A DNA stretch of 64,000 nucleotides from Squalus acanthias. Its lineage: Eukaryota. The translations under genes were made by a program, and so were the position numbers. Below are positions 1 to 64,000 of this stretch, piece after piece. The notes beneath the pieces were generated by a model. The model did no database searches, had not been told where the DNA came from, and saw only the letters and a list, made by a program, of their open reading frames with translations. The stretch is taken from positions 130,884,001 through 130,948,000 of the forward strand of contig CM059431.1 in assembly GCA_030390025.1 (NCBI GenBank). Direction: 5' to 3'. Numbering within the stretch: position 1 is the stretch's first letter; each line of letters opens with the position of its first letter.

Positions 1-1062
1 CTGCACATTGTCTCGAGCGTTGACCACAGATGTTCCCGTATTAAAAGCAGTGAACACATCGTTCACAACACCCCTTCTTTGTCTCCCCACCTGACCCAAA
101 ACTTCGTGTGGTGTGGTGTATAAGCTTGTTTTGTCAACCTCTGCAAAATCAAACTCATAAAATTGCCTGAACATGTTTGTTAACAGGACCTGGTACAATT
201 GTTCCGTTTCTTTGGGGCACCACTCTGGTAAATGCACCTCGGTGAGATTTAGAATCACCGAAGCCACCGCGTAATGTACCCCTTGATATAGTATCTGATC
301 TGTTGGCACCAGTACCAGACCATTCCCGGGCCCCTTAGTGGTTTTAGGGCACCCTTCCTCCTGAGCCAAAACCGCCGGAATCGTGGGCGGAGACTTGCGT
401 GGGCGCATGATGAGTTCAGTGGCGTTTACCGGGATCGGGGAGAATGGAGCTCCGCACCCCCTGGTGCTGACATCCCACCTCATCCCTTTCCCATCATCCT
501 GCCACTGTCGTAGGAAAAATATGGATATACCCTTGGGGCAAACGTACTTCGATCCCCATATACAAACATATATTCCCTCATCCGGTTCCCACCATTTGTC
601 CCAACAGACTTTCAATTGTCCGTTAGTCCCCGTAATTGTCCGATGGGTATTGTTATCCAATCGCTCCCACTTGACCGAGGAATTTCTCATAGTCTTGCTT
701 AACTTCCATAACCACCACCATTGGCTCAATGGGACCTTCCCATTGCACGTCAAACAAATCCTTTTGCCGACGGTGACGCTGATTCTGGGTGCAATGATCC
801 TCACCCTGGGACACAGTAAAGAAGTCTCTTTGTAGGCAAATCCGGATGCGCTGGAGTATTCCGTTGAATTCGTTCCCAGCCATCCCGGCCACCTTCCCTT
901 GTGGAAATAAGTGGCGATTTCCTCAGCCTCTCGCTCCCCGGTCCCATCCGTCGTGATGGGGGCCGTGTCCCCGGAGCAACCGAACACAACGACATCCTTG
1001 GTGAGGCCCCGATAGGCCAATCCATATCCGATCGTTGCGAGCACCATCAGAATCCTTTCCAT
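1..1062 (-). CDS. env: Envelope/fusion glycoprotein with an N-terminal Ig-like domain (354 aa visible, open at the window edge)
   Basis: Manual translation from ATG 1062 shows no stop down to base 1. Features: MERILMVLATIGYGLAY signal peptide; Ig motifs VTVGKRICLTC...W...DEGIYVC; five NxS/T sequons; RQRR followed by GVVNDVFTAFNTGTSVVN. Confidence 0.88.
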   Translation of the reverse strand, partial: MERILMVLATIGYGLAYRGLTKDVVVFGCSGDTAPITTDGTGEREAEEIATYFHKGRWPGWLGTNSTEYSSASGFAYKETSLLCPRVRIIAPRISVTVGKRICLTCNGKVPLSQWWWLWKLSKTMRNSSVKWERLDNNTHRTITGTNGQLKVCWDKWWEPDEGIYVCIWGSKYVCPKGISIFFLRQWQDDGKGMRWDVSTRGCGAPFSPIPVNATELIMRPRKSPPTIPAVLAQEEGCPKTTKGPGNGLVLVPTDQILYQGVHYAVASVILNLTEVHLPEWCPKETEQLYQVLLTNMFRQFYEFDFAEVDKTSLYTTPHEVLGQVGRQRRGVVNDVFTAFNTGTSVVNARDNVQ

Positions 1063-1333
1063 CTTTCCTGGTTCCTGTGATCAGATAAAATGATGTAGCC
1101 AGCCTCCCAAGAGTCTCTGGCTTTTGTGAAGGGTGAGCGGGTCCCTTGACCTCGTCTCACGTATAAAGACATGTATACTGGATAGACTTTAACTATTCCT
1201 ATCACTAACTCCCATCATTTTACCATTTACCTTTAAAATTAAACTACAAACTTACCAAACTTAAGAACACTATAAACTTAAAACTTATCCTAAACTTAAC
1301 TGTACAGCGCCGCCCGTTACCAGGGCGGCCTAC

Positions 1334-2375
1334 CTAAATTCTGCGAAGGCTGCCACGAGCTTTTCCCAGTGGCGGGGGGGCACTGACCCCTTCCTTTGAT
1401 CTGCCGCAGCCTGTCGTCGCTGCGCTGGGACTGGGATCTCCCTGGGCTGCCTTGAACTTACGCCTGGGGGTGTACGAGGGTTTTGGCCACAACTTCCTGG
1501 GCTGGGGTGTCCGACTTGACCTACGGAGGGCTACCTTGGGCAAGATTTCCAGGACCGACGGACCGGGAACCGAGACTTCCACCGTCACGGCCTGTGGTCC
1601 CACCACAGCCGCTGGCTCTGTCTCCCCTGGCTCCGCCCCCCTGGGCTCGGGATCTGCGGTTTCCGACTCCACCCTACTTGTCTCTACAGTAAGTGGATCT
1701 TCACTCACAATCCCTATCTCCCCTATGCTTGGGTCAAGGGCGGAACCTCCGTCCTCCGAACCCACCACCTCTTAGACCGGGTCACTACCTTGGTCGAGCT
1801 CTCCGAGCTCTTCCTCATCTGAATCCCAAGACCAAGAAAAGATCCTACACTTTTCCAGAATGTCCTCTCCCCTCACGCAGGCTGCTTTACCCTGCCTGTG
1901 TGCCCTGCGGTTCTACCCGGGGCTGAGAGTCCCCACTCGCAGGTTTGGCCCCTCCCCTATGACAGGCCACCGCCCCTGCTTGTGCCTTCTGTGAAATCTC
2001 GCCTGCTGGAGGCTGAGGATTTCTATTCTGTTTTAGTTTGGGCAACTCTGCTACCATGGCTTGCAACTGCGGGGTGGTGAATTCCCCCGGGGTTGTTGAG
2101 CAAACCATCCCTCTGGCTTTGGATAGGGCTTGGGTCAGACCTTTTATCCTTTCCTCACAGGGCCCATGGTTTAAATCCTCATACTCTCGGCTCCTGGCTA
2201 CCCTGTAGGCTGCCTTTATGTCTCTAAGCTGCCCTTCTAGCCCATCTATTTTCCCCATTAAGCGGGCGTTCTCCTCCCGCAAGGCCTGCTCTTTTAACCT
2301 GGCCTCCTTACAGGAGGCCCACTCCTGTGCGTGTCTTTCAAGGGGACACAGGTAGGCAGGCTGCGCCGGTTCCAG
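1334..2375 (-). pseudogene. ORF2 of the LTR element (Gag-paralogous coiled-coil module plus acidic/Pro-rich and basic tail), disrupted
   Basis: Continues in frame directly after the gag TGA. Covers track ORFs 1887..2282 and 1334..1768, which are linked by one frameshift (~1890) and one stop (~1773). No protease, RT or integrase core motifs seen. Confidence 0.65.
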
Positions 2376-4175
2376 TCAGAAGTCTGGGTTGTATGGGGCT
2401 GTTGCTACCTTTCCGTGTGAGGTCATAAGAGACCGCATGGCTCCTAACATGGACTCTATCGCATCGGGATGGATAGGCACACCAGCTCCTTTCTCAGAGA
2501 CAGGCGCTTGGGTTCGGACTGCGGGAGCTTTTTCCCTGGAGTCCTTCCAGGGATTCCTACAGTTTTTACGCCAGTGACCTGTCTTCCCGCACCCGTAACA
2601 AACACCACTGGTTTGTGGGGCGCGATTTCCCTCCTGATGCCACTCTTTCTGAGCCGGAGCTGCGGGCTTTGCCTCATGCACCTTTCCCTTAAGTGGACGC
2701 GCTCCCATGCTCCTAGTGTTCTGATACCCTATGGTGAGTCGATTCAGGACAGATTCCTCTGTTGTCTCGGGGTTAGTGGGATCAAACAACGCTCTGGCCT
2801 GCTCCCTGACGGCTGGCAAGCTGTTGGCTACCATGCACCTGAGCCAATGAGCTTTCCCGGCGCCGTCCAGATAGATGCGCTGTGGCGCACCTTGGCAGCT
2901 ACGCTGATATACTGGCCACAGTCTGTCGGCGAAAACCCGCGGGGGTTCTCCCTCCATCTGTACGGTCTGACCCAATCTGACGAACGGACCTTCGTCATCC
3001 GCCCCTAACACTTCTAGGACCTCGTCCCGTAAATCCCCATCGCTTTTATTTCCCTTCTTGCTCTCGTCGGAGAGACACTGAAGGATCGAGCTATCTAAAG
3101 TGAACAGCAACATCTTGGTCTTTTCCTCGTCGTCGCAGCCATTAATTGCTGCGGTCTGTTCTACTTCTCTAAAATGTACGGAAGGGTCGTCTGACTCGGA
3201 CAGCTTCCGTACATGGCTAATCATTGCTCTCAGCTGGTGTGAGCTGTGGGGCAATACAAGTTGGTTCAGGATATCCCCGTCTGCCCCATTTGCCCCATTC
3301 GGGCCTCTCTTATGACCTCGGACCGGACACATCGGTCCCGGTCTCGACGCTACCTCCGGGGATTGTCCTACCTCGGGAACCTTCTTCTCTATTTCCACCA
3401 CCTCCTCCCTTACCCAGGTTGCCGTATAGCTGGGTGGCGCGGAGGGCATAGTGGTATATACCTCTTCTGCTTTTTCCGGTAGGGATTTTGGGAATTCCCT
3501 ACCCACCTGTGGCTGGCTCGCTGACGGGCTGATGAGACACACCAAGCCGTTTGCCTTACTCAGGGACTCCCTCAGGTTCTCTATCTCCCTCTGGCAAACA
3601 CTGTGGTCGGCTCTCTCATGCCTATCCTCGAGGGCCATCTTGTATGCCGCCCTAACTCCCTTCAAGCTTTCTTCCTAAGCTTTTATCTGGCTAGCTAGGC
3701 GGATACACCGTTCTCTAATCCTTCCCTCGCTTAATTTTGCTTCTGTGACCTGACATTCTAGGTAATCAATTTTAGCCTCGTGGTGGTTGGCTACTATTTG
3801 GCGTTCCTGATGTAACGCATTCAATGATGCAATGAGTTTCTGTCCTCCCGTGACCTTTTCCTCCATCTCAGTTTCCAATTCCCTGATCTGAGCTGCCTGT
3901 GCTGCAATGACCTGGTCCGAAAGTTGGACTTGCTTCTTGTAGCACATCAGCCAGACCGCTTTCTCTACCGACTTCTTATGATCTTTACTACCTGTCCATT
4001 TGATGGCGGCGTCTAGCGGACGCTTATCCATCAGTAGGTCACTTATCCACCTTTTGGTTAAGTTAACCTTCCCAAACACATAGTCGGCTACCCTCTCATC
4101 CATCACATTTCACCTATTCAAACCAGGGTCTAAAACATTACTCTCCTGCTGCCAATGTCCTGCCGCGGTCGCCAT
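2376..4175 (-). pseudogene. gag: Gag polyprotein, 600 codons in one frame with two internal stops (TGA 4112-4110, TAG 3677-3675)
   Basis: Track ORFs 3675..4106 and 2376..3665 share a frame with ATG 4175. N-terminal coiled coil, capsid-like motifs (DPSVHFREVEQTAAINGCDDEEK; QMEGEPPRVFADRL), and CX2CX4HX4C knuckle CYGCGKTGHWRKNC at 2600-2559. Confidence 0.9.
4157..4174 (-). promoter_or_regulatory. Primer-binding site complementary to tRNA-Arg(TCG)
   Basis: Minus-strand TGGCGACCGCGGCAGGAC. The plus strand GTCCTGCCGCGGTCGCCA matches the 3' 18 nt (including CCA) of vertebrate tRNA-Arg(TCG) as recalled. Confidence 0.85.
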
Positions 4176-4179
4176 TTTC

Positions 4180-5948
4180 TGTAAGGGGGCATGTCTCAGA
4201 CGGTGCTGGTGCGAGGTTAGGCCTTCGTTGCCTAATACTATTGCTTGCTCTGGTCTCCAGCCAGCCTTTTTGCAATAAGCACCTGTGAGTGGTTCGACCC
4301 ACTCGCCCTTACGGTTCTAACACTGGACTTAGATGCAGGGAGCAGTAATGCAGGGAAAAACTCAAATAGACCCGGTTGAATAGTACGAAATGGAAATCTT
4401 TATTGCATGGCGTCTAAAATCATGAAATACATGTCATAGGCGCAAATCAAAGAGAGTACAAGTATACATACATTCATAAAGCTTGGTCTATGGAAATGGA
4501 GAACACACGGCACATTATACCTTAACCTTATTAAAAACCACCCTCCCGTAACACTACCTACACTACGTCTAGATTTGTAGGATCGTAAAACATGCTCACC
4601 ACTCGTGTTACTTCGGAGATTTTAAAGTGGGGCACTCAGCTCGTTTCGCTGCAGCGCCTGACTGTCACGTGTTTGGAAGGGTCTCTGCACCCCACTTGTT
4701 TACTTTTGCTGCTGCGAAAAGCAGGCCAGACTCCCTGTTGTCATGAAGAACTCGACGGAACTCGGATAAAATTCAAAGAAGAGTCTTCCTGTGTTCAACA
4801 CAGGTTGTAGTCGGTAGAACTCAAAGAAGAGTCCTGTATTTATATTTTCGGGCGCGGTCGGGGTTTACTGACCGTGGCGGCACGTGGAATTTCTTCTCGT
4901 CTCCTCGGGCCTCCGGGTCCAGACACCGTTTACCGACACTCGGGATGGTGTACCCTGTTACTTGCCCTTGTCGGGGCGGCTCGTACCGATTGAGCTCCAC
5001 CCAACACTTGAATAACTGACCAGTATGGCTAAGAGTCAAGAGTCAACAAAGTCCAGAGAGAAAATCGAGAGCCCACAAGTCAAGTGAGTTCATGAAGAGG
5101 CAAGCGAATAAGAGACCGATGGACATTTGTTCTCTATAGTTATAGTGATGTGTCCGCTTATCTCCCGCTCAAATCTTAATGTTTGTCCTTTGTGTAATAT
5201 TTGGCGCTCAAAACTCCCAGCATGGGGCGATTATCTTTTTTAACGGGTTTCGGTAGCACCTGAAACTGGCCAACTATCCGTTAATGTTTTCCCCATTGTT
5301 GGACCAGCCAGGATGTGTATGGATCGTCTCCCTGACTGGTTTTGGGGCCCCCCGAATACTTGCTTAATCACCCGTCGATGTCTCTCTCATTGTAGAGCCG
5401 GGGGGTATTTGTGTATTGATGTGTCTGGATGGGCCTTCGATTGCCCAGTACAATGATCCTTACTGTGCATAGGAAAATGATTCCAGCACTTATATCTTTG
5501 CTATTGTTCCAAATGCAAACGGGTTGCATCCTGTCTTTATCAGTGTTTACCGAGTATGATCCAATCTTATACTGAATGTATATTCAACGCCATCTTGTCT
5601 GCCCACTGTGTTTCTGGAAGCTTCTGCCACGATGCGCGGTGGCCATTTTACAGGCTTCTGTGTCCTTTATTATCAGGACAGCATTTCGTTTAATAAAACT
5701 GATCAACGAATCTGCTTCTCTTATGTTATTTTGAATCGCGATAATTGCGAAACTTTACAATTCCTAGCTTTTTCCTCCCAAAATGTATTACTTCATACTT
5801 GTCAACTTGAAATTACATCTGCTAGCTGTCCGCCCATGCTGCTAACCCATCTATGTCTTTACAGTCCTTCTAGCTGTTTGCCAAGTTCCCTCCTTTTGTG
5901 TCATCAGCAAATTTTGAGATTTATGCCCAAATCCAAATCGCCTATACA
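4180..5948 (-). repeat. 5' LTR (~1.77 kb)
   Basis: On the minus strand it begins TGTATAGG (5948) and ends CCCTTACA (4180), 5 nt before the PBS. TATAAATA at 4844-4837 and AATAAA at 4404-4399. The outer boundary is inferred because no second LTR is in the window. Confidence 0.75.
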
Positions 5949-6824
5949 CCAGCACTAATTCCAGATGACTTCCAAGGAGTGCCACATTTCTTAAAAATGC
6001 AAACTACATTTGCCAAATAACCATAACCAAACCATCATATCCTACATTTTCATGCTCAGTTCTTCAAATACCATCTTAATATATTGTAACCAGTGACAAA
6101 TAAATACTCATTGCAATGTTGAAATCATGTGCAGTGTGTTTCTCTCTATTATGTAGTGTGTGGATGTTGGCAACTTGCATTGGCACAATCCTGCCCTTGT
6201 GATTTATTTTGAATTCCTAACTTACACTCCATCTAAATGGTTCCCTTGTGGAAGGAGTAAATGCGTTGGTTGGCTGCAAGGTTTCTCTGACAGCTTGCTG
6301 GAATTCCGGTGACCTAAATCTCTTCAGTCAATGCATTGCTAGTGTCCTGATTGTGAGTTAGTCACACATGGGACTTCAATGGCTGACTGCTGCTACCTGT
6401 TTTTCAGATACTTCCTTCCATGCCTAGTTCACTGGGAGCATCTGGGGTAGGGTATCGGTCTCATAAATCTTTCTCCTTGCATTGGAGCTTGCCATGCCTG
6501 GCCTGTAAAAGGGACTTTCTCACTCTGTAATGCCCTATTCTACTGCAATTAGGCTGAGTCGATGTCTGTGGTTCGCAGCTCATTAAGAGGATTAGTGCTT
6601 CCTCATTTTCATTAGCTGATCCACTGTGGGGAGGTATAACCTATATTTTAGCCAAAGATGGAAAACGGCATAATTATAATTAACCAGTAGGCCATATTAC
6701 TCCCAAAAACTTTTAGTAATCTATAGGGACTGATTTTCATTTCATTGAGGGCAGAAAACTGGCGAGTGTGGATCAGCCGCCAATTATACACCTGGCCGAT
6801 TTTCCTTTCTAGTGACTTCAAGGG

Positions 6825-7215
6825 TCATGAGTGCTCATGAGGACGGCCTCAATAGGGATCTCGGGTTCATGTCACGCTACAGAACGTGACTTGACATCGT
6901 TGTCTGTCTTTCCAGTTTTTAAAAAACAAACACAAAAAAAAACAAACACAAAAAAACCCCCCCAAAAAAACACTGCAGACAGCAGGATTTGACACGTTGG
7001 ACCCCCTGGGACACATCTCATTGTCTTGGCTGTGCTCTTGGTGTGTCTTTGATGTAAGGAAAGATTGTATCTCTGTAGTTTCTGTGTTTATATTCTGTGA
7101 ACTTTTGTAGATTCACTCATTGTAACTGTACCTGAAGAAGGGGCGACAGCTCCGAAAGCTTGTAATTTTAAATAAATCTGTTGGACTATAACCTGGTGTT
7201 GTGCGACTTCTCACA
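6825..7215 (+). mobile_element. Penelope-like element 3' end
   Basis: Encodes the PLE-type C-terminus HEDGLNRDLGFMSRYRT*, followed by a hammerhead core and AATAAA. Confidence 0.75.
7128..7164 (+). ncRNA. Minimal hammerhead ribozyme motif in the PLE terminus
   Basis: TAC-CTGAAGA-A-GGGGC-GACA-GCTCC-GAAAGCTT-GTA: conserved core, stem II, palindromic stem III and short stem I. Confidence 0.6.
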
Positions 7216-8436
7216 AATGACTTTGTGCCAAAAATTTACTCTCAGCTGTTCATGCTCTTCGTCCCAAGCATGTCCCTTTTAAATAAGCAAAATAAGATCT
7301 ATGCATTCTTGAAGTGGATTGGATTTGACTCAAAAATGTTTCCCAAAATGTCAAAATGAATACACTCAACTTAAAGTGGCCGTTTGTGTTGAACAGTTGG
7401 GAAAGCCACATACATTGGTTATGCTAGAAACTGCAAATCTTTTTCAACAAGTTTCAGTAGTCCACAAACAGGTGATGAGTGCACAAAATCTGAACTCTGG
7501 AATAGCCATAGCTCACAGTTTAAACAGGTTCCTCCTGCTAGCTAGATAAAAATAGTATGTCAGTGAATATCCCTGTAACAGGAGCCTGCCAGGTCATGGT
7601 TTAAACACACCACTGAATGAATGGCAGTTCTTTGGCTGCTTGCCATGCTCGGGGAAGAGGTGTCACAGTGTCCGCCTGATTGATTTGTTCAAGTTTTTTT
7701 TTCTTTCCCTTTTTGCAGGCTAAGACTGCTGACATTGCTGGGCATCTTGCAGTTGGAGTGTGAACTGCGTTGATGTGTTCTATGATTTCAGCATGGGAGC
7801 ATCTTCACTAGCAAGTAACTTCAAATCTCAGTAGTATTCTGTACATTTTAATCAGCAGTCATTGCGGCTGGTTACAACTGAAAAGCAGAGTTTATCGTCT
7901 CCTCATTCTGATCTGAGTGCAAAACATTTCAGATGGAGGTAGCTTGAAATGATACACAGTAACCAAAGTCAATTAGGATTGATTTATTCTGAATGAACTC
8001 TGGCCACATCAGGCTTCCACCTCTGTTTAAGTGGTAATTCCCTCATTCCCAGCCCATTACTTTAAGACTTGCTCACTCTAAATAAGATCAATATAATTGT
8101 GTATAATTATGGTATACGGGGGAAAGAATTTTTTTCAAGTTTTTTTTGTAAACCATAACTTGTTGACAAAGGAATTTAGCCACTGGCAAAATTAATTCAA
8201 TATTAGTTTTTCTTTCTGGAAAGCCTGAATATTTGATCTGTATAATCTAACTGCATTCAAACAGAGTCCCAGTGCCTTAATCCAGGCTCAGCAGCCAAAT
8301 CCACAGTGCCCAATTAGATGGAGCTGCCAGTTTGAATTGCTGCTTTTCAGCTCTATGTGTTTCTGCAACCACGTGTGTGTGCTTGAAAGCATGCATAGCA
8401 ATATAAATATATATATATTTGCAAATTGACCTGTTG

Positions 8437-9525
8437 AAACAACAATAACTTGCATTTATATAGCGCCTTTAACATAGTAAAACGTCCCAAGACGCTTCAC
8501 AGGAGCCACAGTACCGAAACTGCTCTTATCAAAGTTACAAGTGACATCCTATGTGACTGTGACCATGGTAAACTATCCCTCCTCATCCTCTCGACCTTTC
8601 TGCAGCCTTTGGCACTGTTGACCACACCATCCTCCTCCAATGCCTCTCCACCGCCGTCCAGCTGGGTGGGACTGCATTCGCCTGGTTCCATTCTTATCTA
8701 TCCAGTCATAGCCAGAGAACCACCTGCAATGGCTTCTCTTCCCGCTCCCGCACCGTTACCTCTGGTGTCCCCCAAGGATCTTGGCTCCCTCCTATTTCTC
8801 ATCTACATGCTGCCCCTCGGCGACATCATTCGAAAATGCAGTGTCCGTTTGCACATGTACACTGACGACACCCAGCTCTAACTCACCTCCACCTCTCTTA
8901 ACCCCTCCACTGTAAATTGTTACACTGCTTGTCCGACATCCAGTATTGGATCAGTAGAAATTTCCTTCAACTAAATATTGGGAATACCAAAGCCATTGTC
9001 TTCAAACCCCACCACAAACTCCATTCCCTAGCCACCGACTCCATGCCTCTCCCTGGCAACTGGCTGAGGCTGAACCAGACTATTTGCAACCTTGGTGTCG
9101 TATTTGAGCCCAAGGTGAGCTTCCGACCAGATATCTGCGCCATCACGAAGAGCGCCTATTTCCACCTCCGTAACATTGCCCAATTCCGCTCCTGTCTCAG
9201 CTCATCTGCTGCTGAAACCCTCATCCATGCTTTTGTTACCTCTAGATTTGACTATTGCAATGCACTCCTGGCCGGCCTCCCATTTTCCACCCTCCATAAA
9301 CTTAAGGTCACCCAAAACTCTGCTGCCCGTATCGTAACTCGAACCAAGTCCCATTCACGCATCACCCCTGTGCTCGCTGGCCGACATTGGCTCCTGGTTA
9401 AGCAACGCCTCAATTTTAATATTCTCATTCTTATTTTCAAACCCCTCCATGGCCTCGCCCCTCCCTATCTCCTCCAGCCTTGCAACCCTCCAAGATATCT
9501 GTGCTCCTCCAATTTTGGCCTCTGG
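8437..9525 (+). mobile_element. L2-clade LINE fragment (RT and C-terminal region), preceded by an inverted L2 tail at 8437-8503
   Basis: HSTETALIKV, LFLIYMLPLG...HMYTDDTQL, ETLIHAFVTSRFDYCNALL; frameshifted. Confidence 0.9.
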
Positions 9526-11221
9526 GTATGTATTTTATAAATTTCTTTGCTGTCAGTACAGATGCTATTCATACCTTAAAGCAGTACCCAATTTCTCATC
9601 AGGGGCTGTTTGTAAAAGCTACTGTAATTGTGCGCAGCCTAAATAGCACCTATGGGTATCCCTCAGGGCATCCTTCTCTAGGTGCAGGTTCTGGAGAAGA
9701 AAGAAGCAGATCAGAAAAGGCATGACAGACAGATGTGGTTGCAGGTTAGTCTCTCAAGAAGGAGTGGCCCTTATGCCACTGCTTATGTATAAAGGGCAAG
9801 GCAATCATATCTGGATATGTCTGAGGATATCCACACATAGAGATGACAATCGCAAAGAGGCCATGACAAAACAGTGCCATCTCCTACAGATCAACTTCGG
9901 AATTACTTCATTGCTTTGTCAGTGGCTGTCAAAGTGACTATTGCCTTGAATTTTTATTCCACTGCATCCTTCTAAGCAACAGCAGGAGACATCTGTTAAA
10001 TCTCACAACCAATGATCTTATATAAATTTCCCTATGTAAAATAGGCAGCAGCGTGAGAGAACTCTGCAATTTTACCATCTGTTGAATTCCCCAAAGTCCA
10101 GGGTGTTAATGCTGACACACATATGGCCCTACTCCTAATACTACTTCCTCCACGAATCGAAAGCAATTCAATTTCATGAATGTGCAGCTGGTCTGTGACT
10201 ATAGACACAGAATCCTGCACATTAGTGCTGCTATCCTGGTAGTTGTTATAATGTTATTATTTTACAAGCAATTGATGGTGCTAAAATTATTTCAGGGGCT
10301 AAGAAGACTAAATGGATGGCTATTAAGGGAGCAATGCCTGCCAGGGGATCACTGACACCCTGACACATTACCCCATTGGACAATTCCTAAATAAAAATAG
10401 AGTGAGGCACACGCAGCTAACAGAATATCAGCATGTTAAAGCAAAGGCTCAGATGCATGGACTAATCATGGGAGTCCAAGATTATTGTGCGCTGCTGTGA
10501 CCCACACAGCTTCGTCCTGCAAAGGGACAATGGCATGGAGCAGAAAGAAGAGGTAGTCTCAACCAGCAGCAGAAGAAGGCAACCAATCATTCACTCACTA
10601 AGAAAATTAAGCAGAAACTAAAAGATTAACCTTCAGTTAAGTACCTTTAATGTCCAGTGCACAACAGTCATCTGCATATGCAGCCAATACCTCTGGCTAA
10701 AAAGGCAATCGTCACTATTGCCCACAGCCTTATATTTGGGCCCATGAATACAACAGCATTTCTCCCCATCGATCTTGCTGTGCTTTACCCCAAATGAACA
10801 GTCATGTACGTAGGCCTATCGGTGAAGTCAAATGTTATTAATCATTCCAATGTGTGATGCAAATTATTCTAACCATGAACCTGGGGGAAGCCTCTGACTT
10901 TATACTCCTCCCTTTTTGCCTCATGCTCAGAATCTCCAGGGCCCATTCCTTCTTCCTGATCTGGATGCATTCTGACTATTATGTGCGGCTTTCTCTTGCA
11001 AACATGTGTTGGAATAAGAATATGATAGATGTGATTTACCCAAGTGTTCAACCCAACCTTATGTGAGCTGCTTGCTGCATTTCAGGGACCACAGAACAAA
11101 TACATTGAAATGGCAGCAATATAGAATGCCTTAGTGAAACGTGGGCATACCTGTGCTTTTGGAAAGTATATGAACAGTTACCAGAGTGGTGTGCATTCTC
11201 CCCGTGTGAAATTTATAGTGA

Positions 11222-11826
11222 AGGTATTTATAAATGATTTGGATGAAAGAATAGAGAGCTGTATGTCTAAGTTTGCTGATGACACTAAGTTAGGTGGCAC
11301 AGTAAGTAGGGTAGATGGGGGAGAAAGTTGCAAAGGGACATTGATAGATTAAGTGAGTGGGCAAAACTGTGACAGATGGAGTTCATTGTGGGAAAGTGTG
11401 AGGTCATCCACTTTGGACCTAAGAAAGATAGATCAGAGTATTTTCTAAATAGCGAGAAGCTAGGAACTGTGGGTGAGCAGAGAGATTTAGGGTCCAAGTA
11501 CAGAAATCACTAAAAGGTAGTGGACAGGTACAGAAATAATTAAAAAGGCTAATGGAATGTTGGCCTTTATCTCAAGAGTGCTGGAATACAAAGGGGTGGA
11601 AGTTATGTTACAGCTGTACAGAGCTCTGGTTTGACCTCATCTGGAGTATTGCTTTCAGTTCTGGGCACTGCACCTCAGGAAGAATATATTGTCCTTGAAG
11701 GGGGTGCAGCACATATTCACCAGACTGATACTGGGCAAAAAGGGTTAAATTATGAGGACAGTTTACATAGACTAGGCTTGTATTCAGAAGATTATAGGGT
11801 GGTCTAATTGAGGTGTTTAAGATGAT
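11222..11826 (+). mobile_element. CR1-clade LINE fragment
   Basis: FINDLDE...SKFADDTKLGG and downstream CR1 ORF2 motifs; degenerate. Confidence 0.9.
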
Positions 11827-12069
11827 TTGGTTAATGTGCAACAAGAGCATGAAAAATAAAGATATATATATATATCTGAAAAACTATGGATGTGACAGAA
11901 ATAAAATTAAACAGAAAATGCAAGTGAAACATGGTAGATCCATAGAGAAAGGGCGAGTCCACACCAAGGGCCCAGACCCTTGGCAGCATTGGTTCAAATG
12001 TCAACCCAACTCCCCTCATCCCAGACATTGACAGATCCTCCCCATATTACAAAAACCCACTGCTGTGAA

Positions 12070-13075
12070 GAGAATGGAAGGTGTAGCCAAGTTCTGGAGT
12101 TGCTGAAGTCAGTATTGAGACCAGAAGGTTGCAACATGCCCAGCAGAAAGATGAGATAGGTTTCTTGAAGCTTGCATTGAGCTTCAGTGGAAGAGTGTAC
12201 GACACCAAAGACAGAAAGGCCAAAGTGGGAATGGGAGGGGGAGTTAGAGAGACCAGCCATATGCAGGTCAGGGTCACACTTCTGAACAGAGCAGTGATGC
12301 TAAATGAAGCGGTCACCTTACCCTCAGCAGTGAATACAGTACACTAGATTAGAAGGAGTACACATGAATTTCTGTCTCACTTGAAAGAAGAATTTTAGAC
12401 ACTGGATCGCAGTGTGGAAGGAAGTAAATGGAGAGGTGTGTTTCCCGCGGTTGCATGGGAAGATGCCGGAAAGAACATATGGAATTAGGGGTGCTGGAAG
12501 AATAGATAAGAGTATTACTGAGGAACTAGTCCCTCCAAAAGGCAACGAGGGGAACATAGGACAAAATTAGCTTAGTTGTGGGACGGTTTTGTAGGTGACG
12601 GAAATGGCAGAAGACGGCCTGGTGAATGTGGATGGTGGCAGGATGGAAGCTGAGGATATGGGGGACCCTACTGTTGTGAGAAGAGCGGGGAGAGGACCAG
12701 CAGATGATGAAAATAAAGGATATTTCAGCCGGCCTGCTGTACAAAGTGAAGTTATCAGTGCAAATGCGACAGAGACAGAGAAACTGGGAGAAACAGATGA
12801 AGCCCTTACAGGAGGCAGAATGGGAAGAAGCATAATCAAGATAGCTGTGGGAGCCAGTAACAGATATTAATGGAAAGCCCATCACTAAAGATGGAGCATG
12901 AATGAAGTCCAGGAAAGGAAAGAAAGAGTTAGAGCTAGAGCATGTAAAAGTGGGAGAAGAGTAGAATTTGGAAGTATAGTTAATAAAGTTCTCCAGATAA
13001 GAGCAAGAGCAGGAAGTGGCATGAAGTTAGTCATCAATATAACAGGGGAAAGGTTGGAGGAGGATCTGAGTAACA
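12070..13075 (-). mobile_element. Old Penelope-like element fragment (RT C-terminal region and GIY-YIG endonuclease remnant)
   Basis: SHSYLDYASSHSASCK...FSQFLCLCRIC and FQVRQKFMCTPSNLVYCIHC in minus-strand ORFs. Confidence 0.75.
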
Positions 13076-13249
13076 TTGAAGAAATCTTATGGTTGGATCC
13101 TGTTGACTGTCGCATGAAGTGTGTAACATCAGCCACAAGATCTACAAAACATTCGGAATAATTTCATGCAGAATATCAGACACACAGCAGTATGTGGACT
13201 CCTATCTAGCAGGATTGGCTTATATATGAAATGTCATCTGTCTCCGCCA

Positions 13250-14017
13250 CCAATTCTGTTCCCTAGCCACCGACTCCATCCCTCTCCCTGCCAACTATCT
13301 GAGGCTGAACCAGACTGTTCGCAACCTTGGTGTCATATTTGACCCTGAAATGAGCTTCCAACCACATAGCCGCAGCATAACTAAGACCGCCTATGTCCAC
13401 CTCCGTAACATCACCCGACTCCGCCACTGCCTCAGCTCATCTGCTGCTGAAACCCTCATCCGTGCCTTTATTACCTCTAGACTTGACTATTCCAACACTC
13501 TCCTGGCCGGGCTTCGAACTTCCACCCTCCATAAACTGGAACTCATCCAAAACTCCTCTGCCCGTATCCTAACTCGCACCAAGTCCCGTTTACCCATCAC
13601 CTCTGTCCTCCCAGTCTGGCAACGCCTCAATTTTAAAATTCTCATCCTTGTTTTCAAATCCCTCCATGGCCTCACCCCTCCCTATCTCTGTAATCTCCTC
13701 TAATGCCACAATTCTCCGAGATCTCTGAGCGACTCCAATTCTGGCCTCTTGCACATTCCCAATTTTCATCGCTCCGTGATTGGTGACCATGCCTTCAGCT
13801 GCCTGGGCCCTAAGATCTGGAATTCCCTCCCTAAACCTCTCTGCCTCTCTACTTCTCTCTCCTTTAAGAGGCTCCTTAAAACCTACCTCTTTGACCAAGC
13901 TTTTAGTCATCTGTCCAAATATCTCCTTAAGTGTCTCTGTGTCAAATTTTGTTGAATAACGCTCCTTGGGACGTGTTACTACGTTAAAGGCGCTATATAA
14001 ATACAAGTTGTTATTGA
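13250..14017 (+). mobile_element. L2-clade LINE 3' end
   Basis: ETLIRAFITSRLDYSNTLL, LLKTYLFDQAF, 3' UTR and (TTG)n-like tail. Confidence 0.92.
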
Positions 14018-15243
14018 CTAATCAGGGTAACAAGTTACAACTGTTACCAATAGTAGTTGCATTGTTCAACATTGCATTGAGCTGTGTGTCTGCTCCAGTC
14101 TTTGCAATGCTGTCAATTTTTAAGAGTTTAAACTGTGTGGTATTCATATAAATTCATATAAATGAAGATTGTAGAGCTTAAATAGTTAATCATTATGTAT
14201 GTGAAGATTAAAGCAAGCCCAGTGCCATCTACCATGTTGGATATTATCAAGTTGGGAAGTGGACGGGGGATTTCTTCATAATTAGAGAATTTCTGGAATG
14301 TTAAGCACTTTTAGCATGTTAAATTAACTGTAACAAATATAATTCAGATATGAGAGAGTATGTGGCAATAATACATTTGTCAGTGTTAGGATGGAAGCAG
14401 TCTACAGTAAAGGGGCATCTGTCAAAACAGAAATAAAACCTAAGTAATCCATTATTAAGAGGAATCATTTTATTGCAACTCCAGTGAATCATAAATGGCT
14501 TTGACTGATTTAGCCAGAAGCTTGTTCTCTTTATGCTAATAACTCCTTTTGAGAAGATTAATGGTCACATTTCACTTGGAACTGTTCATGTCTGATTATT
14601 TTATCTGATGCTTTTGGTTGCCATATTGCTCACGCAACAAATTTTTGGCAGCAATTTAGAGTGTAAGCTGCTTTAGAAGACCCAATGAATTTTCATATAA
14701 TTAACACTACAGGAAGAGGAGTATTTGTTATGTTATAGTCTGCTGTAGACATAAAATGGACTCAGAAATAAATGGCTCGGTAATGTAGAATAACCCATTA
14801 AAGAGCACGTGCTGACATACAAGCAATCACTTTTAAAGTGTTTAGTAAGATAATTAACTAGTTGATGAATTACACAAGTAGTTTGTGTATCCTGTCCAAA
14901 TTACTTGATATATTTTTTTAACTGTACTGTAAAACTCAATAAAATACCTTGGAAAATCAAGTTAAAGAGCTAAAATAAACATTTCCAGAGGCTCCAATAA
15001 ACTGTTATAATAAAATTAGTCATACCAAGATTGGCTTTTAATTCCCCATTGTCTCATTTTACAGTTGTGGCTGTGAAGAAAATAAGCTGTACCCAAGCTA
15101 TGGCTTAAAAAACAAATTTATGTAGAGCAATGAATTTTGCTTTACAGAGGCATAAGATAGACAGCGGTGTGATGACACTTACCACAGAGCTCCTATTCTC
15201 GCTGGGTTTGTTTTTAAACTACTTTTCACCTTTTTTTAAAAAA

Positions 15244-15977
15244 GGGCCGGATCATGCTGGAAAATAACGGTGTTTCAACAACGCACGCTGTTATTAATGT
15301 GCAAATCGGCCAGAAAGTTCAAGGGATTAAGAGCTACACCATGAGTTGCGAATCTCCAGAACTTGCTGGTGGATTTACGCCGCTCCTCCGTTTGCTTCAC
15401 ACAAATGGCATCTCCCGTTATTTTTACGAACTTGCTGGATTCGCACGTTAATTGCCCATTAAACTCACCACAGAAAGTTAAGTCTAGTAATTAAGAGCGT
15501 AAGCCCGCTTTTAACGACGTGATAATAGTTAATGCAATGACAATCAACCTCTTTGGCCCAGAAAGGGAACAATTTAAAGTGTTCAATCTCATTCCTGCAT
15601 GTTGTTATTGGAGATTTCACAAAATTTTAATTTATATTTTTTTTAATTTCTTTACTTTTCCTTTTTGTTTCTTTTTTCCTGTCTCTCTTAATCTAATCTT
15701 TCTTTATTTCTCTTTCTGTACCTGATTTGACTCAAATTCACCCTCCTTCTCCATTGTTCTTCTGTTTCTTTCTCGATCCTTAAATCTCATAGAAGATAAA
15801 CTGTTGGTCCTGACGTTCACCAAGGTCCCAGATGCCCCATTGCCCTCACGATACTGTTATAAGCTTGCCCTTCCAGCAAATTATGGCGCAAAAAAAAATT
15901 CGAGCTGAAGTATGCAGGAAAAAGTCCTTAACTAATGGCGTATGCCAGGAGATGCTCCGCTCCAACAAGATCTTGCC
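15244..15977. mobile_element. Non-autonomous DNA transposon (Harbinger-type MITE)
   Basis: Imperfect TIRs GGGCCGGATCATGCTGGA / TCCAACAAGATCTTGCC with an AT-rich core. Confidence 0.6.
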
Positions 15978-15983
15978 ATTTCG

Positions 15984-16765
15984 TAGGACCAACCATCTTC
16001 AGCTGCTTTAACAATGATTTTCCCTCCATCATAAGATCAGAAGTGGGGATATTCGCTGATGATTGCACAGTGTTCAGTTCTATTAGCAATTCCTCAGATA
16101 ATGAAGAAGTCCTTGCCTGTATTCAGCAAGACCTGAATAACATCTAGGCTTGGGCTGATAAGTAGTAAGTAATTTTCACGCCATACAAGTGCTAGGCAAT
16201 GACCATCTCCAACAAGAGAGAGTCTAACCACCTCTACTTGACATTTAATGCCATTACCATTGTCAAATTCCCCCACCATCAACATCTTGGGGGTCACCAT
16301 TGACCAGAAACTTAACTGGATCAGCCACATAAATAATGTGGCTACAAGAGCAGGTCAGAGGCTGGGTATTCTGTGATGAGTCATTCACCTCCTGACTCCC
16401 CAAAACCTTTCCATCATTTACAAGGCACAATTCAGGAGTGTGATGGAATACGTTCCACTTGCCTGGATGAGTGCAGCTCCAACAACACTCAAGAAGTTCG
16501 ACATCATCCAGGACAAAGCATTCGCTTAACTTTAAACATTCACTCCCTCCACCACCGGCGAACCGTGGCTGCAGTGTGTACCATCTACAAGATGCACTGC
16601 AGCAACTTGCCAAGGCTTCTTCGACATCACCTCCCAAACCCACAACATCTACCACCGAGAAGGCCAAGGGCAGCAGGCACATGGGCTCACCACCACTTTC
16701 TCAAGGGCAACTCGGGATGGGCAATAAATGCTGGCCTTGCTAGCGATACCCACATCCCATGAATA
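15984..16765 (+). mobile_element. Non-LTR retrotransposon 3' fragment (clade uncertain, RTEX/CR1-like)
   Basis: GPTIFSCFNNDFPSIIRSEVGIFADDCT RT motif; LNIHSLHHRRTVAAVCTIYKMH. Confidence 0.8.
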
Positions 16766-17417
16766 AATTAATTAATTAATTTTTTAAAGAAATATTTGGA
16801 ACTCTTTTTTTTCCTCTGTTTTTTTCCATCAATTTTATCTCCTCCCTGTTGAACATGTTGAATTCTTGCTGTGAGTTAGTTCCACCCTTCATCCTGAAGT
16901 GCCTTGCCCAGATGCCGATTCTTTATATGTGAACCTAAAGAGTGCCAGCAGGCTATCCAATCGCTGAGGGAAACACAACCAAGCCTAATCCTGTCTTCAA
17001 TTAACATCTGACACACACATCACTGGACAGTAATCAGGAACATGAACCCTGGTTGACATGGGGATGTTGATGGCAACTATAATGCCCCTACTGCAGCTCC
17101 CACTGAGATCAGGTAACTCAGCACAGAGTGGGGATTGAACCTGGGACCTTCCTGGTCTTTTGCCTTAACCAGCTGAACCATTAGGGGAGGACTAATTCAC
17201 CTTAAAAGGAAGATGACTTCTGCAGCTGGAGAAATTAGTTCAATCTCTCCATTTAATGCAGAATTTGTGTTTCCAATATTCTTGTATTTCAGTTTTTATT
17301 CCAAACTGAATCCATACCAGATTCAGTCCACAATAAGAGTTGCAATCTAAGCTGGGGTTTACGTATTGAATAGTAACTATGCATGATCAGCCTCCTATCA
17401 AATTTTAGCAAATCAGT

Positions 17418-18198
17418 GGGCCAAAATTTGCGGCCGGAGGCGTACCTAGGTACACCTCCAACCCGGAAAAAAATATGAACCTACCTGCTGGCTCCTGGGC
17501 TCCAGAGTCTTTGGGTCCTGGGCCTGCAGGCGTTAACCTGCATAAAGGCCCACGAATCCTAGGGACGCTGGCGATTCGGAAAGGTCCCTGGGATCACCAT
17601 TTAGAAAGGGGAATTCCTCATAAGCTTATGAGAAATCCCCAAATAAATAATTAACACAACTGTAATAAAAATAATATTCCCATGTTCAAAATTAATTAAA
17701 AGTCCCTTTAATTAAGAATTAAAAATAAAAATTAAATTTTTTGAAAAATAATTTTAAAAAGAAAATTAAGACTTACATTTATATAGCGCCTTTCACGGCC
17801 ACCGGACGTCTCAAAGCGCTTCACAGCCAATGAAGTACTTTTTTGGAAACATTTTAATCCGGGTCAAAATTTACATAAACTAATTTTAAATGGTTTTGTA
17901 TGTTATAATCATTTTTAAAATTTTAATTTAACATTTATTTTAACCCTTACACTGGTAAAAGCAGGCCCTATGCTTGCTTTTACCAGGCGTATTGGTTTTG
18001 TGGGCAATAGTTGGGCAAATAGCCCAACTCTGCACCAGCAAAAGTGTTTTTGGGGTGCATGCTGACGATCTGTTAAGGCGAACCTTGACAGAGCACAAGT
18101 TCCAGGTTTTCGCGCATGCGCAGCACATACGAAAACCCGGAACTTGCGGGGCCATTCTGAGGGCTTACGACTGCGTTCGGCCCCACAAAATCCGGGCC
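17418..18198. mobile_element. Harbinger-type MITE containing a DeuSINE tail (~17765-17846)
   Basis: TIR-like ends GGGCCAAAATTTGCGG / CCACAAAATCCGGGCC. Confidence 0.6.
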
Positions 18199-18440
18199 AA
18201 TATATTGTTTAAGCCACTATTCCCGATCCCAAAGTTTGGTTCAACTCCAAGGATCTATTTTGTTGCTGTATTGGGAAGGGGTAGAGGGATAACTGCACCA
18301 TAGTTTTACAACTGTAGATTGCACACACATGACTCTTCACAGCATTTGAATGTGATGTACAGCAGGTAGCTTGCATGTCAGCATAAAAAAAGGTTTATTT
18401 ACTGGTGGTTGCCTTTGTGCGCATGTTACTTTTAACACTA

Positions 18441-20700
18441 GGGCCGAGAAATTCCCCAGTGTAGCGCCGGGCGTTAAGGCCGATTTTGTTGAAAATATGG
18501 CGGCCGCCTCGCTTCCACCAGCTTTTGGCGCAGGACACGACGGCTGCCATTTTGGTGAGGGCCATAGCGCTGCCGTTGACAGCGCTGGCCTCTCAAATGT
18601 AAATTAGCAGATTGTGACATCAATTGGTGTGCAACGCCCTGACTTGATGCCACAATTGCTAATTTGGATGTTTTTGCTCTCCTTTACGCTGTGTCCTAAC
18701 CACGCACAGAGAAGCCTGTGTGAAGCAGCCCTGCAGAGACGCTGTCAGTGCTTCTTGAAGGGACACACACATCTTTCAGTTTGGATTTCACTTTTGGACT
18801 GTTTTTTAAAATATTTTATTTAAGTAGTGGCTTGGTGCAATTTAAAAAGTTTTTAAAGTGTGCAAGGAGTGCTGCTGAACGCTTCCAAGACTTTGGATGA
18901 TAAAGGAAGGCCTCTGAGAAGACAGAAAATGCTGGAAATACTCAGCAGGTCAGGCAACATCCGTGGAGAGAGAAACAGAGTTCACGTCTCAGGTCGAGAT
19001 GCTGCTGCTGAGTATTTCCCACATTTTCTGCTTTTATATCAGATTTCCAGCATCTGCTCACAGAGTGAAGAGGAAGAAGCAGAAGAGCAAGATGCAGAAG
19101 AGGAAGAATCAGAAATGAAGAAGTAGAAGGAAGGATGCCACTCATACAGCCCCTTTCTGGCCCAGATATCCAGGATTGAATCATTCACCTGCGGTACCAG
19201 TGATCACAACCCCAATTCCCCTTTCAACATTTGTCCCACACCTTATCTTCTCTCTGTTACTGACCATCATAGTGTCCGCTTAGCCACAATGCTGAAAGCC
19301 ACCACAAAGCAAAATTTTCAATCCAACTGTATCCATATATGCATCCAATACATCAAGAAATCAACTAATCATGCTCGTGCATTCCCTTAGTGACTGTTTT
19401 ATGTTTGCCTTTGCCTCTCCTACTGATGTCACGCAGTGCTACCCCAGTGGCTGCAGCACGGCTGGTGGAAGGCTGCTGACTTTCAGTGGGGGACACTGCA
19501 GATGGGCGTGCAGGATGACCTTGAGGAGCTGGTGGCTGGGAGTGTCAAATCGCGTGATGGTATTTTTCTTTTCTTCTCTTGTTTTCTCTCTCTCTCTCTC
19601 CACCACCCCCCCCCCCCCCCCCCTCAATTGCCTGGGCAGGCTGGATTTCTTGGGTGTCTGAAATGAGGAAGACACAAGGGTAAAGTTGTGGTGAGGGGAG
19701 GGCGGGAAAGCAAGAACTGCATGTTTACACCATGTGCACCTTGTAAATCAGAAGATATTGTGGGATGAGGGGAAGTCGGATGTGAGAAGGAGGAAAATTT
19801 ATGAGGATACCAGCATCTTGTATCCTTTCAGCCCCGCCGCTGGCCAAGGTCTCAACCATGCTGCTGCCAAGGGGGTAAGGTGAAGCTAGGAATGGGAGGT
19901 GTGCCTCATGTTTGGTACTGATTGTTGGTAGGTGAGTGATGGCAGGGGAGTGGGGTTGTACAATGAGCAGTGTGTAAGGCTAGTGATGCAGTTGGTAGGA
20001 GACGGCTTTTGAAGATACATTCTCTGACCTTGATCACTGGTCTGAGGCACTGGAGCCAGGTCCTGGGGGGGCGACACTGCTGGCAGTGTCAGCCTCAGTG
20101 ATGTGGTCCCACATCGTTCTTTCTGGAGAGCCTCCTTGCACCCTGTGGGTAGAGGACCTCTCTTGCAGTGTTGATCCCCTGCACAAAGCTGGAGTGCTGC
20201 ATGCGAGACCCTGGGTGCCCCTTCCGTGGATTGTTGAGTCATTCGCGTCAGAGCTGAAGCATTTTTACCATTTTTTTATGTGCGAAAGGCAGTTTAGCTT
20301 TAAGAGCTGAAGACTGCCATTTCGGAATTATTTTTAATGTTTATTTTTTTTCAGGAGGCAGTTGAATTCTCAGGACTAAAGACTGCCTATTTTTAAATGA
20401 TTTTAATTTTTTTAATTTTAGAAGGCTGTCCCTCTTTAAGGGATCGACACTGCTTTCTAAAATGACAGGCTAGCTTTAAGAGAGCACTGCCTCGCTCCAG
20501 GGACGCTACGACCACGCTTCATTGGGCCTCCTGCTGAGACTACCACCTGAAACAGCGCCTTACATGGTAGATTTTGCGCTACGTTAATTTAAATCAGCAG
20601 GCAGCCCCATAATACCAGGGCTGCCTGCACTCTTTTTGAGGGCGGCCATTAACTTTAGCCCACGGTGGCACGTTTCTTGGCATAATCGGATTTCTAGCCA
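18441..20700. mobile_element. Internally deleted Harbinger transposon with a Penelope-end insertion (~18920-19056)
   Basis: Ends GGGCCGAGAAATT / GATTTCTAGCC. Internal segments resemble the elements at 51660-58602 and 59552-61309. Confidence 0.7.
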
Positions 20701-20884
20701 TAGGTTTTTATACACTGGCTTCTAGCTGAACAACATAACTTGTGTCATTTTGTAGTCAATTAATTAATATTAAAGTATTGTGATGGTGTATTTTTCTTCC
20801 TTGGTTGAAGTGTTTTTATGTTGTAGATGGCAAAGACATACATTTGCTTGTCAGTGTGATTTCCTTATTTTTCCTTATTTCCAA

Positions 20885-21330
20885 GTGCAAGCTAGGCTCA
20901 GTTGATAGCACTGTTGCTTCTGATTCAGAAGGATTTGGGACTTGAGCATATAATCCAGGGTGACACTTGATGCAGCACTGAGGGAAGGCTGCATTATCAG
21001 AAATGCCATCCTTCAGACGAGACATTGAAACATTGCCTCTTTTAGTGGTTCAGGTGAATGGTAAAGATTCCATGGTATTATTTGAAGAAGAACAGGTAGT
21101 CCTTTTATGACCTGGCCAATATTCTTTCCTGAATCAACACCACCAACAAAAAAAATGAGCTGGTCACTCATTCCGATGCTATTTTGGGGAACTTGTTGTT
21201 TGCAAAATAGCTGCTGTGTTTACCTATAAAACAGCAGCAACTGCACATCATAGTAATTTGTTGTGTATTAAGTACTTTTGGATGTTTCTAAGAGACATGA
21301 TAAACTTTGAGATAAATGTAAGTTCTTTCG
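20885..21330 (+). mobile_element. Degenerate DeuSINE (SacSINE1-like)
   Basis: tRNA-like head GGCTCAGTTGATAGCAC and similarity to the copy at 57941-58401. Confidence 0.7.
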
Positions 21331-22506
21331 TTTTTTCATTTTCTTCATATCAACATTTTCATTATTCTGTGTCATGGGCTTTGCAGTCATTGTTTTAAAG
21401 CGGTGAAATGATCTGTCTAAAAAATTGTTATGTTCAATGTTGCCACATTTGTTCCAGAAAATAATTGCACGTATAAAGGACCCACATAGCAGCAGTGGCT
21501 GCATCAGTCACTTTGAAATATAAAACATTCAAATATGCCATAGCTGATAGTTGTAAAAATGCCATACATGTCAAATGAAGGAAAGCAGGGCTTCAGTTAA
21601 ACTAAACTACCCAAGTATGGATAAACCTCATTTGCAGTTGGTCATTACCAGGCGGTATCACCCTGCTGTTCCTGAACATGACAAGAAACCTGAATTAAAA
21701 CCTGACACAGTGTAAAGTGTATTAAAGCAGGATTGAGCATCCTGTTGGAAATTCACAAATGTAAAATATGAATTTGTGATGGTGAAAACATCTTTTCATT
21801 TCGTCCTCAGTTGATTTTGCCTCTTTGATTTTAATGGGCTTCGCACGAGCTACTCTCAGTGCTCCTATTGGTGGATAAATCTAAATTAGCCAGTAGCTGC
21901 AGAGAAGGGCCACACTATTCAAACAACTACAATTAGCTAAGGAAGAAATAGAAGCAGCTGACGTCATGGGAGAGTAGGAAAGTGAGCATGGGGCCAGGAA
22001 AAAGAGGTTGCAAAAGTGCCGGATCAGGAAAGCGGAGTAGTGAGAGCAGGCCAAGAAAGAGAAACGGCGAGCGTCGCAGGAGTTAAGCAAAGCAGGATGT
22101 GAGTCAAGCATTTTTGATGCCAAGGAGAGTGGGTTGGGAGCAGCCAGGATCCTGAATAGAGCAGAGCATTTTTGTATATCATTTCTCTTTTCATAGTAAA
22201 CTGTTTTCTTAGCATCAACTGTTGGATTTCCCCTTTAAAATGAAATCGGAGGCGATTCTACAGTCAAGGGGTGATTTTCTGCTTCTGAAACGGGAGCACA
22301 TATTGGGAAATTGTGCACCCATTAAAATTACTGGACAGAAAATCACAGGCTGTGGGTGTGCGATTTCCTGATGTGTGTTCCTGGAGCATGTCAGAAGTGC
22401 AGAACTGGAAAAACCTCCTTTTCTGTATAAATACTGCAGTTTGTTTGAACTTCAATCATCTAGTTATATTATTAAAAATATTGTACATTCTGTCCACAAA
22501 TGTTAT

Positions 22507-23445
22507 CATAGAATCATCAAAACTTACAGAACAGAAATAGGCCATTCGGCCCGTCGTGCCTGTGCTGGCTCTTTGAAAGAGTAGTCGTGTTTAGTCCCAC
22601 ATCCCCGCTTTTTGTCCGTAACCCTGTAAGTTCCTCATCCTCAATACCTGTCCAACTCCCTTTTAAAATTATTTATGGAATCAGAATCCACCACCTTTTC
22701 AGGTAGAGTGTTCCAGATCCCGACAACTCAGTGAAAACATTTCTCCTCATCTCCCCTCTAGATCTTTTGCCAATGATTTTAAAGCTATGACCTCTGGTTA
22801 TTGACCCATTCACCAGAGGGAATAATTTTTCTCTATCTGCTCTATCAAAACCTCTCATCATCTCAAAAACCTCAATGGGTCACCTCTTAACCTTCTCTGT
22901 TCCAATGAGAACAGCCCTAACTTTTCCAACTTCTCCTCATAACTGAAGTCTCTCATCCCTGGTAACATCCTGGTAAACCTCCTCTGTACCCTTTCTAAGG
23001 CCTTTACATCTTTCCTGAAGTATGATGTCCAGAATTGTCCACAATACTCCAGTTGAGGCCGAACCAGTGATTCATAAAGTTCTAGCAAGATCTCTTTGCT
23101 TTTATATTATATTCCTCTAATTATAAACCCAAGTAAACCATTTGCTTTTTAACCACCTTATCAACTTGCCCTGCCACCTTTAAAGATTTGTGTATATGGA
23201 CACCAAGGTCTCTCTGCTCATCTACACTTTTCAAAATCATGCCATTTATAGTGTACTGTCTTTCCAGATTAGTCCTCCCAAAGCGCATCATTTCACACTT
23301 CTCCGCATTGAACTCCATCTGCCATGCTTCTGCCCATTTCACCATCCTGTCCATACCATCCTGAAGCCTAGAACTATCCTGATCATGATCTACTACTTTG
23401 CCAGGTTTCGTATTATCTGCAAACTTTATATTGCTGCTCCTTACA
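22507..23445 (-). mobile_element. CR1 LINE 3' portion
   Basis: WQMEFNAEKCE, LVRPQLEYCGQFW...LERVQRRFTRM, 3' UTR. Confidence 0.92.
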
Positions 23446-23949
23446 CCCGAGTCACATGTTACTTCCTATTGTTAGGATTTATGGAAATGCCTTTATATCA
23501 ACATTTAACATTGAAACTGCTTATGTACACATGATATACCAATTCCTTACGTGAATAATAGCTATTACGGTTTGTTGATAAACCAGTAAAATCACTCAAT
23601 GCTTTTAGAAAACATTTTACCTGACATTTTTTCTCAACAACTGAAATCTTTAATGTGCAAAGTAGTTTTAAACAAAATTTTTAAAAATCAAAGAATTACA
23701 CAATTCACAATAGCATGATTCAGTTTCATTGTCTTTCGTGTCTTTTAATATCTTCAGTTAAGTTTTTACTCAAAGGCTTCAGCCTGTCGCAAAACCTGAC
23801 TTCGAACAGATATTTTCACCTCACTACATTTGCACAGCTTTCAACCGTATCTGTGCATTCTGTGTATGTGCAGGTTGTTGAATCTCCCAGCATGCTATAT
23901 GTGCATCAGCATGACTTGCGGAGTAGAAAAAATGTATTACCTTGGATTC

Positions 23950-24745
23950 CAGTAGAATTTACAGCACAGAAACAGGCCAGTGTTTATGCTCCAAACAAGC
24001 CTCCTCTGATCTTACTTCACCTCACCCTATCAACATAGCCTTCTATTCTTTTCTCTCTTCTGTACTTATCTAGCTTCCCCTTAAATGCACTCCATGTGGT
24101 AGCGAGTTCCACATTTACATCACTCTCTGAGTAAAGATGTTTCTCCTGAGTTCCTTATTGGATTTATTAATGACTATCTTATATTTTTGACCCCTAGTCT
24201 TGAACACCCCCAAAATTAGAAACATCTTCTCCAAGACTACCCTATTGAGCCCATTCCTAATTTTAAAGACCTCTATCAGGTCACCTCTCAGTCTTTTCTT
24301 TTTTCTCAAAGAAAAGAGTCCCGGCCTGTTAAATCTTTCCTGATAGTTGTACCCTGTCAGTTCTGGTATCATCCTTGTAAATCTTTTTTGCATCTTCTCC
24401 AATGCTTCTATATCCTTTTTGTAATATGGAGGCCAGAACTGTGCACAGTATAAATGTGGTCTAACCAAGGTTCTATATAAGTTTAACATAACTTCTCTGC
24501 TTTTGAATTCTATTCCACTAGAAATGAACCCCAGTGCTTTGTCCGCATTTTTATGGCTTTGTTAACCTGTGCTGCTACTTTTAATGATTTGTATATCTGT
24601 TCCCCTAGATCCCTATGCGCCTCTACCCATTTAGACTCCTATGTTCCAAGGAGCAGGTGGCCTCCTTATTCCTCTTACTAAAATGCACCACCTCACACTG
24701 ATCTATATTGAAAATCAATAGCCATTTACACACCCATTCTGCAGG
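23950..24745 (-). mobile_element. CR1 LINE fragment
   Basis: LYRTLVRPHL...LEKMQKRFTRMIP. Confidence 0.88.
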
Positions 24746-25396
24746 TTTCTTCGTGATTTCCACCATACTTTGAAAAAAGCCTGGAGATTGAATTGTCAAA
24801 GCTTTAATAAAGGCAAGCCTGATATTTATTTAAATTTCGTAACAAATGTGGATTTTCTATTGCGACCACACACAGTCAGACAATATTTGTATTCAGCAGC
24901 ATCTGTGATCAGCAGTGCCTATAATAGTGATTACTTTATTGACTAATAGAAAACAAAACAAAGAAATTGTTCATTGAGAATGGATTTCTTTTTGGTCACT
25001 CGCCTTTTTATTAGTCGGAAATTTAGTTTAAAAAATCTCTCCTGAACCATTCATGAGATTTAACATATTTTTTCTGTATCAAAACTTAGAAAATGTACAC
25101 ATGGTGACTTTTGAGCATCTTATGAGATAACTTTTGTTTGTTTATGGAAATTTATGCTTATTATGTGATGTCGCTGATGCATGCTGGGACACATCAGGAC
25201 AAAGCACACTCTAGCCCGTTAATTTCCATCCATCAATTTTAAAAATCAGAAAATTTACCGTTAAGGCAGAAACAGAAACAAAGGAACCATCAGATATTAG
25301 GGAAAACAATGGGAAAGTACCTAAGGAGGCAAAAGGGGCTGTAGACAAATCAGGAAACATAGATGATGGGCAAAAATGTGGTAGGGAGTTGGAGCC

Positions 25397-26287
25397 TGAT
25401 GAGGATACAGAGAAACTCCAGTATGATTTGGACAGGTTGGGTGATTGGGCAGATGCATGGCAGATGCAGTATAATGTGGATAAATGCGAGGTTATCCACT
25501 TTGGTGGCAAAAACAGGAAGGCAGATTATTATCTGAACGGCAATAGATTGGGAAAAGGTGAAGTGCAACGAGACCTGGGTGTCCTTGTGCACCAGTCGCT
25601 GAAGGTAAGCATGCAGGTGCAGTAGGCGGTTAAGAAGGCAAATGGTATGTTGGCCTTAATAGCGAGAGGATTTGAGTACAGGAGCAAGGATGTCTTGCTG
25701 TAGTTGTACAGGGCCTTGGTGAGACCACACCTTGAGTATTGTGTGCAGTTTTGGTCACCTTATCTGAGGAAGGATGTTCTTGCCATGGAGGGAGTGCAGC
25801 GAAGATTCACCAGACTGATACCTGGGATGGCAGGAATGACGTATGAAGAGAGAGTGGGTCGATTAGGCTTATGCTCGCTGGATTTTAGAAGAATGAGAGG
25901 GGATCTCATTGAAACTTATAAAATTCTAACAGGACTAGACAGACTAGATGCAGGAAGGCTGTTCCCGATGGCGGGGGAGTCCAGAACCAGGGATCACAGT
26001 CTAAGGATAAGGGATAAGCCATTTAGGACTGAGATGAGGAGGAATTTCTTCACCCAGAGAGTGGTGAACCTGTGGAATTCTCTACCACAGAAGGCAGTTG
26101 AGGCCAATTCATTAAATATATTCAAGAGATAGATATATTTCTTAAGGCTAAGGGGATCAAGGGATATGGGGAGAAAGCAGGGACAGGGTACTGAATTTGG
26201 ATGATCAGCCATGATCGCATTGAATGGCGGAGCAGGCTCGAGGGGCCGAATGGCCTACTCCTGCTCCTATCTTCTATGTTTCTATGA
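25397..26287 (+). mobile_element. CR1 LINE 3' portion
   Basis: WQMQYNVDKCEVIHFG, YRALVRPHLEYCVQFWSP, 3' UTR ending TTCTATGTTTCTATG. Confidence 0.95.
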
Positions 26288-26799
26288 TTTTAAAGGAGAA
26301 AAGTGTTGTTTGGGACCAATTCTGTTGCGCTACCCTCCCTTACAAGGCTCCTAAGATCCTGCTCACCATAATACTGACTGATCCCAGCGACCCCCAATGC
26401 TGCCATACTCTGCCCCTCCCACCCATCTTCTGAAACGTCTTCTTCCATCTCCAGATCCTGGGAACCTAGCTCATTGTGACAAACCCCTAGACCACATTCT
26501 CGGTGTTCCCTATCCCAGAAATACCCCTCAGACCACCCTCCCCAGTGCTCACACCTGAGGACCCACTTTCAGTAATCCCCAAATCCCAGAATCTGTTCCT
26601 ACAAAACTATCTCTTCAGCGGTCCTGGACCCTCCCCCCCCACCCCCGGTGCTCCGACACTCTGCAACCCCCTTAAAATACTGCTAGACCCTGAGATCCCA
26701 ACCAAGTACTGCCAATTCCTGAGCCCCCTAGTTCCCAAGCCACCCAATGATGATTAGTCAGTATCCTGATAATGCTACTTGGCATAAGACCCTTGCTAC

Positions 26800-26935
26800 A
26801 TTGGAACTTGGAACAGGAGCAGGCCATTCAGCCCCTCGAGCCTGTTCCGCCATTCAATTAGATCATGGCTGGTCTGTATCTCAACTCCATTTACCCGCCT
26901 TGTTCCATATCCCTTAATATCCATACTTAACAAAA
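26800..26935 (-). mobile_element. CR1 3' UTR fragment
   Basis: Reverse complement of the 3' UTR seen at 26150-26270. Confidence 0.75.
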
Positions 26936-26940
26936 ATCAT

Positions 26941-28564
26941 GGGATAGAGTTTCCGCTTTGGGCACAAGCGACGATCTGATTGCAAATTGCGCCCAAAATT
27001 GCTCTAGTTTTGAGAAGTGTTTTTTTACCTCATGTTTCTGCTCAAACTCATTTGCATATTGGTGAATGCAATATCTGCAATGAACCAGCGCAATCCGGCA
27101 GCGTTTTAGAATGCAATTTTTTAAAATAATTTTTTGCTAAAAAAATATTCCTTGCTATATTTCAGTGTGGTAACTTGGTGCACTTTGACTAATACAGCTG
27201 AAAATGGGGTTATCACAAAAAATAAGTATTTTAATCAGAATGTCTATTCCACCACCTGCAAGTAACCCGATTTTAAATAACTGAAAATAACTTTAAAAAA
27301 CTATACGGACCATTTACCAGTTATATTGGTGTACAGTAAACAGTTTCTTAGTAAATTAAAAAATATATATATTCAAAAGCTTTTAAAATATGGGGGAAAA
27401 ATTCAGTCGCGCCCCATTTGGGGCGCAAATATCGGCCGGGCGCAAAGATTAGCGCCTGGTGCTAATTATCGCCACCGACTGCAAACTTCACTTTTATCGC
27501 CCCTGGAGGTGATTGCAGCGCTAAATCAGGCGCTTCACACCTGTCTCAAGGCGCAAAGGCTGAGGAGCGAGGCGCTACCTCAGAGCGCTGGCGAAGCTCA
27601 TGTAATGTCAGTCAGCAATGGAACACACACACAATGGCATGGGCCAGTTCTTAAAGGGGATGGTTAATCTTGCTTTCCATCCACATCCTGCTCATTGCAG
27701 CCATGAATCTCGGCCTGGAGAGACCTGCACATCAAATCTGCTGGAAAGAACAATGGAGAGTACCAGGCCAAGAGCTCAGAGTGCAGCCCCCACAGTCTCT
27801 GCTAAATCGATACAAGGAATGGCAAATCAAAATGAACCTGCAAAGTGCTGCTCAGTACCCAAAACTCCTTCACCCAACGTTGAATCTCTCCAGAAGTCTC
27901 TACCTCTCTCTCTCAGAATGCGTAGTTCAAAAATGGCACCAACAATAAAAGGCAGGAAGCGGTCACCTTTAAATAGCGCTCCCCCTTTCCCTTCATGACT
28001 GCAGAACGCTCCCCTCAACCTGTCGTTGCTAGCGTCAGGCGGTAAGGCAGGGGGCGCCACTCAATATCCGCTCCGGGGCGATACCGGGGCGTTGCGCACT
28101 CGAGTGACGTCATGATCTGCCGGCGCAGGAGATCGTGGCGGTAGTGTTTAGCGCCGCCGCAAAATGTCTAGTTAATTTCGCGAGCGGCGCAAACTTCGCC
28201 GCGCCCGGGCGCTAGATGCTTTGCGCCCCATTAGCGCCCTCTTAAGGCGCTAACGGGAGGCGCAACCAACTGAATTTTCCCCCCCAAAAGAACCAGCTTA
28301 ATTTTTAGAGCCTCCTCAAAGGCCCGCAAATGAGGGCAATTAGCAGAAACTCCCAATGGTGATTGATACAATATGGGGGCATAGCCAGTTTTGTGGCCAG
28401 CTTCTTGCACAATGTTTTTTAAACAAGTGCAAAAGATCGTAGAAACTCGATTTGTGCTGATCGTAATTTGCGCTTAAATTTCCACGATCTTTTGTGATCG
28501 TTTCATCAATTTCAGGCCAATTACACCAAAAAAAAATAGCGCAACCAAGCACAAAATCCAGGCC
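26941..28564. mobile_element. Older Harbinger-type MITE hosting a younger MITE
   Basis: Imperfect TIR-like ends GGGATAGAGTTTCCGCTT / AAGCACAAAATCCAGGCC. Confidence 0.5.
27392..28284 (+). mobile_element. ~890 bp Harbinger-type MITE, copy 1
   Basis: TIR GGGGGAAAAATTCAGT / ACTGAATTTTCCCCC; near-identical to 41526-42417 and 43020-43912. Confidence 0.9.
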
Positions 28565-28914
28565 TTGTTGTCAACACCATTGCGGATCAGCTAGGATATG
28601 CAAAAATTTGCAAGATGCTGAATCATTTTTTTTAATTAATATTTTTTTTTACATTTTCTTCCTTCCTTCTTGTAACTTGTTGCGTGTGACCTTTTTGCAA
28701 TTGAAGAACTCACTCTTTGTGAGGAACGTGGCATCAGGTCAAGAAAGTTTGAATATGGAATTAGTTCGATTTTATGGTCCCAAGTGGGATGGTGAGAAAA
28801 GTAGTTCTGCAGCAGCAGTAGTGCCTGAGGAGAGCGATTCAGAAGAAAGCAGAATCACCTGATGGCAGCAAATGCAAACAGCAACAGAGAGAGAGAGAGA
28901 GAGAGAGAGCACCA

Positions 28915-30712
28915 CTAGCATACGGATACCAGTAGTAGGCAAAATGCTAGAATCCATTATTTGGGACGTGGTAACAGGGTACTTAGAAAATCATAAAATG
29001 ATTAGGCAGAGTCAACATGGTTTTATGAAAGGGAAATCATGTTTGACAAATCTGTTAAGAGTTGTTTGAAGATGTAACTAGTAGGATGGATAAGGGGAAA
29101 CCAGTGGATGTAGTGTATCTGGATTTTCAAAAACCATTTGATAAGGTGCCACACAAGAGGTTATTACACAAAATTAGGACTCAGGGTATTGGGGGTAATA
29201 TATTAGCATGAATTGAGGATTGATTAAGGGACAGAAAACAGAGAGTAGGAGGGAAAAATTGAGTCGCGCCCCCTTTGGGGCGCTAACTTCGCCGGGGCGC
29301 TACCTTTAGCGCCCCCGCGGCCAAAATTAATCGGTAGTGCCCCAAGAGGGAAGCGGGCCACTACTGGAAGCACCCCGCCTCCTTCTTGGGGCGCTGCGAG
29401 GAAATATCGCGCGCTACGTGCCGTGGTACTGCAGGCCTTCCTCCCCTTCTTAGAGGGGCCTTGCGCAGCGCGACCCGGGGCCCAGCTGGGCCACCAGGGA
29501 TTGGAGTGCCGGCAAAAGAGCCCGCCACTCAAGAGAAGTGCCAGGCTCACGGAGCGCAGCCGGCACTCGGGGGGGCTGAAGAGGAGGCCAGGGATGGCAA
29601 CGGGGGCAGGTGCTGGCAGGCCGCCCCAGCCACAGGTAGGCCCCCCTGACCCCGTCGGATATAGCGCCCGGTGGTAAGTCAGGGGGCGCTACCGAAGATC
29701 GTGGCCGGGGCGCGAGCGGGGCGCTGTGCACGGCGATGATGTTATCGCCGGCGGCGCAGCGCCGCAGGGCGCTAATGGTTACCGCCGCCGCTAACCTCCC
29801 GCTGAATTTCGTGGAAGGCGTTGGCGGCGATGCGCCCGGGCGCTAGTTGCTTTGCACCCCGTTAGCGCCCTCTTGGGGTACTAGTGGGGTACCGCAAGGA
29901 TCAGTGCTTGGGCCTCAGCTATTTACAATCTATATTAATGACTTCGATGAAGGGACTGAGTGTAACGTATCCAAGTTTGCTGATGATACAAAGTTTTTAG
30001 GTGGAAAAGTAAGCTGTGAGGAAGACGCAATGAGGCTGCAGAGAGATATAGACAGATTGACTAAGTGGGCAAGAACATGGCAAATGGAATACAATGTGGG
30101 GAAGTGTGAAGTTATCCACTTTGGTAGGAAAAACAAAAAAGCAGAATATTTTTTGAATGGTGAGAGACTGGGAAATGTTGCACTTAGAGGGACCTGGGTG
30201 TCCTTGTACATGAATCACAGAAAGTTAACATGCAGGTACAACAAGCAATTAGGAAAGCAAATGGTACATTAGCTTTTTGTTACAAAGGGATTAGAGTATA
30301 AGAGTAAAGAATTCTTACTACAATTATACAGGGCATTGGTGAGGCCAGACGTGGAGTACTGAGCACAGTTCTGGTCTCCTTACCTAAGGAAAGACATACT
30401 TGCCTTAGAGGGAGTGTAGCGAAGGTTCACTAGACTGGTTCCTGGGATGAGGGGATTGCCCTATGAGGAGCAATTGAGTAGACTAGGCCTATATTCCTTA
30501 GAGTTTAGAAGAATGAGAGGTGATCTATTTGAAACATTGAAACATAAAATTTTTAGAGGGGCTTGACAGGGTTAATCGTGGGAAAATTTTTTCCCTGGCA
30601 GCGGAATCTAGAACAGGGGGGTCACAGTCAGAGAATAAGGGATAGGCCATTTAGGACTGAGATGAGGAGACACTCAAAGGGTTGTGAATCTTTCGAATTC
30701 TTATGTTCTTAT
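28915..30712 (+). mobile_element. CR1 LINE fragment interrupted by a GC-rich MITE
   Basis: GKMLESII...SQHGFMKGKSCLTNLL; SGVPQGSVLGPQLFTIYINDFDEG...FADDTK. Confidence 0.93.
29248..29878 (+). mobile_element. GC/CpG-rich Harbinger-type MITE related at its ends to the 890 bp family; right end truncated
   Basis: Starts GGGAAAAATTGAGTCGCGCCCC and ends GTTAGCGCCCTCTT, as in copy 1. Confidence 0.75.
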
Positions 30713-30729
30713 ATTTTTATAAAGAATAT

Positions 30730-32356
30730 AGATACACACAGAGACAGCGAGAGTGAACCACAGATACACACAGAGACAGCGAGAGTGAGCCACAGATACA
30801 CACAGAGACACCGAGAGTGAAGCACAGATACACACAGAGACACTGAGAGTGAACCACAGATACACACAGAGACACTGAGAGTGAAGCACAGATACACACA
30901 GAGACACTGAGAGTGAACCACAGATACACACAGAGACACTGAGAGTGAAGCACAGATACACACAGAGACACCGAGAGTGAACCACAGATACACACAGAGA
31001 CACTGAGAGTGAACCACAGATACACACAGAGACACTGAGAGTGAACCACAGATACACACAGAGACACTGAGAGTGAACCACAGATACACACAGAGACACT
31101 GAGAGTGAACCACAGATACACACAGAGACACTGAGAGTGAACCACAGATACACACAGAGACACTGAGAGTGAACCACAGATACACACAGAGACACTGAGA
31201 GTGAACCACAGATACACACAGAGACAGCGAGAGTGAGCCACAGATACACACAGAGACACTGAGAGTGAACCACAGATACACACAGAGACACTGAGAGTGA
31301 ACCACAGATACACACAGAGACACTGAGAGTGAACCACAGATACACACAGAGACACTGAGAGTGAACCACAGATACACACAGAGACAGCGAGAGTGAGCCA
31401 CAGATACACACAGAGACACTGAGCGTGAAGCACAGATACACACAGAGACACTGAGAGTGAACCACAGATACACACAGAGACACCGAGAGTGAACCACAGA
31501 TACACACAGAGACACCGAGAGTGAACCACAGATACACACAGAGACACCGAGAGTGAAGCACAGATACACACAGAGACACCGAGAGTGAACCACAGATACA
31601 CATAGAGACAGCGAGAGTGAACCACAGATACACACAGAGACACTGAGAGTGAACCACAGATACACACAGAGACACTGAGAGTGAACCACAGATACACACA
31701 GAGACACCGAGAGTGAACCACAGATACACACAGAGACACCGAGAGTGAACCACAGATACACACAGAGACACTGAGAGTGAACCACAGATACACACAGAGA
31801 CACCGAGAGTGAACCACAGATACACACAGAGACACCGAGAGTGAACCACAGATACACACAGAGACACTGAGAGTGAACCACAGATACACACAGAGACACT
31901 GAGAGTGAACCACAGATACACACAGAGACAGCGAGAGTGAGCCACAGATACACACAGAGACACCGAGAGTGAAGCACAGATACACACAGAGACACTGAGC
32001 GTGAAGCACAGATACACACAGAGACACTGAGAGTGAAGCACAGATACACACAGAGACACCGAGAGTGAACCACAGATACACACAGAGACACTGAGAGTGA
32101 ACCACAGATACACACAGAGACACTGAGAGTGAAGCACAGATACACACAGAGACACTGAGAGTGAAGCACAGATACACACAGAGACACTGAGAGTGAACCA
32201 CAGATACACACAGAGACACCGAGAGTGAAGCACAGATACACACAGAGACACTGAGCGTGAAGCACAGATACACACAGAGACACTGAGAGTGAAGCACAGA
32301 TACACACAGAGACACTGAGAGTGAACCACAGATACACACAGAGACACCGAGAGTGA
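30730..32356. repeat. 32 bp minisatellite, ~51 copies
   Basis: Unit GAACCACAGATACACACAGAGACACTGAGAGT with a few recurrent variants. Confidence 0.97.
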
Positions 32357-32366
32357 CAGATAACAA

Positions 32367-32476
32367 GTGCCGGATTTTAGCGCATGCACTTCACATGCCT
32401 GAAACCGGCGCTTGCGAAGCCCCTATGGGTATGTACACACCTCGTATACACCTTTGGGGGTCAGAAAATCCGGCCC
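32367..32476. mobile_element. Tiny (110 bp) MITE
   Basis: TIR GTGCCGGATTTT / AAAATCCGGCCC. Confidence 0.55.
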
Positions 32477-35400
32477 GATGTGTTTGTTGGATCCAGTGAC
32501 TTTTTTTCGGTTGTTATATTCTTAAGATGCATGACAAATGAGCCTGAACCATGTCAACCCAAATTAAGCCATAGATTTAACATCACATCCATCAGTGGAA
32601 ATCTTGAGATATGTGCATGAACATTTAAAAAAAATTATAGTAGAACCTAAATTACATAAAAGCCAATGACATATAACTGAAAGAATGTTTTCTCATCTCT
32701 GCTCTGACTAAATCGGTAGCAATCCACCCACCTCAAATATTATCAAATGCACTCCAAAATGTAACAAATAATGAACAAAATCTTTACCGACTGATAGGAT
32801 AGCTCAAGAAATTGCATCGTTTCTCTGCCACATAATTTCTTACCTTTGAAAGTAACAAAGGGGCACAAAGGCACAGATATACCCCAGAGATCTTTAATCT
32901 TTTGACACCTGTAATTGGCTCACAAACTGGGGGAAGATTACAGCATTTAGTAATAAGCCACCCTATAGCTATTCTCCAATGTGATCTTTGACTTTCGACA
33001 AGTTCGTGATATCAGCCAAAACTCTGATATGACCAGTCATTTGTCTTGTTTAACTTACACTACTGTCATAGTCCTTGCTGTCTCACTGCAGGAGCTAATG
33101 GTCTCTATTTTATTTCAATTTGCTTGCATTGTAACCATTACTCGTTATGAAAATCACTCACTGAGAAATAGTTCTGGATCCTTCAGTATAGTTGTCTTGT
33201 AGGTTAAACTAGAAAGAGGGAGAAGTGGTCTGTGTCCTGTTCTGCCCACACACAATGCCAGAGGCATTTAAATAAAATAAATGTGACAAAAATGCAGACT
33301 TTCCTTTGAATACTAACATGCACAACTCCTGATGATAATTCAAAATACCAGGCTAAAAATATAACTGATTATACTCTTCCATTCATTGAAGACAGGTTTA
33401 ATAGAATATCCAGAAAAAATCTCAGTGTATGAAGCATTTCTGTTGAGCCATTTGTCTGCAAGTGAAATGTGGACTAGCATTAGCAACACCCACAATTAAG
33501 TCTGAGAAAAGTAACATCAAACTTGCCAGGTATAGGGATCAAAGAATCAGATTAACACCATGACAAAAGATCCAAATGCAAAAAAAATCAGTAAAACATT
33601 TAATGAGAAAGATCAAATATCTTTCCCAGCCAATTGGAGGATTAACTGACATCTGTAAGGAATACAATGAATATAAACTGTATGTATATTATATACATAA
33701 TGTAACTAAGAGTTCCTGAGAGGTTCTCTTTATATCAAAAATTTCTTACAATTTCAACATATTTCTTGGCTCTATTGTGTGATTATACAAGGACGCCTTA
33801 GCCTACTACCTTGAGATTCTTCAGCTTTTGCTAAATTGAACTGTTAAATTTGATTTCAAAAACATTCCTGATCCTACTTAATTATATTCTGAGAGTTTTT
33901 ATGCAATACCTTAGCTGCAGGCAGCAATGTTTGATCTGCCTCCTCTAAATGTCCTCCACCCTCATCCCATATTTCACTTGTATGGACAAGACTATCTAGT
34001 AAATGGGCAGGCAGTTTAATATTAAACTAGACATTTTCAGGAACCACCTGCATTTCGCTTAGGTAAAACTCATCTATTTTTTAATTTACCTTCTCTTTCC
34101 TCCTACTCTTCTGAAAGTGATGAATTATACAGCTGTATAGTTCCATGACCCCTTGCCACAATGGCCATTCTTTCAGGTGTCAAATCCAGATGGTGAGGGG
34201 AAGAAATCAGTATACAATTTGCTCGTTTTTCAAGTGTAAAACGGGCACAACATATATCAATTAGGGCGTGAGGTCCTGCACCCAATCTGCAATGGTGGCA
34301 TGGTCACCACCATGCTGTTTTTAGGCATCCCTAGTGGCCACCTGAAATCGCGTTGGATCAATTTAAATATGCAAAGAAAGCTCCCGCACCTGTTTCTGGA
34401 CTCTTCTGCATAATTCGTGGAAAAACTAGGTACAGCATGGGCCGTGAATGCTTTGACTAGTTTTTCCAGCTTTACAGCAGCCTAGTCCGAAGAAGTGGTA
34501 GGGACAGTTTTTTTTTACTCCCCCTCGTGGAGTTGGAGGAGCAGGAGTAGTCCCCCTGGCTCCACAGCACTACTGTGAGCCACAATGGCGCACGTTTGGT
34601 CCCTCCCCCAACCCCAAATTTTTCTGCATCCCCCTTCCAGGACTTACCTGCGGGCCACTGCCAAGAAGGCAGCAAACCAAAATTCGATCCTTGACGTTGG
34701 GCGAGCTGCTTCTGGCGGCACAAAAGACGCCATGAGGTATAATTCTGGGTGAGCCTCGGGCCTTTGGCTTCTGGCGCCACTTGCAGCGTGTCATCTATCT
34801 TGGGCCTAGAAATGGGACCAAATGAACTTCCAGCCCAACAAATTAGTTGTAGAGAACATCAGAACCAAGCCTAACTATGTCCTCACCCACAAGTACATTT
34901 TCCTAGCAGAGGTCCTTGGATATACCTGGAGCAGGAAACTTGGTGGTCCAGGGATACTGGGGTCAATTACAATGCGCCCACCACTACCTCAGCTGAGATC
35001 AGCTAATTCTACATAAGGATTGAACCTCTTTGCATTTGAGGACTAGGCAATGCATTAGTTAACTGTACTACAGCAGGAAACCTTACAATTCATATGCCCA
35101 ATTTAGGAAAGCAGGTTGATTAAGTGTTCCTCAATATTAATATTGGGTGTGCAATGCATGACATCCTTTGCTATACTGGGGACAAGCTTGTTGGTGCCTG
35201 ACCCAAAGGTGGAAGAGAGATGGAGCTTGTTCACAAGATGAGTTCAAATTGGGTCTTTGCATGACATGCAGATCAGATAACCTTTCAATTTCACACCTGA
35301 ATGCAAGACTGATACAAGTGTAGTGGTGCTTGAACAAGGTGTAGAGGACTTGGTACACATTTATTGTATACATTAGGGGATATGTATAAGGGCTGATTTA

Positions 35401-38400
35401 CTGACCCTTGCATGAGGGAATGCCCATTACCCCAAGCACAAAGTGAGAAAAAGATGCAGAGACCAGGTCCCTGTCCTTTTTACATTGCCACCAGATTTCT
35501 GATGCTTCCCTAAGGGGGCTGAGTTGTACAGTAGGCACAAGGCCATTGCATCTATGGAAATGAGGGAAGAGGTTGTGTTCCCAGCTTCCAGCCACATTTT
35601 CCTGGGACATTACTGGCTGGGTGCTGCAGCACTGGAGCGCCCAGTTAGACATGGCATTGTGGTCTGCTCCCCGGAACCCCACAGGGCAGGTCTGCAGATG
35701 TCCTAGGGCCAGGCCAAAAGTAGGTCTCCATCAACAGCCAGAAGGCTTGGATCTCAGAGCTCTGACCCACCGTAGGCCTGCAGCTGTGCTTAAATTTCCT
35801 GCCCCCACCGTTAACACTAGGCCCCAAGTTGCTAGCATGAACAGATCGTGGTGTTCAAATTTAGGATTTATTCACCATTGAGGCAACAGCACTAAAACTA
35901 GCTCTTTCCAAAGCTCCAAAACCATATTATCTAAACAAAACATTAACTAATAAATTGACGCATAAATGAGTGGCCTTGGCTTTGAGGGTTATATTGCAAC
36001 AGCTTGGGGGCCACTGATTTAAGATAGCTTTTGAAACAAGAGTAAGGGGACAATGAGGGGCTGATCTTTTTGAGAAATCCATGATGCCATGAATATCACC
36101 TACATTCCAACTTTGTTGTTCTAGACTTCCATTGCCAAACTGACAGTCAAGACATCCACTAGAATTCTTAAAACGGTCCAGGCTTAAATGAATGAGATTA
36201 GCCTGAAATGTGGCCTTCTACATCATCCTACAAAACATAACCACACAGTTACACCCAGAGAATTGTTTGTTAATAGTCCAATTAGATAATTGCCATCGTT
36301 CACTCTCAAGACATGTTTCTATGAATTTCAAGGCCCAATTTTATTAAAACATTGTGAAATCCATTGTATAAAGTTTATCTAGAATATACCTATGAATTCT
36401 CATACAGAAACACCTATTCCCTTGGCCTTTTTGCCTTAAAATGCATATTATTCACCACTACCTCAAAAATAGCTTCTGTCTGCAGACATGCCATAACATG
36501 CATATTGTCCATGACCGCTAACATGGCTTCTCACTGCGGGCCTCACTGATAGGGGTTTATTTTAGGCTTTACTTCACCACTGGGTACATATCAAGGTAAA
36601 AATTACTGCCTGTGATGATAGCATTTTAACGTTTGACATACTTGTATCAAATTAACCTCTCTATTTTAACAGTTATTAACCCATTTACAATAAACAGGCT
36701 AACCTTTCTATGAAACTAGTGGAGGGAAGAATTCGACAAGAGTGCGTTAACATTGACAACGGTAACTTCTATCCTATAGCTCCCTGGATGACACTCCAGG
36801 TCAATGCACTTTTCCTACCTCAGTGGAAGCTCCTAGATCATTCTTAACACAACAAAACTCCTGGGCTGACATTCCACGCTCAAAGTATATGAGTGCCCCA
36901 TGCTTAATAGAGTCAAATCATTTCCCTAAATGTACACTTCAGGCTCAGCTGCTGCAGACTTTTTTCCCTGGTGAGGCTCCAGCGCCTGACTCCATAATAT
37001 ACTACAAATGTTGATAGATATTCCTTCTTCCAGTTAAATGATCAGCCTGCATAAATTACTCTTCACTGATATGTACAGATAGGATAAGAAAGGTACTGAG
37101 CCGTCTGCTCCTGATTGGAACTATTGAGAAATACTTTCCTATCTGTGCTCAAGATCGATATTTCTTTGTGTCTATCGGTTTATACAGACTTTGCGAGAGA
37201 GTATTGATCCTTGACAACCCCTGTTTTTCCTTACTGTGTTAAGTACTTCATCAGTCCAGTCAGAACCTGCAATGTAAACATTCTGCATGGTATGCCCTGA
37301 TACAACAGCAGTGGTATTGTTGAGCAATGTTAGATGTAAATGTTTGATTTTGTTGTTGTGGGATCATCAAAATCCACCGAAGTAAAAGTGGGAGAGTACA
37401 TTTGTTACACTCATCTTTGGCTGGTCTGTTAATTAGTATAAGCAACGGAGGGGTGCTGCCTTCCTATGGGTTTATTCTCATTGCCCTGAAAAGGGCAACT
37501 AGATACTTCAAATTTTACTTGGCCTCCAAAGGAGAATTAATTTTTGATTTTAAACAAACTTAGAATCATATTAATCTTTTTCTCCCCCAAACATTAATTA
37601 TAAAGTTGCTCCTCTCTTCCAGAATTGTGAAAGATGACAAAGCCATTTTCTCAAAGAATGGTTTGAAGTTAAATACCTCATTAACTTGATAAAGAATTTC
37701 CAAGGTCATGGGCATGGGGAGATATCAGAAATGTCAGAACGCTGCAGTTAGCTACTGGGTCATGTGTTTATCTTATATAAATTCATGAGGACGTAACTAC
37801 AAAAGTAATGTTGATGAAGATGTGAAATCAGAAAATTGCACCATTATCTCTGTGATAGAAAAAAGGGGTGACATGAAGCATAAATTTAATTCAAAAGAAG
37901 TGCAGAATTATGGCAGCATAAAAGTTCCCAGTGGCTAATAAACCAAGCATATTTTTAGCAGTCAGGTCTCATTTACTTTCCCTTTTAAACATGTTAAAGA
38001 GTTTGTTTGCATAATTAGATATGTAATTCATGAACATTTCTCAGAATTTAAACTGTTAAAACATTTGATATTCCTTCATTAATTACACTGTGTTGGGCCC
38101 ATATATTTTGCACAATCAAGTCAGTAATGTCTAGAAAGCCTGCAGTCAAGTTGTATCTAAATTGATTAATATCTAATTCATTCAGTTTTATGCAGAAACT
38201 TGTAGGAGCATTGGCAATTACTGTGTTCTTCTCTGAAGTATATAACTGACTTTCTATAATATGTATGCCCCTTAATCAGGAACAAGCACCAAACTGAAGT
38301 TGTTCAATTTAATTTGAAAGGATCAAAATTTGTCTAATTTCATTGTTTGAGTCTGATTCCATCAGTACATTTCATCAGCCGTAGAAAAATTCAAACGGCA

Positions 38401-40544
38401 AATTCAAACCAACTGACTTAAAATATAATTCAATACATAGAATTTAGACAAGGCTGCTCCTCTTCTGAGCTAAATGAACACGACCACACTTTGGGGGTGG
38501 GGGAGGGGAGCTTCTCACACAATAGACTTTTATTTTCTAATTGGCAGTAAGACTCCCCGCAGAATGTGCCAAGACTTGCTGTTTATAAGCTATGTCCCCT
38601 CATCTCATCCAGAGATTGAAAACTATTGCCAGCACTAAGCCAGGAAGTTATTATTAGCACTGTGAAGGTACCAAATGGTTGTGAACTTGTTTTTTTGTAT
38701 AAAATATCATAAAGCATGAACTTTAGAGCTTTCTGTGAGATTATTTTGACAAGAAAAAATCAATGTTAGTAACCATATTCAAGAGTTGGTTTTATGTGAC
38801 TACAGCAGTCTACATTCACAGATTTATATATTTCTTTCTTTCAGAATTATTTATTTATTTATGGTGTGTGGGAGAACAAATTTCTTTCTTTATCTATCTG
38901 CACTGATAAGGAAAACATGATTCATTTATTTATTTACTTATTTATTTTCTAGGAAACAATCAAAAATTGCTTAATTCAATGCCCCTGAGCAAATCTCACA
39001 TCTTTCAAAATCCTTTCAATGGCTATACTCAGCACACACTCCCCCTTGTAACAACATAACATTTGACTCATCATGAGCCTCACTATAGGAGATCTGCTTG
39101 TGTTAGAGAGAATATGCATTGGTGATCCTTTATTGTGATACCCCTGACTGTATAGATCTCATTCCAACAATTGGCTGAAAGCCAGAACCTCCTGGTTCTA
39201 ATAAATCAAACTACTGTTGGTAAAAGGATCAATGTATAAAACTAGAGTTTGAATGAAGTAATATATAAACAGATGTTGATATGATCACGTGTGCACAGTT
39301 TAACCAGCTGAATGCACAGAGATTAATAAAATAAAACACAATCTGATGAGAAGTTCAGAATGTCTTGGGCTAATTATCCAGGAATATATTATTTTTTAGT
39401 TCTGCTGCTATATAAAATCACTTTTAGAAAAACAAAAATCATATCTAGTTGAAAAAATCTGTAGAAACTTAAAAAAATCATAATAGATTAATAATGGCCA
39501 GTGGAAGTGTAATTTATATTCTCTGGATTCATACAGGAACTCTTGTTGCCATTTCTGTTTATGCTATACGAGTCCAGCACTGTGCCAATTTATGCCTAGA
39601 GTTATGCTAGAGATTGCCTTTCATCTACATAAGCAGACAAATAGCTGATGATGGAATAAGATTAGTAAATTCAGTGAATCCAGCACTCATTCAGACAGAG
39701 CCTGGATCAGAGATAGGACTACAACACTGCTGTGCCAATTCTCCGGCCTGCGCTCCCTTCAAGCAAGGCTCCCTGCTGGGTGTGTGGTGTCGGTGAATTT
39801 ACCATGAAGTGCAGACTTCAGAAGTCCATACAACAAAGAATTACCTCAATTTTGATTGCACAGCAGTTTTACTCAACAAAAATATTGGCTTTATTACTGA
39901 ACACTTGATAGTATAGATTTCAGTAGAAATTATCAAGCTAAAATGTTGTCATATAAAATTACACTTAACAGGGCAATACTTTTACAAGTATGTACCTAAA
40001 TGGATTCATTGTTCAAGAAAAATTAATTCCGTAATAATGGACTGGGAAAGGTATAACATCTTGTATAAAAAGAGGTGTACTGATCCCTAACTGTACAAAC
40101 CTTCAAGGAACACTGGGATGCAGTGTGCTTGTCAATTCCTGCAACAGTGCTGAGGCAGCCATTTCTGGACAGATCACAACAATCCGTTTCAGTGTTTTAT
40201 GCAGTTCCCAACATGACCAGCAACAATGGAAGGGAATATTTTAGGCACTTCAACTGTCACAATGAATCTTGGTAAAAGTGTAGCCAGGAGTCTTGCAGGT
40301 GTTAATACACTAATAGCAGACAGATCGGTCAGTAACTGGAAACCACTTGAGACTGTGCTACATTAGACTGAGTGAAAATTACTATGCCAGCATTATCAAT
40401 TTAAGCCCAGTACGGCACAACATGAACCAGCCGGCTGAGAACTTTAACATGCCTGTTAAACAGGCAACTATTTACGTAATCCCCATTAGTTTTCACATTT
40501 TCAGCCATAGAAGTAGGACAATTATTTTACTGCCCTCCTTTTCA

Positions 40545-40910
40545 TAGAATCATATCATAGAAACATAGAATAGTACAGCACAAAAGGAGGCCATTCGGCC
40601 CATCGAGTCTGTGGCGGCTCTTTCGAAGAGCAATCCAGTTAGTCCCAGTCCCCCGCTCTTTCCCTGTATCCTTGCAATTTTTTCTCCTCTAAGTATTTAT
40701 CCAACTCCCTTTTGAACGCTACTATTGAATCTGTATCCCCCACACTATCAGGCAGTGCATTCCAAATCCTAACTGCTCATTGCGTAAAAAAGTTTTCCCT
40801 CATGTCGCCTCTGGTTCTTTTGCCAGTCACCTTAAATCTGTGGCCCCTCATAATCAAACCTTCAGCCATTGGAAACAGTTTCTCTTTATTTACTCTATCT
40901 AAACCCTTCT
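40545..40910 (-). mobile_element. CR1 3' end
   Basis: Tail CATAGAAACATAGAA and 3' UTR like that at 22507. Confidence 0.85.
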
Positions 40911-41299
40911 TCCATTTTAAAAATAAATAAATATTAGTAAGCTGATATAGGTAGGATTTTGATATTTTATGATTATTTGATAAAATATCAGAAATCCAAT
41001 CTATTCTTCATTGTTTGAAAATACTTGCACTGAAATTGCTGTAGATTTTAAAAGCTCCAAGATTTTGATTATATATTCCATTCTGTTAATATAATCAATA
41101 CATTTAATAGTAACTTATAACTAGAATAAAGTATCTTTTAAAGTGAAGGAACTTTGTCATATAAATAAAGAGACGCATATGTGTTCTACTGGAAAAGTAA
41201 GAACATACGAAAATGACGTACTGGTCCATCCAGCTTGTCCCAAACAGTTGTGATGTCTTGTGCATCACAATACATAAAGAAAGACTTGCATTTTTATGT

Positions 41300-42805
41300 A
41301 AAATAACAACAGAAAACGCTGGAAAAACTCAGCAGGCCAGGCAGCATCCGTGGAGAGAGAAACAGAGTTAATGTTTCAGGTCGAAGACCTTTCGTCAGAA
41401 CTGGAAAAAAGCAGGAAATGAAATAGATTTAAAGCAAGTATAATGCTGGGAAAAGGGGGAGGGGATGAAAGAACAAAAGGCAAGGTTAGTGGTGGGATAG
41501 AAAGCAGGAGAGATTAAGAGACATAGGGGGGAAAATTTAGTTGGTTGCGCCTCCCGTTAGCGCCTTAAGAGGCGCTAATGGGGCACAAAGCATCTAGCGC
41601 CCGGGCGCAGCGATGTTTGCGCCGCTCGCGAAATTAACTAGACATTTTGCGGTGGCGCTAAACACTACCGCCACGATCCCCTGCGCCGGCAGATCGTGAC
41701 GTCAGTCGAGTGCGCAATGCCCCGGTATCGCCCCGGAGCGGATATTGAGTGGCGCCCCCTGCCTTACTGCCTGCCGCTAGCAACGACAGGTTGAGGGGAG
41801 CGTTTTGCAGTCAGGAAGGGACTGGGGGAGCGCTATTTAAAGGCGACCGCTTCCTGCCTTTTATTGTTGGTGACATTTTTGAACCACGCATTCTGAGAGA
41901 GAGAGAGAGAGACTTCTGGAGAGATTCAACGCTGTGTGAAGGAGTTTTGGGTACTGAGCAGCACTTTGCAGGTTCATTTTAATTTGCCCTTCCTTGTATC
42001 GATTTAGAAGAGAGTGTGGGGGCTGCACTCTGAGCTCATTCCCTGGTACTCTCCATTGTTCTTTCCAGCAGATTTGATGTGCAGGTCTCTCCAGGCCGAG
42101 ATTCAAGGCTGCAATGAGCAGGATGTGGATGGAAAGCAAGATCAACCCTTCCCTTTAAGAACTGGCTGGGGCCATTGTGTCTGTGTTCCATTTCTGACTG
42201 ACATCACATGAGCTTCGCCAGCGCTCTGAGTTAGCGCCTCGCTCCTCGGCCTTTGCGCCTTAAGACAGTTGTGAAGCGCCTAATTTAGCGCTCTAATCAC
42301 CTCCAGGGGCGATAAAAGTCAAGTTTGCAGTCGGTGGCGATAATTAGCGCCAGGCGCTAATCTTTGTGCCCAGCCGATAATTGCGCCCCAAATGGGGCGA
42401 TACTGAATTTCTCCCCCATAAAGAGATAATCAAGGCAAGAGGAGGTGTTAATGTGACAGGTTGAGGCTAGATGAAGTGTGAACTGGGCAGGCAGAATGAA
42501 GGACAGCTGCCAGCTTCTGGGAGGGGAAAAAAAAGCCAAACAAAAGAGTGGATGAAAAAATAAAATTAAAAAATATATACATGTGATAGGGGCCAAGGTT
42601 ATGATCTGAAATTGTTGAACTCGATGTTGAGTCCAGAGGGCTATAGGGTGGCTAAATGAAAGATGAGGTGCTGTTCCTCGAGCTTACGCTGAGCTTCCGT
42701 GGAACAATGTAAGAGGCCGAGGACGGTGAGGTCAGAGTGGGAGTGGAGTGGAGAATTAAAGTGACAGGCCACCGGGAGCTCGGGGTCCCCCTTACGGACT
42801 AATTC
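41300..42805 (-). mobile_element. Penelope-like element 3' part, hosting MITE copy 2
   Basis: PLE terminal motif with a hammerhead core at 41398-41374; flanked by the direct repeat GCATTTTTATGT. Confidence 0.75.
41526..42417 (-). mobile_element. ~890 bp Harbinger-type MITE, copy 2
   Basis: TIRs and 3 bp TSD ATA/ATA. Confidence 0.92.
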
Positions 42806-43019
42806 GCATTTTTATGTTGTGCCTTTCACAACATCAGGATGTCGCAAAGTGCTTTACAGCCAATTAAGTACTTTCGTAATGTAGGAAATACAGTTAGGGT
42901 CTGGGGCTGGGCCAGCAGTTAGGGGCTGGGGCCAATGAAGTACTTTTGTAATGTACGAAATGTGGCAGTTTATGCACAGCATGGACACACAAACAGCAAT
43001 GTAACAATGCCCAGATAAT

Positions 43020-43912
43020 GGGGGAGAAATTCAGTATCGCCCCATTTGGGGCGCAATTATCGGCTGGGCACAAAAATTAGCGCCTGGCGCTAATTATCGC
43101 CACCGACTGCAAACTTGACTTTTATCGCCCCTGGAGGTGATTAGAGCGCTAAATTAGGCGCTTCACAACTGTCTTAAGGCGCAAAGGCCGAGGAGCGAGG
43201 CGCTAACTCAGAGCGCTGGCGAAGCTCATGTGATGTCAGTCAGAAATGGAACACAGACACAATGGCCCCAGCCAGTTCTTAAAGGGAAGGGTTGATCTTG
43301 CTTTCCATCCACATCCTGCTCATTGCAGCCTTGAATCTCGGCCTGGAGAGACCTGCACATCAAATGTGCTGGAAAGAACAATGGAGAGTACCAGGCAAAG
43401 AGCTCAGAGTGCAGCCCCCACAGTCTCTGCTAAATCGATACAAGGAATGGCAAATCAAAATGAACCTGCAAAGTGCTGCTCAGTACCCAAAACTCCTTCA
43501 CACAACGTTGAATCTCTCCAGAAGTCTCTCCCTCTCTCTCTCAGAATGCGTAGTTCAAAAATGGCACCAACAATAAAAGGCAGGAAGCGGTCACCTTTAA
43601 ATAGCGCTCCCCCTTTCCCTTCATGACTGCAGAACGCTCCCCTCAACCTGTCGTTGCTAGCGTCAGGCGGTAAGGCAGGGGGCGCCACTCAATATCTGCT
43701 CCGGGGCGATACTGGAGCGTTGCGCACTCGAGTGACGTCATGATCTGCCGGCGCAGGATATTGTGGCGGTAGTGTTTAGCACCGCCGCAAAATGTCTAGT
43801 TAATTTCGCGAGCGGCGCAAACTTCGCCGCGCCTGGGCGCTAGATGCTTTGCGCCCCATTAGCGCCCTCTTAAGGCGCTAACGGGAGGCGCAACCAACTG
43901 AATTTTTCCCCC
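43020..43912 (+). mobile_element. ~890 bp Harbinger-type MITE, copy 3
   Basis: TIRs and 3 bp TSD AAT/AAT. Confidence 0.92.
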
Positions 43913-44214
43913 AATGTGTTTTAGTGATGTTGGTTGAGGGAGAAATATTGGTCAGGACACCGAGAGAACGCCCCTGCTCTTCTTCGAAATAGTGCCATGT
44001 GATCTTTTACGTCGACCTGAGAGAGCAGACGGGGCCTCGGTTTAACGTCTCAACTGAAAGATGGCACCTCTGACAGTGCAGCACTCCCTCAGTACTGCAC
44101 TGGAGTGTCAGCCTAGATTATATGCTCAAGTAGGACTTGAACCCACAACCTTCTGACTCAGAGACGAGGGTGCTACCAACTAAGCCATAGCTAACACGTC
44201 TGTTTCACAGGTGT

Positions 44215-45550
44215 GCCATCCTCTGGGAAAAGAAGAATCACCTGACATCTAACCTAGTTCTGATCTTACATAACTTATAAATGTGACCCCTGGTCCTCCC
44301 TAACCTATCCAGTTGAAATAATTGATCTACATAAATACAATCTAGTCCCTTCATTATTTTATAAACTTCAATCAAATTGCCCCTAAGTCAACACTTCTCT
44401 AAAGTAGAGAGTCCCAACGAGAGGTCTCGTTGAGCTTATCTGGGCAACTAAGGTGTTTTAAACTGGGAATTTAACTTCTGGCCCTCCTCTGCACCCTTTC
44501 CAAAGCCTCAATATCCTCCACCATGTGAGGAGACCAAAACTGGACCTAGTATTCTAACAGAGGTCTAACCAAGGTCTGGTACAAGGACAAAACGGTATGC
44601 TTTGTTTTGTAGTGAATTGTCCTGTAAATACACCCTAGCACCCTATTCGCTTTAGCTGTAACTTCACCGCATTGGTCATAATCCTTTAGAGATCTGTGCA
44701 CTAGAACAAGCAGATCTCTTTCTTTCACCACTTCCTTTAATTCTTTTCCCCGTAGGGTGTATGTATGTTTAGCATTTGACGAGCCCACATGCACACATGA
44801 AAGACATTACACTTTTTTAAGTTTAACATAATTTGCCAAACATGGGCCAAATCCCTCAGCACATCGAGATCTGCTTATCATAATCCAGCAACCTCTACAC
44901 TCCTACCTCTTGTGCATACCTTGGTATCATCTGCAAACTTGAGGATCTAGATCATTAATGAAAATAGTAAATAGCTAAGGTGCTAACACCAATCGCCAGG
45001 GAGCACCACTGATAATTGATCTCCAAGCATATCCAAATCCATTGACAACTACTTTCTGCCTACTGCAGCAGATTACCACTAATTCAACAAGATTCTCTCT
45101 TATATGAAGCTTCTTATGCGACACCTCTTCAGAAGCTTTCTGAAAGTCGGGGTAGACCATGTAAACTGGGGTACCCTCATCCACTAACCTGGTGACTTCT
45201 TCAAAAAATTTAATAATAATATTGACATTCTTTTCTGGATCCCATATTGGGTGTCCCTGATATGGCCTTCATTGTCTTGGTGGTAACATTGTACACCTCT
45301 AATGATTCCGTCAAGCATCTTACCTATTACTGACATCAAGCTAATGGGCCTATACTTACCTGCCTTATCCCCCTTTATTAAAAATTGGAACTATGTTAGC
45401 CTCTTTCCAGTCTAAAGGACCAATACTCAACTCCAGCGAGCTATTCAATATACAGGCAAGGGGCTCGCACAGCACCTGTCCCATCTTCTTAAGGACTTTC
45501 AGGTGGGTATCACCTTAGATCTATTCTAAGGTTCCTTATTCTTTTTAAAA
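44215..45550 (-). mobile_element. Old CR1-like LINE fragment
   Basis: VYMVYPDFQKA, KANRVLGCIYR...LYQTLVRPLLEY. Confidence 0.8.
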
Positions 45551-46719
45551 CAATATTCTCATCTATTTTAATATTAACAATTTTATTATTAACAACACCA
45601 TTTAATGCTAAAGTAACAAATGATTATCCTTTTCCTCTCGGTGAGTTCTTTACCTTGGTTTAGCAGTCAGAAGCCTGTGGGGCGTGAAGGAAGGTCCTTC
45701 CTCAAAGAGGGCGGGAAGGGTGAAAATCAGAGGCTGAGTTAACTCAGGTATTCTCATTTACTGCACAGTGATTGGTAATAGAACAGCACTAGCAGAAGCC
45801 TTGGAACAAGATTGTCTCATGCCTTCCTAGGTGAAAAATATTGCATGGCATAGGATAACTAAAGGATTGGAGGGAAGAGAAAGACAAGTGGTCCTTTATA
45901 ATTTTCCAGTAGAATATTAGTGATTAATAGCTTTAATTTACAAGTTACTTACAATGATATTAGATTTAAATGAACAGTTTGTGTACACGATTATGACACC
46001 AAGATGATTTGTTTTTGCATTTTACTTTAGTTCAGTTATCCAAAATGATGATTGATAAATGACTACCAGTAAGATTGGGATTCATACTGTGTACCAAGCA
46101 CAAACTTCAGTTTTGTATTTTGTTCATGTCAATACAGCAAATGAAATCAAAGTGGAGATGAAGTGCTTCAGCACTGTAACCATGACGTCCCTTTAATCTT
46201 TAAACCAGCTTAAATCAGTACAAAGATTTGAAACAAAATGCCTCGAGAACAACAAGCCCTATGTTAAAGCTCTCAGTTAGGATGTGGGAACCAGCCTCAG
46301 TTTGGAGTTTTAGGTAACCTGAAGGTAAAATTAACCCATTAAGCTTGATCTGAGATCACAACTGATGAAATTTTGGAGCCAAAATCTATCGTACAGCTGA
46401 GAATCTGGCTCAGTTTTGCCAGATGTGGTTTAATATTTCTTGACAAGCACATTTCAACTGACCCAATAGAGAATCAGCTTTGGGCCAACCCAGTTGAATT
46501 GGTTTCTGGTAGGTTAAAGTTAGTATTGCAGAATGGCATTCCGTGCTTTGTCATTCAGTGCAACAAATGAAAACAAACAAAGATATGGCTTAAGACTTGA
46601 GGATAAGCAAAATACAATTTGAAAACAAAGTGATATGAACAATTATATTCAAATATAATATTATGCAGCCATAACTGAGACTTATAGTAAGATACTGAAA
46701 TACACCAAAAGTGACTGGC

Positions 46720-46932
46720 ACATAGAATCACAGGAGGCCATTCAGCCCATCGAGTCTGCACCAGCTCTTTCGAAGAGCAATCCAGTTACTCCACTTCCCA
46801 GGTCTTTCCCCATATACAGTACCTGTAATTTTTTCTCCTTCAAATATTTATCCAATTCCCTTTTGAAGGCTACTATTGAACCTGTATCCACCACCCTATC
46901 AGGCAGTGCATTCCAAATCCTAACCACTCATT
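46720..46932 (-). mobile_element. CR1 3' end
   Basis: VRIWNALPDRVV...FKRELDKYL. Confidence 0.85.
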
Positions 46933-47984
46933 ACAACTTCAAATGTATGTGATGGCAAACCAGCCTCTTGGAGAAGAGCAGGAGTAAATAAAGTGAGCGG
47001 GTGTCATGTTGTACCCATGTTTGATCTGTGTTGGAATGCCTGCTGGGCTACCAGAACATAGTACATCCAGTCTAGTTCCTTGTTACCTCTTGAAGTGACA
47101 CCTTCACTTCGTGACATACATAATGGTGTCAGTAGATCAATTGTAAAATGGAATATACACCCTTCTAGTAAGCTCCTCAGAATAGCTATGATATGTAGCT
47201 TTTTGTGATGTAATTATACTGTATACACAAATGCATGGACACTTGTGTGCGCGATTGCACACACCCATGTACACACACACACAACCAGTATTACTTTGGA
47301 AAGGCTAGGCGAGTTAGAAGAGTTCTCTATCAGAGTGTTGGACCTGTTCAGAAGGCACTAGTCTGAATACTAGCCTTGACTAACATTTATACCACCGAAA
47401 TTTCAGAGGCCATCTTTCACAAGTTCTGCTGAGCCCACTAGATGGAGCATTTTACAACATTCTTGTCTTTGGTGAACAAAAGAACACACCTGCTATTGAC
47501 AAATTATGAAGTGGTATTAGTGGGGATGATTGGAAACTGAGCTGATGGTGCTTATTTTGTGGAATAAAAAGCATATGCAAGTTGATATCCTCATCCAATT
47601 TACAAAATGAATTCCAAAGGCATTTGGATAATTGAAGGAGTTTCTCAGGCTAATGCGTAAGGGAAATAAGTTCATTTTGGTGAAGTTGCAACCAATGTTC
47701 CCACTGAGCTGCGCGGCCGTGCAGTGGTCTGAAGATCCCGCACAGGCCACTCACCGGCTTTACAATGGAAATAACCGTGCATGCGCGAAAAATTGAATGG
47801 CCGCGCAGCCAGTTAAAGGGCCCGAGCACCAACAAAAAAATTACAGGGAACATTGGATGCAACATCTAACTTTAGGGAGCTTCAACATCAATATGCTGAA
47901 GTGCTTTGAGTTATATGGTATGCAATATGGAGCACTAAGAATAATCCTATATATTAAGATTATTCTTTCTGAAGTGATAGACAT

Positions 47985-48477
47985 TGGTGTAGATCTGGAC
48001 TTTGGGGCGGACGACCGGCGGAGCACACCAGCCGCGAAATTGAAGTCCGGCGTCATTTGAATTTGACAGGCGACCTGCAGGCGCCAAACAGGCCTCCTGA
48101 TCCAGCTCACCGACCTCTGCCTCAGAATGTCAGCCGGCAGAGATCGTCAGAAGTGGAGGGGAGGCAACGGCCCTCAGTATTTTTCTGGAGCCAGGAGAAG
48201 CACTTTTCTGGCCGTTTCCTGATCAGAACGCTAGTGCATGTAGGCGAAGCGTGTTCATCACATGCTCTGCCTACAGTCTGATCCTAACTATGCATTAGTG
48301 TCCCGATTTGCATGGGAAAGAGGCCTACCACTTGTTTTAGGTGGGCACGTCGGCCGCTCAGTGGTAGGCCCCTGTGTAAGTCGCAGCGGGCCAATCATCA
48401 GGGTTAAGGACACCGACCCCTTTTTTAGGCTTTTTACCATCCTGTTAATGCCAATTTTCCCAAGTGAAAATCAGCCC
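47985..48477. mobile_element. Probable MITE remnant (GC-rich)
   Basis: CpG-rich island ending GAAAATCAGCCCC, similar to the termini of other MITEs in this window. Confidence 0.4.
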
Positions 48478-48869
48478 CAATTGACTCTTTTATGGCATAA
48501 TGGTGATGCAATCTCCTTCACTATAACTCTTTCAAGCCAGCACCTCAATAATGTTGCCAGGTCATTACTTAACCAAAAATATTCAAGAAAAAATTGACCA
48601 AAACAACAACAACATCTATTTATATATGGTATCACCTTTAATGTAGAAAAATGTCCCAAGGTGAGCCAAAGATAAAACATATAAAGTGTTTATATTGATT
48701 ATAATTCTTTACTATAATTAGATTTTTTTTAAAGATTCTATCGGTTAAACTCCATTATCGACAATAAGAGTTATTCTCTTGGGTAACAAACCAGCTACAT
48801 CAGTAAGTACTAAACTCTATTTTGAATCCATGTTTTGATGTTTGTTCTAGCTGGATAACCATCTGTGGA

Positions 48870-50312
48870 TGAACTCCCTAGATTCTAGAATGTTCCCAGC
48901 AGATTGGAAGGTAGAAAATGTAAACACGCTGTTCAAGAAAGGAGGGAGAGAGAAAACAGGGAACTACAGGCCAGTTAGCCTGACATCAGTCATCGGGAAA
49001 ATGCTGGAATCCATTGTTAAGGAAGTGGTAAGAGGGCACTTAGAAAATCATAGTATGATTAGGCAGAGTCAGCATGGTTTTATGAAAGGGAAATTATGTT
49101 TAACAAATTTTAGAGTTTTTTGAGGATGTAACTAGCAGGGTAGATAAAGGGGAAACAGTGGATGTAGTATATTTGGATTTCCAAAAGGCATTCAATAAGG
49201 CGCCACATAAAAGGTTGTTACGCAAGATAAGGGCACATGGGGTTGGGGGTAATATATTAGCATGGATAGAGGATTAGTTAATGGACAGAAAACAGATAGT
49301 AGGGATAAATGGGTCATTTTCAGATTGGCAGGCTATAACTAATGGGATGCTGCAAGGATCAGTGCTTGGTCCTCAGCTATTTACAATCTATATTAATGAC
49401 TTAGATGAAGGGACCGAGTGCAATGTATCCAAGTTTGCTGACGATACAAAGCTAGGTGGGAAAGTAAGCTGTGAGGAGGACATAAAGAGCCTGCAAAGGG
49501 ATAAGTGAGTGGGCAATAAGGTGGCAGATGTGGGGAAATGTGAGGTTATTCACTTTGGTAGGAAGAATAGAAAAACAGAATATTTTTTAAATGGTGAGAA
49601 ACTATTAAATGTTGGTGTTCAAAGAGATTTAGGTGTCCTCATACAGGAAACACAAAAAGTTAGCATGCAGGTACAGCAAGCAATTAGGAAGGCAAATGGC
49701 ATGTTGGCCTTTATTCCAAGGGGGTTGGAGTGCAAGAGTAAGGAAGTCTTATTACAATTGTATAGGGCTTTGGTGAGACCACACTTGGAGTACTGTGCAC
49801 AGTTTTGGTCTCCTTATCTGAGGAAGGACATACTTGCCTTAGAGGCATTGCAACGAAGGTTCACTAGATTGATCCCTGGGATGAGAGAGTTGTCCTATGA
49901 GGAGAGATTGAGTAGATTGCGCCTATACTCTCTGTAGTTTAGAAGAATGAGAGGTGATCTCATTGAAACATATAAGATTCTGAGGGGGATTGACAGGGTA
50001 GATGCTGAGAGGTTGTTTCTCCTGGCTGGAGAGTCTAGAACTAGGGGTCATAGTCTCAGAATAAGGGTCAGCCATTTAACACTGAGATGAGGAGGAATTT
50101 TTTCACTCAGAGGGTTGTGCATCTTTGGAATTCTCTACCCCAGAGGGCTGTGGATGCTGAGTCATTGAGTATATTCAAGGCTGAGATAGATAGATTTTTG
50201 GACTCTAGGGGAATCAAGGGATTCGGGGATCGGACGGGAAAGTGGAGTTGAGATCGAAGAGCAGCAGGCTCGAAGGTCCATATGGTCTACTCCTGCTCCT
50301 AATTCTTATGTT
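48870..50312 (+). mobile_element. CR1 LINE (RT through 3' UTR), degenerate
   Basis: NYRPVSLTSVIGKMLE, QGSVLGPQLFTIYINDL, FADDTKLGG, LVRPHLEYC. Confidence 0.95.
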
Positions 50313-50959
50313 CACCGATCCTCAGCTGGATAGCTACCAGAAGCACTTTGTGGCATTGGAACACTATCTTTGGAGATAGGAAGAAGAAAAATCGAACAGA
50401 CTAGTTTTTTCCCACAGGACGGACTCACTTCTTTTTGGCATTTGTTAAGCCAGGTTTCTTGCTTGGATTTTCCTGAGATTATCGGTAAAATGACTTCCAC
50501 TCACCCATGTAATCCTACTATTCTACTATTCCACCATGTCTCAATTTCTGTAATGTTTGAGTGTTCAGTCACCAAGGCAAGTTGGGAAATTGAAAAAATA
50601 ACCATGTAAGTTGCCAGATTGTCACAAAAACCCAACTGGTTCACTAATGTCCTTCAGGGAAGGGAATCTGTTCCCCTTACCTGGTCTGGCTTACATGTGA
50701 CTCCAGTCCCGCACTATGTGGTGGACTCTTAATGCCCTTCGGACAACTAGGGATGAGCGATACGTACTGCATTGTGAGTGTCACCCACATCCCAAGAACA
50801 ATTTTTTTTTAAACGTGACTTCAGAATTCTAATAGTTTGTTCCACAATAATCTTGGTGGTGCCTAAGGACTCGTTGAATTTGTTTTTGGTACACCTGGTC
50901 TCCTATCATCTACCCTGTCACATTGGTCTGCCTGAGCAGTGCAGATATCCTGGATTGCT

Positions 50960-51162
50960 GAAAATAAGCAAATCATAGGTACTCCCTGGGTCGCATGCAT
51001 TGGCATTCATGATGAGGTAGCTAGCATGACTCCCTATCTGGACTTTTCATTGAATGAAATCCCTTCCTGGTGATGAAGTTGATTGGGATTTCAAAAAGGG
51101 CCTTTATAGCCGTATGGGTGGCATCAATGGCAACCTGCACTTCAGGGACTCCAGCCACTCCA
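50960..51162 (-). pseudogene. Harbinger (HARBI1-like) transposase fragment
   Basis: GVPEVQVAIDATHTAIKA...FITRKGFHSM, a degenerate GAIDxTHI...NRKGFHS motif. Confidence 0.75.
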
Positions 51163-51163
51163 T

Positions 51164-51307
51164 TTCTCCATCTCTCTCTCCATCTCTCCCTCTCTCCATC
51201 TCTCACTCGCCATCTCTCATCTCTCTCTCCATCTCTATCTCTCGCCATCTCTCTCTCTCCATCTCTATCTCTCTCCATCTCTCTCTCTCCATCTCTATCT
51301 CTCTCCA

Positions 51308-51354
<47 letters not shown>

Positions 51355-51377
51355 TCTCTCTCTCTCCCCATCTCTCT
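51164..51377. repeat. CT-rich microsatellite
   Basis: (CT)n with CCAT interruptions. Confidence 0.95.
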
Positions 51378-51379
51378 TG

Positions 51380-51602
51380 TTAGGGTTGTGAATCTTTAGA
51401 ATTCTCTACCCCAGAGGGCTCAGTCGTTGATTATATTCAAGACAGACATCAATAGCTTTTTGGATACTAAGGGAACCAAGCGATATAGGGAAAGTGCAGG
51501 GAGGTGGAGTTGAGGTAGAAGATCAGCCATAATCTTATTGAATGGCGGAGCAGGCTCAAAGGGCCAAATGGCCGACTCCTGCTCCTATTTCTTATGTTCT
51601 AT
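51380..51602 (+). mobile_element. CR1 3' end
   Basis: 3' UTR ending CTTATGTTCT. Confidence 0.85.
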
Positions 51603-52159
51603 ATCTATATATCTTTATCTCTATCCATATCTCTTTATCTCTCTATCTATCTATCTCTCTGGCCGTGAAATTTATCCTTGTAGCGCCAGTAGTTTTGGCC
51701 GTTTTTTTTAAAAGTGGTGTCCAACTCGCTTCCACCCACTTCCGGTGTGGCCTGCACAATTCACCACCTTGGTGAGGGCGATAGCGCGGGCGGTACGTGC
51801 GTGCGCCGGCAGTATGCAGAGTAGGCAGATCGTGACGTTATTCAGCGTGTAACGCTGATTTAATGCACGACCTGACATTTTCAACGTCGCCATTCCATTT
51901 AATGCCCTCTCCTAAACACGCACAGCTGACCGCCCCCCCCCCCGCCCCCCCACCCCCCACCCAGCTCTACTTAAAGGGATACACCTAACTTACAGGTAAG
52001 TTGATTATTCCTTTTGTACTGGCTCTCGCAGCGTTTGTAGGAGTACTGGGTTGCTGTAAGAGATTTAAAAAGTTGTTAAAATGTGCAGAGAGTGCTGCTG
52101 GACGTCGGGAAGGCGTTAACTGCTACTGGAATGCCTGAGTACACCACTTGCTCCCAGTC

Positions 52160-53100
52160 ATGGGGGCTCTAGTTGCAGTTCCCCTTGCGCTGCAGCATGA
52201 CAGGGAGATGGAGCAGAGGCAGCAAAGAAGACAAGCTGCTCACAGAGGGAGGAGGAAGAGGGCTCTCAGCAGGAGGCCTTACCTACCTAGGGTCTTCAGG
52301 GAGCACCTCTCCTACCTGCACCTAAGCCAAGGAGCAGTGTGTTCAGCGGTTCTGCTTCACCAAGGAGGTGGTCACAGAACTCTGCTGCCTCTTGGAACCA
52401 GACCTGCAGCCTCAGAGCAGGGCGACGATGGGAGTGCCAGTGGCCCTCAAGGTGACCATGGCCCTGATTTTTTTTCGCCAGCGGATCCTTCCAGGATAGA
52501 ACAGGTGACACAGCAAACATCTCGCAGTTCACCATCCATTGCTGCATCCGGGAGGTCACAGAGGCTCTGCACGCTAGGAGAGGGGACTTCATTGTCTTCT
52601 CTCTAAACAGATAGAAGCAGGACACAATAGCAAAATACTGCAGATGCTGGAAATCTGAAATAACAACAGAAAATGCTGGAAACACTCAGCAGGCCAGGCA
52701 GCATCTGTGGAGAGAGAAACAGAGTTAATGTTTCAGGTCTATGACTCTTCGTCAGAACTGGAAAAAGTTAGGGATCTCCTGCCTTCAATCCTAGCACAGA
52801 CTGTCCCTTTAGCTCCTTCCTCCACTCCCCCCACCAACCCCCCCACCCCACCCCCGCCCCGCCTCTGCACCTGCTTAAAACCTGTTACATCTCTAACTTT
52901 TTCCAGTTCTGACGAAGGGTCACAGACCTGAAATGTTAACTCTGTTTCTCTCTCCACGGATGCTGCCTGGCCTGCTGAGTGTTTCCAGCATTTTTCTGTT
53001 GTTATTTCAGATAGAAGCAGGAAGTGCGCACACGTGGCTTTGCCAGGATATCGGTCCTTCTCATAGTGCAGGGTGCCATTGACAGCACACACGTGGTGGT
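52160..53100 (+). pseudogene. HARBI1-like Harbinger transposase, frameshifted and truncated
   Basis: RVFREHLSYLHLS...FTKEVVTELC...ALKVTMAL..ASGSFQ...ISQ..IHCCIREVT, then GFARI...VQGAIDSTHV. Confidence 0.85.
52623..53007. mobile_element. Penelope-end insertion with inverted terminal copies
   Basis: 52654-52773 is the reverse complement of 52890-53012; flanking direct repeat CAGATAGAAGCAGGA. Confidence 0.85.
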
Positions 53101-53511
53101 CTGCTGCATCATCCACCATGGGTTCCCCGACCACCTCGGGAGGAGGAGGAGGAGGAGGAAGGGAGGAGGCAGCCTGCACATCCACGTTTCAGACATGAGC
53201 GCATCATCAGAATCCAGTTCCCCTGAATGAAACCCCAGATCCCCATTGCTCAACACTTCCCCACCTCACCAGCCCTCTGTCATGGAACATCACAGCATCC
53301 TCTTCACCACAGCTGAAATGAAAGCCACCACAAAACAAACATTCCAAACCACATTTATAAATCATTCAATCCAATAGCACATAACAAAGTCAACTACTCA
53401 CCCTTGTGCATTCCCTTCGTGCCTGTCTTCCGTGTGCCTTTGCCTGTCCTAGTGCTCCTACGCAGTGCTACCACAGTGGCTACAACATGGCTGGTGGAAG
53501 GCTGCTGACTT

Positions 53512-56500
53512 TCAGTGGGGGGAGATTGCAGATGGTCTTGCAGGACGAGCTCGAGCAGCTCTGGGCCTAGAAGACCCGGCTATAGACTGCACCACCTTGG
53601 CATAGGCGACAGCAGTCTGGGCTGCCGAGCTAACAGGCAACAGCAAGAGCAATGGCGGAGTGGCAGTGGAGGAAGTACAAATGCTGTCATCCTGAGAGAG
53701 GACAACAGGTTCGTGCTCCACGGAGCCACTGCCACTCTCCTGGGGCGGCGCCTCAGCAATCCTAGTAATCTGCTGGAGGACGGATTGCTGGATTGCTGTG
53801 AGACCCTGCAAGCCCCTTTCCACACTGGTAAACCCAGCCACGATGGCAGCAGTCTGAGCTTGTGTGGCAGCAACCTGACCTTGCGTGACAGAAGTCTGAG
53901 CTTCCACTGCAGCACTCAGATGTTGGGTCACTTCCGCTTGTGCTGCAATGGAAGCTGAGACATCGCCCATCAGACCCTGCATCATGGTTGGGTCCACAAG
54001 TGCACTAATGGCGTTACCCATCTCTTCCATCCTGGAAATCATGGGCTCCAAGCTCCTTGCAAAGCACTATGCAAGGTTGGAACCGGACTCCTTGACAGTG
54101 GCAACAGACTCTCTGGCAGGCCTGCCAATGCACCAAGCATTTCTGTGTGCACGCCCATCACCCTTCTTCTATAGGCCGCCCCATCAAAGTCCTCTTCTGA
54201 GTCCTCTGCAGCAGAACCCATGTGCGACCTCGCCCTCCAGGGAGCTGGCACTTGTGCTACCCTTGCCCCTGCCCTGGCTACAGGCCACTCGTGCCCGGTG
54301 ACTCACCACGTGCAGATCCGCCTCTATACGACCGTCTGAAGTACGTGCAGTGTCAGTTTCTGAGCTGGTTCCTGCGAGTGTGAGATCGAGTGACAGTGTC
54401 TCATCTTCTGAACCACTCACCTCTTGCTCTTCCTGCACTGGATGGGCAGGTTGGAGTTCCTGAGCATCTGAAAAGAGAAACGAACAAGGTTAGGGTTGTG
54501 ATGAGGTATGGGGGGAAAGCAAGATATCCATGCTTACACCATCAGCAGCTTCTAAGTAAGAAGAGATTGCGGACTGAGGGGAAGTGGGATGTGAGAAGGA
54601 AAATTAGATATGAGCATAGTGTCATCTTCAATGGTGTCATCCTCGCCAATTGACACAGTCTCAGTGACGGCCCCTCCACTAATGTCAAGCACGGTCTCTT
54701 CCAGCTGGGTCAGGATCTGCAGGCTTGCCCCCCACCGTCGGTTAACTGTTGCTGTCTACGGTTATGAGACACCTTGCCCTGCAAGAGAGAGGGAAGTGTG
54801 TCAGTGAGTGTGGTGCAATGTGTTTGGGTGAAGTGTGTCAGTGAGTGTGGTGCAATGTGTTTGGGTGAAGTGTGTCAGTGAGTGTGGTGCAATGTGTTTG
54901 GGTGAAGTGTGTCAGTGAGTGTGGTGCAATGTCTTTGGGTGAAGTGTGTCAGTGAGTGTGGTGCAATGTGTTTGGGTGAAGTTTGTCAGTGAGTGTGGTG
55001 CAATGTGTTTGGGTGAAGTGTGTCAGTAAGTGTGGTGCAATGTGTTTGGGTGAAGTGTGACAGTGAGTGTGGTGCAGTGTGTTTGGGTGAAGTGTGTCAG
55101 TGAGTGTGGTGCAATGTGTTTGGGTGAAGTGTGTCAGTGAGTGTGGTGTAGTGTGTTTGGGTGAAGTGTGTCAGTGAGTGTGGTGCAATGTGTTTGGGTG
55201 AAGTGTGTCAGTGAGTGTGGTGCAATGTGTTTGGGTGAAGTGTGTCAGTGAGTGTGTGTAATGTGTTTGGGTGAAGTGTGTCAGTGAGTGTGGTGCAATG
55301 TGTTTGGGTGAAGTGTGTCAGTGAGTGTGGTGCAATGTGTTTGGGTGAAGTGTGTCAGTGAGTGTGGTGCAGTGTGTTTGGGTGAAGTGTGTCAGTGAGT
55401 GTGGTGCAATGTGTTTGGGTGAAGTGTGTCAGTGAGTGTGGTGTAGTGTGTTTGGGTGAAGTGTGTCAGTGAGTGTGGTGCAATGTGTTTGGGTGAAGTG
55501 TGTCAGTGAGTGTGGTGCAATGTGTTTGGGTGAAGTGTGTCAGTGAGTGTGGTGCAATGTGTTTGGGTGAAGTGTGTCAGTGAGTGTGGTGCAATGTGTT
55601 TGGGTGAAGTGTGTCAGTGAGTGTGGTGCAATGTGTTTGGGTGAAGTGTGTCAGTGAGTGTCGTGCAATGTGTATGGGTGAAGTGTGTCAGTGAGTGTGG
55701 TGCAATGTGTTTGGGTGAAGTGTGTCAGTGAGTGTGGTGCAATGTGTTTGGGTGAAGTGTGTCAGTGAGTGTGGTGCAATGTGTTTGGGTGAAGTGTGTC
55801 AGTGAGTGCGGTGCAGTGTGTTTGGGTGAAGTGTGTCAGTGAGTGTGGTGCAGTGTGTTTGGGTGAAGTGTGTCAGTGAGTGTGGTGCAATGTGTTTGGG
55901 TGAAGTGTGTCAGTGAGTGTGGTGCAATGTGTTTAGGTGATGTGTGTCAGTGAGTGTGGTGCAATGTGTTTGGGTGATGTGAGTCAGTGAGTGTGGTGCA
56001 ATGTGTTTAGGTGAAGTGTGTCAGTGAGTGTGGTGCAATGTGTTTGGGTGAAGTGTGTTTCAGTGAGTGTGGTGCAATGTGTTTGGGTGAAGTGTGTCAG
56101 TGAGTGCGGTGCAATGTGTTTGGGTGATGTGTGTCAGTGAGTGTGGTGCAATGTGTTTGGGTGAAATGTGTCAGTGAGTGTGGTGCAATGTGTTTGGGTG
56201 AAGTGTGTCAGTGAGTGTGGTGCAATGTGTATGGGTGAAGTGTGTCAGTGAGTGCGGTGCAATGTGTTTGGGTGATGTGTGTGTCAGTGAGTGTGGTGCA
56301 ATGTGTTTGGGTGAAATGTGTCAGTGAGTGTGGTGCAATGTGTTTGGGTGAAGTGTGTCAGTGAGTGTGGTGCAATGTGTTTGGGTGAAGTGTGTCAGTG
56401 AGTGTGGTGCAATGTGTTTGGGTGAAGTGTGTCAGTGAGTGTGGTGTAGTGTGTTTGGGTGAAGTGTGTCAGTGAGTGTGGTGCAATGTGTTTGGGTGAA

Positions 56501-57587
56501 GCGTGTCAGTGAGTGTGGTGCAGTGTGTTTGGGTGATGTGTGTCAGTGAGTGTGGTGCAATGTGTTTGTGCGAAGTGTGTCAGTGAGTGTGATGCAATGT
56601 GTTTGGGTGAAATGTGTCAGTGAGTGTGGTGCAATGTGTTTGGGTGATGTGTGTCAGTGAGTGTGGTGCAATGTGTTTGTGCGAAGTGTGTCAGTGAGTG
56701 TGATGCAATGTGTTTGGGTGAAGTGTGTTTCAGTGAGTGTGGTGCAGTGTGTTTGGGTGAAGTGTGTCAGTGAGTGTGGTGCAATGTGTTTGGGTGAAGT
56801 GTGTCAGTGAGTGTGGTGCAATGTGTTTGGGTGAAGTGTGTCAGTGAGTGTGGTGCAATGTGTTTGGGTGAAGTGTGTCAGTGAGTGTGGTGCAATGTGT
56901 TTGGGTGATGTGTGTCAGTGAGTGTGGTGCAATGTGTTTGGGTGAAGTGTGTCAGTGTGTGTGGTGCAATGTGTTTGGGTGAAGTGTGTCAGTGAGTGTG
57001 GTGCAATGTGTTTGGGTGATGTGTGTCAGTGAGCGTGGTGCAATGTGTTTGGGTGAAGTGTGTTTCAGTGAGTGTGGTGCAATGTGTTTGTGCGAAGTGT
57101 GTCAGTGAGTGTTTGGGTGATGTGCCTGTCAGGGTTGAACTGCTGGCAGTGTGTGCAAGGTGTGAGATGTCGGTATTAGGCTTGCAGCAGTGGTTGGTGT
57201 GTGAGGGTGAGGTGAAGCTATGACTGTGAGGTATGAGTCGTGATTGATAGAGATTGTTGGTAGGTGAGTGATGGGGGTGTGGTGTATTGAGCAGTGTCTG
57301 AGTCTCGTGGTGCAGTGGCGGGAGACGGCTTTTGAAGATGCATTCACTCACCTTGAACACTCGTGAGGTCATTGAACTTTATTCAACACTGGATCCAGAT
57401 CCTCAGGGTAAGACTACTGGCAGTGACCGCTTCCGCTATCTGCTCCCACTGCCTTCTGACTGAGTCTGGAGGGCCTCCCGGTCCTCTGCGGGTGTACGAC
57501 CTGTCTCCACTGTTCTTCCCCCCACACTAAGGCCCCTAGTGCTGCGACGGAGAACCTTGGTGCCCTTTCTCTGCCCTGTTGAGCCAT
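53512..57587 (-). pseudogene. Harbinger Myb/SANT-like DNA-binding protein gene (spliced, degenerate)
   Basis: ATG 57587 MAQQGRERAPRFS; donor AAG|GTGAGT at 57351; acceptor TTGCAG at 54779; exon 2 GKVSHNRRQQQLT; downstream coiled-coil ORF 53512..54051. Confidence 0.75.
54793..57120. repeat. 37 bp minisatellite, ~63 copies
   Basis: Unit GAAGTGTGTCAGTGAGTGTGGTGCAATGTGTTTGGGT. Confidence 0.97.
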
Positions 57588-57588
57588 T

Positions 57589-57842
57589 ACAACAACAAGA
57601 AGAAGTATTTATATAGCACCTTTAACGTGGTAAAACATTCCAAGGCAGTTCACAGGAGTATTATAAGACACAAAAAAAATTTGACACCGAGCCACATAAG
57701 GAGAAATTAGGGCAGATGACCAAAAGCTTGGTCAAAGAGGTAGGTTTTGAGGAGCGTCTTAAAGGAGGAAAGAGAGGTAGTGAGGCAGAGAGGTTTAGGG
57801 AGGGAATTCCAGAGCTTAGGGCCTAGGCACCAGAAGGCAGTG
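57589..57842 (-). mobile_element. L2 3' end
   Basis: Reverse complement of 13790-14017. Confidence 0.9.
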
Positions 57843-57940
57843 GCAGCTGCCTTGACCAGCTCTTCCAGCAGCTGCTGAATGCAGGATGCACCTCACCTTT
57901 AAAAGGTGCCGACTGCCTTTAAAATTGGAGGCTAGCTTTA

Positions 57941-58401
57941 AGAAAGAAAAGAAAGACTTGCATTTATATAGCGCCTTTCACGACCTCCAGACATCTCAAA
58001 GCGCTTTACAGCTAATGAAGTACTTTTGAAGTATAGTCACTGTTGTAATGTAGGAAACATGGCAGCCAATTTGCGCACAGCAAGCTCCCACAAACAGCAA
58101 TGTGATAATGACCAGATAATCTGTTTTTGTTATGTTGATTGAGGAATAAATATTAGCCAGGACACCGGGGATAACTCCCCTGCCCTTCTTCGAAATAGTG
58201 CCATGGGATCTTTTACGTCCACTTGAGAGAGCAGATCAGGACCTCGGTTTAACGTCTCATCCGAAAGACGGCACCTCGGACAGTGCAGCACTCCCTCAGT
58301 ACTGCACTGGAGTGTCAGCTCAAGTTCCTGGAAGTGGGATTTAAACCCACAACCTCCTGACTCAGTGGTGAGAGTGCTACCCACTGAGCCACAGCTGACA
58401 C
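57941..58401 (-). mobile_element. Near full-length DeuSINE (SacSINE1-like)
   Basis: tRNA-like head GTGGCTCAGTGGGTAGCAC, Deu-domain GATGAGACGTTAAACCGAGG...AAAGATCCCATGGCAC, L2-like tail. Confidence 0.85.
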
Positions 58402-59551
58402 TGTTAGAGCTAACCTCACACAAACTTCGGCCCCCTGCTGAGCGCTCAGCAGTGCACACAACACCGTGCTGCATGCATCAATAACGATAATAAGCAAGCA
58501 ACATGAATGTCGCGTGCTGTCTGCATTACTTTCAACGGGTGCGGGCCGATCGCACATCACGATCCCGCGCCAAATTTCGGGCCCAATCGAATTTTTAACC
58601 CCTTTCTCTCGCTCTCTGTCTATATATCTATCTATTTCACTGACTGATGTAACTAATGTCACCAGGGGCTGCCTGAAAACATCTGGATGTGTAAAAGTTA
58701 AGAGCATTTTGTCACGAGCCTTACTACATTCAGGATAAACCAATTCCGATTTGAGTCCGAAACCAGGAGTTATTAGCATATTCAAGCAGCCTAACGCCTA
58801 TGTTAGATGGCCGCCAAGTGTTGCAAATGAATGCCATCCCAGTTTCCTCTTTCCAAATGCATTTTTGTTGACTGTCCATCTAAGCAGTCAGTTTAATAGT
58901 TAACAACCAGAATCTAACAGGGAGCGGAACTGTTCTGCTTCACTGGAAACTTGATTAATAGGGAGTTAGCTTGCTCTCAAACTCTTCTGTGGAACACACA
59001 ATAAGTGCTTCCTTTTCCACCAGTAGATACTATATTTGGCTGCTTACACTAGGTATCAGTGTATAAACATGGACATGTCATTCAAGATCAAAGATGGGTT
59101 TAAATAATGAGGGCACTTAAGGTCACTTGATCTGCCTTCTTCCAGATAACTATCCCCACTGTTGCAACATTGTTGTGGGTGAATAGGGCCCCTTTGTTCT
59201 TAATTGGCCATTTCCTCTTGAAACTGAAAACTGCTCTAACCACAATGGGCCCTCCACTTACAATTAGCCAGGTGCGATGGAAGTGGACAAAACCACATCA
59301 AGAAGAAAATAGAGGTAACGAGATGTGGACAAAAAACACAGCTTACATAGAGAAGATTGGCCAAATTTAATAATGAGGTCGCTTTGCAAGATATGATGGG
59401 ACATGTCTGCGAATTAGAATGGGATATAAACCGAATACCTGATTGGAGGGATGAACCTTTGTTGCTGATGTACCTTCGAGCAGGGGTTCTCAACTGGGGG
59501 TTCATGAGAAGGTTTCAAGGGGCCGCCAAATCAGCATCTTTCAAGAATAAA

Positions 59552-61309
59552 GGGCTAAAAATTCGGAGGGGTAACGCCGGCTGTCACCGCCCGATTAATG
59601 AAAAAAATGACGGCCGCCGCACTTCTGCCCACTGCCGGTGGGTCCCGTGGCAGCTGCCATTTTTGGCTGGGCAGCAGCGCTGCCAATGTCAACGCTCATG
59701 AAAATTATTTAGATTATGCAAATCGTGACGTCATTGAGTGTGCAACGCTCACTTGATGCCCAATCTGCCATTTTCAACTTCGCCTTAGCTGCGACCAGCT
59801 GAGCAAGCGTTGACAAGCAGGAAGGAGGATTCAGCAGCATTATTTAAAGGGATCATCGGCAACTACTTGAAGCTGACATGTTTCTTCAGTTTGACTGGCT
59901 CTGTGGAACTTCTCCAACAGCTTTATAAACTTCTTTCAAGGTCCTAAGGTCGGGGGGTGTTGGGACATGTGGAGAAACGCCTTCATTCTTACATAAAGGA
60001 TCTGCTCACAACACTTGCCCACAGTCATGAGGGCTCTACTGACAGCCCCCCTTGCGCTTGAGTTTCTTAGGGAGATGGAGCGGAGGCAGCGAAGAAGAGG
60101 AGAAGATGCTCACAGAGGGAGGAGGAGGGCCAGGAGGGTTCTCAACAGCAGCCTGGAAATCATGGGCTCCAAGCTCTGTGCAAAGCTCTGGCCAACGTTG
60201 GAGACGGTCTCCTCCATGCTCCCTGACATTGCCAAGAGGCTCTCTGGAAGGCTTGCCATTGCACCTAGCAATTCAATGTGAGAAGAAGGATTAGGAATAA
60301 GCATACCGTTGCTGTCCCCAAGGGATTCAATCTCGCCGGTTGCCAAGGCCTCCATGACTTCCCGTCCAATGATGTTGAGCACTCGCTCCTCCAGTTGTCT
60401 CAGTATGGCAGCTTGTGTCTGTCTGCTGCTGCTCCTGCCGATTATGCGCTACTTTAGCCTGCAAGAGAAAGGGAAGTGTGTGAGTGAGTGTGGTGCAATG
60501 TGTTTGGGTGATGTGCCTACCATAGTTGAATAGCTGTCAGTGTGTGCAAGGTGTGAGATGTGGGTGTGAGTGTTGCAACAGTGGTAAGGTTATGAGAGTG
60601 AAGTGAAGCTATGATTGTGAGATCTGAGTGGTGATAGGTGGAGATTGTTGGTAGGTGAGTGCTGTGGGTGTGGTGCATTGAGCAGTGTGTGAGGCTTGTG
60701 GTGCAGATGGTGGGATATGGCATTTGCTGAAGCCTTCACTCACCTTGACCTGCCATGTGAGGTTATTAAACTTCTTGCGGCATTGGGTGGAGGACCTGGA
60801 GACCACACTGGTAGCCGTCACATAATCGGATATCTCCCGCCACAGCCTTCTGGACCTATGGGCCGATGGCTTCCTGCCGGCTTGCGGGAAGAGGACAGCC
60901 CGCCTCCTCTCCACGGCCACTACCAGTGACTCCAGAGTCGGATCTGAGAAGCGTCTTGCTCTCTCCCTGTGCTGAGGTTCAGCCATCTCTTTGTAGTTGG
61001 TTGTGCTTCCAAGTGGAGTTCCAGGTGGAATGACAATGAGGTGTTGTTGCATCAATGCACCTCCCCTTTAAGTACTGAATAAAGCCGAGGCAAACCATGA
61101 GTGGGAATTAGACTGTACCTGATACTGGCCCACCTGTTGAGTGGTAAGTCAATGAGCAGCGGTTTTAGCGCTGAGATCAGCACTTTAATCATGTTAATGA
61201 GGACTGAGCACGAATTTTGCGTGCTACCTAGACCAGTTTGACCCGGCGCAGCTCAATAGCGCTGGGCCATGATACCGCGTGTTTTCGGGTCATATCCAAT
61301 TTCTAGGCC
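59552..61309. mobile_element. Internally deleted Harbinger transposon
   Basis: TIR GGGCTAAAAATT / AATTTCTAGGCC; transposase N-terminus (60026-60142) fused to a Myb gene remnant. Confidence 0.82.
60143..60986 (-). pseudogene. Harbinger Myb/SANT-like (NAIF1/MSANTD-type) gene remnant
   Basis: MAEPQHRERARRFSDPTLESLVVAVERRRAVLFP...LWREI...RSSTQCRKKFNNL; intron 60743-60459; exon 2 AKVAHNRQEQQQT. Confidence 0.85.
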
Positions 61310-62079
61310 ACAATCTTTTTAATAAGCACATTCTGCGGCAAGGTCAACAAAAAAAAGAGCTAGAGTGTTCACTACCGATGTCAATGGTGCCCCTTTTATT
61401 GCTAAGAATGAGACCTCAAAATTTGCTAAATTTTTCTTTCACCCACCTCCATTTTGCATTGGAAAGTATGCTGGAGCTTAGATGCACATCGTATATGGTG
61501 ATCCATCCGATTTTCTATTGTGGGATCTTGCTGTGCATGAATTTGCTGCTGGTTTTTACAACGTGACAGAAGCCACTCTTACAAAATAGTTGTGTTGTGT
61601 TACAGGGGGTCTGTGGAATTTTTATAACATGGTGGGGGGGGGCCTCAGAAGTAAAAGGTTGCGAACCCCTGCCTTAGAGGCCGATAAACCTTAGCTGCCG
61701 ATGAACCATAGGGGTTTATGACCCTTAACTGCTGATGACCACAGGCAGATGATCTGTAGCTGCCTGCTTGGCGGACAATAGATTGATTGTTGGTGAGCTT
61801 ATATATTTTTGCTTATATTGCTGTTGTGTACGTAAACGGTTCAGTTATATGTTTGCCTTTTGCTAAACTAAGCCTCCTAAAATGAGATTTTTTTTATGTG
61901 GAGAAACTTGATGTTAAATAATCAATTAATTCTTTGGACTAATCTATTTATTGGTGTGCTTAACCATACTCGAGCCTAAGGCACGAATCCCCTCTCTCTG
62001 GCAAGTGACTGCAGTCTGGTCTGCCAGAGATAGCAGTCAGCAGGGATATACTTGAGATAGAGGTTCTCAGGTCCCAACC

Positions 62080-62690
62080 CTATCTGTCGTGATACATGGA
62101 TCCTTCTACAGTGCACAAACCAATAAGGCATCGGACGTGTTTCTGATGCTGTTCGAGCGTGAGAGGTTGGCCCTCTAAATTGGACTTCTTTGCACCTGCT
62201 TTCTGCCTGGAAAATGGATGAAAGGAGGTCCAATTTCACCCCCCCTAAAGTCAATTAAATGACAGGGCACATGTAACAATAGCACTGTGTTACCTGGTTG
62301 AAAGGTAACAAGAGATGAGTTATCTAGAACTTGGTATCCCTTAATCAAGATGTCAAAATCTGAAAAGGATTAATAATAAAGAGCGTAGGGATCCAGATAT
62401 TCTAGTGATTCATGGGCCTGAACAGTAGCCAGCCAAAGAAATTCACACTACTTTGTATATTAATTAATCAAAGTTACCTTTAATGACTTAACATTGCACA
62501 CAGCATTAAAACTGTTTACACAAGCATGAAGACAGCCTCAAGCATTACAATCAACCTTTAAACCATGGAATCAGCGTCAAGGCAGCAGAGTGATCAGCTG
62601 AGCTCTCACCTGGTACTTGACTCTTCTTCTCGTGGGACGTCCCCCTCGAGACAGAGCTTTGTTAGGCTCTCGTCAATTGCATTTCTGGAC
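62080..62690 (-). other. Possible pair of host exons (62690-62610 and 62206 onward)
   Basis: CAG|...CAG|GTGAGA 81 nt segment and a strong acceptor CCTCCTTTCATCCATTTTCCAG; product not recognised. Confidence 0.25.
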
Positions 62691-63240
62691 CTGCCACAAT
62701 GATTTTCACAGTAGACAGTGAACAACTTGTTTACTTAATACTTTTAATTGGTGTAAGATTTCCTGGCAGTCTTAACAATGTCAGACTGTCAACTGGTTAT
62801 AGTTGAAGTGCAACACAAAAAAGTGTCTGTAATATATGATATAAATCTGCTAAAATATGTAGTCTATGTTTTTATTATATGGTTCTTGGTAGTTGGGGCA
62901 TGAGTAAAAGTTAAGGGAGAGTCCCATTTTGTCCAATCACCCCACCCCCGCCAGTTGCCAGGCCTCAATAGTTAACAGGCCTCAATGATGGACAGTTGTC
63001 TGTTTGCATTTAGCTTCTTCATGATGTTAAAACCAAATGCAATTATCTCACTTGGTTTTATGGATGATAGGAATGTGTAGGCCTCATCTTATCTGGGTGC
63101 AGACCCTCTCAGTGCCTTTCATCTCTTCTCCTCCCTTCCCCTTCTCAAGATGTTGACTCTGTGGTGGAGTACATTTCCACAGGTGCCAGGTACCCTCTAG
63201 TCCATTGTCCAAGGATATTTTAGTGTGGCCTTTGACAGTA

Positions 63241-64000
63241 AGGCCGGAATTTTGCCAGCGCTCAGAGTGCGAGTTTGGAGGCGGGACCGCTGTCAAAATC
63301 GCAAAGATTGACAGCAGGTAGGAAACCTGCTGTCAACCCGCCTCCAATCAATCTTCCCAAGTGTCGGGTCCCCAATTTGCGCATGGACCCGACACCTAGC
63401 GGCGGGAAGAGGATTAAAACCACTTAACTGCCTGTTAACAGGTACTTGATAGTTGTTAACAGGCTCTTTTTCAATTTTGCCACTTCTGCCTCGGGTTTCC
63501 CGATGACCGGACACCACGCCAGGTAAGTGTGGCGTGTTGTGAGTCTGCTGTAGTGTTTCTGCATTGATGACAGCTGCAGAAGTGGTGTGAAGGATCCAAT
63601 GGTGCACTGGTGAGTTTCAGAGGTAAGAAAATGTTGGGAAAATCAATTTTAATGCATTTACACTTTTCCGAAGGTAACAAGTTTTGAATTGGATGTCTAG
63701 TCCCACCTCATTGGGAGAACCTCTCTCACCAGTGACAGATCGCTGCTATCACCTCACCTGCAGCTGCCATCTGTTCTAGCCTATGGAGGGAGTCACTGGA
63801 GAGCCTGGGTGCAAGAGCTCACCTTTGTACAGTGATTGTCAGTGTCTGCAGCACCTCAATACTGTCAAACAGAGAAATGAGCTGTCAAAAAAAAATTGTG
63901 CGTGGTCCCTTTAAGAAAACAGGCAGATGACGCGTCATCAAATGATGTCATCTGACTGGCTTCCTCTTAATTGGCTGGCAAGCCCGCAGGGCGGGCTTAA
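63241..64000. mobile_element. Probable Harbinger-type MITE running to the window end
   Basis: Starts AGGCCGGAATTTT like other termini here; CpG-rich subterminal blocks. Confidence 0.5.

Follow-up and report, generated by a model that had tools for sequence, protein, structure and literature searches.

The window analysed here (64,000 nucleotides of the Squalus acanthias genome) opens on part of an endogenous retrovirus (ERV) that lies on the minus strand and extends to the left of position 1. Its features are as follows.

1..1062, minus strand: env codons 1-354 of 783, comprising a signal-like start, the N-terminal part, an F2-like segment, RQRR and the first residues of the fusion peptide
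1334..1953, minus strand: remnant of the pol 3' end (integrase tail), colinear with a full-length comparator copy
1954..2402, minus strand: junction segment in place of about 3.7 kb of pro-pol, as found in a pol-deleted gag-env subfamily
2376..4103, minus strand: gag, coding for an N-terminal coiled coil and a single CCHC zinc knuckle (2556-2603)
4157..4174, minus strand: PBS, complementary to the 3' end of host tRNA-Arg(TCG)
4180..5759, minus strand: 5' LTR (TG...CA), with its partner 3' LTR outside the window (L011:4686-6315)
5760..5763, minus strand: target-site duplication of 4 bp (GAAT), also present beyond the 3' LTR

In our view, positions 1-1062 are very probably the 5' part of env in a defective provirus, a member of a very high-copy family of ERVs resembling snakehead retrovirus (SnRV) in a cartilaginous-fish genome. 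Over 1636 aligned columns the two LTRs agree in 1564, differing by 25 mismatches and three indels, and the LTR divergence of this copy is about 1.6%. A host tRNA-Arg(TCG) matching the PBS was confirmed using ARAGORN. The order of the full element is LTR, PBS(tRNA-Arg), gag, protease-RT, tether, RNase H, integrase, env, PPT and LTR, and a Pfam search of the comparator copy returned RVT_1, RT_RNaseH, RNase_H, Integrase_H2C2 and rve. The target duplication of the comparator copy is ACGG, and the comparator copy used for Env carries two frameshifts within RT. The gag of the present copy contains an in-frame stop at 3675-3677, and the junction segment encodes a second copy of the Gag coiled-coil stretch (40% identical). 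For its enzymes the gag-env subfamily, to which this copy belongs, presumably depended on full-length elements.

The open frame had been described in an earlier note made from the letters alone, and that description is accurate: on the minus strand the frame runs from the ATG at 1062 to base 1, 354 codons without a stop, and appears in the ORF track only if open ends are allowed. All five proposed sequons are present (NST at residue 65, NSS at 127, NNT at 137, NAT at 213 and NLT at 272), as is the RQRR site at residues 327-330 (window 84-73), which is followed by GVVNDVFTAFNTGTSVVN. The N-terminus is hydrophobic and signal-peptide-like as judged by eye. The subunit preceding the cleavage site had been called short; it is about 310 residues long after the signal peptide, and the adjective must be dropped. 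The window holds the first 45% of env, which is 783 codons in full. When 1.5 kb was added leftwards, the frame of this copy, counted stop to stop, was found to end after 557 codons, so that env is not uninterrupted here as had been supposed. The frame is broken once, about 570 bases beyond the window edge and near codon 544-557, and the last 241 env codons, HRB and the membrane anchor among them, lie in a different frame. The leftward extension proposed in the note recovered HRB, the anchor and the 3' LTR, but the first two only in another frame.

A first look at the genome gave 7,836 candidates for the Env family, and all 115 that were scored have 92-100% protein identity. The early stop past the window edge, which the note had named as evidence that would count against it, does occur in this copy but counts against this copy alone; a full 789-codon env frame is open in 39 of the 115. 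Because the scored copies are nearly identical in protein and differ mostly at synonymous sites, a chance ORF was rejected. A bacterial or phage origin of the ORF was also rejected.

Comparison with viral records indicates that the element is SnRV-like, and that SnRV is probably its closest exogenous relative among the 17 records compared. The best viral record matches with an E value of 2e-77, and its RT text is identical to the SnRV row in the supplement of Wang & Han. Over the RT core (233 residues) the identity to SnRV is 45.4%, compared with 33.5-37% for the 16 other viral records. In an RT tree built without foamy, ERV-L, class II or lokiretrovirus rows, SnRV is placed on the gamma/epsilon side (SH-aLRT 87), apart from this element; forcing the two into one clade, a grouping named after inspection of the tree, costs 4.1 lnL units (p-AU 0.09), so that a joint clade is neither rejected nor demonstrated.

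The remaining genes resemble those of SnRV to varying degrees. In Pol, tether and RNase H are laid out alike in the two elements, and each Gag combines a coiled coil with a single zinc knuckle: zf-CCHC is matched with E values of 8.7e-4 in this Gag and 4.7e-5 in SnRV Gag, coiled-coil families match both, and BLASTP aligns the coiled-coil and knuckle regions of the two proteins (E 1e-3 and 7e-4). Both also use an arginine-tRNA PBS, complementary to tRNA-Arg(ACG) in SnRV and to the TCG isoacceptor here; Hart and co-workers reportedly gave such a PBS as an SnRV hallmark in 1996. The Envs are homologous by profile, with hhalign aligning the Env family profile to SnRV Env over 273 columns (probability 95.4%, E 2e-8) such that the cleavage sites coincide, and both C-terminal subunits are long, with about 400 ectodomain residues. 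BLASTP with the single Env sequence against SnRV Env was not significant (E 0.18). The two elements differ in that the Env frame of SnRV has about 1134 codons compared with 783 here, and in copy number, the copies here being in the thousands. In the SnRV record a signal exon is seen upstream of gag, whereas env here starts with an ATG and a signal-like sequence of its own; Hart is said to have reported the function of that exon as a signal exon in 1996. The cytoplasmic tail is 136 residues long in SnRV (PMC12193657) and short here. An accessory gene of the SnRV 3'ORF type was not seen in this element by a search that did not extend to small ORFs. SnRV Gag is likewise described as having a long coiled coil and one Cys-His box (PMC2717909), and SnRV-like ERVs have already been published from cartilaginous fish, among them, from the elephant shark, CmiERV lineage I (Han 2015, PMC4422223; Naville & Volff 2016, PMC4977317).

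The earlier note had placed the element in a Gypsy- or lokiretrovirus-like lineage. A lokiretrovirus, or an env-bearing Ty3/Gypsy element with an Env derived from Mononegavirales F, would account for the predicted F-type fold described below; lokiretrovirus Env is reported to be PF00523-like with an RXKR site (PMC7947760), and like the present Env it combines a basic site for cleavage with a fusion peptide, a coiled coil and a membrane anchor. Both elements are also vertebrate retrovirus-like with a dual RNase H (Wang & Han 2020, PMC7947760), and amphibians and coelacanth, known to harbour lokiretroviruses, have Env and Pol relatives of the present family. However, the RT is canonical for retroviruses, reading LPQGF where the Loki-Aro row of the Wang & Han supplement reads TPFGY (by eye), and a 10-residue word of this RT occurs in the supplement three times, each time in an SnRV row. 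Words from the Xenopus, Latimeria and Rana relatives match no Loki row; one of four was matched, and only in SnRV. The hosts differ as well. Lokiretroviruses were found in none of six cartilaginous-fish genomes (PMC7947760), among them that of Chiloscyllium punctatum, which carries an Env relative of this family, and a close Pol relative was found in Pyxicephalus, also listed as negative (PMC7947760). Finally, hmmscan gave no PF00523 match for this Env. As RT, PBS, Gag and Env all match SnRV, the Gypsy/lokiretrovirus placement is regarded as very unlikely, and the element is treated below as SnRV-like. The note's further proposal, that the gene is the env of an LTR element and not of the gamma type, is supported.

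The Env protein begins with a lineage-specific, beta-rich part of about 220 residues (approximately residues 21-240). From about residue 245 onwards an F2-like segment leads up to RQRR, after which come hydrophobic residues resembling a fusion peptide, a long heptad helix and a Cys-rich beta region, followed by a second helix, the membrane anchor and a tail of about 30 residues. The F2-like strand-helix segment spans residues 245-329, and only these last 85 or so residues before the cleavage site align with paramyxovirus F2. RQRR followed by glycine and hydrophobic residues is retained in 30 of 30 copies. Judged by its sequence signature, the N-terminal part may be Ig-like: in the ESM Atlas it matches Ig-family clusters at 0.79, below the level taken as more than a lead, and an AlphaFold model of residues 21-240 alone (pLDDT 43) was too poor for a structure search.

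A model of the whole Env supports a predicted F-type class I fusogen fold, like that of paramyxovirus and pneumovirus F and of foamy virus Env. This is a single AlphaFold model built from 34 sequences, with an overall pLDDT of 60 and values of 70-95 over residues ~240-650. A Foldseek search of the PDB with this model gave hPIV3 F (1ztm) as the top match (E 4e-12), and among the matches listed all are paramyxo- or pneumovirus F proteins. VIA superposes Env residues 245-691 on residues 29-459 of the Langya postfusion F chain, with a Z score of 12.8 and an r.m.s. difference of 5.9 for 337 aligned residues. In a search of 48,161 chains that did not use Foldseek, 11 chains reached a Z score of at least 8; nine are F proteins and the other two are foamy Env (8rm0_A and 8rm1_D; Z 8.4, 280-293 aligned residues); the first unrelated chain has a Z score of 6.6. 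The layout of an F-type class I fusogen that the earlier note had read from the sequence is supported by the predicted fold. As in paramyxovirus and pneumovirus F (hPIV3 1ZTM, Langya 8TVG, NDV 3MAW and RSV 3RKI), the predicted structure runs from the F2 N-terminus through the fusion peptide-HRA and beta domains I-III as far as HRB, with the domains in the same order, and a furin-type site stands directly in front of the fusion peptide. The present protein differs in being encoded by a retrovirus, in having only 7-16% sequence identity to these proteins and in its extra N-terminal part of about 220 residues, whereas the F proteins depend on a separate attachment protein.

Sequence searches gave no comparable link. 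At E values of up to 10, hmmscan placed this Env in none of the Pfam families Fusion_gly (PF00523), Baculo_F (PF12259) and Foamy_virus_ENV; among the 34 Env family members none matched PF00523 and one matched Baculo_F (E 0.0011). No PDB chain was usefully matched in an Env sequence search, and the family profile against the PDB gave only a weak match to coronavirus spike HR2/TM (E 0.0078). The F-type assignment, having no sequence-level link to the F families, therefore rests on the single AlphaFold model.

The structural match to 8rm0/8rm1 raises the question of whether this is a foamy-like, spumaretrovirus-related ERV, from the group in which Env is known to be F-like. The foamy virus protein is a retroviral Env with the paramyxovirus/pneumovirus F fold (8RM0/8RM1; Sci Adv 2024, PMC11468914), as is predicted here, and foamy-like ERVs of cartilaginous fish appear among the references of that paper (PMC11468914). 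The best PDB sequence match of the RT is also to foamy PR-RT (E 1.2e-45; MLV 1e-37), which leaves room for an affinity to the foamy side, and the integrase scores equally against PFV integrase (1e-30) and Ty3. Nevertheless, Gag and the PBS are orthoretrovirus-like: this Gag has a CCHC knuckle, which is reported to be lacking in foamy viruses and foamy-like fish ERVs (PMC5210030), and the PBS is that of tRNA-Arg, as in SnRV. Gag, Pol and Env match no Pfam foamy family, and Env has no HMMER-detectable similarity to its foamy counterpart. The Env start is terminal and signal-like, with no long leader peptide (by eye), and it is SnRV Env that the Env profile matches. We regard a foamy-like origin as unlikely and retain the assignment to the SnRV-like group.

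Env was under purifying selection while the family multiplied. In 435 pairwise comparisons of 30 env copies the median dN/dS is 0.21 (pN 0.0167, pS 0.0728), with ω values of ~0.19 for variants common to two or more copies and ~0.43 for singletons. Nine of the 30 copies examined have an env free of stops and frameshifts. The PBS 16-mer occurs 2,864 times in the genome, compared with zero occurrences for a control. No RNA run containing the family was found among the sequencing runs listed. Between 14% and 29% of the sampled family words are present in seven runs whose kind is uncertain and which come from two studies; four of these runs contain short family contigs over the whole 5.8 kb with no gag-to-env splice joint, and they have no bearing on expression.

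A long open frame and strong purifying selection across copies would also be expected of a syncytin-like gene, taken over by the host from a retroviral env and preserved at this locus in a host role, and several public annotations do name Env fragments as host genes. The locus, however, lies within a provirus with LTRs, a PBS and a target duplication, its frame is broken past the window edge, the near-identical copies number in the thousands and the annotated 'genes' are chimeric. Domestication is therefore extremely improbable.

As a very large and fairly young family with many open and constrained env frames, it may be invading the germ line of a cartilaginous fish even now, or have done so recently. 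In the mechanism that we envisage, the env mRNA would be spliced, and Env would enter the ER and trimerize. A furin-type protease could then cut after RQRR, for which the motif is the evidence, and the N-terminal part would bind a receptor. The C-terminal subunit would insert its fusion peptide and refold to a six-helix bundle, fusing the membranes of particle and cell. If Env entry and fusion proceed in this way, reinfection of germ-line cells would account for at least part of the family's spread. The present copy is incapable of this route because its pol is deleted, its gag carries a stop and its env is frameshifted.

F-like retroviral Envs have been published for foamy viruses (PMC11468914) and lokiretroviruses (PMC7947760). 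A literature search found no paper that joins SnRV-like ERVs with an F-like Env, and the foamy Env paper (PMC11468914) names neither snakehead nor lokiretrovirus. It is conceivable, although on balance we doubt it, that the Env of the whole SnRV-like group, exogenous SnRV included, is an F-type fusogen bearing an N-terminal, possibly Ig-like, receptor-binding head, and that this family has recently spread by infection in a cartilaginous fish. This would suggest that an F-type Env is ancestral to retroviruses, with the gamma-type and others as later replacements. If the fold holds, three deep retroviral lineages (foamy, lokiretrovirus and SnRV-like) would have an envelope of the paramyxovirus F type, which bears on the origin of retroviral Env; the third of them would be one with orthoretrovirus-like Gag and RT. 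On the same broad reading, recent spread by infection would follow from the number of copies, the proportion of env frames that are open and the dN/dS of ~0.2. SnRV can be grown in culture and an infectious clone of it exists (PMC12193657), which makes the F-fold idea testable.

The closest named proteins to Env are from a skate (77% identity) and sharks, in keeping with the cartilaginous-fish host proposed in the note. When the profile of the N-terminal part was searched against the PDB it returned zinc-finger matches; these are uninformative, being due to chimeric gene models that had entered the alignment. The family also misleads gene annotation: several public gene models in sharks and skates join pieces of it to Niban, zinc-finger or F-box exons.

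Translation of window 1-1062 (minus strand; G000:C7:130884001-130948000 in a 3.7 Gb assembly) gave 354 residues with zero stops and the N-terminus MERILMVLATIGYGLAYRG. The open frame reaching the window edge, which the earlier note had claimed, was thereby confirmed, as was its absence from the ORF track, since the frame is listed only when open ends are allowed. The five sequons noted earlier, the beta-rich stretch GLVLVPTDQILYQGVHYAVASVILNL, and the RQRR site (env residues 327-330, window 84-73) followed by GVVNDVFTAFNTGTSVVN were each found in the translation. The description of the frame as uninterrupted is, however, wrong for this locus. In L001, a locus reaching 1.5 kb farther to the left, the env frame stays open for 557 codons from stop to stop; the remainder of Env, including the membrane anchor, is encoded in another frame, 241 codons long. 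Projection on a full-length copy indicated one frameshift near codon 544 and zero stops in the reference frame, so the env of this locus has a single break, some 570 bases beyond the window edge. The leftward extension that had been proposed recovered the heptad helix, the membrane anchor and the 3' LTR, but not a single open frame. In the full-length copies (proteins P0009 and P0010) Env has 783 residues counted from the ATG. Judged by eye, Env continues past the cleavage site with a helix rich in heptads, a cysteine- and beta-rich region of about 220 residues and a second helix, and ends with the anchor IASHILVVCHVIIVVYLLVIHC and a cytoplasmic tail of about 30 residues.

The window env is a genuine fragment from a defective provirus resembling snakehead retrovirus (SnRV). 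Its assignment to an LTR element was correct: LTRs, a primer binding site (PBS), gag, a pol tail and a GAAT duplication, which flanks both ends of the provirus, were found around it.

Features of the provirus in the window and to its left
Window 4180-5759, minus strand: 5' LTR, TG...CA
Window 4157-4174, minus strand: primer binding site
Window 4103 to 2376, minus strand: gag, with CCHC knuckle and in-frame stop at 3675-3677
Window 1954-2402, minus strand: 449-base segment replacing pol
Window 1334-1953, minus strand: pol tail
Window 1062 to left edge, minus strand: env, start at 1062
L011:4686-6315 (longer locus), left of window: 3' LTR

In the alignment of the two LTRs (1636 columns), 1564 columns are identical; the differences are 25 mismatches and three indels, a substitution divergence of about 1.6%. 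A full-length comparator on another contig (L012/L013; 12.6 kb, 1640-bp LTRs at 98.5% identity, ACGG duplication) is colinear with the window provirus over two stretches, LTR to gag and integrase end to env, and contains about 3.7 kb of protease-RT-RNase H-integrase that the window provirus lacks. The segment at window 1954-2402 codes for a second Gag coiled-coil stretch, 40% identical to the first (E 9e-15), and is repeated in the genome (1,627 first-look candidates; the 40 that were scored are all 96-100% identical), which places the window copy in a pol-deleted gag-env subfamily. The segment is a diverged duplicate of the Gag coiled-coil region and suggests recombination with a distant relative. 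We note that in four public sequencing runs whose kind is uncertain (X1-X4) the contig depth of the LTR within window 1-5800 was about 10x or more that of gag, contig depth in these runs being unsuited to ranking parts of the provirus.

A genome search with the 354-residue query gave 7,836 first-look candidates; the 115 candidates given a score all show 92-100% identity. The full 789-codon frame is open in 39 of the 115, for five of which a stop within the first 354 codons is also listed. The PBS 16-mer occurs 2,864 times (reversed control, 0), of which at most 426 could be tRNA genes. Thirty env copies, comprising the ten best loci and ranks 11-30 of the search, were examined. Nine have neither frameshift nor stop, eight being colinear across all 2,349 bases and the ninth deviating at the extreme 3' end; 17 carry at least one frameshift or stop, and four are alignable over the first 1,317-1,857 bases only. 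The RT of the comparator copy whose Env was modelled contains two frameshifts. Nei-Gojobori estimates for all 435 pairs gave a median dN/dS of 0.21 for whole env (pooled pN 0.0167, pS 0.0728), with 0.26 for the N-terminal part (residues 21-240), 0.10 for the F2-like segment and 0.20 for the C-terminal ectodomain. Omega is approximately 0.19 for variants common to at least two copies (0.14 in the F-like part) and 0.43 for singletons. RQRR is retained in 30 of 30 copies, and all 22 Env cysteines wherever a copy is alignable. The purifying dN/dS, the omega of shared variants and the retained RQRR and cysteines therefore indicate that most inter-copy differences arose in lineages dependent on a working Env. 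Such constraint would be consistent with a family spread by reinfection rather than by purely intracellular retrotransposition.

HMMER searches of Env matched no family and no solved relative. An exhaustive search of representative sequences found 51 relatives; the ten looked up include the sharks Mustelus, Chiloscyllium, Heterodontus and Pristiophorus and the frogs Pelodytes, Mantella and Xenopus, and earlier searches had also found a skate relative. Chimeric gene models with env or pol pieces of the family occur in other cartilaginous fishes (P0002, P0006, P0039 and P0085; named Niban 1-like, ZFP2-like, fbxo15 isoform X3 and zinc finger protein 271-like).

An AlphaFold model of Env built on the sequences of 34 relatives has an overall pLDDT of 60, with values of 70-95 across residues ~240-650 and poor values before residue 232. 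Foldseek against the PDB gave 243 matches at E<=0.001; among the matches listed, all are paramyxovirus or pneumovirus F, the top match being uncleaved hPIV3 F (E 4e-12). Superposition with VIA-align, applied to the Foldseek list, on Langya postfusion F gave Z 12.8 and an r.m.s.d. of 5.9 for 337 aligned residues, pairing model residues 245-691 with chain residues 29-459, from the F2 N-terminus to HRB. Of 48,161 representative chains searched independently of Foldseek, 11 reached Z>=8: nine were F proteins of paramyxoviruses or pneumoviruses, and the other two were Envs of foamy viruses (8rm0_A, Z 8.4, r.m.s.d. 6.1, 280 aligned; 8rm1_D, Z 8.4, 293 aligned); the top unrelated protein had Z 6.6. 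Against predicted viral structures the top matches were arthropod mononegavirus glycoproteins, baculovirus F and paramyxovirus F0, with epsilonretrovirus and feline foamy virus Envs at lower ranks. The F-type fusogen proposed in the earlier note is thus supported by the fold of a single predicted structure. The pre-cleavage subunit had been described as short, which does not hold: the F2 counterpart is residues 245-329 only, and residues ~21-240 form an extra N-terminal part conserved among cartilaginous-fish relatives. This part has an Ig-like signature by eye (Cys103, Trp115, DEGIYVC167) and weak Ig matches (Pfam Ig_3, E 0.13-0.6; Atlas, 0.79); structure prediction gave no usable model of it.

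Pol comprises RVT_1, two RNase H domains of which the first is a degenerate tether, and an integrase with zinc finger and core, a retrovirus-like layout with dual RNase H. Against solved structures, RT matched foamy PR-RT best (1e-45), followed by MLV/XMRV (1e-37), Ty3 (1e-27) and HIV (1e-15). Scanning viral contigs by pattern yielded 17 records, the best being L023 (10,688 nt; E 2e-77), which we take as SnRV because its RT text is that of the 'SnRV' row in the supplement alignments of Wang & Han (2020; PMC7947760). Over the RT core (233 residues) identity is 45.4% to L023, 33.5-37% to the other 16 records and 51.7-53.6% to seven frog and coelacanth proteins; frogs and coelacanth also provide the nearest database Pols outside cartilaginous fishes (43-47% over protease-RT). 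Three further features agree with an SnRV affinity. Both elements have a PBS complementary to an arginine tRNA (TCG in the shark element, ACG in L023), both matches being checked with ARAGORN against tRNA genes of the Squalus acanthias genome; in both, Gag combines a coiled coil with a single CCHC knuckle, as PMC2717909 describes for SnRV; and the Env family profile aligns to L023 Env (probability 95.4%, E 2e-8, 273 columns) with the CPK..GP..G motif and basic cleavage sites in register. A quick maximum-likelihood RT tree, rooted on two Gypsy-like proteins and built without foamy, ERV-L, class II or lokiretrovirus rows, joined the shark family to the proteins from frogs and coelacanth (SH-aLRT 80) and placed SnRV on the gamma/epsilon side (87), with a split at 98 setting all of these apart from the gamma/epsilon records. 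Constraining the shark family and SnRV to one clade cost 4.1 lnL (p-AU 0.09), and this tree would speak against a simple sister relation.

The earlier note had read the element as a Gypsy- or lokiretrovirus-like lineage, and lokiretrovirus Env does resemble PF00523 (PMC7947760). This reading is very probably wrong. Shark-family RT and SnRV have LPQGF, whereas Loki-Aro, an RT row of Wang & Han's supplement, has TPFGY (printed alignment, by eye; the comparison of the Loki consensus with shark-family RT is likewise visual). The published screen found lokiretroviruses in 0 of 6 cartilaginous-fish genomes (Carcharhiniformes 0/1, Orectolobiformes 0/3, Rajiformes 0/1, Chimaeriformes 0/1) and none in Pyxicephalus (PMC7947760), yet an Env relative of the shark family occurs in Chiloscyllium punctatum, and a close Pol relative in Pyxicephalus. 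SnRV-like endogenous retroviruses are recognised as a group in PMC4977317 and PMC12193657; Han (2015; PMC4422223) grouped lineage I of the elephant-shark CmiERVs with SnRV, and PMC11468914 reports the F fold of foamy virus Env by cryo-EM. No link of SnRV or SnRV-like Env to F was found in the literature searched, from which subscription journals were largely absent, so that its absence there is not proof; in one paper that mentions SnRV, Env and paramyxovirus, the paramyxovirus remark concerns a tunicate element. In our view, the bridge of an SnRV-type Env with an F fold is useful and possibly unpublished.

Shark-family env begins with its own ATG, whereas in L023 a short ORF at 180-228, upstream of gag, encodes the hydrophobic peptide MKLVLLFSLSVLLG and runs directly into GTGAGT. 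SnRV is reported to have an upstream env signal exon (attributed to Hart, 1996), which this ORF fits. On G000:C26, at ~38.99-42.2 Mb (L021, L022), genes for tRNA-Arg(TCG), paired with tRNA-Ser(GCT), form long tandem arrays that repeat every ~1,623 bp; genome-wide, the T-arm-plus-acceptor pattern has 426 matches. Elsewhere in the window, YTDDTQL, by eye an RT motif of LINE type, is present in two adjoining ORFs at 8438-9540 (plus strand), which have zero Pfam matches at E<=0.1. Regions 54001-58000 and 30001-32000 show strong strand asymmetry (GC skew +0.43 to +0.49, AT skew +0.46) and may be simple or satellite repeats.

Follow-up and report, generated by a model that had tools for sequence, protein, structure and literature searches.

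A probable immunoglobulin-superfamily head on the F-type Env of a high-copy retrovirus-like element in Squalus acanthias

What is an immunoglobulin (Ig)-like domain doing in a retrovirus-like envelope protein (Env), and is it really a domain of that kind? The question is raised by the first thousand nucleotides of the window, i.e. the whole stretch of 64,000 nucleotides of Squalus acanthias DNA that was analyzed. The window opens inside an env ORF of the minus strand that spans 354 codons (window 1-1062, aa 1-354 according to the ORF list), is cut by the window edge and runs off the window start. In copies with an open frame, env comprises 783 codons from the ATG, and the frame of the present copy stops at codon 551, beyond the window.

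The rest of the element could be identified on the same strand. By blastn against a pol-bearing copy together with ORF comparison, a 3' remnant of pol (the integrase tail) was found at 1334-1953, about 3.76 kb of pol being gone from this copy. The gag region (2376-4106, minus strand; from ORFs and Pfam) consists of a 429-codon ORF encoding a CCHC zinc knuckle (zf-CCHC, E 8.6e-4, 19.7 bits versus a cut-off of 20.8) and an upstream 143-codon coiled-coil ORF, and both merge into one ORF of 603 codons in an open-frame copy. The 5' LTR, with approximate bounds, lies at 4198-5759 (minus strand), as judged from blastn matches to the two LTRs of a further copy, which measure 1640 bp each and are 98.5% identical. 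The element thus has the plan LTR-gag-pol-env-LTR and a length of about 12.6 kb. In the pol-bearing copy, Pfam domains include RT_RNaseH (E 1.7e-13), RNase_H (E 4e-19), Integrase_H2C2, rve and RVT_1, and pol also has a weak Tf2-type SH3 domain, which like Integrase_H2C2 is a gypsy/Loki-like feature. This endogenous retrovirus-like element is evolutionarily young and present in very many copies, in a host genome of 3.7 Gb, and the copy in the window is defective, with most of pol deleted and env truncated at codon 551. Contigs of four sequencing runs (from two studies, the kind of library being guessed) cover 30 of 30 bins of window 1-5800 and contain no leader-to-env joint, a pattern that is neutral as to expression.

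The original prediction had placed an Ig-like domain of the V/I-set at 517-789, which corresponds to aa 182 (517-519) through aa 92 (787-789) on the minus strand, and we found the domain strings in place, namely PRISVTVGKRICLTC ending at residue 106, a WWWLW run at 115-119, GQLKVCW, and DEGIYVC ending at residue 167. The distance from C106 to C167 is 61 residues, inside the range of 55-75 for Ig strands B and F, and both the D-x-G-x-Y-x-C motif and the strand-C tryptophan (W115-W119) are present. The strand features would accordingly read as B at C106, C at W115-119, E up to VCW154, F at D161-E-G-I-Y-V-C167 and a probable G at 178-188, which extends the domain to aa 92-188 (window 499-789, minus strand). 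Elsewhere in the family, the equivalents of the DxGxYxC motif read RH.G.Y.C or QDGMVAC. Two N-glycosylation sequons, N127 and N137, fall within the domain. The cysteines of aa 1-354 are found at positions 29, 84, 103, 106, 153, 167, 175, 203, 238 and 282, and the domain differs from host V/I-set domains by a candidate extra pair (C103 and C153) and a further C175.

Profile searches carry most of the case. A profile of 17 family members, searched against the PDB (177,635 sequences), gave JAM-A (1f97, E 2.2e-9), VEGFR1 (2.6e-7) and DIP-alpha (6.2e-7); JAML and CRTAM were also among the matches listed. There were 658 matches at E<=1, the best 60 of which are all Ig-superfamily proteins. In the full-domain alignment to JAM-A, the B-strand Cys, the C-strand Trp and GxYxC fall on the canonical positions, while overall identity is low, and the Env domain sits in a viral fusion glycoprotein whereas JAM-A is a cellular adhesion receptor. 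A smaller profile of eight sequences reached a best E of 5.2e-5, with the best 60 rows being of the antibody, TCR, CD8, JAM, Kit and contactin type. The abundance of antibodies in the PDB does not by itself produce such hits, since a profile of the whole Env (718 positions, six sequences) gave no PDB match at E up to 10; neither did the whole Env as a single sequence. Pfam is less responsive: Ig_3 scores on the domain were 11.1, 13.2 and 14 bits versus a cut-off of 30, none of the 17 members reaches the gathering score of any Pfam Ig model, and sub-threshold matches were to Ig_3 in six of the 17 (best E 8.4e-4) and to V-set, I-set and ig in one member each. In the ESM Atlas, the ten best family-bearing matches were all to Ig families (score 0.88-0.90), which we treat as a lead only, and the homolog P0014 carries the automatic UniRef name 'Ig-like domain-containing protein'. 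Structure predictions were of low confidence in this region. A model of aa 20-235 built from nine sequences had a mean pLDDT of 39.8, and the full-length model from 96 sequences had a pLDDT of 45-64 over aa 93-170; low-confidence strands were placed by the latter at 93-96, 102-107, 115-121, 141-146, 149-154 and 161-170, which takes in the places where strands B, C, D, E and F are expected but leaves none for strand G, and by the former at 180-188. The assignment of the Ig fold consequently draws on the sequence profiles, from which aa 92-188 is very likely a real Ig-superfamily domain of the V/I type. The signature originally proposed is thereby borne out, by the residues themselves and by the profile match to JAM-A.

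Could the likeness be a coincidence, or the domain an accident of this locus? A chance resemblance to the Ig signature, or some other beta-rich fold, would agree with the sub-threshold Pfam scores of every member and with the low AlphaFold confidence. It is nevertheless very improbable in view of the E-value obtained against the PDB with Cys, Trp and GxYxC on canonical positions, the absence of any PDB match to the whole-Env profile, and the retention of the motif over lineages that are only 15-25% identical in the region. Another conceivable reading is that a misassembly, or a rearrangement unique to this copy, attached a host exon to env, and two sawshark gene models (P0004 and P0005) do join pieces of env with host genes. 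From 7836 candidate copies in the genome, however, all 115 that were scored bear the Ig domain and cover aa 1-354 at 92-100% identity, an uninterrupted 783-codon ORF was present in 21 of 21 fetched copies, and other species have proteins with the domain at the same position. Misassembly or a one-off rearrangement is refuted by the scored copies and open ORFs, and we give the host-exon reading practically no credence.

The domain is embedded in an ordered series of other Env parts. A hydrophobic N-terminus, MERILMVLATIGYGLAYRG, is a putative signal peptide (aa 1-19; window 1006-1062, minus strand), with a helix at residues 3-11 in the model. It is followed by an N-terminal region (aa 20-91; window 790-1005, minus strand) with the motif GRWPGWLGxNSxxYSS, which is kept in an alignment of close relatives; the region also contains C29, C84 and N65, and its pLDDT is below 50 in both models. 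Behind the Ig domain comes a Pro-rich linker (aa 189-237; window 352-498, minus strand; pLDDT below 40) that contains C203 and N213 and, at about aa 205-229, the stretch APFSPIPVNATELIMRPRKSPPTIP. A segment resembling the F2 part of paramyxovirus fusion (F) proteins then extends over aa 238-326 (window 85-351, minus strand; pLDDT 81-94) and starts with the family-invariant CP....GP.NGL, in which C238, P239, P245, G248 and L249 are invariant in the six-sequence alignment. Next is a polybasic, furin-type site, RQRR (aa 327-330; window 73-84, minus strand), where cleavage is predicted from the sequence and with which basic sites align in all six Env sequences of the alignment. The site is followed directly by hydrophobic residues, GVVNDVFTAFNTGTSVV, and aa 331-354 (GVVNDVFTAFNTGTSVVNA; window 1-72, minus strand) would be the start of the F1-like subunit with a putative fusion peptide, running into a long helix at 350-444 in the full-length model. 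The strongest hydrophobic window of Env is found at 734-752, as expected of the membrane anchor. The original description of a domain that precedes the fusion machinery, with a Pro-rich linker, holds, but the proposed joining to the fusion subunit is not direct, as the F2-like segment and RQRR intervene.

The nature of this fusion machinery is apparent from its predicted fold. All best Foldseek rows are F proteins of paramyxoviruses or pneumoviruses (1ztm_B, E 7.2e-11, probability 1.00), and in the VIA comparison 8dmj_A had a Z-score of 12.2 with 289 residues aligned at an rmsd of 5.6, scores ranging from 12.2 to 9.9 across the best 50 entries listed. The aligned part spans model residues 243/245 to about 650 and F chain residues of about 26-430, with a pLDDT of 80-95 over the core in the full-length model. 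The fold of aa 245-650 is thus common to the F proteins of hPIV3 (1ztm), Nipah (8dmj) and RSV (3rki), and F and Env both have F2-like and F1-like parts, a fusion peptide after a basic site, two helical repeats and a transmembrane anchor. In sequence, P0002 had no PF00523 match at E up to 1; PF00523 was the family matched by the largest number of relatives (six of 96, best E 0.0047, under the Pfam threshold). The whole-Env searches of PDB sequences came back empty, and the relationship with F is visible only through the fold and these weak Pfam matches. Foldseek against BFVD gave E-values of 1.3e-13 to 1e-9 for baculovirus F, arli- and lispivirus glycoproteins and walleye epsilonretrovirus Env (walleye epidermal hyperplasia virus 1, 6.4e-13; walleye dermal sarcoma virus, 1.4e-11), with low TM-scores of 0.13-0.31 over long multi-domain alignments. 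The Env core is almost certainly a class I fusogen of the paramyxovirus/pneumovirus F type rather than a standard retroviral Env. Since Env residues 243-245 are the point at which the alignment with mature F starts (chain residue about 26-34), F has no counterpart of aa 20-240, and with F2 beginning at about aa 245, aa 20-240 represents an added head.

This head is not confined to the present element. An iterative HMM joins the query domain with P0014 (bamboo shark), four more same-genome lineages and the frog proteins P0020 and P0047. In sharks, in skates and in frogs alike, divergent lineages of Env carry the Ig head. These Ig-bearing lineages retain the motif at a mutual identity of only 15-25% in the domain region. 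Distant full-length relatives align to the query Env from about aa 229 onward only, and in P0042, P0049 and P0052 the signal peptide leads straight into the CP motif at aa 19-22 and there is no head, compared with the query, where about 215 additional residues separate the signal peptide from the CP motif (aa 238). In a tree built from the core only (13 rows), Ig-bearing members are placed in all three main groups, and the presence or absence of the head requires at least three changes. The N-terminal module of P0013 and P0024 was also considered as an Ig domain and rejected: with the Ig HMM of the family it reached 0 to 2 bits, and we regard it as not detectably Ig. The spacing of its 'ICFTC ... 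SLYVC' resembles that of the query. Protein searches with Env and with the Ig-domain alignment gave no host Ig protein as donor among the matches listed, and word-indexed protein searches, each saturated at 8000 candidates, gave neither new lineages nor host Ig proteins among the matches listed (three for Env, five for the six-sequence alignment and four for the Ig-domain alignment). The Ig domain is probably of host origin, and the capture, if there was one, would be old and family-wide rather than recent in this element.

In a set of 21 copies that retain the complete 783-codon ORF, chosen for their open frames and with pairs that share ancestry, pN/pS was 0.21 overall. By part, it was highest in the linker (0.49), followed by the Ig domain (0.38), with 0.12-0.22 in the F parts. 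Versus sawshark relatives, identity amounts to 67% in the Ig domain, 48% in the flanking N-terminal region and 51% in the linker. Purifying selection acts on the head, and the value of 0.38 for the Ig domain is a sign of constraint that implies no specific function.

The reading that best explains these data as a whole, to which we assign a probability of roughly 55%, is that of an F-type Env with a receptor-binding Ig head. Env would then be a single-chain attachment-plus-fusion glycoprotein, ordered as signal peptide, head (aa 20-237), F2-like segment, furin-type RQRR and F1-like subunit. The head would comprise a 70-residue region, one Ig-superfamily V/I-type domain and the Pro-rich linker, and the F1-like subunit a fusion peptide, a long heptad-repeat helix, a beta-rich core, a second helix and the membrane anchor at about 734-752. 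In paramyxoviruses and pneumoviruses, receptor binding is performed by a separate protein, i.e. HN, H or G, and the Ig head may do in cis the job of paramyxovirus HN/H/G. After cleavage, the head would stay joined to F1 via the F2 segment, and engagement of a receptor would free the F-like core to refold and fuse the membranes. The domain may have been taken long ago from a host cell-surface Ig-superfamily gene, before the shark and frog Env lineages split, with later loss or replacement of the head in some lineages. Receptor binding is, on balance, the favored main role of the Ig head. The aa 20-91 region, also conserved, could be the true binding part.

The head might instead be a cap, clamp or shield, with a role in stabilizing the metastable prefusion F-like trimer, in hiding it from antibodies under glycans or in immune modulation as a decoy. 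Attachment would in that case be performed by aa 20-91 or by the F core, or not be specific at all. The two sequons in the domain are compatible with such a role, as are the looser constraint on the Ig domain than on the core, the conservation of aa 20-91 among close relatives, and the existence of headless relatives, which implies fusion without a head. Indeed, as these relatives and the published lokiretrovirus Envs presumably work, the F-like core needs no Ig head. A retrovirus-like particle with a single env gene must nonetheless have an attachment function somewhere, and an N-terminal surface Ig domain of an SU-equivalent is the obvious candidate; moreover, conservation versus sawshark is higher in the domain than in its flanks, as one would not usually expect if it served only as a glycan shield. 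We consider the cap or shield rather unlikely. A different proposal, in which the head mimics an adhesion molecule of the JAM/CAR/nectin type and Ig-Ig contacts drive cell-to-cell spread or syncytia more than entry of free particles, starts from JAM-A being the best solved match, with JAML and CRTAM also matched, and from the use of Ig domains for binding by JAM-type molecules. Similar scores, however, were reached by VEGFR, DIPs, antibodies and TCRs, as expected of a generic V/I-set domain, and no host donor was among the protein-search matches listed. Such mimicry, which would be a special case of receptor binding, appears doubtful. The best PDB matches (JAM-A, VEGFR and the DIPs) are all generic V/I-set domains.

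Receptor binding by an Ig-like module ahead of a fusion machine has functional parallels. Herpes simplex gD and the receptor-binding domain of murine leukaemia virus (MLV) SU are receptor binders with an Ig-like core, which lie in an outer, N-terminal position and signal to the fusion machine. gD is a separate protein that acts on gB/gH-gL, while the domain of MLV is part of a gamma-type Env and has no classical Ig sequence signature; to our knowledge, neither of them is fused to an F-type fusogen. The likeness to the Env Ig head is one of function, and homology is not claimed.

The closest published system is that of the lokiretroviruses (lokiorterviruses), which are described by Wang and Han (2021) as having an Env with signal peptide, polybasic site, fusion peptide, coiled coil and transmembrane anchor that is related to paramyxovirus/pneumovirus F (PF00523), and as vertebrate LTR elements with a tether/RNase H pair in pol (PMC7947760). 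The Env of the present element follows this plan and has the F fold, and its pol has RT_RNaseH (tether-type) followed by a second RNase_H and integrase. The integrase motif 'P(Y/F)E.MTGR.M..P.H.L' also appears, by eye and as a lead, to be common to the element and the lokiretrovirus Pol sequences published there (PMC7947760). Unlike the query, seven of the eight lokiretrovirus env consensus sequences viewed, out of 23, go by eye from the signal peptide to an 'EPGP..GIVL' F2 start with no head, and the polybasic site is likewise located, in seven of those eight, about 370-400 nt from the start (PMC7947760). In the accessible portions of the lokiretrovirus literature, including PMC7947760, the terms 'immunoglobulin' and 'Ig-like' are absent, and a preprint on anamniote Envs treats, in the part available, gamma-type Env only (10.1101/2021.11.23.469661). 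Our literature searches turned up no account of an F-type retroelement Env that bears an Ig domain, in keeping with the original impression that the architecture was unfamiliar. According to the 2021 study, none of six chondrichthyan genomes, including both shark species of P0014 and P0018, had lokiretroviruses (PMC7947760), and F-type Env retroelements are hereby extended to cartilaginous fishes, where that screen had none.

A more far-reaching scenario is possible, and we put it forward only tentatively. The elements may be undescribed Loki-like retroviruses of cartilaginous fishes and frogs, in which an F-type fusogen gained a host-derived Ig head once, long ago, and so became a self-sufficient attachment-plus-fusion Env. 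The head would be a swappable cassette, lost at least two times and with a Cys-rich module instead in one shark lineage. In the present genome the family would have expanded while selection maintained a functional Env (pN/pS 0.21, with a silent-site distance of about 10% between copies), i.e. by infection and not by intracellular copying, and recently enough for many env frames to be open. Thousands of candidate copies, many of them with open env frames under purifying selection, bear on the question of reinfection versus retrotransposition. The lokiretrovirus Envs published so far resemble an F protein with nothing added, which raises the question of how such viruses find their cells; an Ig head placed before F2 could answer it simply. 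Such a head would also amount to a natural modular retargeting of an F-type fusogen, for which related Envs with the head, without it or with another module can be compared, and the isolated Ig head would offer a defined ligand for a receptor search in elasmobranch cells.

The env ORF starts at window position 1062 on the minus strand and runs off the window start, giving 354 codons (window 1-1062). By scripted mapping, aa 92 corresponds to 787-789 and aa 182 to 517-519, and the same script verified five cysteines (C103, C106, C153, C167 and C175) as well as the Trp run at 115-119, DEGIYVC (161-167) and a Pro-rich stretch downstream of the latter. The original prediction of an Ig-like signature at 517-789, with a Pro-rich linker behind it, is therefore correct as written, both in its coordinates and in the residues it quoted.

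Single-sequence Pfam searches matched Ig_3 below the cut-off of 30 bits: the window ORF scored 11.1 bits (E 0.61), P0002, the 783-codon Env of a reference copy with an open frame, 13.2 bits (E 0.13), and the isolated domain 14 bits. Relatives were collected by exhaustively searching 1.84 billion representatives, which yielded 51 matches, and by fetching 30 divergent loci (L011-L040) from the host genome. In this genome the bamboo shark homolog P0014 had at least 83 matches at 34-80% identity, with 61 of 11,727 candidates scored, so the genome holds many divergent Env lineages; those related to P0014 are mostly broken, and several of them carry Ig heads of their own. An iterative HMM ties the query domain to the N-terminal segments of P0014, the frog proteins P0020 and P0047, P0039 and four more lineages of the host genome, all linked segments having the common core V..EG..v.l.C ... 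W ... L.W P....RH.G.Y.C. Against all PDB sequences, a profile of eight such segments aligned with JAML and CD8-alpha over the full domain and reached E 5.2e-5 at best, and one of 17 segments matched JAM-A (E 2.2e-9), VEGFR1 (2.6e-7) and DIP-alpha (6.2e-7), the best 60 PDB matches listed being Ig-superfamily proteins. The B-strand Cys, the C-strand Trp and GxYxC of the family fall on the canonical positions in these alignments, and a control profile of the whole Env gave no PDB match at E up to 10. Six of the 17 segments had a sub-threshold Pfam match to Ig_3, while V-set, I-set and ig were each matched, also below threshold, by a single segment, and P0014 is automatically named 'Ig-like domain-containing protein' in UniRef. 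As a lead only, the ten nearest family-bearing clusters in the ESM Atlas were all Ig families (0.88-0.90). An AlphaFold model of aa 20-235 from nine sequences was not confident (mean pLDDT 39.8). The full-length model from 96 sequences, with a pLDDT of 45-64 over the domain, has low-confidence strands at 93-96, 102-107, 115-121, 141-146, 149-154 and 161-170, where strands A', B, C, D, E and F would be expected, and lacks a G strand. On the sequence evidence, we put the probability that aa 92-182 form an Ig-superfamily domain at roughly 0.9.

In the full-length model, the rest of the protein has a core of high confidence (pLDDT 80-95 over approximately 235-310 and 430-650). Its top Foldseek matches in the PDB were solely paramyxovirus and pneumovirus F proteins, led by hPIV3 F (E 7.2e-11) and followed by those of RSV, Langya, NDV, PIV5 and Nipah, and VIA returned Z scores of 12.2 to 9.9 among the 50 matches listed. 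Because the VIA alignment pairs the model from 243/245 to about 650 with F chain residues from about 26-34 to 430, the mature N-terminus of F corresponds to Env residue ~245; unlike Env, these F proteins have no counterpart to aa 20-240. PF00523 was the Pfam family with most member matches in the 96-row alignment, although it matched only six of the 96 rows (best E 0.0047). Several sequence features fit an F-type fusogen: RQRR at 327-330 precedes a hydrophobic stretch rich in Gly, a long helix spans 350-444 and a second one 680-712, and an anchor lies at about 734-752. By its predicted fold the Env core is F-type. In a viral structure library the best matches were other F-type glycoproteins, namely those of arli-/lispiviruses, baculovirus F, paramyxovirus F and two walleye epsilonretrovirus Env polyproteins. 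The latter belong to the exogenous fish epsilonretroviruses walleye epidermal hyperplasia virus 1 (E 6.4e-13 against the P0002 model) and walleye dermal sarcoma virus (E 1.4e-11), which suggests, at low TM-scores, that epsilonretrovirus Env may also have an F-type core.

Distant full-length relatives align to the query only from about aa 229 on, and a family-invariant CP....GP..G(L/I) opens the F2-like segment. The Ig domain had been placed ahead of the fusion subunit; its Ig-superfamily identity stands by profile, but what it precedes, across the Pro-rich linker, is this F2-like segment and not directly F1. In Ig-bearing proteins the CP motif lies at 237 (P0002), 227 (L014, a host genome locus), 188 (P0020), 182 (P0014), 154 (P0039) and 149 (P0047), and the head is common to distant relatives. 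It lies at 19-22 in the head-less P0042, P0049 and P0052, where an evident signal peptide is directly followed by F2. On whether related copies carry or lack the domain, a point raised with the original prediction, both kinds were found among the Env relatives. A different Cys-rich N-terminal module of about 130 residues occupies the place of the Ig domain in P0013 (Mustelus) and in P0024 and P0032 (Pristiophorus); the family Ig HMM gave it 0-2 bits, i.e. did not recognize it, and it is either a replacement or an Ig domain altered beyond recognition. In a maximum-likelihood core tree of 13 rows with the N-terminal modules removed (unrooted, small, and with three long-branch rows), P0002 groups with the P0013 lineage (support 100/99), its nearest distant relative, and the Ig-bearing P0039 with the head-less P0042 (89/94). 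Ig-bearing rows occur in all three main groups, and over the ten rows of known state at least three changes in Ig presence are needed on the unrooted tree. The simplest reading is an old head with several losses or replacements, the alternative being that it was gained repeatedly.

Purifying selection on the head was estimated from copies picked for open frames, 21 out of 21 fetched having the full 783-codon ORF, by summing pairwise Nei-Gojobori counts over 210 pairs that share ancestry, with no site model. The overall pN/pS was 0.21 (pS 0.10), with 0.23 for aa 1-91, 0.38 for the Ig domain, 0.49 for the linker, 0.12 for F2, 0.22 for the fusion peptide and first repeat, 0.20 for the core and 0.17 for the C-terminal part. 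For these 21 kin copies selected for open frames, the ratios say that most divergence arose while Env, including its head, was needed; judged in this way, the head is constrained, though less so than the fusion machine. Between species, the Ig domain is 73-75% identical to skate proteins versus 81-85% for F2, while in a sawshark protein it is 67% identical versus 48% for the flanking N-terminal region and 51% for the linker.

In paramyxoviruses, binding and fusion are split between two proteins, and the Ig domain is the commonest cell-surface recognition fold. Probably, the head serves a one-protein entry machine as its attachment module, a role suggested because a particle that has only one env gene needs it for binding as well as for fusion. 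The Ig domain would then form the free N-terminal end of the F2-equivalent, held on a flexible tether rich in Pro, and once RQRR is cut, the head would remain joined to F1 in one fragment with F2. The corresponding link in F proteins is a disulfide, for which C282 and C425, the latter invariant in a six-sequence Env alignment, are candidates here. Rival explanations that fit the same results are that the head acts as a clamp or shield, or as an adhesion mimic in cell-to-cell spread. The conserved aa 20-91 may also share or even carry the binding function. This 70-residue region ahead of the Ig domain (window 790-1005, minus strand) retains GRWPGWLGxNSxxYSSxxGFxY in skate, sawshark and whale shark relatives, contains C29 and C84, has a pLDDT below 50 in both models, and may be a further element of the head.

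An F-type Env in a Loki-like vertebrate retroelement is already known. Lokiretrovirus Env has been described with a signal peptide, RXKR, a fusion peptide, a coiled coil and a TM anchor, and as PF00523-like with E 2.2e-7 (Wang and Han, PMC7947760), the available text of which does not contain 'immunoglobulin'. In seven of the eight consensus env sequences compared from its supplement (23 in all), by-eye reading of the DNA gave a signal peptide immediately followed by an 'EPGP..GIVL'-type F2 start, a polybasic site about 370-400 nt from the start and no head; the eighth, Loki-Lch, begins differently. None of six chondrichthyan genomes was lokiretrovirus-positive in that supplement, the six including Chiloscyllium punctatum and Rhincodon typus, from which our homologs P0014 and P0018 come, so the present elements either escaped that screen or belong to a separate RT lineage. 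'Immunoglobulin' and 'Ig-like' were also absent from the available text of 10.1101/2023.10.26.564294, PMC13709493, PMC9040795 and PMC12440569, which mention lokiretroviruses. Full-text literature searches turned up no account of an Ig domain on the F-type Env of a retroelement, apart from the automatic name 'Ig-like domain-containing' given to one shark protein, nor of its spread in sharks, skates and frogs with a gain-and-loss pattern.

The query ORF gave 7836 candidate places in the 3.7 Gb host genome, and all 115 places scored cover aa 1-354 at 92-100% identity. About a third of these (39, by hand count of the match table) lie in a 789-codon open frame, and from the ATG the env of open-frame copies, including P0002, has 783 codons. 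The reference copy is about 12.6 kb long, with two LTRs of 1640 bp each that are 98.5% identical, and its pol, upstream of env, contains RVT_1, RT_RNaseH (E 1.7e-13), RNase_H (4e-19), Integrase_H2C2 and rve, with the double RNase H layout that retroviruses and lokiretroviruses have. The window's own copy (1-5759, minus strand; 5' LTR at about 4198-5759) is defective, in that some 3.76 kb of pol is absent between the gag region and the integrase tail, the gag region is broken by a stop codon into ORFs of 143 and 429 codons, and the env frame stops at codon 551, just beyond the window. The closest named proteins come from skate, sawshark and whale shark, which makes the host a cartilaginous fish. 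Two Pristiophorus japonicus gene models, P0004 ('Niban 1-like') and P0005 ('zinc finger protein ZFP2-like'), join pieces of the Env family to host sequence, and may be annotation chimeras or exonised fragments. Elsewhere in the window, a 300-codon ORF at 30701-31603 (minus strand) weakly matched the C2 domain family PF25334, its 22.1 bits (E 1.7e-4) falling short of the cut-off of 27, and the other three ORFs of more than 150 codons had no Pfam match.

Follow-up and report, generated by a model that had tools for sequence, protein, structure and literature searches.

A pol-less endogenous retrovirus family of Squalus acanthias that retains gag and env and is probably complemented by a pol-bearing helper

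Non-autonomous elements of the Arabidopsis Athila group, which are plant Ty3/Gypsy elements, carry gag and an env-like gene but no pol, and they offer a possible precedent for such a combination being kept going by recombination. Defective endogenous retroviruses (ERVs) with a swapped central segment include the D-type in the C/D pair of bovine ERVK[2-1-LTR] (PMC10924933), recKoRV, which is paired with KoRV-A (PMC5696478), and ETn, which is paired with MusD (PMC10089650). In the available text of these reports, the central segment of a competent ERV is replaced by a piece of an old retroelement, the LTRs and flanking parts of gag and env are kept, complementation occurs in trans, and the two forms recombine, all of which resembles what we observe or propose here. 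However, the bovine D-type lacks intact genes and recKoRV has truncated gag and env, whereas the family described here has whole gag and env genes that carry a signal of purifying selection, and its swapped block lies in frame as a readthrough ORF, unlike those of the bovine D-type and recKoRV. The retention of whole gag and env together with the in-frame insert sets the family apart from these central swaps. According to the available text of the report on BHIKHARI (10.1101/2024.03.25.586437), this recently active, pol-less fish ERV also has an intact coiled-coil Gag and is presumed to be complemented by a partner; but its Bik-2 form has gag and neither pol nor env, and Bik-1 has a single ORF, whereas env is kept here, and its helper was not found in the zebrafish reference genome, whereas here the helper is abundant. 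Known defective ERV partners lose genes or keep gag alone, and here only the enzymes have been dropped. In the literature searched, with most subscription journals, Repbase and Dfam lying outside its scope, we found neither a pol-less vertebrate ERV family that keeps gag and env nor a description of shark F-type ERVs of such a kind, and the available text of PMC9040795, PMC6001957, PMC8672886, PMC8278194, PMC12193657, 10.1101/2021.11.23.469661 and 10.1101/2023.10.26.564294 does not describe the family.

The window analyzed is a stretch of 64,000 nucleotides (nt) of the S. acanthias genome (contig CM059431.1, positions 130,884,001 to 130,948,000), and all features of the provirus are on its minus strand. 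The preliminary description of the window had noted that only 1.3 kb separates gag from env, with no protease, reverse transcriptase (RT) or integrase core evident in between, and had proposed a non-autonomous gag and env partner in a bipartite system, a pol-replacement derivative, or an element with pol placed downstream of env. The gap is indeed short, with 1,313 nt between the gag TGA (2378-2376) and the env ATG (1062), and scanning 1063-2375 for motifs in all six frames yielded none of D(T/S)G, YxDD, HHCC or the integrase core in coding orientation; a single DTG and a single LPQG are antisense. Pfam likewise recovered no Pol family in the spacer of the window, nor in a natural copy in which the entire frame that follows gag (ORF2, below) is unbroken. 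The spacer nevertheless retains remnants of pol, namely a 12-codon Pol leader at its start and an integrase C-terminal tail later. To the left of the window lie the remainder of env, a 3' UTR of approximately 400 nt and the 3' LTR, and no pol; since just these 400 nt separate env from the LTR, a pol placed downstream of env is excluded, and the pol-less element contains neither RT nor integrase at any point from one LTR to the other.

The provirus of the window is complete at 9,071 nt, with 1,580-nt LTRs, a 4-nt target duplication (GAAT) and an 18-nt primer-binding site (PBS). The 5' LTR (4180-5759) begins and ends in TGT...ACA and is 1.5% diverged from the 3' LTR. The PBS (4157-4174), which starts 5 nt past the LTR, is complementary to the 3' end of a host tRNA that we take to be Arg-TCG; the complementary sequence, whose motif has 460 matches genome-wide, occurs in tandem arrays, where it comes after the T-loop motif of a tRNA. 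Such arrays, with a period of 1,623 nt and carrying the probable primer tRNA gene, occupy G000:C26:38.99-42.22 Mb. Over the region corresponding to 4175-5759 of the window, the LTRs of the family are long (1.56-1.69 kb) and rich in indels, and the 5-nt gap between LTR and PBS is fixed in 17 of 17 copies. The gag gene (2376-4103; 575 codons in open copies) encodes an N-terminal coiled coil, a capsid region and one CCHC knuckle, with a PSAPPSY motif (3446-3426) that is presumably late-domain-like, and is interrupted in the window by a premature stop (3677-3675). The 5' half of env (1-1062) continues to the left of the window; the gene has 783 codons in open copies and encodes what looks like an F-type ectodomain, with an RQRR cleavage site (84-73) and a possible Ig-like head in its N-terminal part, and the env of this copy is broken outside the window. 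Two observations concern this N-terminal part: weak Ig matches at approximately 540-860 on the minus strand (Pfam Ig_3, E 0.61; JAM-A, E 0.95), and a Y-x-CMW motif that also occurs twice in the Env of L048, a snakehead retrovirus (SnRV) entry.

What has become of pol is apparent from a complete gag-pol-env sister form, hereafter the helper. In one helper copy (L041), which was covered from gag to env and had been chosen for the likeness of its Gag to that of the window, 3,745 nt of pol (protease, RT, tether, RNase H and integrase) stand in place of 449 nt in the window (1954-2402), and the two elements are approximately 95% identical on both sides, in gag and in env. This pol matches the Pfam families RVP, RVT_1, RT_RNaseH, RNase_H, Integrase_H2C2 and rve. 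All 144 scored RT matches are 99-100% identical to L041, many of them in frames of 1,495-1,496 aa, and approximately 43 of 97 scored Gag matches (counted by eye) end a few residues short of the Gag C-terminus of the window. Short motifs spanning the junctions were counted across the genome (3.7 Gb): those for the two junctions of the pol-less form gave 313 matches (up to two mismatches) and 555 (up to three), those of the helper gave 473 and 574, and controls gave 0, so that pol-less sites number at least 555 and helper sites at least 574. Of 4,031 candidates, the 40 that most resemble the spacer were scored, and each of them was colinear across it (40/40). The cis elements shared by the two forms were judged on a motif joining the LTR end to the PBS, which is exact at L041 and at other helper loci and has 2,987 matches in all; six further helpers were covered in their integrase tails. 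As a side observation, these 2,987 matches compare with approximately 1,100 copies assigned to the two forms, and the remainder may represent helpers of greater age or forms with other deletions.

The hundreds of pol-less junctions exclude a one-off deletion that arose at this locus after insertion, and the pol-less element is a family inserted separately at hundreds of sites. Its structure (LTRs, PBS, whole gag and env, no enzymes), its copy number and the existence of a helper with the same cis elements are all directly observed. The non-autonomous gag and env family and the pol replacement of the preliminary description are one and the same thing. Judging from these sequences, the pol-less element is very probably a non-autonomous, trans-complemented form of a young ERV family that recombines with its helper.

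The 449-nt block, which is absent from the helper, comprises the last gag codons, the TGA, the Pol leader and a Gag-like fragment, and both of its joins are in frame. ORF2 opens in frame after the gag TGA and runs for 346 codons (369-370 with a 69-nt duplication that adds an in-frame stretch of coiled coil) to the stop that ends the pol of the helper. Its parts, in order, are the in-frame TGA and 12-codon Pol leader (LEPAQPAYLCPL; 2340-2378), a stretch (2088-2306) that by sequence match is paralogous to the end of the coiled coil in Gag, a fragment resembling the first capsid helices (1983-2087; weak match, E 0.003 and 0.06), and an acidic, proline-rich integrase C-terminal tail common to the helper (1334-1953), with which ORF2 ends. 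A non-coding spacer, also common to the helper at 90-98.5% identity, precedes env (1063-1333). ORF2 is hidden in the window because its frame is broken in this copy, by a frameshift at about 1890 and by a stop at about 1773. The leader of copy L023 matches that of the helper in 9 of 12 residues, with five purely synonymous codon differences, and the tail, which makes up the last 620 or so coding nt of the gag-env spacer, is 93-97% identical to that of the helper. At E 5e-12, the coiled coil of the block is 36% identical to that of its own Gag; its identity is 45-46% with two shark proteins and 52% with a sister family, and it keeps the CxxxIxxLxxxLxKAxG end; the capsid-helix-like fragment abuts it without the Gag linker of approximately 95 aa. 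Over the 340 nt of the sister family that were sampled, the block resembles this family more than it resembles the helper (at the stop, 84% over 49 nt; in the coiled coil, 52% of amino acids), which places its origin in another lineage, although its exact donor was not found in this 340-nt comparison.

The sister family belongs to the same virus group (G000:C20:65965667-65967460 and 69 other loci; L060 and L061), is 42-45% identical to P0085 and has the same stop-plus-leader motif. In P0084, a whale-shark gene model, a Gag-type coiled coil (45% identical to the block) is fused with an Env N-terminus (36% identical to the Env described here); this may mark a similar compact element or a splicing artifact of the model. 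Named relatives of Gag and Env come from Scyliorhinus, Rhincodon, Rhinoraja and Pristiophorus. No relative of ORF2 as a whole was found among proteins of 190-606 aa or among metagenome contigs, ESM Atlas matches to ORF2 were all under 0.9, and its first 155 aa gave five Gag-like matches. Identification of ORF2 with the smc gene of lokiretroviruses was rejected: the label precedes gag ('smc-gag-pol') and therefore fits the N-terminal coiled coil of Gag and not an ORF that follows gag. Some pol-less loci have frames of 401-409 aa, with 136-163 nt extra between the junction and env, which fits a longer helper tail type. The integrase tails of the helpers themselves (L041-L047) are acidic, proline-rich and fast-changing, with 77-94% DNA identity and in-frame duplications, while the helper RT protein is 99% identical.

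We propose that the pol-less form had a single origin, in which template switching would have exchanged the pol of the helper for a 449-nt block of a related viral lineage, with the reading frame preserved from the gag TGA through to the integrase tail. Its RNA would then be packaged in particles that receive Gag-Pol from helper copies, and would be reverse-transcribed and integrated in trans by the helper enzymes. Recombination with helper RNA would keep gag, the tail, env and the LTRs current while the old block persists, and the pol-less element probably still made Gag and Env. Sequence evidence indicates that the two forms recombine, which is what co-packaging predicts, though as evidence for it recombination is indirect. 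In a tree of 20 pol-less and seven helper tails, six helpers fall outside and L041 lies deep among the pol-less copies; starred branches force two changes for this placement, and none of 200 bootstrap trees had just one change. The 69-nt duplication, present in six copies, needs 5-6 changes on the gag, LTR and env trees, but a tandem duplication of this kind can arise or vanish repeatedly. Linkage, however, decays only modestly with distance (r2 from 0.31 to about 0.19).

Selection was examined in 20 pol-less copies of 10 kb, picked by likeness to the spacer, by comparing the nonsynonymous/synonymous counts (N/S) of variants common to at least two copies with those of private variants. The gag gene (shared 114/98, private 177/87, p 0.003) and env (63/79 against 233/136, p 0.0001) are under purifying selection among pol-less copies, with only the Gag coiled coil and the 3' half of env significant as sub-regions alone. 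It should be noted that this signal may stem from helper lineages and have entered the pol-less copies through recombination, and hence is no proof that pol-less copies supply Gag or Env. No such difference appears in ORF2 (61/23 against 122/53, p 0.66), in its parts (block 13/5 against 54/16, p 0.76; tail 48/18 against 68/37, p 0.32) or in the LTR control (p 0.75), although the ratio in the block has little power because only 18 variants there are shared. In ORF2 the frame is kept, with no sign of amino-acid constraint. It is open in 11 of 19 copies, compared with 6 of 18 for gag and 3 of 16 for env; stops common to several copies number one in gag and none in env or ORF2, and apart from a C run approximately 15 codons before its end, ORF2 has no shared frameshift. 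For comparison, the non-coding LTR, spacer and 3' UTR (13, 20 and 17 copies aligned) have 43 shared frameshift-length gaps in 2.26 kb, these controls being AT-rich and indel-prone. The multi-copy indels of the block, of 69, 138 and 3 nt, are all in frame, and one low-depth deletion of 236 nt is not.

We tentatively take these results to mean that the frame of ORF2 matters and its sequence does not, a reading that we hold as quite possible rather than probable. Ribosomes that read through the gag stop would end at the normal pol stop, which could spare the RNA nonsense-mediated decay or avoid a harmful Gag fusion. Readthrough shields reporter RNAs from decay, according to the available text of PMC5360307, and such stabilization could explain why a frame stays open while its protein is not conserved; with more than 3.5 kb of 3' sequence after the ORF2 stop, protection from decay would therefore be partial. 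The stop reads UGA-CUA in the helper and UGA-CUG in the pol-less form; UGA-CUA(G) is a known readthrough context in the part of PMC13517186 available. No unusual structure of the kind expected of a readthrough stem-loop was found after either stop (z -1.7, -1.4 and -0.3). An open frame without sequence constraint behind a readthrough stop would suggest that translation itself matters for the fitness of retroviral RNA.

It is also possible, and a view that we take seriously, that ORF2 is open by descent only, because one join happened to fall in frame, the block is GC-rich and poor in indels, and helpers renew the tail, and that the element is a plain defective parasite. The neutral N/S of ORF2 agrees with this, as do the tail common to helpers and the low diversity of the block (3.3%, compared with 4.9-6.5% in gag), a diversity that is lowered in ORF2 since copies were picked by spacer likeness. 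However, mere descent sits poorly with the in-frame state of both joins and of all three multi-copy indels of the block, and with the absence of any shared stop among 84 shared ORF2 variants. A third reading, which we consider rather unlikely, is that ORF2 yields a working Gag-ORF2 readthrough protein whose extra coiled coil and capsid helix, carrying the integrase tail with them, co-assemble with Gag and aid packaging of the pol-less RNA or dampen the helper. The persistence of the frame over copies that differ by about 5%, the retained end of the coiled coil and the additional coiled coil supplied by the 69-nt duplication would all suit such a protein, but neither block nor tail shows amino-acid constraint, two of four public sequencing runs have a 138-nt in-frame deletion within the block, and no whole-length relative was found.

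A more far-reaching view is that the block is a cassette that replaces pol and can be carried from genome to genome: it would have originated in a sister lineage of greater age, reached members of the current family with several types of tail through recombination, and stayed in frame because readthrough from Gag into ORF2 is of consequence. Rather than plain parasites, the elements carrying it would be contributors of Gag and F-type Env that borrow enzymes, persisting at about 1:1 with the helper over the long term across several related host species; we regard this as doubtful. The block is covered in four of four public sequencing runs compared, which bear four different organism labels and may come from close relatives; in these runs one contig bridges the join of block and tail, and loose ends of the other form occur at both joins.

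The preliminary description had also envisaged that the pol-bearing partner might lack env, which would make the pair a reciprocal two-part virus in which the pol-less form gives Env (and Gag) to an env-less, pol-bearing partner. This arrangement is very improbable, despite the roughly 1:1 ratio of the two forms (555 pol-less, 574 helper) and the purifying selection on env among pol-less copies, either of which it would accommodate. L041 carries env, and at least 41 of the 66 helper integrase ends listed on C1-C9 are followed by an exact env motif no more than 10 kb downstream, a figure that is a floor because only exact matches were counted. The env motif has 1,027 matches in the genome, close to the total for the two classes together (1,129). 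With env present in the helper, the copies checked do not support a reciprocal two-part virus, although approximately 1,800 of the 2,987 LTR-PBS matches fall outside both counted forms and could include env-less ones. The pol-containing elements with matching LTR and PBS for which the preliminary description suggested a search are present, and they have gag and env in common with the pol-less form as well. A defective form matched in number to its helper and represented by hundreds of datable copies lends itself naturally to asking whether defective genomes act as cheats or as cooperators.

The copying of one deleted provirus through segmental duplication in the host, or an assembly artifact, can be set aside as having next to no likelihood, since the few tandem or paired matches (such as six at a spacing of approximately 6.4 kb on C3, and L030) contrast with flanks and 4-nt target duplications that differ from copy to copy, with matches spread over many chromosome-size contigs and with the block present in four of four independent runs. 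Both LTRs were in view in 17 copies; the target duplications were exact and distinct in 13 of these, and the paired LTRs were 0.7-2.9% apart (median 1.5%). Hence the pol-less junction recurs at independent insertions. The tandem junctions mentioned above lie at G000:C3:64285879-64317984, and L030 continues into a second PBS as a tandem provirus with a shared LTR. Two further pol-less-type copies (G000:C1329:582545-583840 and 659410-660705) have gag within open frames of 2,070 and 1,798 aa.

The viral affinity of the family is mixed. Of 12 viral records compared with the RT of the helper, SnRV matches best, at 43% over 255 aa. Support for a grouping with SnRV in the RT trees, which had no labeled lokiretrovirus RT, is too low (40/27) to place the family, and we file it under neither SnRV nor the lokiretroviruses. 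Helper RT has the PTVA and LPQGFH-SP motifs, the same as SnRV, and does not have the PLSR and PFG-ANSP/SNSP motifs of four lokiretrovirus RT rows, so that motifs compared by eye favor SnRV (available text of PMC7947760). This comparison weakened the lokiretrovirus assignment that had been the first reading. Four peptide words from the top RT matches were not found in the available part of the PMC7947760 supplement, and the top Pol matches are automatically named NYNRIN-like. Likeness to SnRV and class III elements, as far as the text available from PMC2717909, PMC8278194, PMC12193657 and PMC6001957 goes, extends to the coiled-coil Gag, the single zinc knuckle, the in-frame stop between gag and pol and the TGT...ACA ends; however, target duplications are of 4 nt here and 5 nt in XtERV-S, and compared with the SnRV clade the LTRs are much longer and there is no room for 3' accessory ORFs.

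On the other side, the F-type Env, the RXKR-like site and the coiled coil ahead of the capsid recall lokiretroviruses, of which the available text of PMC7947760 records none in six chondrichthyan genomes; the dual RNase H of the helper (tether plus RNase H) is a further likeness, but is common to all retroviruses and not diagnostic. Env looks F-type and related to the F proteins of Mononegavirales, the top ESM Atlas match being a Fusion_gly cluster (0.94, 206 shared features) and the Pfam match to PF00523 reaching only E 0.03. A single-sequence fold of Env was unusable (pLDDT 34), and a PDB sequence search with Env returned only JAM-A (E 0.95). With SnRV Env there is a colinear 19% match (E 1.3), with an hhalign score equal to that of the reversed control. 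That an RT resembling that of SnRV occurs together with an F-type Env lowers the value of such an Env as a marker of lokiretroviruses.

Elsewhere in the window, there are decayed LINE-like RT-tail frames, recognized by eye, and an unassigned frame of 184 aa (8438-9540 and 53512-54066). An 850-nt repeat is present in three copies (41571-42419, 43018-43866 and 27389-28238), two of which form a 96% identical inverted pair 598 nt apart. Two minisatellites occupy 30730-32356 (32 nt, 51 copies) and 54793-57112 (37 nt, 62 copies).

Follow-up and report, generated by a model that had tools for sequence, protein, structure and literature searches.

We found that ORF2, an open reading frame lying directly behind a retroviral gag gene of Squalus acanthias, is on sequence grounds the pol reading frame of an endogenous retrovirus (ERV) of the type LTR-gag-TGA-pol-env and not a separate gene. 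The Gag-like module inside it is, as far as alignments and trees can tell, a recombination product borrowed from the gag of a sister family and not an ancient duplicated gene. The element lies on the minus strand of the window, the 64,000-nucleotide stretch of contig CM059431.1 analyzed here, and its parts are as follows.

4180 to 5759, minus strand: 5' LTR, about 1.58 kb, with TG...CA ends.
4157 to 4174, minus strand: primer-binding site (PBS), complementary to the 3' end of tRNA-Arg(TCG).
2376 to 4175, minus strand: gag of family A, with an N-terminal helical domain, a long coiled coil, a capsid-like region and one CCHC knuckle.
3537 to 3743, minus strand: Gag module, formed by the end of the coiled coil and the HxxC helix.
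2372 to 2378, minus strand: gag stop TGA in a CTGG context, in frame with the pol slot and likely a readthrough site.
2341 to 2375, minus strand: ORF2 piece 1, the first approximately 12 pol codons, corresponding to the pol start of pol-bearing copies.
2033 to 2339, minus strand: ORF2 piece 2, captured family-C gag in three blocks, 2339-2308, 2307-2082 (the module) and 2081-2033 (start of the capsid region), all on the minus strand.
1946 to 2029, minus strand: ORF2 piece 3, a stretch of family-B pol tail (81% DNA identity).
1334 to 1953, minus strand: ORF2 piece 4, the C-terminal tail of family-A pol, lying beyond the integrase SH3 region and running to the pol stop.
1 to 1062, minus strand: 5' part of env, with an RQRR cleavage site at 84-73; the gene extends past the window.
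L021:6315-4689: 3' LTR, beyond the window.
Target-site duplication of the element: 4 bp, GAAT.

The paired LTRs, the target-site duplication and the tRNA primer site mark the element as an ERV, and its 5' and 3' LTRs differ by 25 substitutions over 1589 aligned positions. Its order is LTR-gag-TGA-pol-env, with ORF2 directly behind the gag TGA and in the same frame. The window copy is pol-deleted and lacks the pol enzyme domains; in one pol-bearing relative, a Pfam scan identified a protease, an RT, a tether plus RNase H and an integrase, with env downstream. The window gag is interrupted by premature stops at 4112-4110 and 3677-3675. The CCHC knuckle was the only named match in Pfam and PDB scans of Gag, and the sole named relative found was a skate protein (59%). 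The His and Cys of the HxxC helix are invariant in 17/17 aligned Gags. The single-sequence fold of Gag was unusable (pLDDT 39), and an alignment-based model of its N-terminus was confident (pLDDT 86) and consists of one helix (44-162), for which Foldseek gave no match at E 0.001 and Atlas matches were uninformative. Gag likely starts at a codon that overlaps the primer-binding site (window 4175-4157), and the skate protein and several relatives open with the same peptide as Gag does there.

Other repeats were seen alongside the element. The genome contains tandem arrays of tRNA-Arg(TCG) genes with a period of approximately 1.6 kb (G000:C26:38.99-42.2 Mb, L023; 422 exact pattern matches genome-wide). 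The window itself carries an inverted pair of 849 nt and 96% identity (41571-42419 and 43018-43866, with 598 nt between the arms), a third copy of the same arm 13 kb away (27389-28238), and minisatellites of 32 nt and 37 nt (approximately 30600-32000 and 54650-57000).

In pol-bearing copies, the frame that follows the gag TGA opens with the dozen codons found in ORF2, encodes protease, RT, two RNase H-type domains and integrase in turn, and closes with the low-complexity tail that ORF2 also has. At the DNA level, window 2378-2341 is 79-84% identical to the pol start of these copies, and window 1953-1334 is 86-90% identical to their tail, in the same frame as the integrase. Alignment to a donor copy places in-frame deletions of 30 and 177 nt between the family-C gag blocks of ORF2, and at each of the four founding junctions the pieces continue in the frame of their source. 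ORF2 is longer than in the preliminary description, and in the window copy a frameshift near 1893 and a stop at 1774-1772 break it in piece 4. Among 60 elements sampled by their primer site (the first listed of 2835 exact matches, a few known, adjacent or contig-edge ones being skipped), 42 had RT motifs, 14 a Gag-like insert and 4 neither, in a sample that favors young copies through exact matching. This number of Arg primer sites and this share of RT-bearing elements among the sampled loci (L044-L103) mark the parent family as large and young, and it has gag-TGA-CTAG-pol in one frame. Beyond the integrase SH3 region, its pol frame continues as a tail of some 290 codons, and every family seen has an RRSxRxPQP-like motif there. 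A second type of short pol, free of insert, has a protease piece joined in frame to an RNase H piece (L064, L065, L092 and L109) and sits behind both family-C and family-B-like gags.

Pfam and PDB scans of ORF2 returned nothing credible, and a search for longer proteins with residues 1-120 gave no match, a result of little weight. A search of 1.84 billion proteins gave five matches, of which three look like Gag N-termini, one like a partial Gag and one like a module joined to env-like sequence. In a protein from a public collection (P0006), a similar Gag module is fused directly to env-like sequence, perhaps as another deletion derivative.

The preliminary description had reported that ORF2 begins with a diverged copy of a module of its own Gag, and the homology is real. 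Gag 3743-3537 (stop read as X) aligns without gaps to ORF2 2306-2100, with 27/69 identities and a BLOSUM62 score of 138. This is far above heptad-position-preserving shuffles, none of which reached that score in 20,000 (maximum 47). All 42 other offsets scored below 0, and 0/5,000 shuffles reached the local alignment score under each of three schemes. DNA identity between the modules is 95/207, with 22/69 at third positions. The interpretation of this homology as an old in-place duplication did not hold, as it was another family's gag that supplied the module. The Gag module of one sampled element is 81% identical to that of ORF2, and a query of DNA just downstream of it, i.e., outside the module, found 20 loci of what is here called family C. 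All 20 are 85-92% identical at the DNA level to window 2306-2082, compared with 46% for the ORF2 module versus its own gag. The 15 usable family-C modules (two apparently frameshifted rows were dropped) are identical to ORF2 at 58-62 of 69 amino acids and to the window Gag at 24-27 of 69. Since the family-C Gags are this far from the window Gag, the 39% identity between ORF2 and Gag is the ordinary distance between Gags of families A and C. ORF2 groups with family C (support 95/88) in a tree built from 36 modules over 69 columns, with at most five modules per group, and a clade of ORF2 with its own Gag is rejected (p-AU 1.5e-56). The net pN/pS of 0.14-0.19 between ORF2 and family C was not taken as a sign of selection on ORF2, since it also covers the period when the sequence was still Gag.

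The different origin also affects other parts of the preliminary description. The Gag stop at 3677-3675 is private to the window copy, 19/19 other best-matching copies being open there, and a TTG>TAG history cannot be read off the aligned ORF2 residue because ORF2 stems from a different family. The motifs stressed at the time, HxxC and LSKAxGxVC, were absent by motif search in 14/14 insert-bearing PBS-sampled elements and in 10/60 junction-sampled ones. The idea that ORF2 stays an open frame in many copies was borne out, with 14/19 best-matching copies running for at least 317 codons from the gag stop, while the separate accessory gene once envisaged is the pol slot.

The ORF2 cassette is found behind at least three Gag families. 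Nine family-B elements, whose Gag is approximately 48% identical in amino acids to the window Gag, match the first 372-430 nt of ORF2 with a DNA identity of 89-93%, and a third group, A2, carries shortened versions of the insert. The exact junction pattern has 235 matches in the genome. Such mosaics are usually explained by template switching between co-packaged RNAs, and both the capture of the family-C gag fragment and the spread of the cassette would have taken place in this way. From the 235 junction matches and the presence of pol-bearing relatives in the same genome, we infer that the ORF2 elements would have been mobilized in trans by the Gag-Pol of helpers.

Frame retention and amino acid constraint were analyzed in 72 copies, 60 from the first junction matches not already sampled and 12 from the PBS sample. 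Indels in ORF2 are in frame in 15/18 cases when shared by at least two copies versus 16/36 when found in a single copy (Fisher p 0.009), those of the non-coding spacer are in frame in 4/21 (unmerged indel calls), and no stop in ORF2 is shared among the 72 copies. Chance microhomologies are in register in 37-57% of cases, and under a null of 0.57, the in-frame excess has p 0.018 when all 18 shared indels are counted and p 0.08 when only the 11 of the insert region are; the microhomology bias weakens the in-frame signal and does not remove it. Indels of the tail may be inherited from pol-bearing relatives. The frame is open for at least 270 codons in 27/60 junction-sampled copies and 11/12 A2 copies. 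Constraint at the amino acid level is clear in Gag (p 4e-6), and the module shows none that is significant across families (20/11 vs 55/22, p 0.5), contrary to the protein-level selection proposed in the preliminary description. Within family A, the module codons have an N/S of 3/6 for shared versus 33/10 for single changes (p 0.018, one of nine tests), a purifying trend that is not robust to re-binning (p 0.07-0.37). The heptad core gives 11/9 for shared versus 26/10 for single changes (p 0.24). Given the trend in the module codons, the coiled coil may be something more than a passenger. The pol tail shows no amino acid constraint overall, also where the copy bears pol (relative ratio 1.17). 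Many spreading variants have a deletion of the HxxC/LSKA part; variants that lose HxxC keep the coiled coil, whose heptad core is retained and often duplicated (an extra 69 nt in 9 copies and an extra 75 nt in 12).

We consider it fairly probable that ORF2 is a pol slot with a captured sister-family gag fragment, likely translated as a minor Gag-ORF2 product by readthrough, and that its open frame likely helps the RNA that carries it in cis. ORF2 would be reached as pol is, through readthrough of the gag stop. The frame has its first Met 40 codons into ORF2, within the module. Among 60 copies, the stop context is TGA CTGG in 48 and TGA CTAG in 9, the window copy having the CUGG variant; a pattern used in the analysis favors this context by construction (52/60). 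UGA CUAG is a known leaky context, according to the accessible text of 10.1101/2021.04.18.440353. A conserved RNA structure after the gag stop was not found in 5 copies, with z values from -1.7 to +1.9 (mononucleotide shuffles, pseudoknots excluded). Contigs of two studies, whose RNA origin is only guessed, cover the insert region and in some cases bridge the gag stop; the joints listed in these guessed RNA contigs include none that splices ORF2 to the Gag N-terminus. Translation of Gag-ORF2 would benefit the element's own RNA in cis, by analogy with mouse IAP 1Δ1 and with MLV reporters, in which readthrough blocks NMD (as described in the sections available from PMC4917968). The benefit that we favor would be stabilization of the RNA, or its engagement by ribosomes that reach the normal pol stop, the coiled coil being largely a passenger.

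A different role for the coiled coil has to be weighed against this. It may be the captured coiled coil itself that is selected, binding within Gag-ORF2 to Gag coiled coils and so aiding defective RNAs in entering, or competing for, helper particles, a reading that we hold to be rather unlikely. It would fit the occurrence of the cassette behind several Gag families, the retention and duplication of the heptad core, the purifying trend in family A and in the core, and the role of the Bik-1 Gag coiled coil in driving membrane association (in the available part of 10.1101/2024.03.25.586437). It fits poorly with a module devoid of significant constraint across families next to a clearly constrained Gag and with the loss of half of the module in spreading variants. 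The insert-free short pol, in addition, also keeps the frame at its protease/RNase H junction, with two Gag families. In a bolder form, to which we give a similarly low probability, the insert might act as a piracy cassette, in which a foreign Gag coiled coil fused to an integrase tail, made by readthrough instead of Pol, would dock onto Gag lattices and let pol-less RNAs exploit the helpers of several divergent families.

ORF2 could also be neutral filler, a chance recombinant that is short and has RNA signals at both pol ends, its frame owed to microhomology bias and youth. In-register microhomology reaching 57%, a tail that is unconstrained even where pol is present and the central-segment swaps known in ETn, ERVK D-type and recKoRV (as presented in the part of PMC10924933 consulted) would agree with this. 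We think it improbable, somewhat more so than selection on the coiled coil, as all ten large rearrangements that involve the insert, by our count, keep the frame (chance 0.0003-0.004 under microhomology nulls), shared stops are absent and the non-coding spacer behaves differently. The view of the preliminary description, in which the element's own Gag module was duplicated in place long ago and kept as a separate accessory gene, can draw on the homology, on third positions more diverged than first and second ones and on a frame open in many copies. Given that the donor family is identified, that a clade of ORF2 with its own Gag is rejected, and that the ORF is the pol frame with its first Met well inside the module, we regard it as extremely improbable. 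The readthrough reading with a benefit in cis is the one retained here.

A 39% internal Gag repeat that seemed ancient is in this way a more recent inter-family recombinant, which corrects a tempting wrong reading. The element also offers a natural, many-copy setting in which to ask what makes non-autonomous retroviruses maintain an open frame derived from Gag-Pol, a matter that we found discussed mainly for IAP 1Δ1. Were the coiled coil functional, it would be a mobile accessory module common to retroviral families with Gags only approximately 48% alike.

The parent family resembles MLV in having gag and pol in one frame with one stop between them (in the accessible text of PMC4178896); MLV uses UAG and a pseudoknot, whereas here there is UGA with CUAG/CUGG and no conserved downstream structure was found. 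The best solved matches of its RT are MLV and then foamy virus, and the nearest named ones are frog and coelacanth proteins (55-57%). From what is available on lokiretroviruses and zebrafish BHIKHARI (Bik-1), the likeness extends to a Gag with an N-terminal coiled coil, a tether plus RNase H and an RXKR-like Env site. The parent family has a dual RNase H and a coiled-coil Gag N-terminus, as lokiretroviruses do, and the "smc" part of Smc-Gag-Pol is the Gag N-terminal coiled coil in the supplementary material seen of PMC7947760. However, Env gave no PF00523 match at E up to 1 (one full-length frame, in a single-sequence scan that may miss it), so the family is not filed among lokiretroviruses. 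In the published portions at hand, the lokiretrovirus screen recorded none in 6 chondrichthyan genomes (PMC7947760), and the accounts of lokiretroviruses and Bik-1 describe no second Gag module (PMC7947760, 10.1101/2024.03.25.586437). Troyka, which is without the tether domain, was dropped as a relative.

Mouse IAP 1Δ1 is closer in organization, being a pol-deleted element with an in-frame Gag-Pol-derived fusion that is reported, in the excerpts available of PMC6466679 and PMC7411935, to aid retrotransposition in cis. The remnant in ORF2 is likewise in frame with gag, with the caveat of microhomology. As far as these sources go, IAP 1Δ1 is a simple deletion fusing gag to pol, whereas here Gag is full, readthrough is needed and foreign gag is included. 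As a class, the ORF2 element is a non-autonomous recombinant ERV, its center replaced, its flanks kept and its enzymes lost. ETn, the bovine ERVK D-type and recKoRV have a central segment swapped for a piece of another retroelement (in the parts consulted of PMC10924933 and PMC6112702), and ERVK[2-1-LTR] D-type, ETn/MusD and recKoRV share with the ORF2 element the central swap, the kept flanks and helpers in the same genome (on the evidence of the accessible text of PMC10924933). In the same text, D-type elements are without intact ORFs, unlike the ORF2 element, and here gag and env are retained and the inserted piece is coding gag from a sister family in the pol frame. We found no description of such a chimera in a literature search that left out most subscription papers and Repbase.
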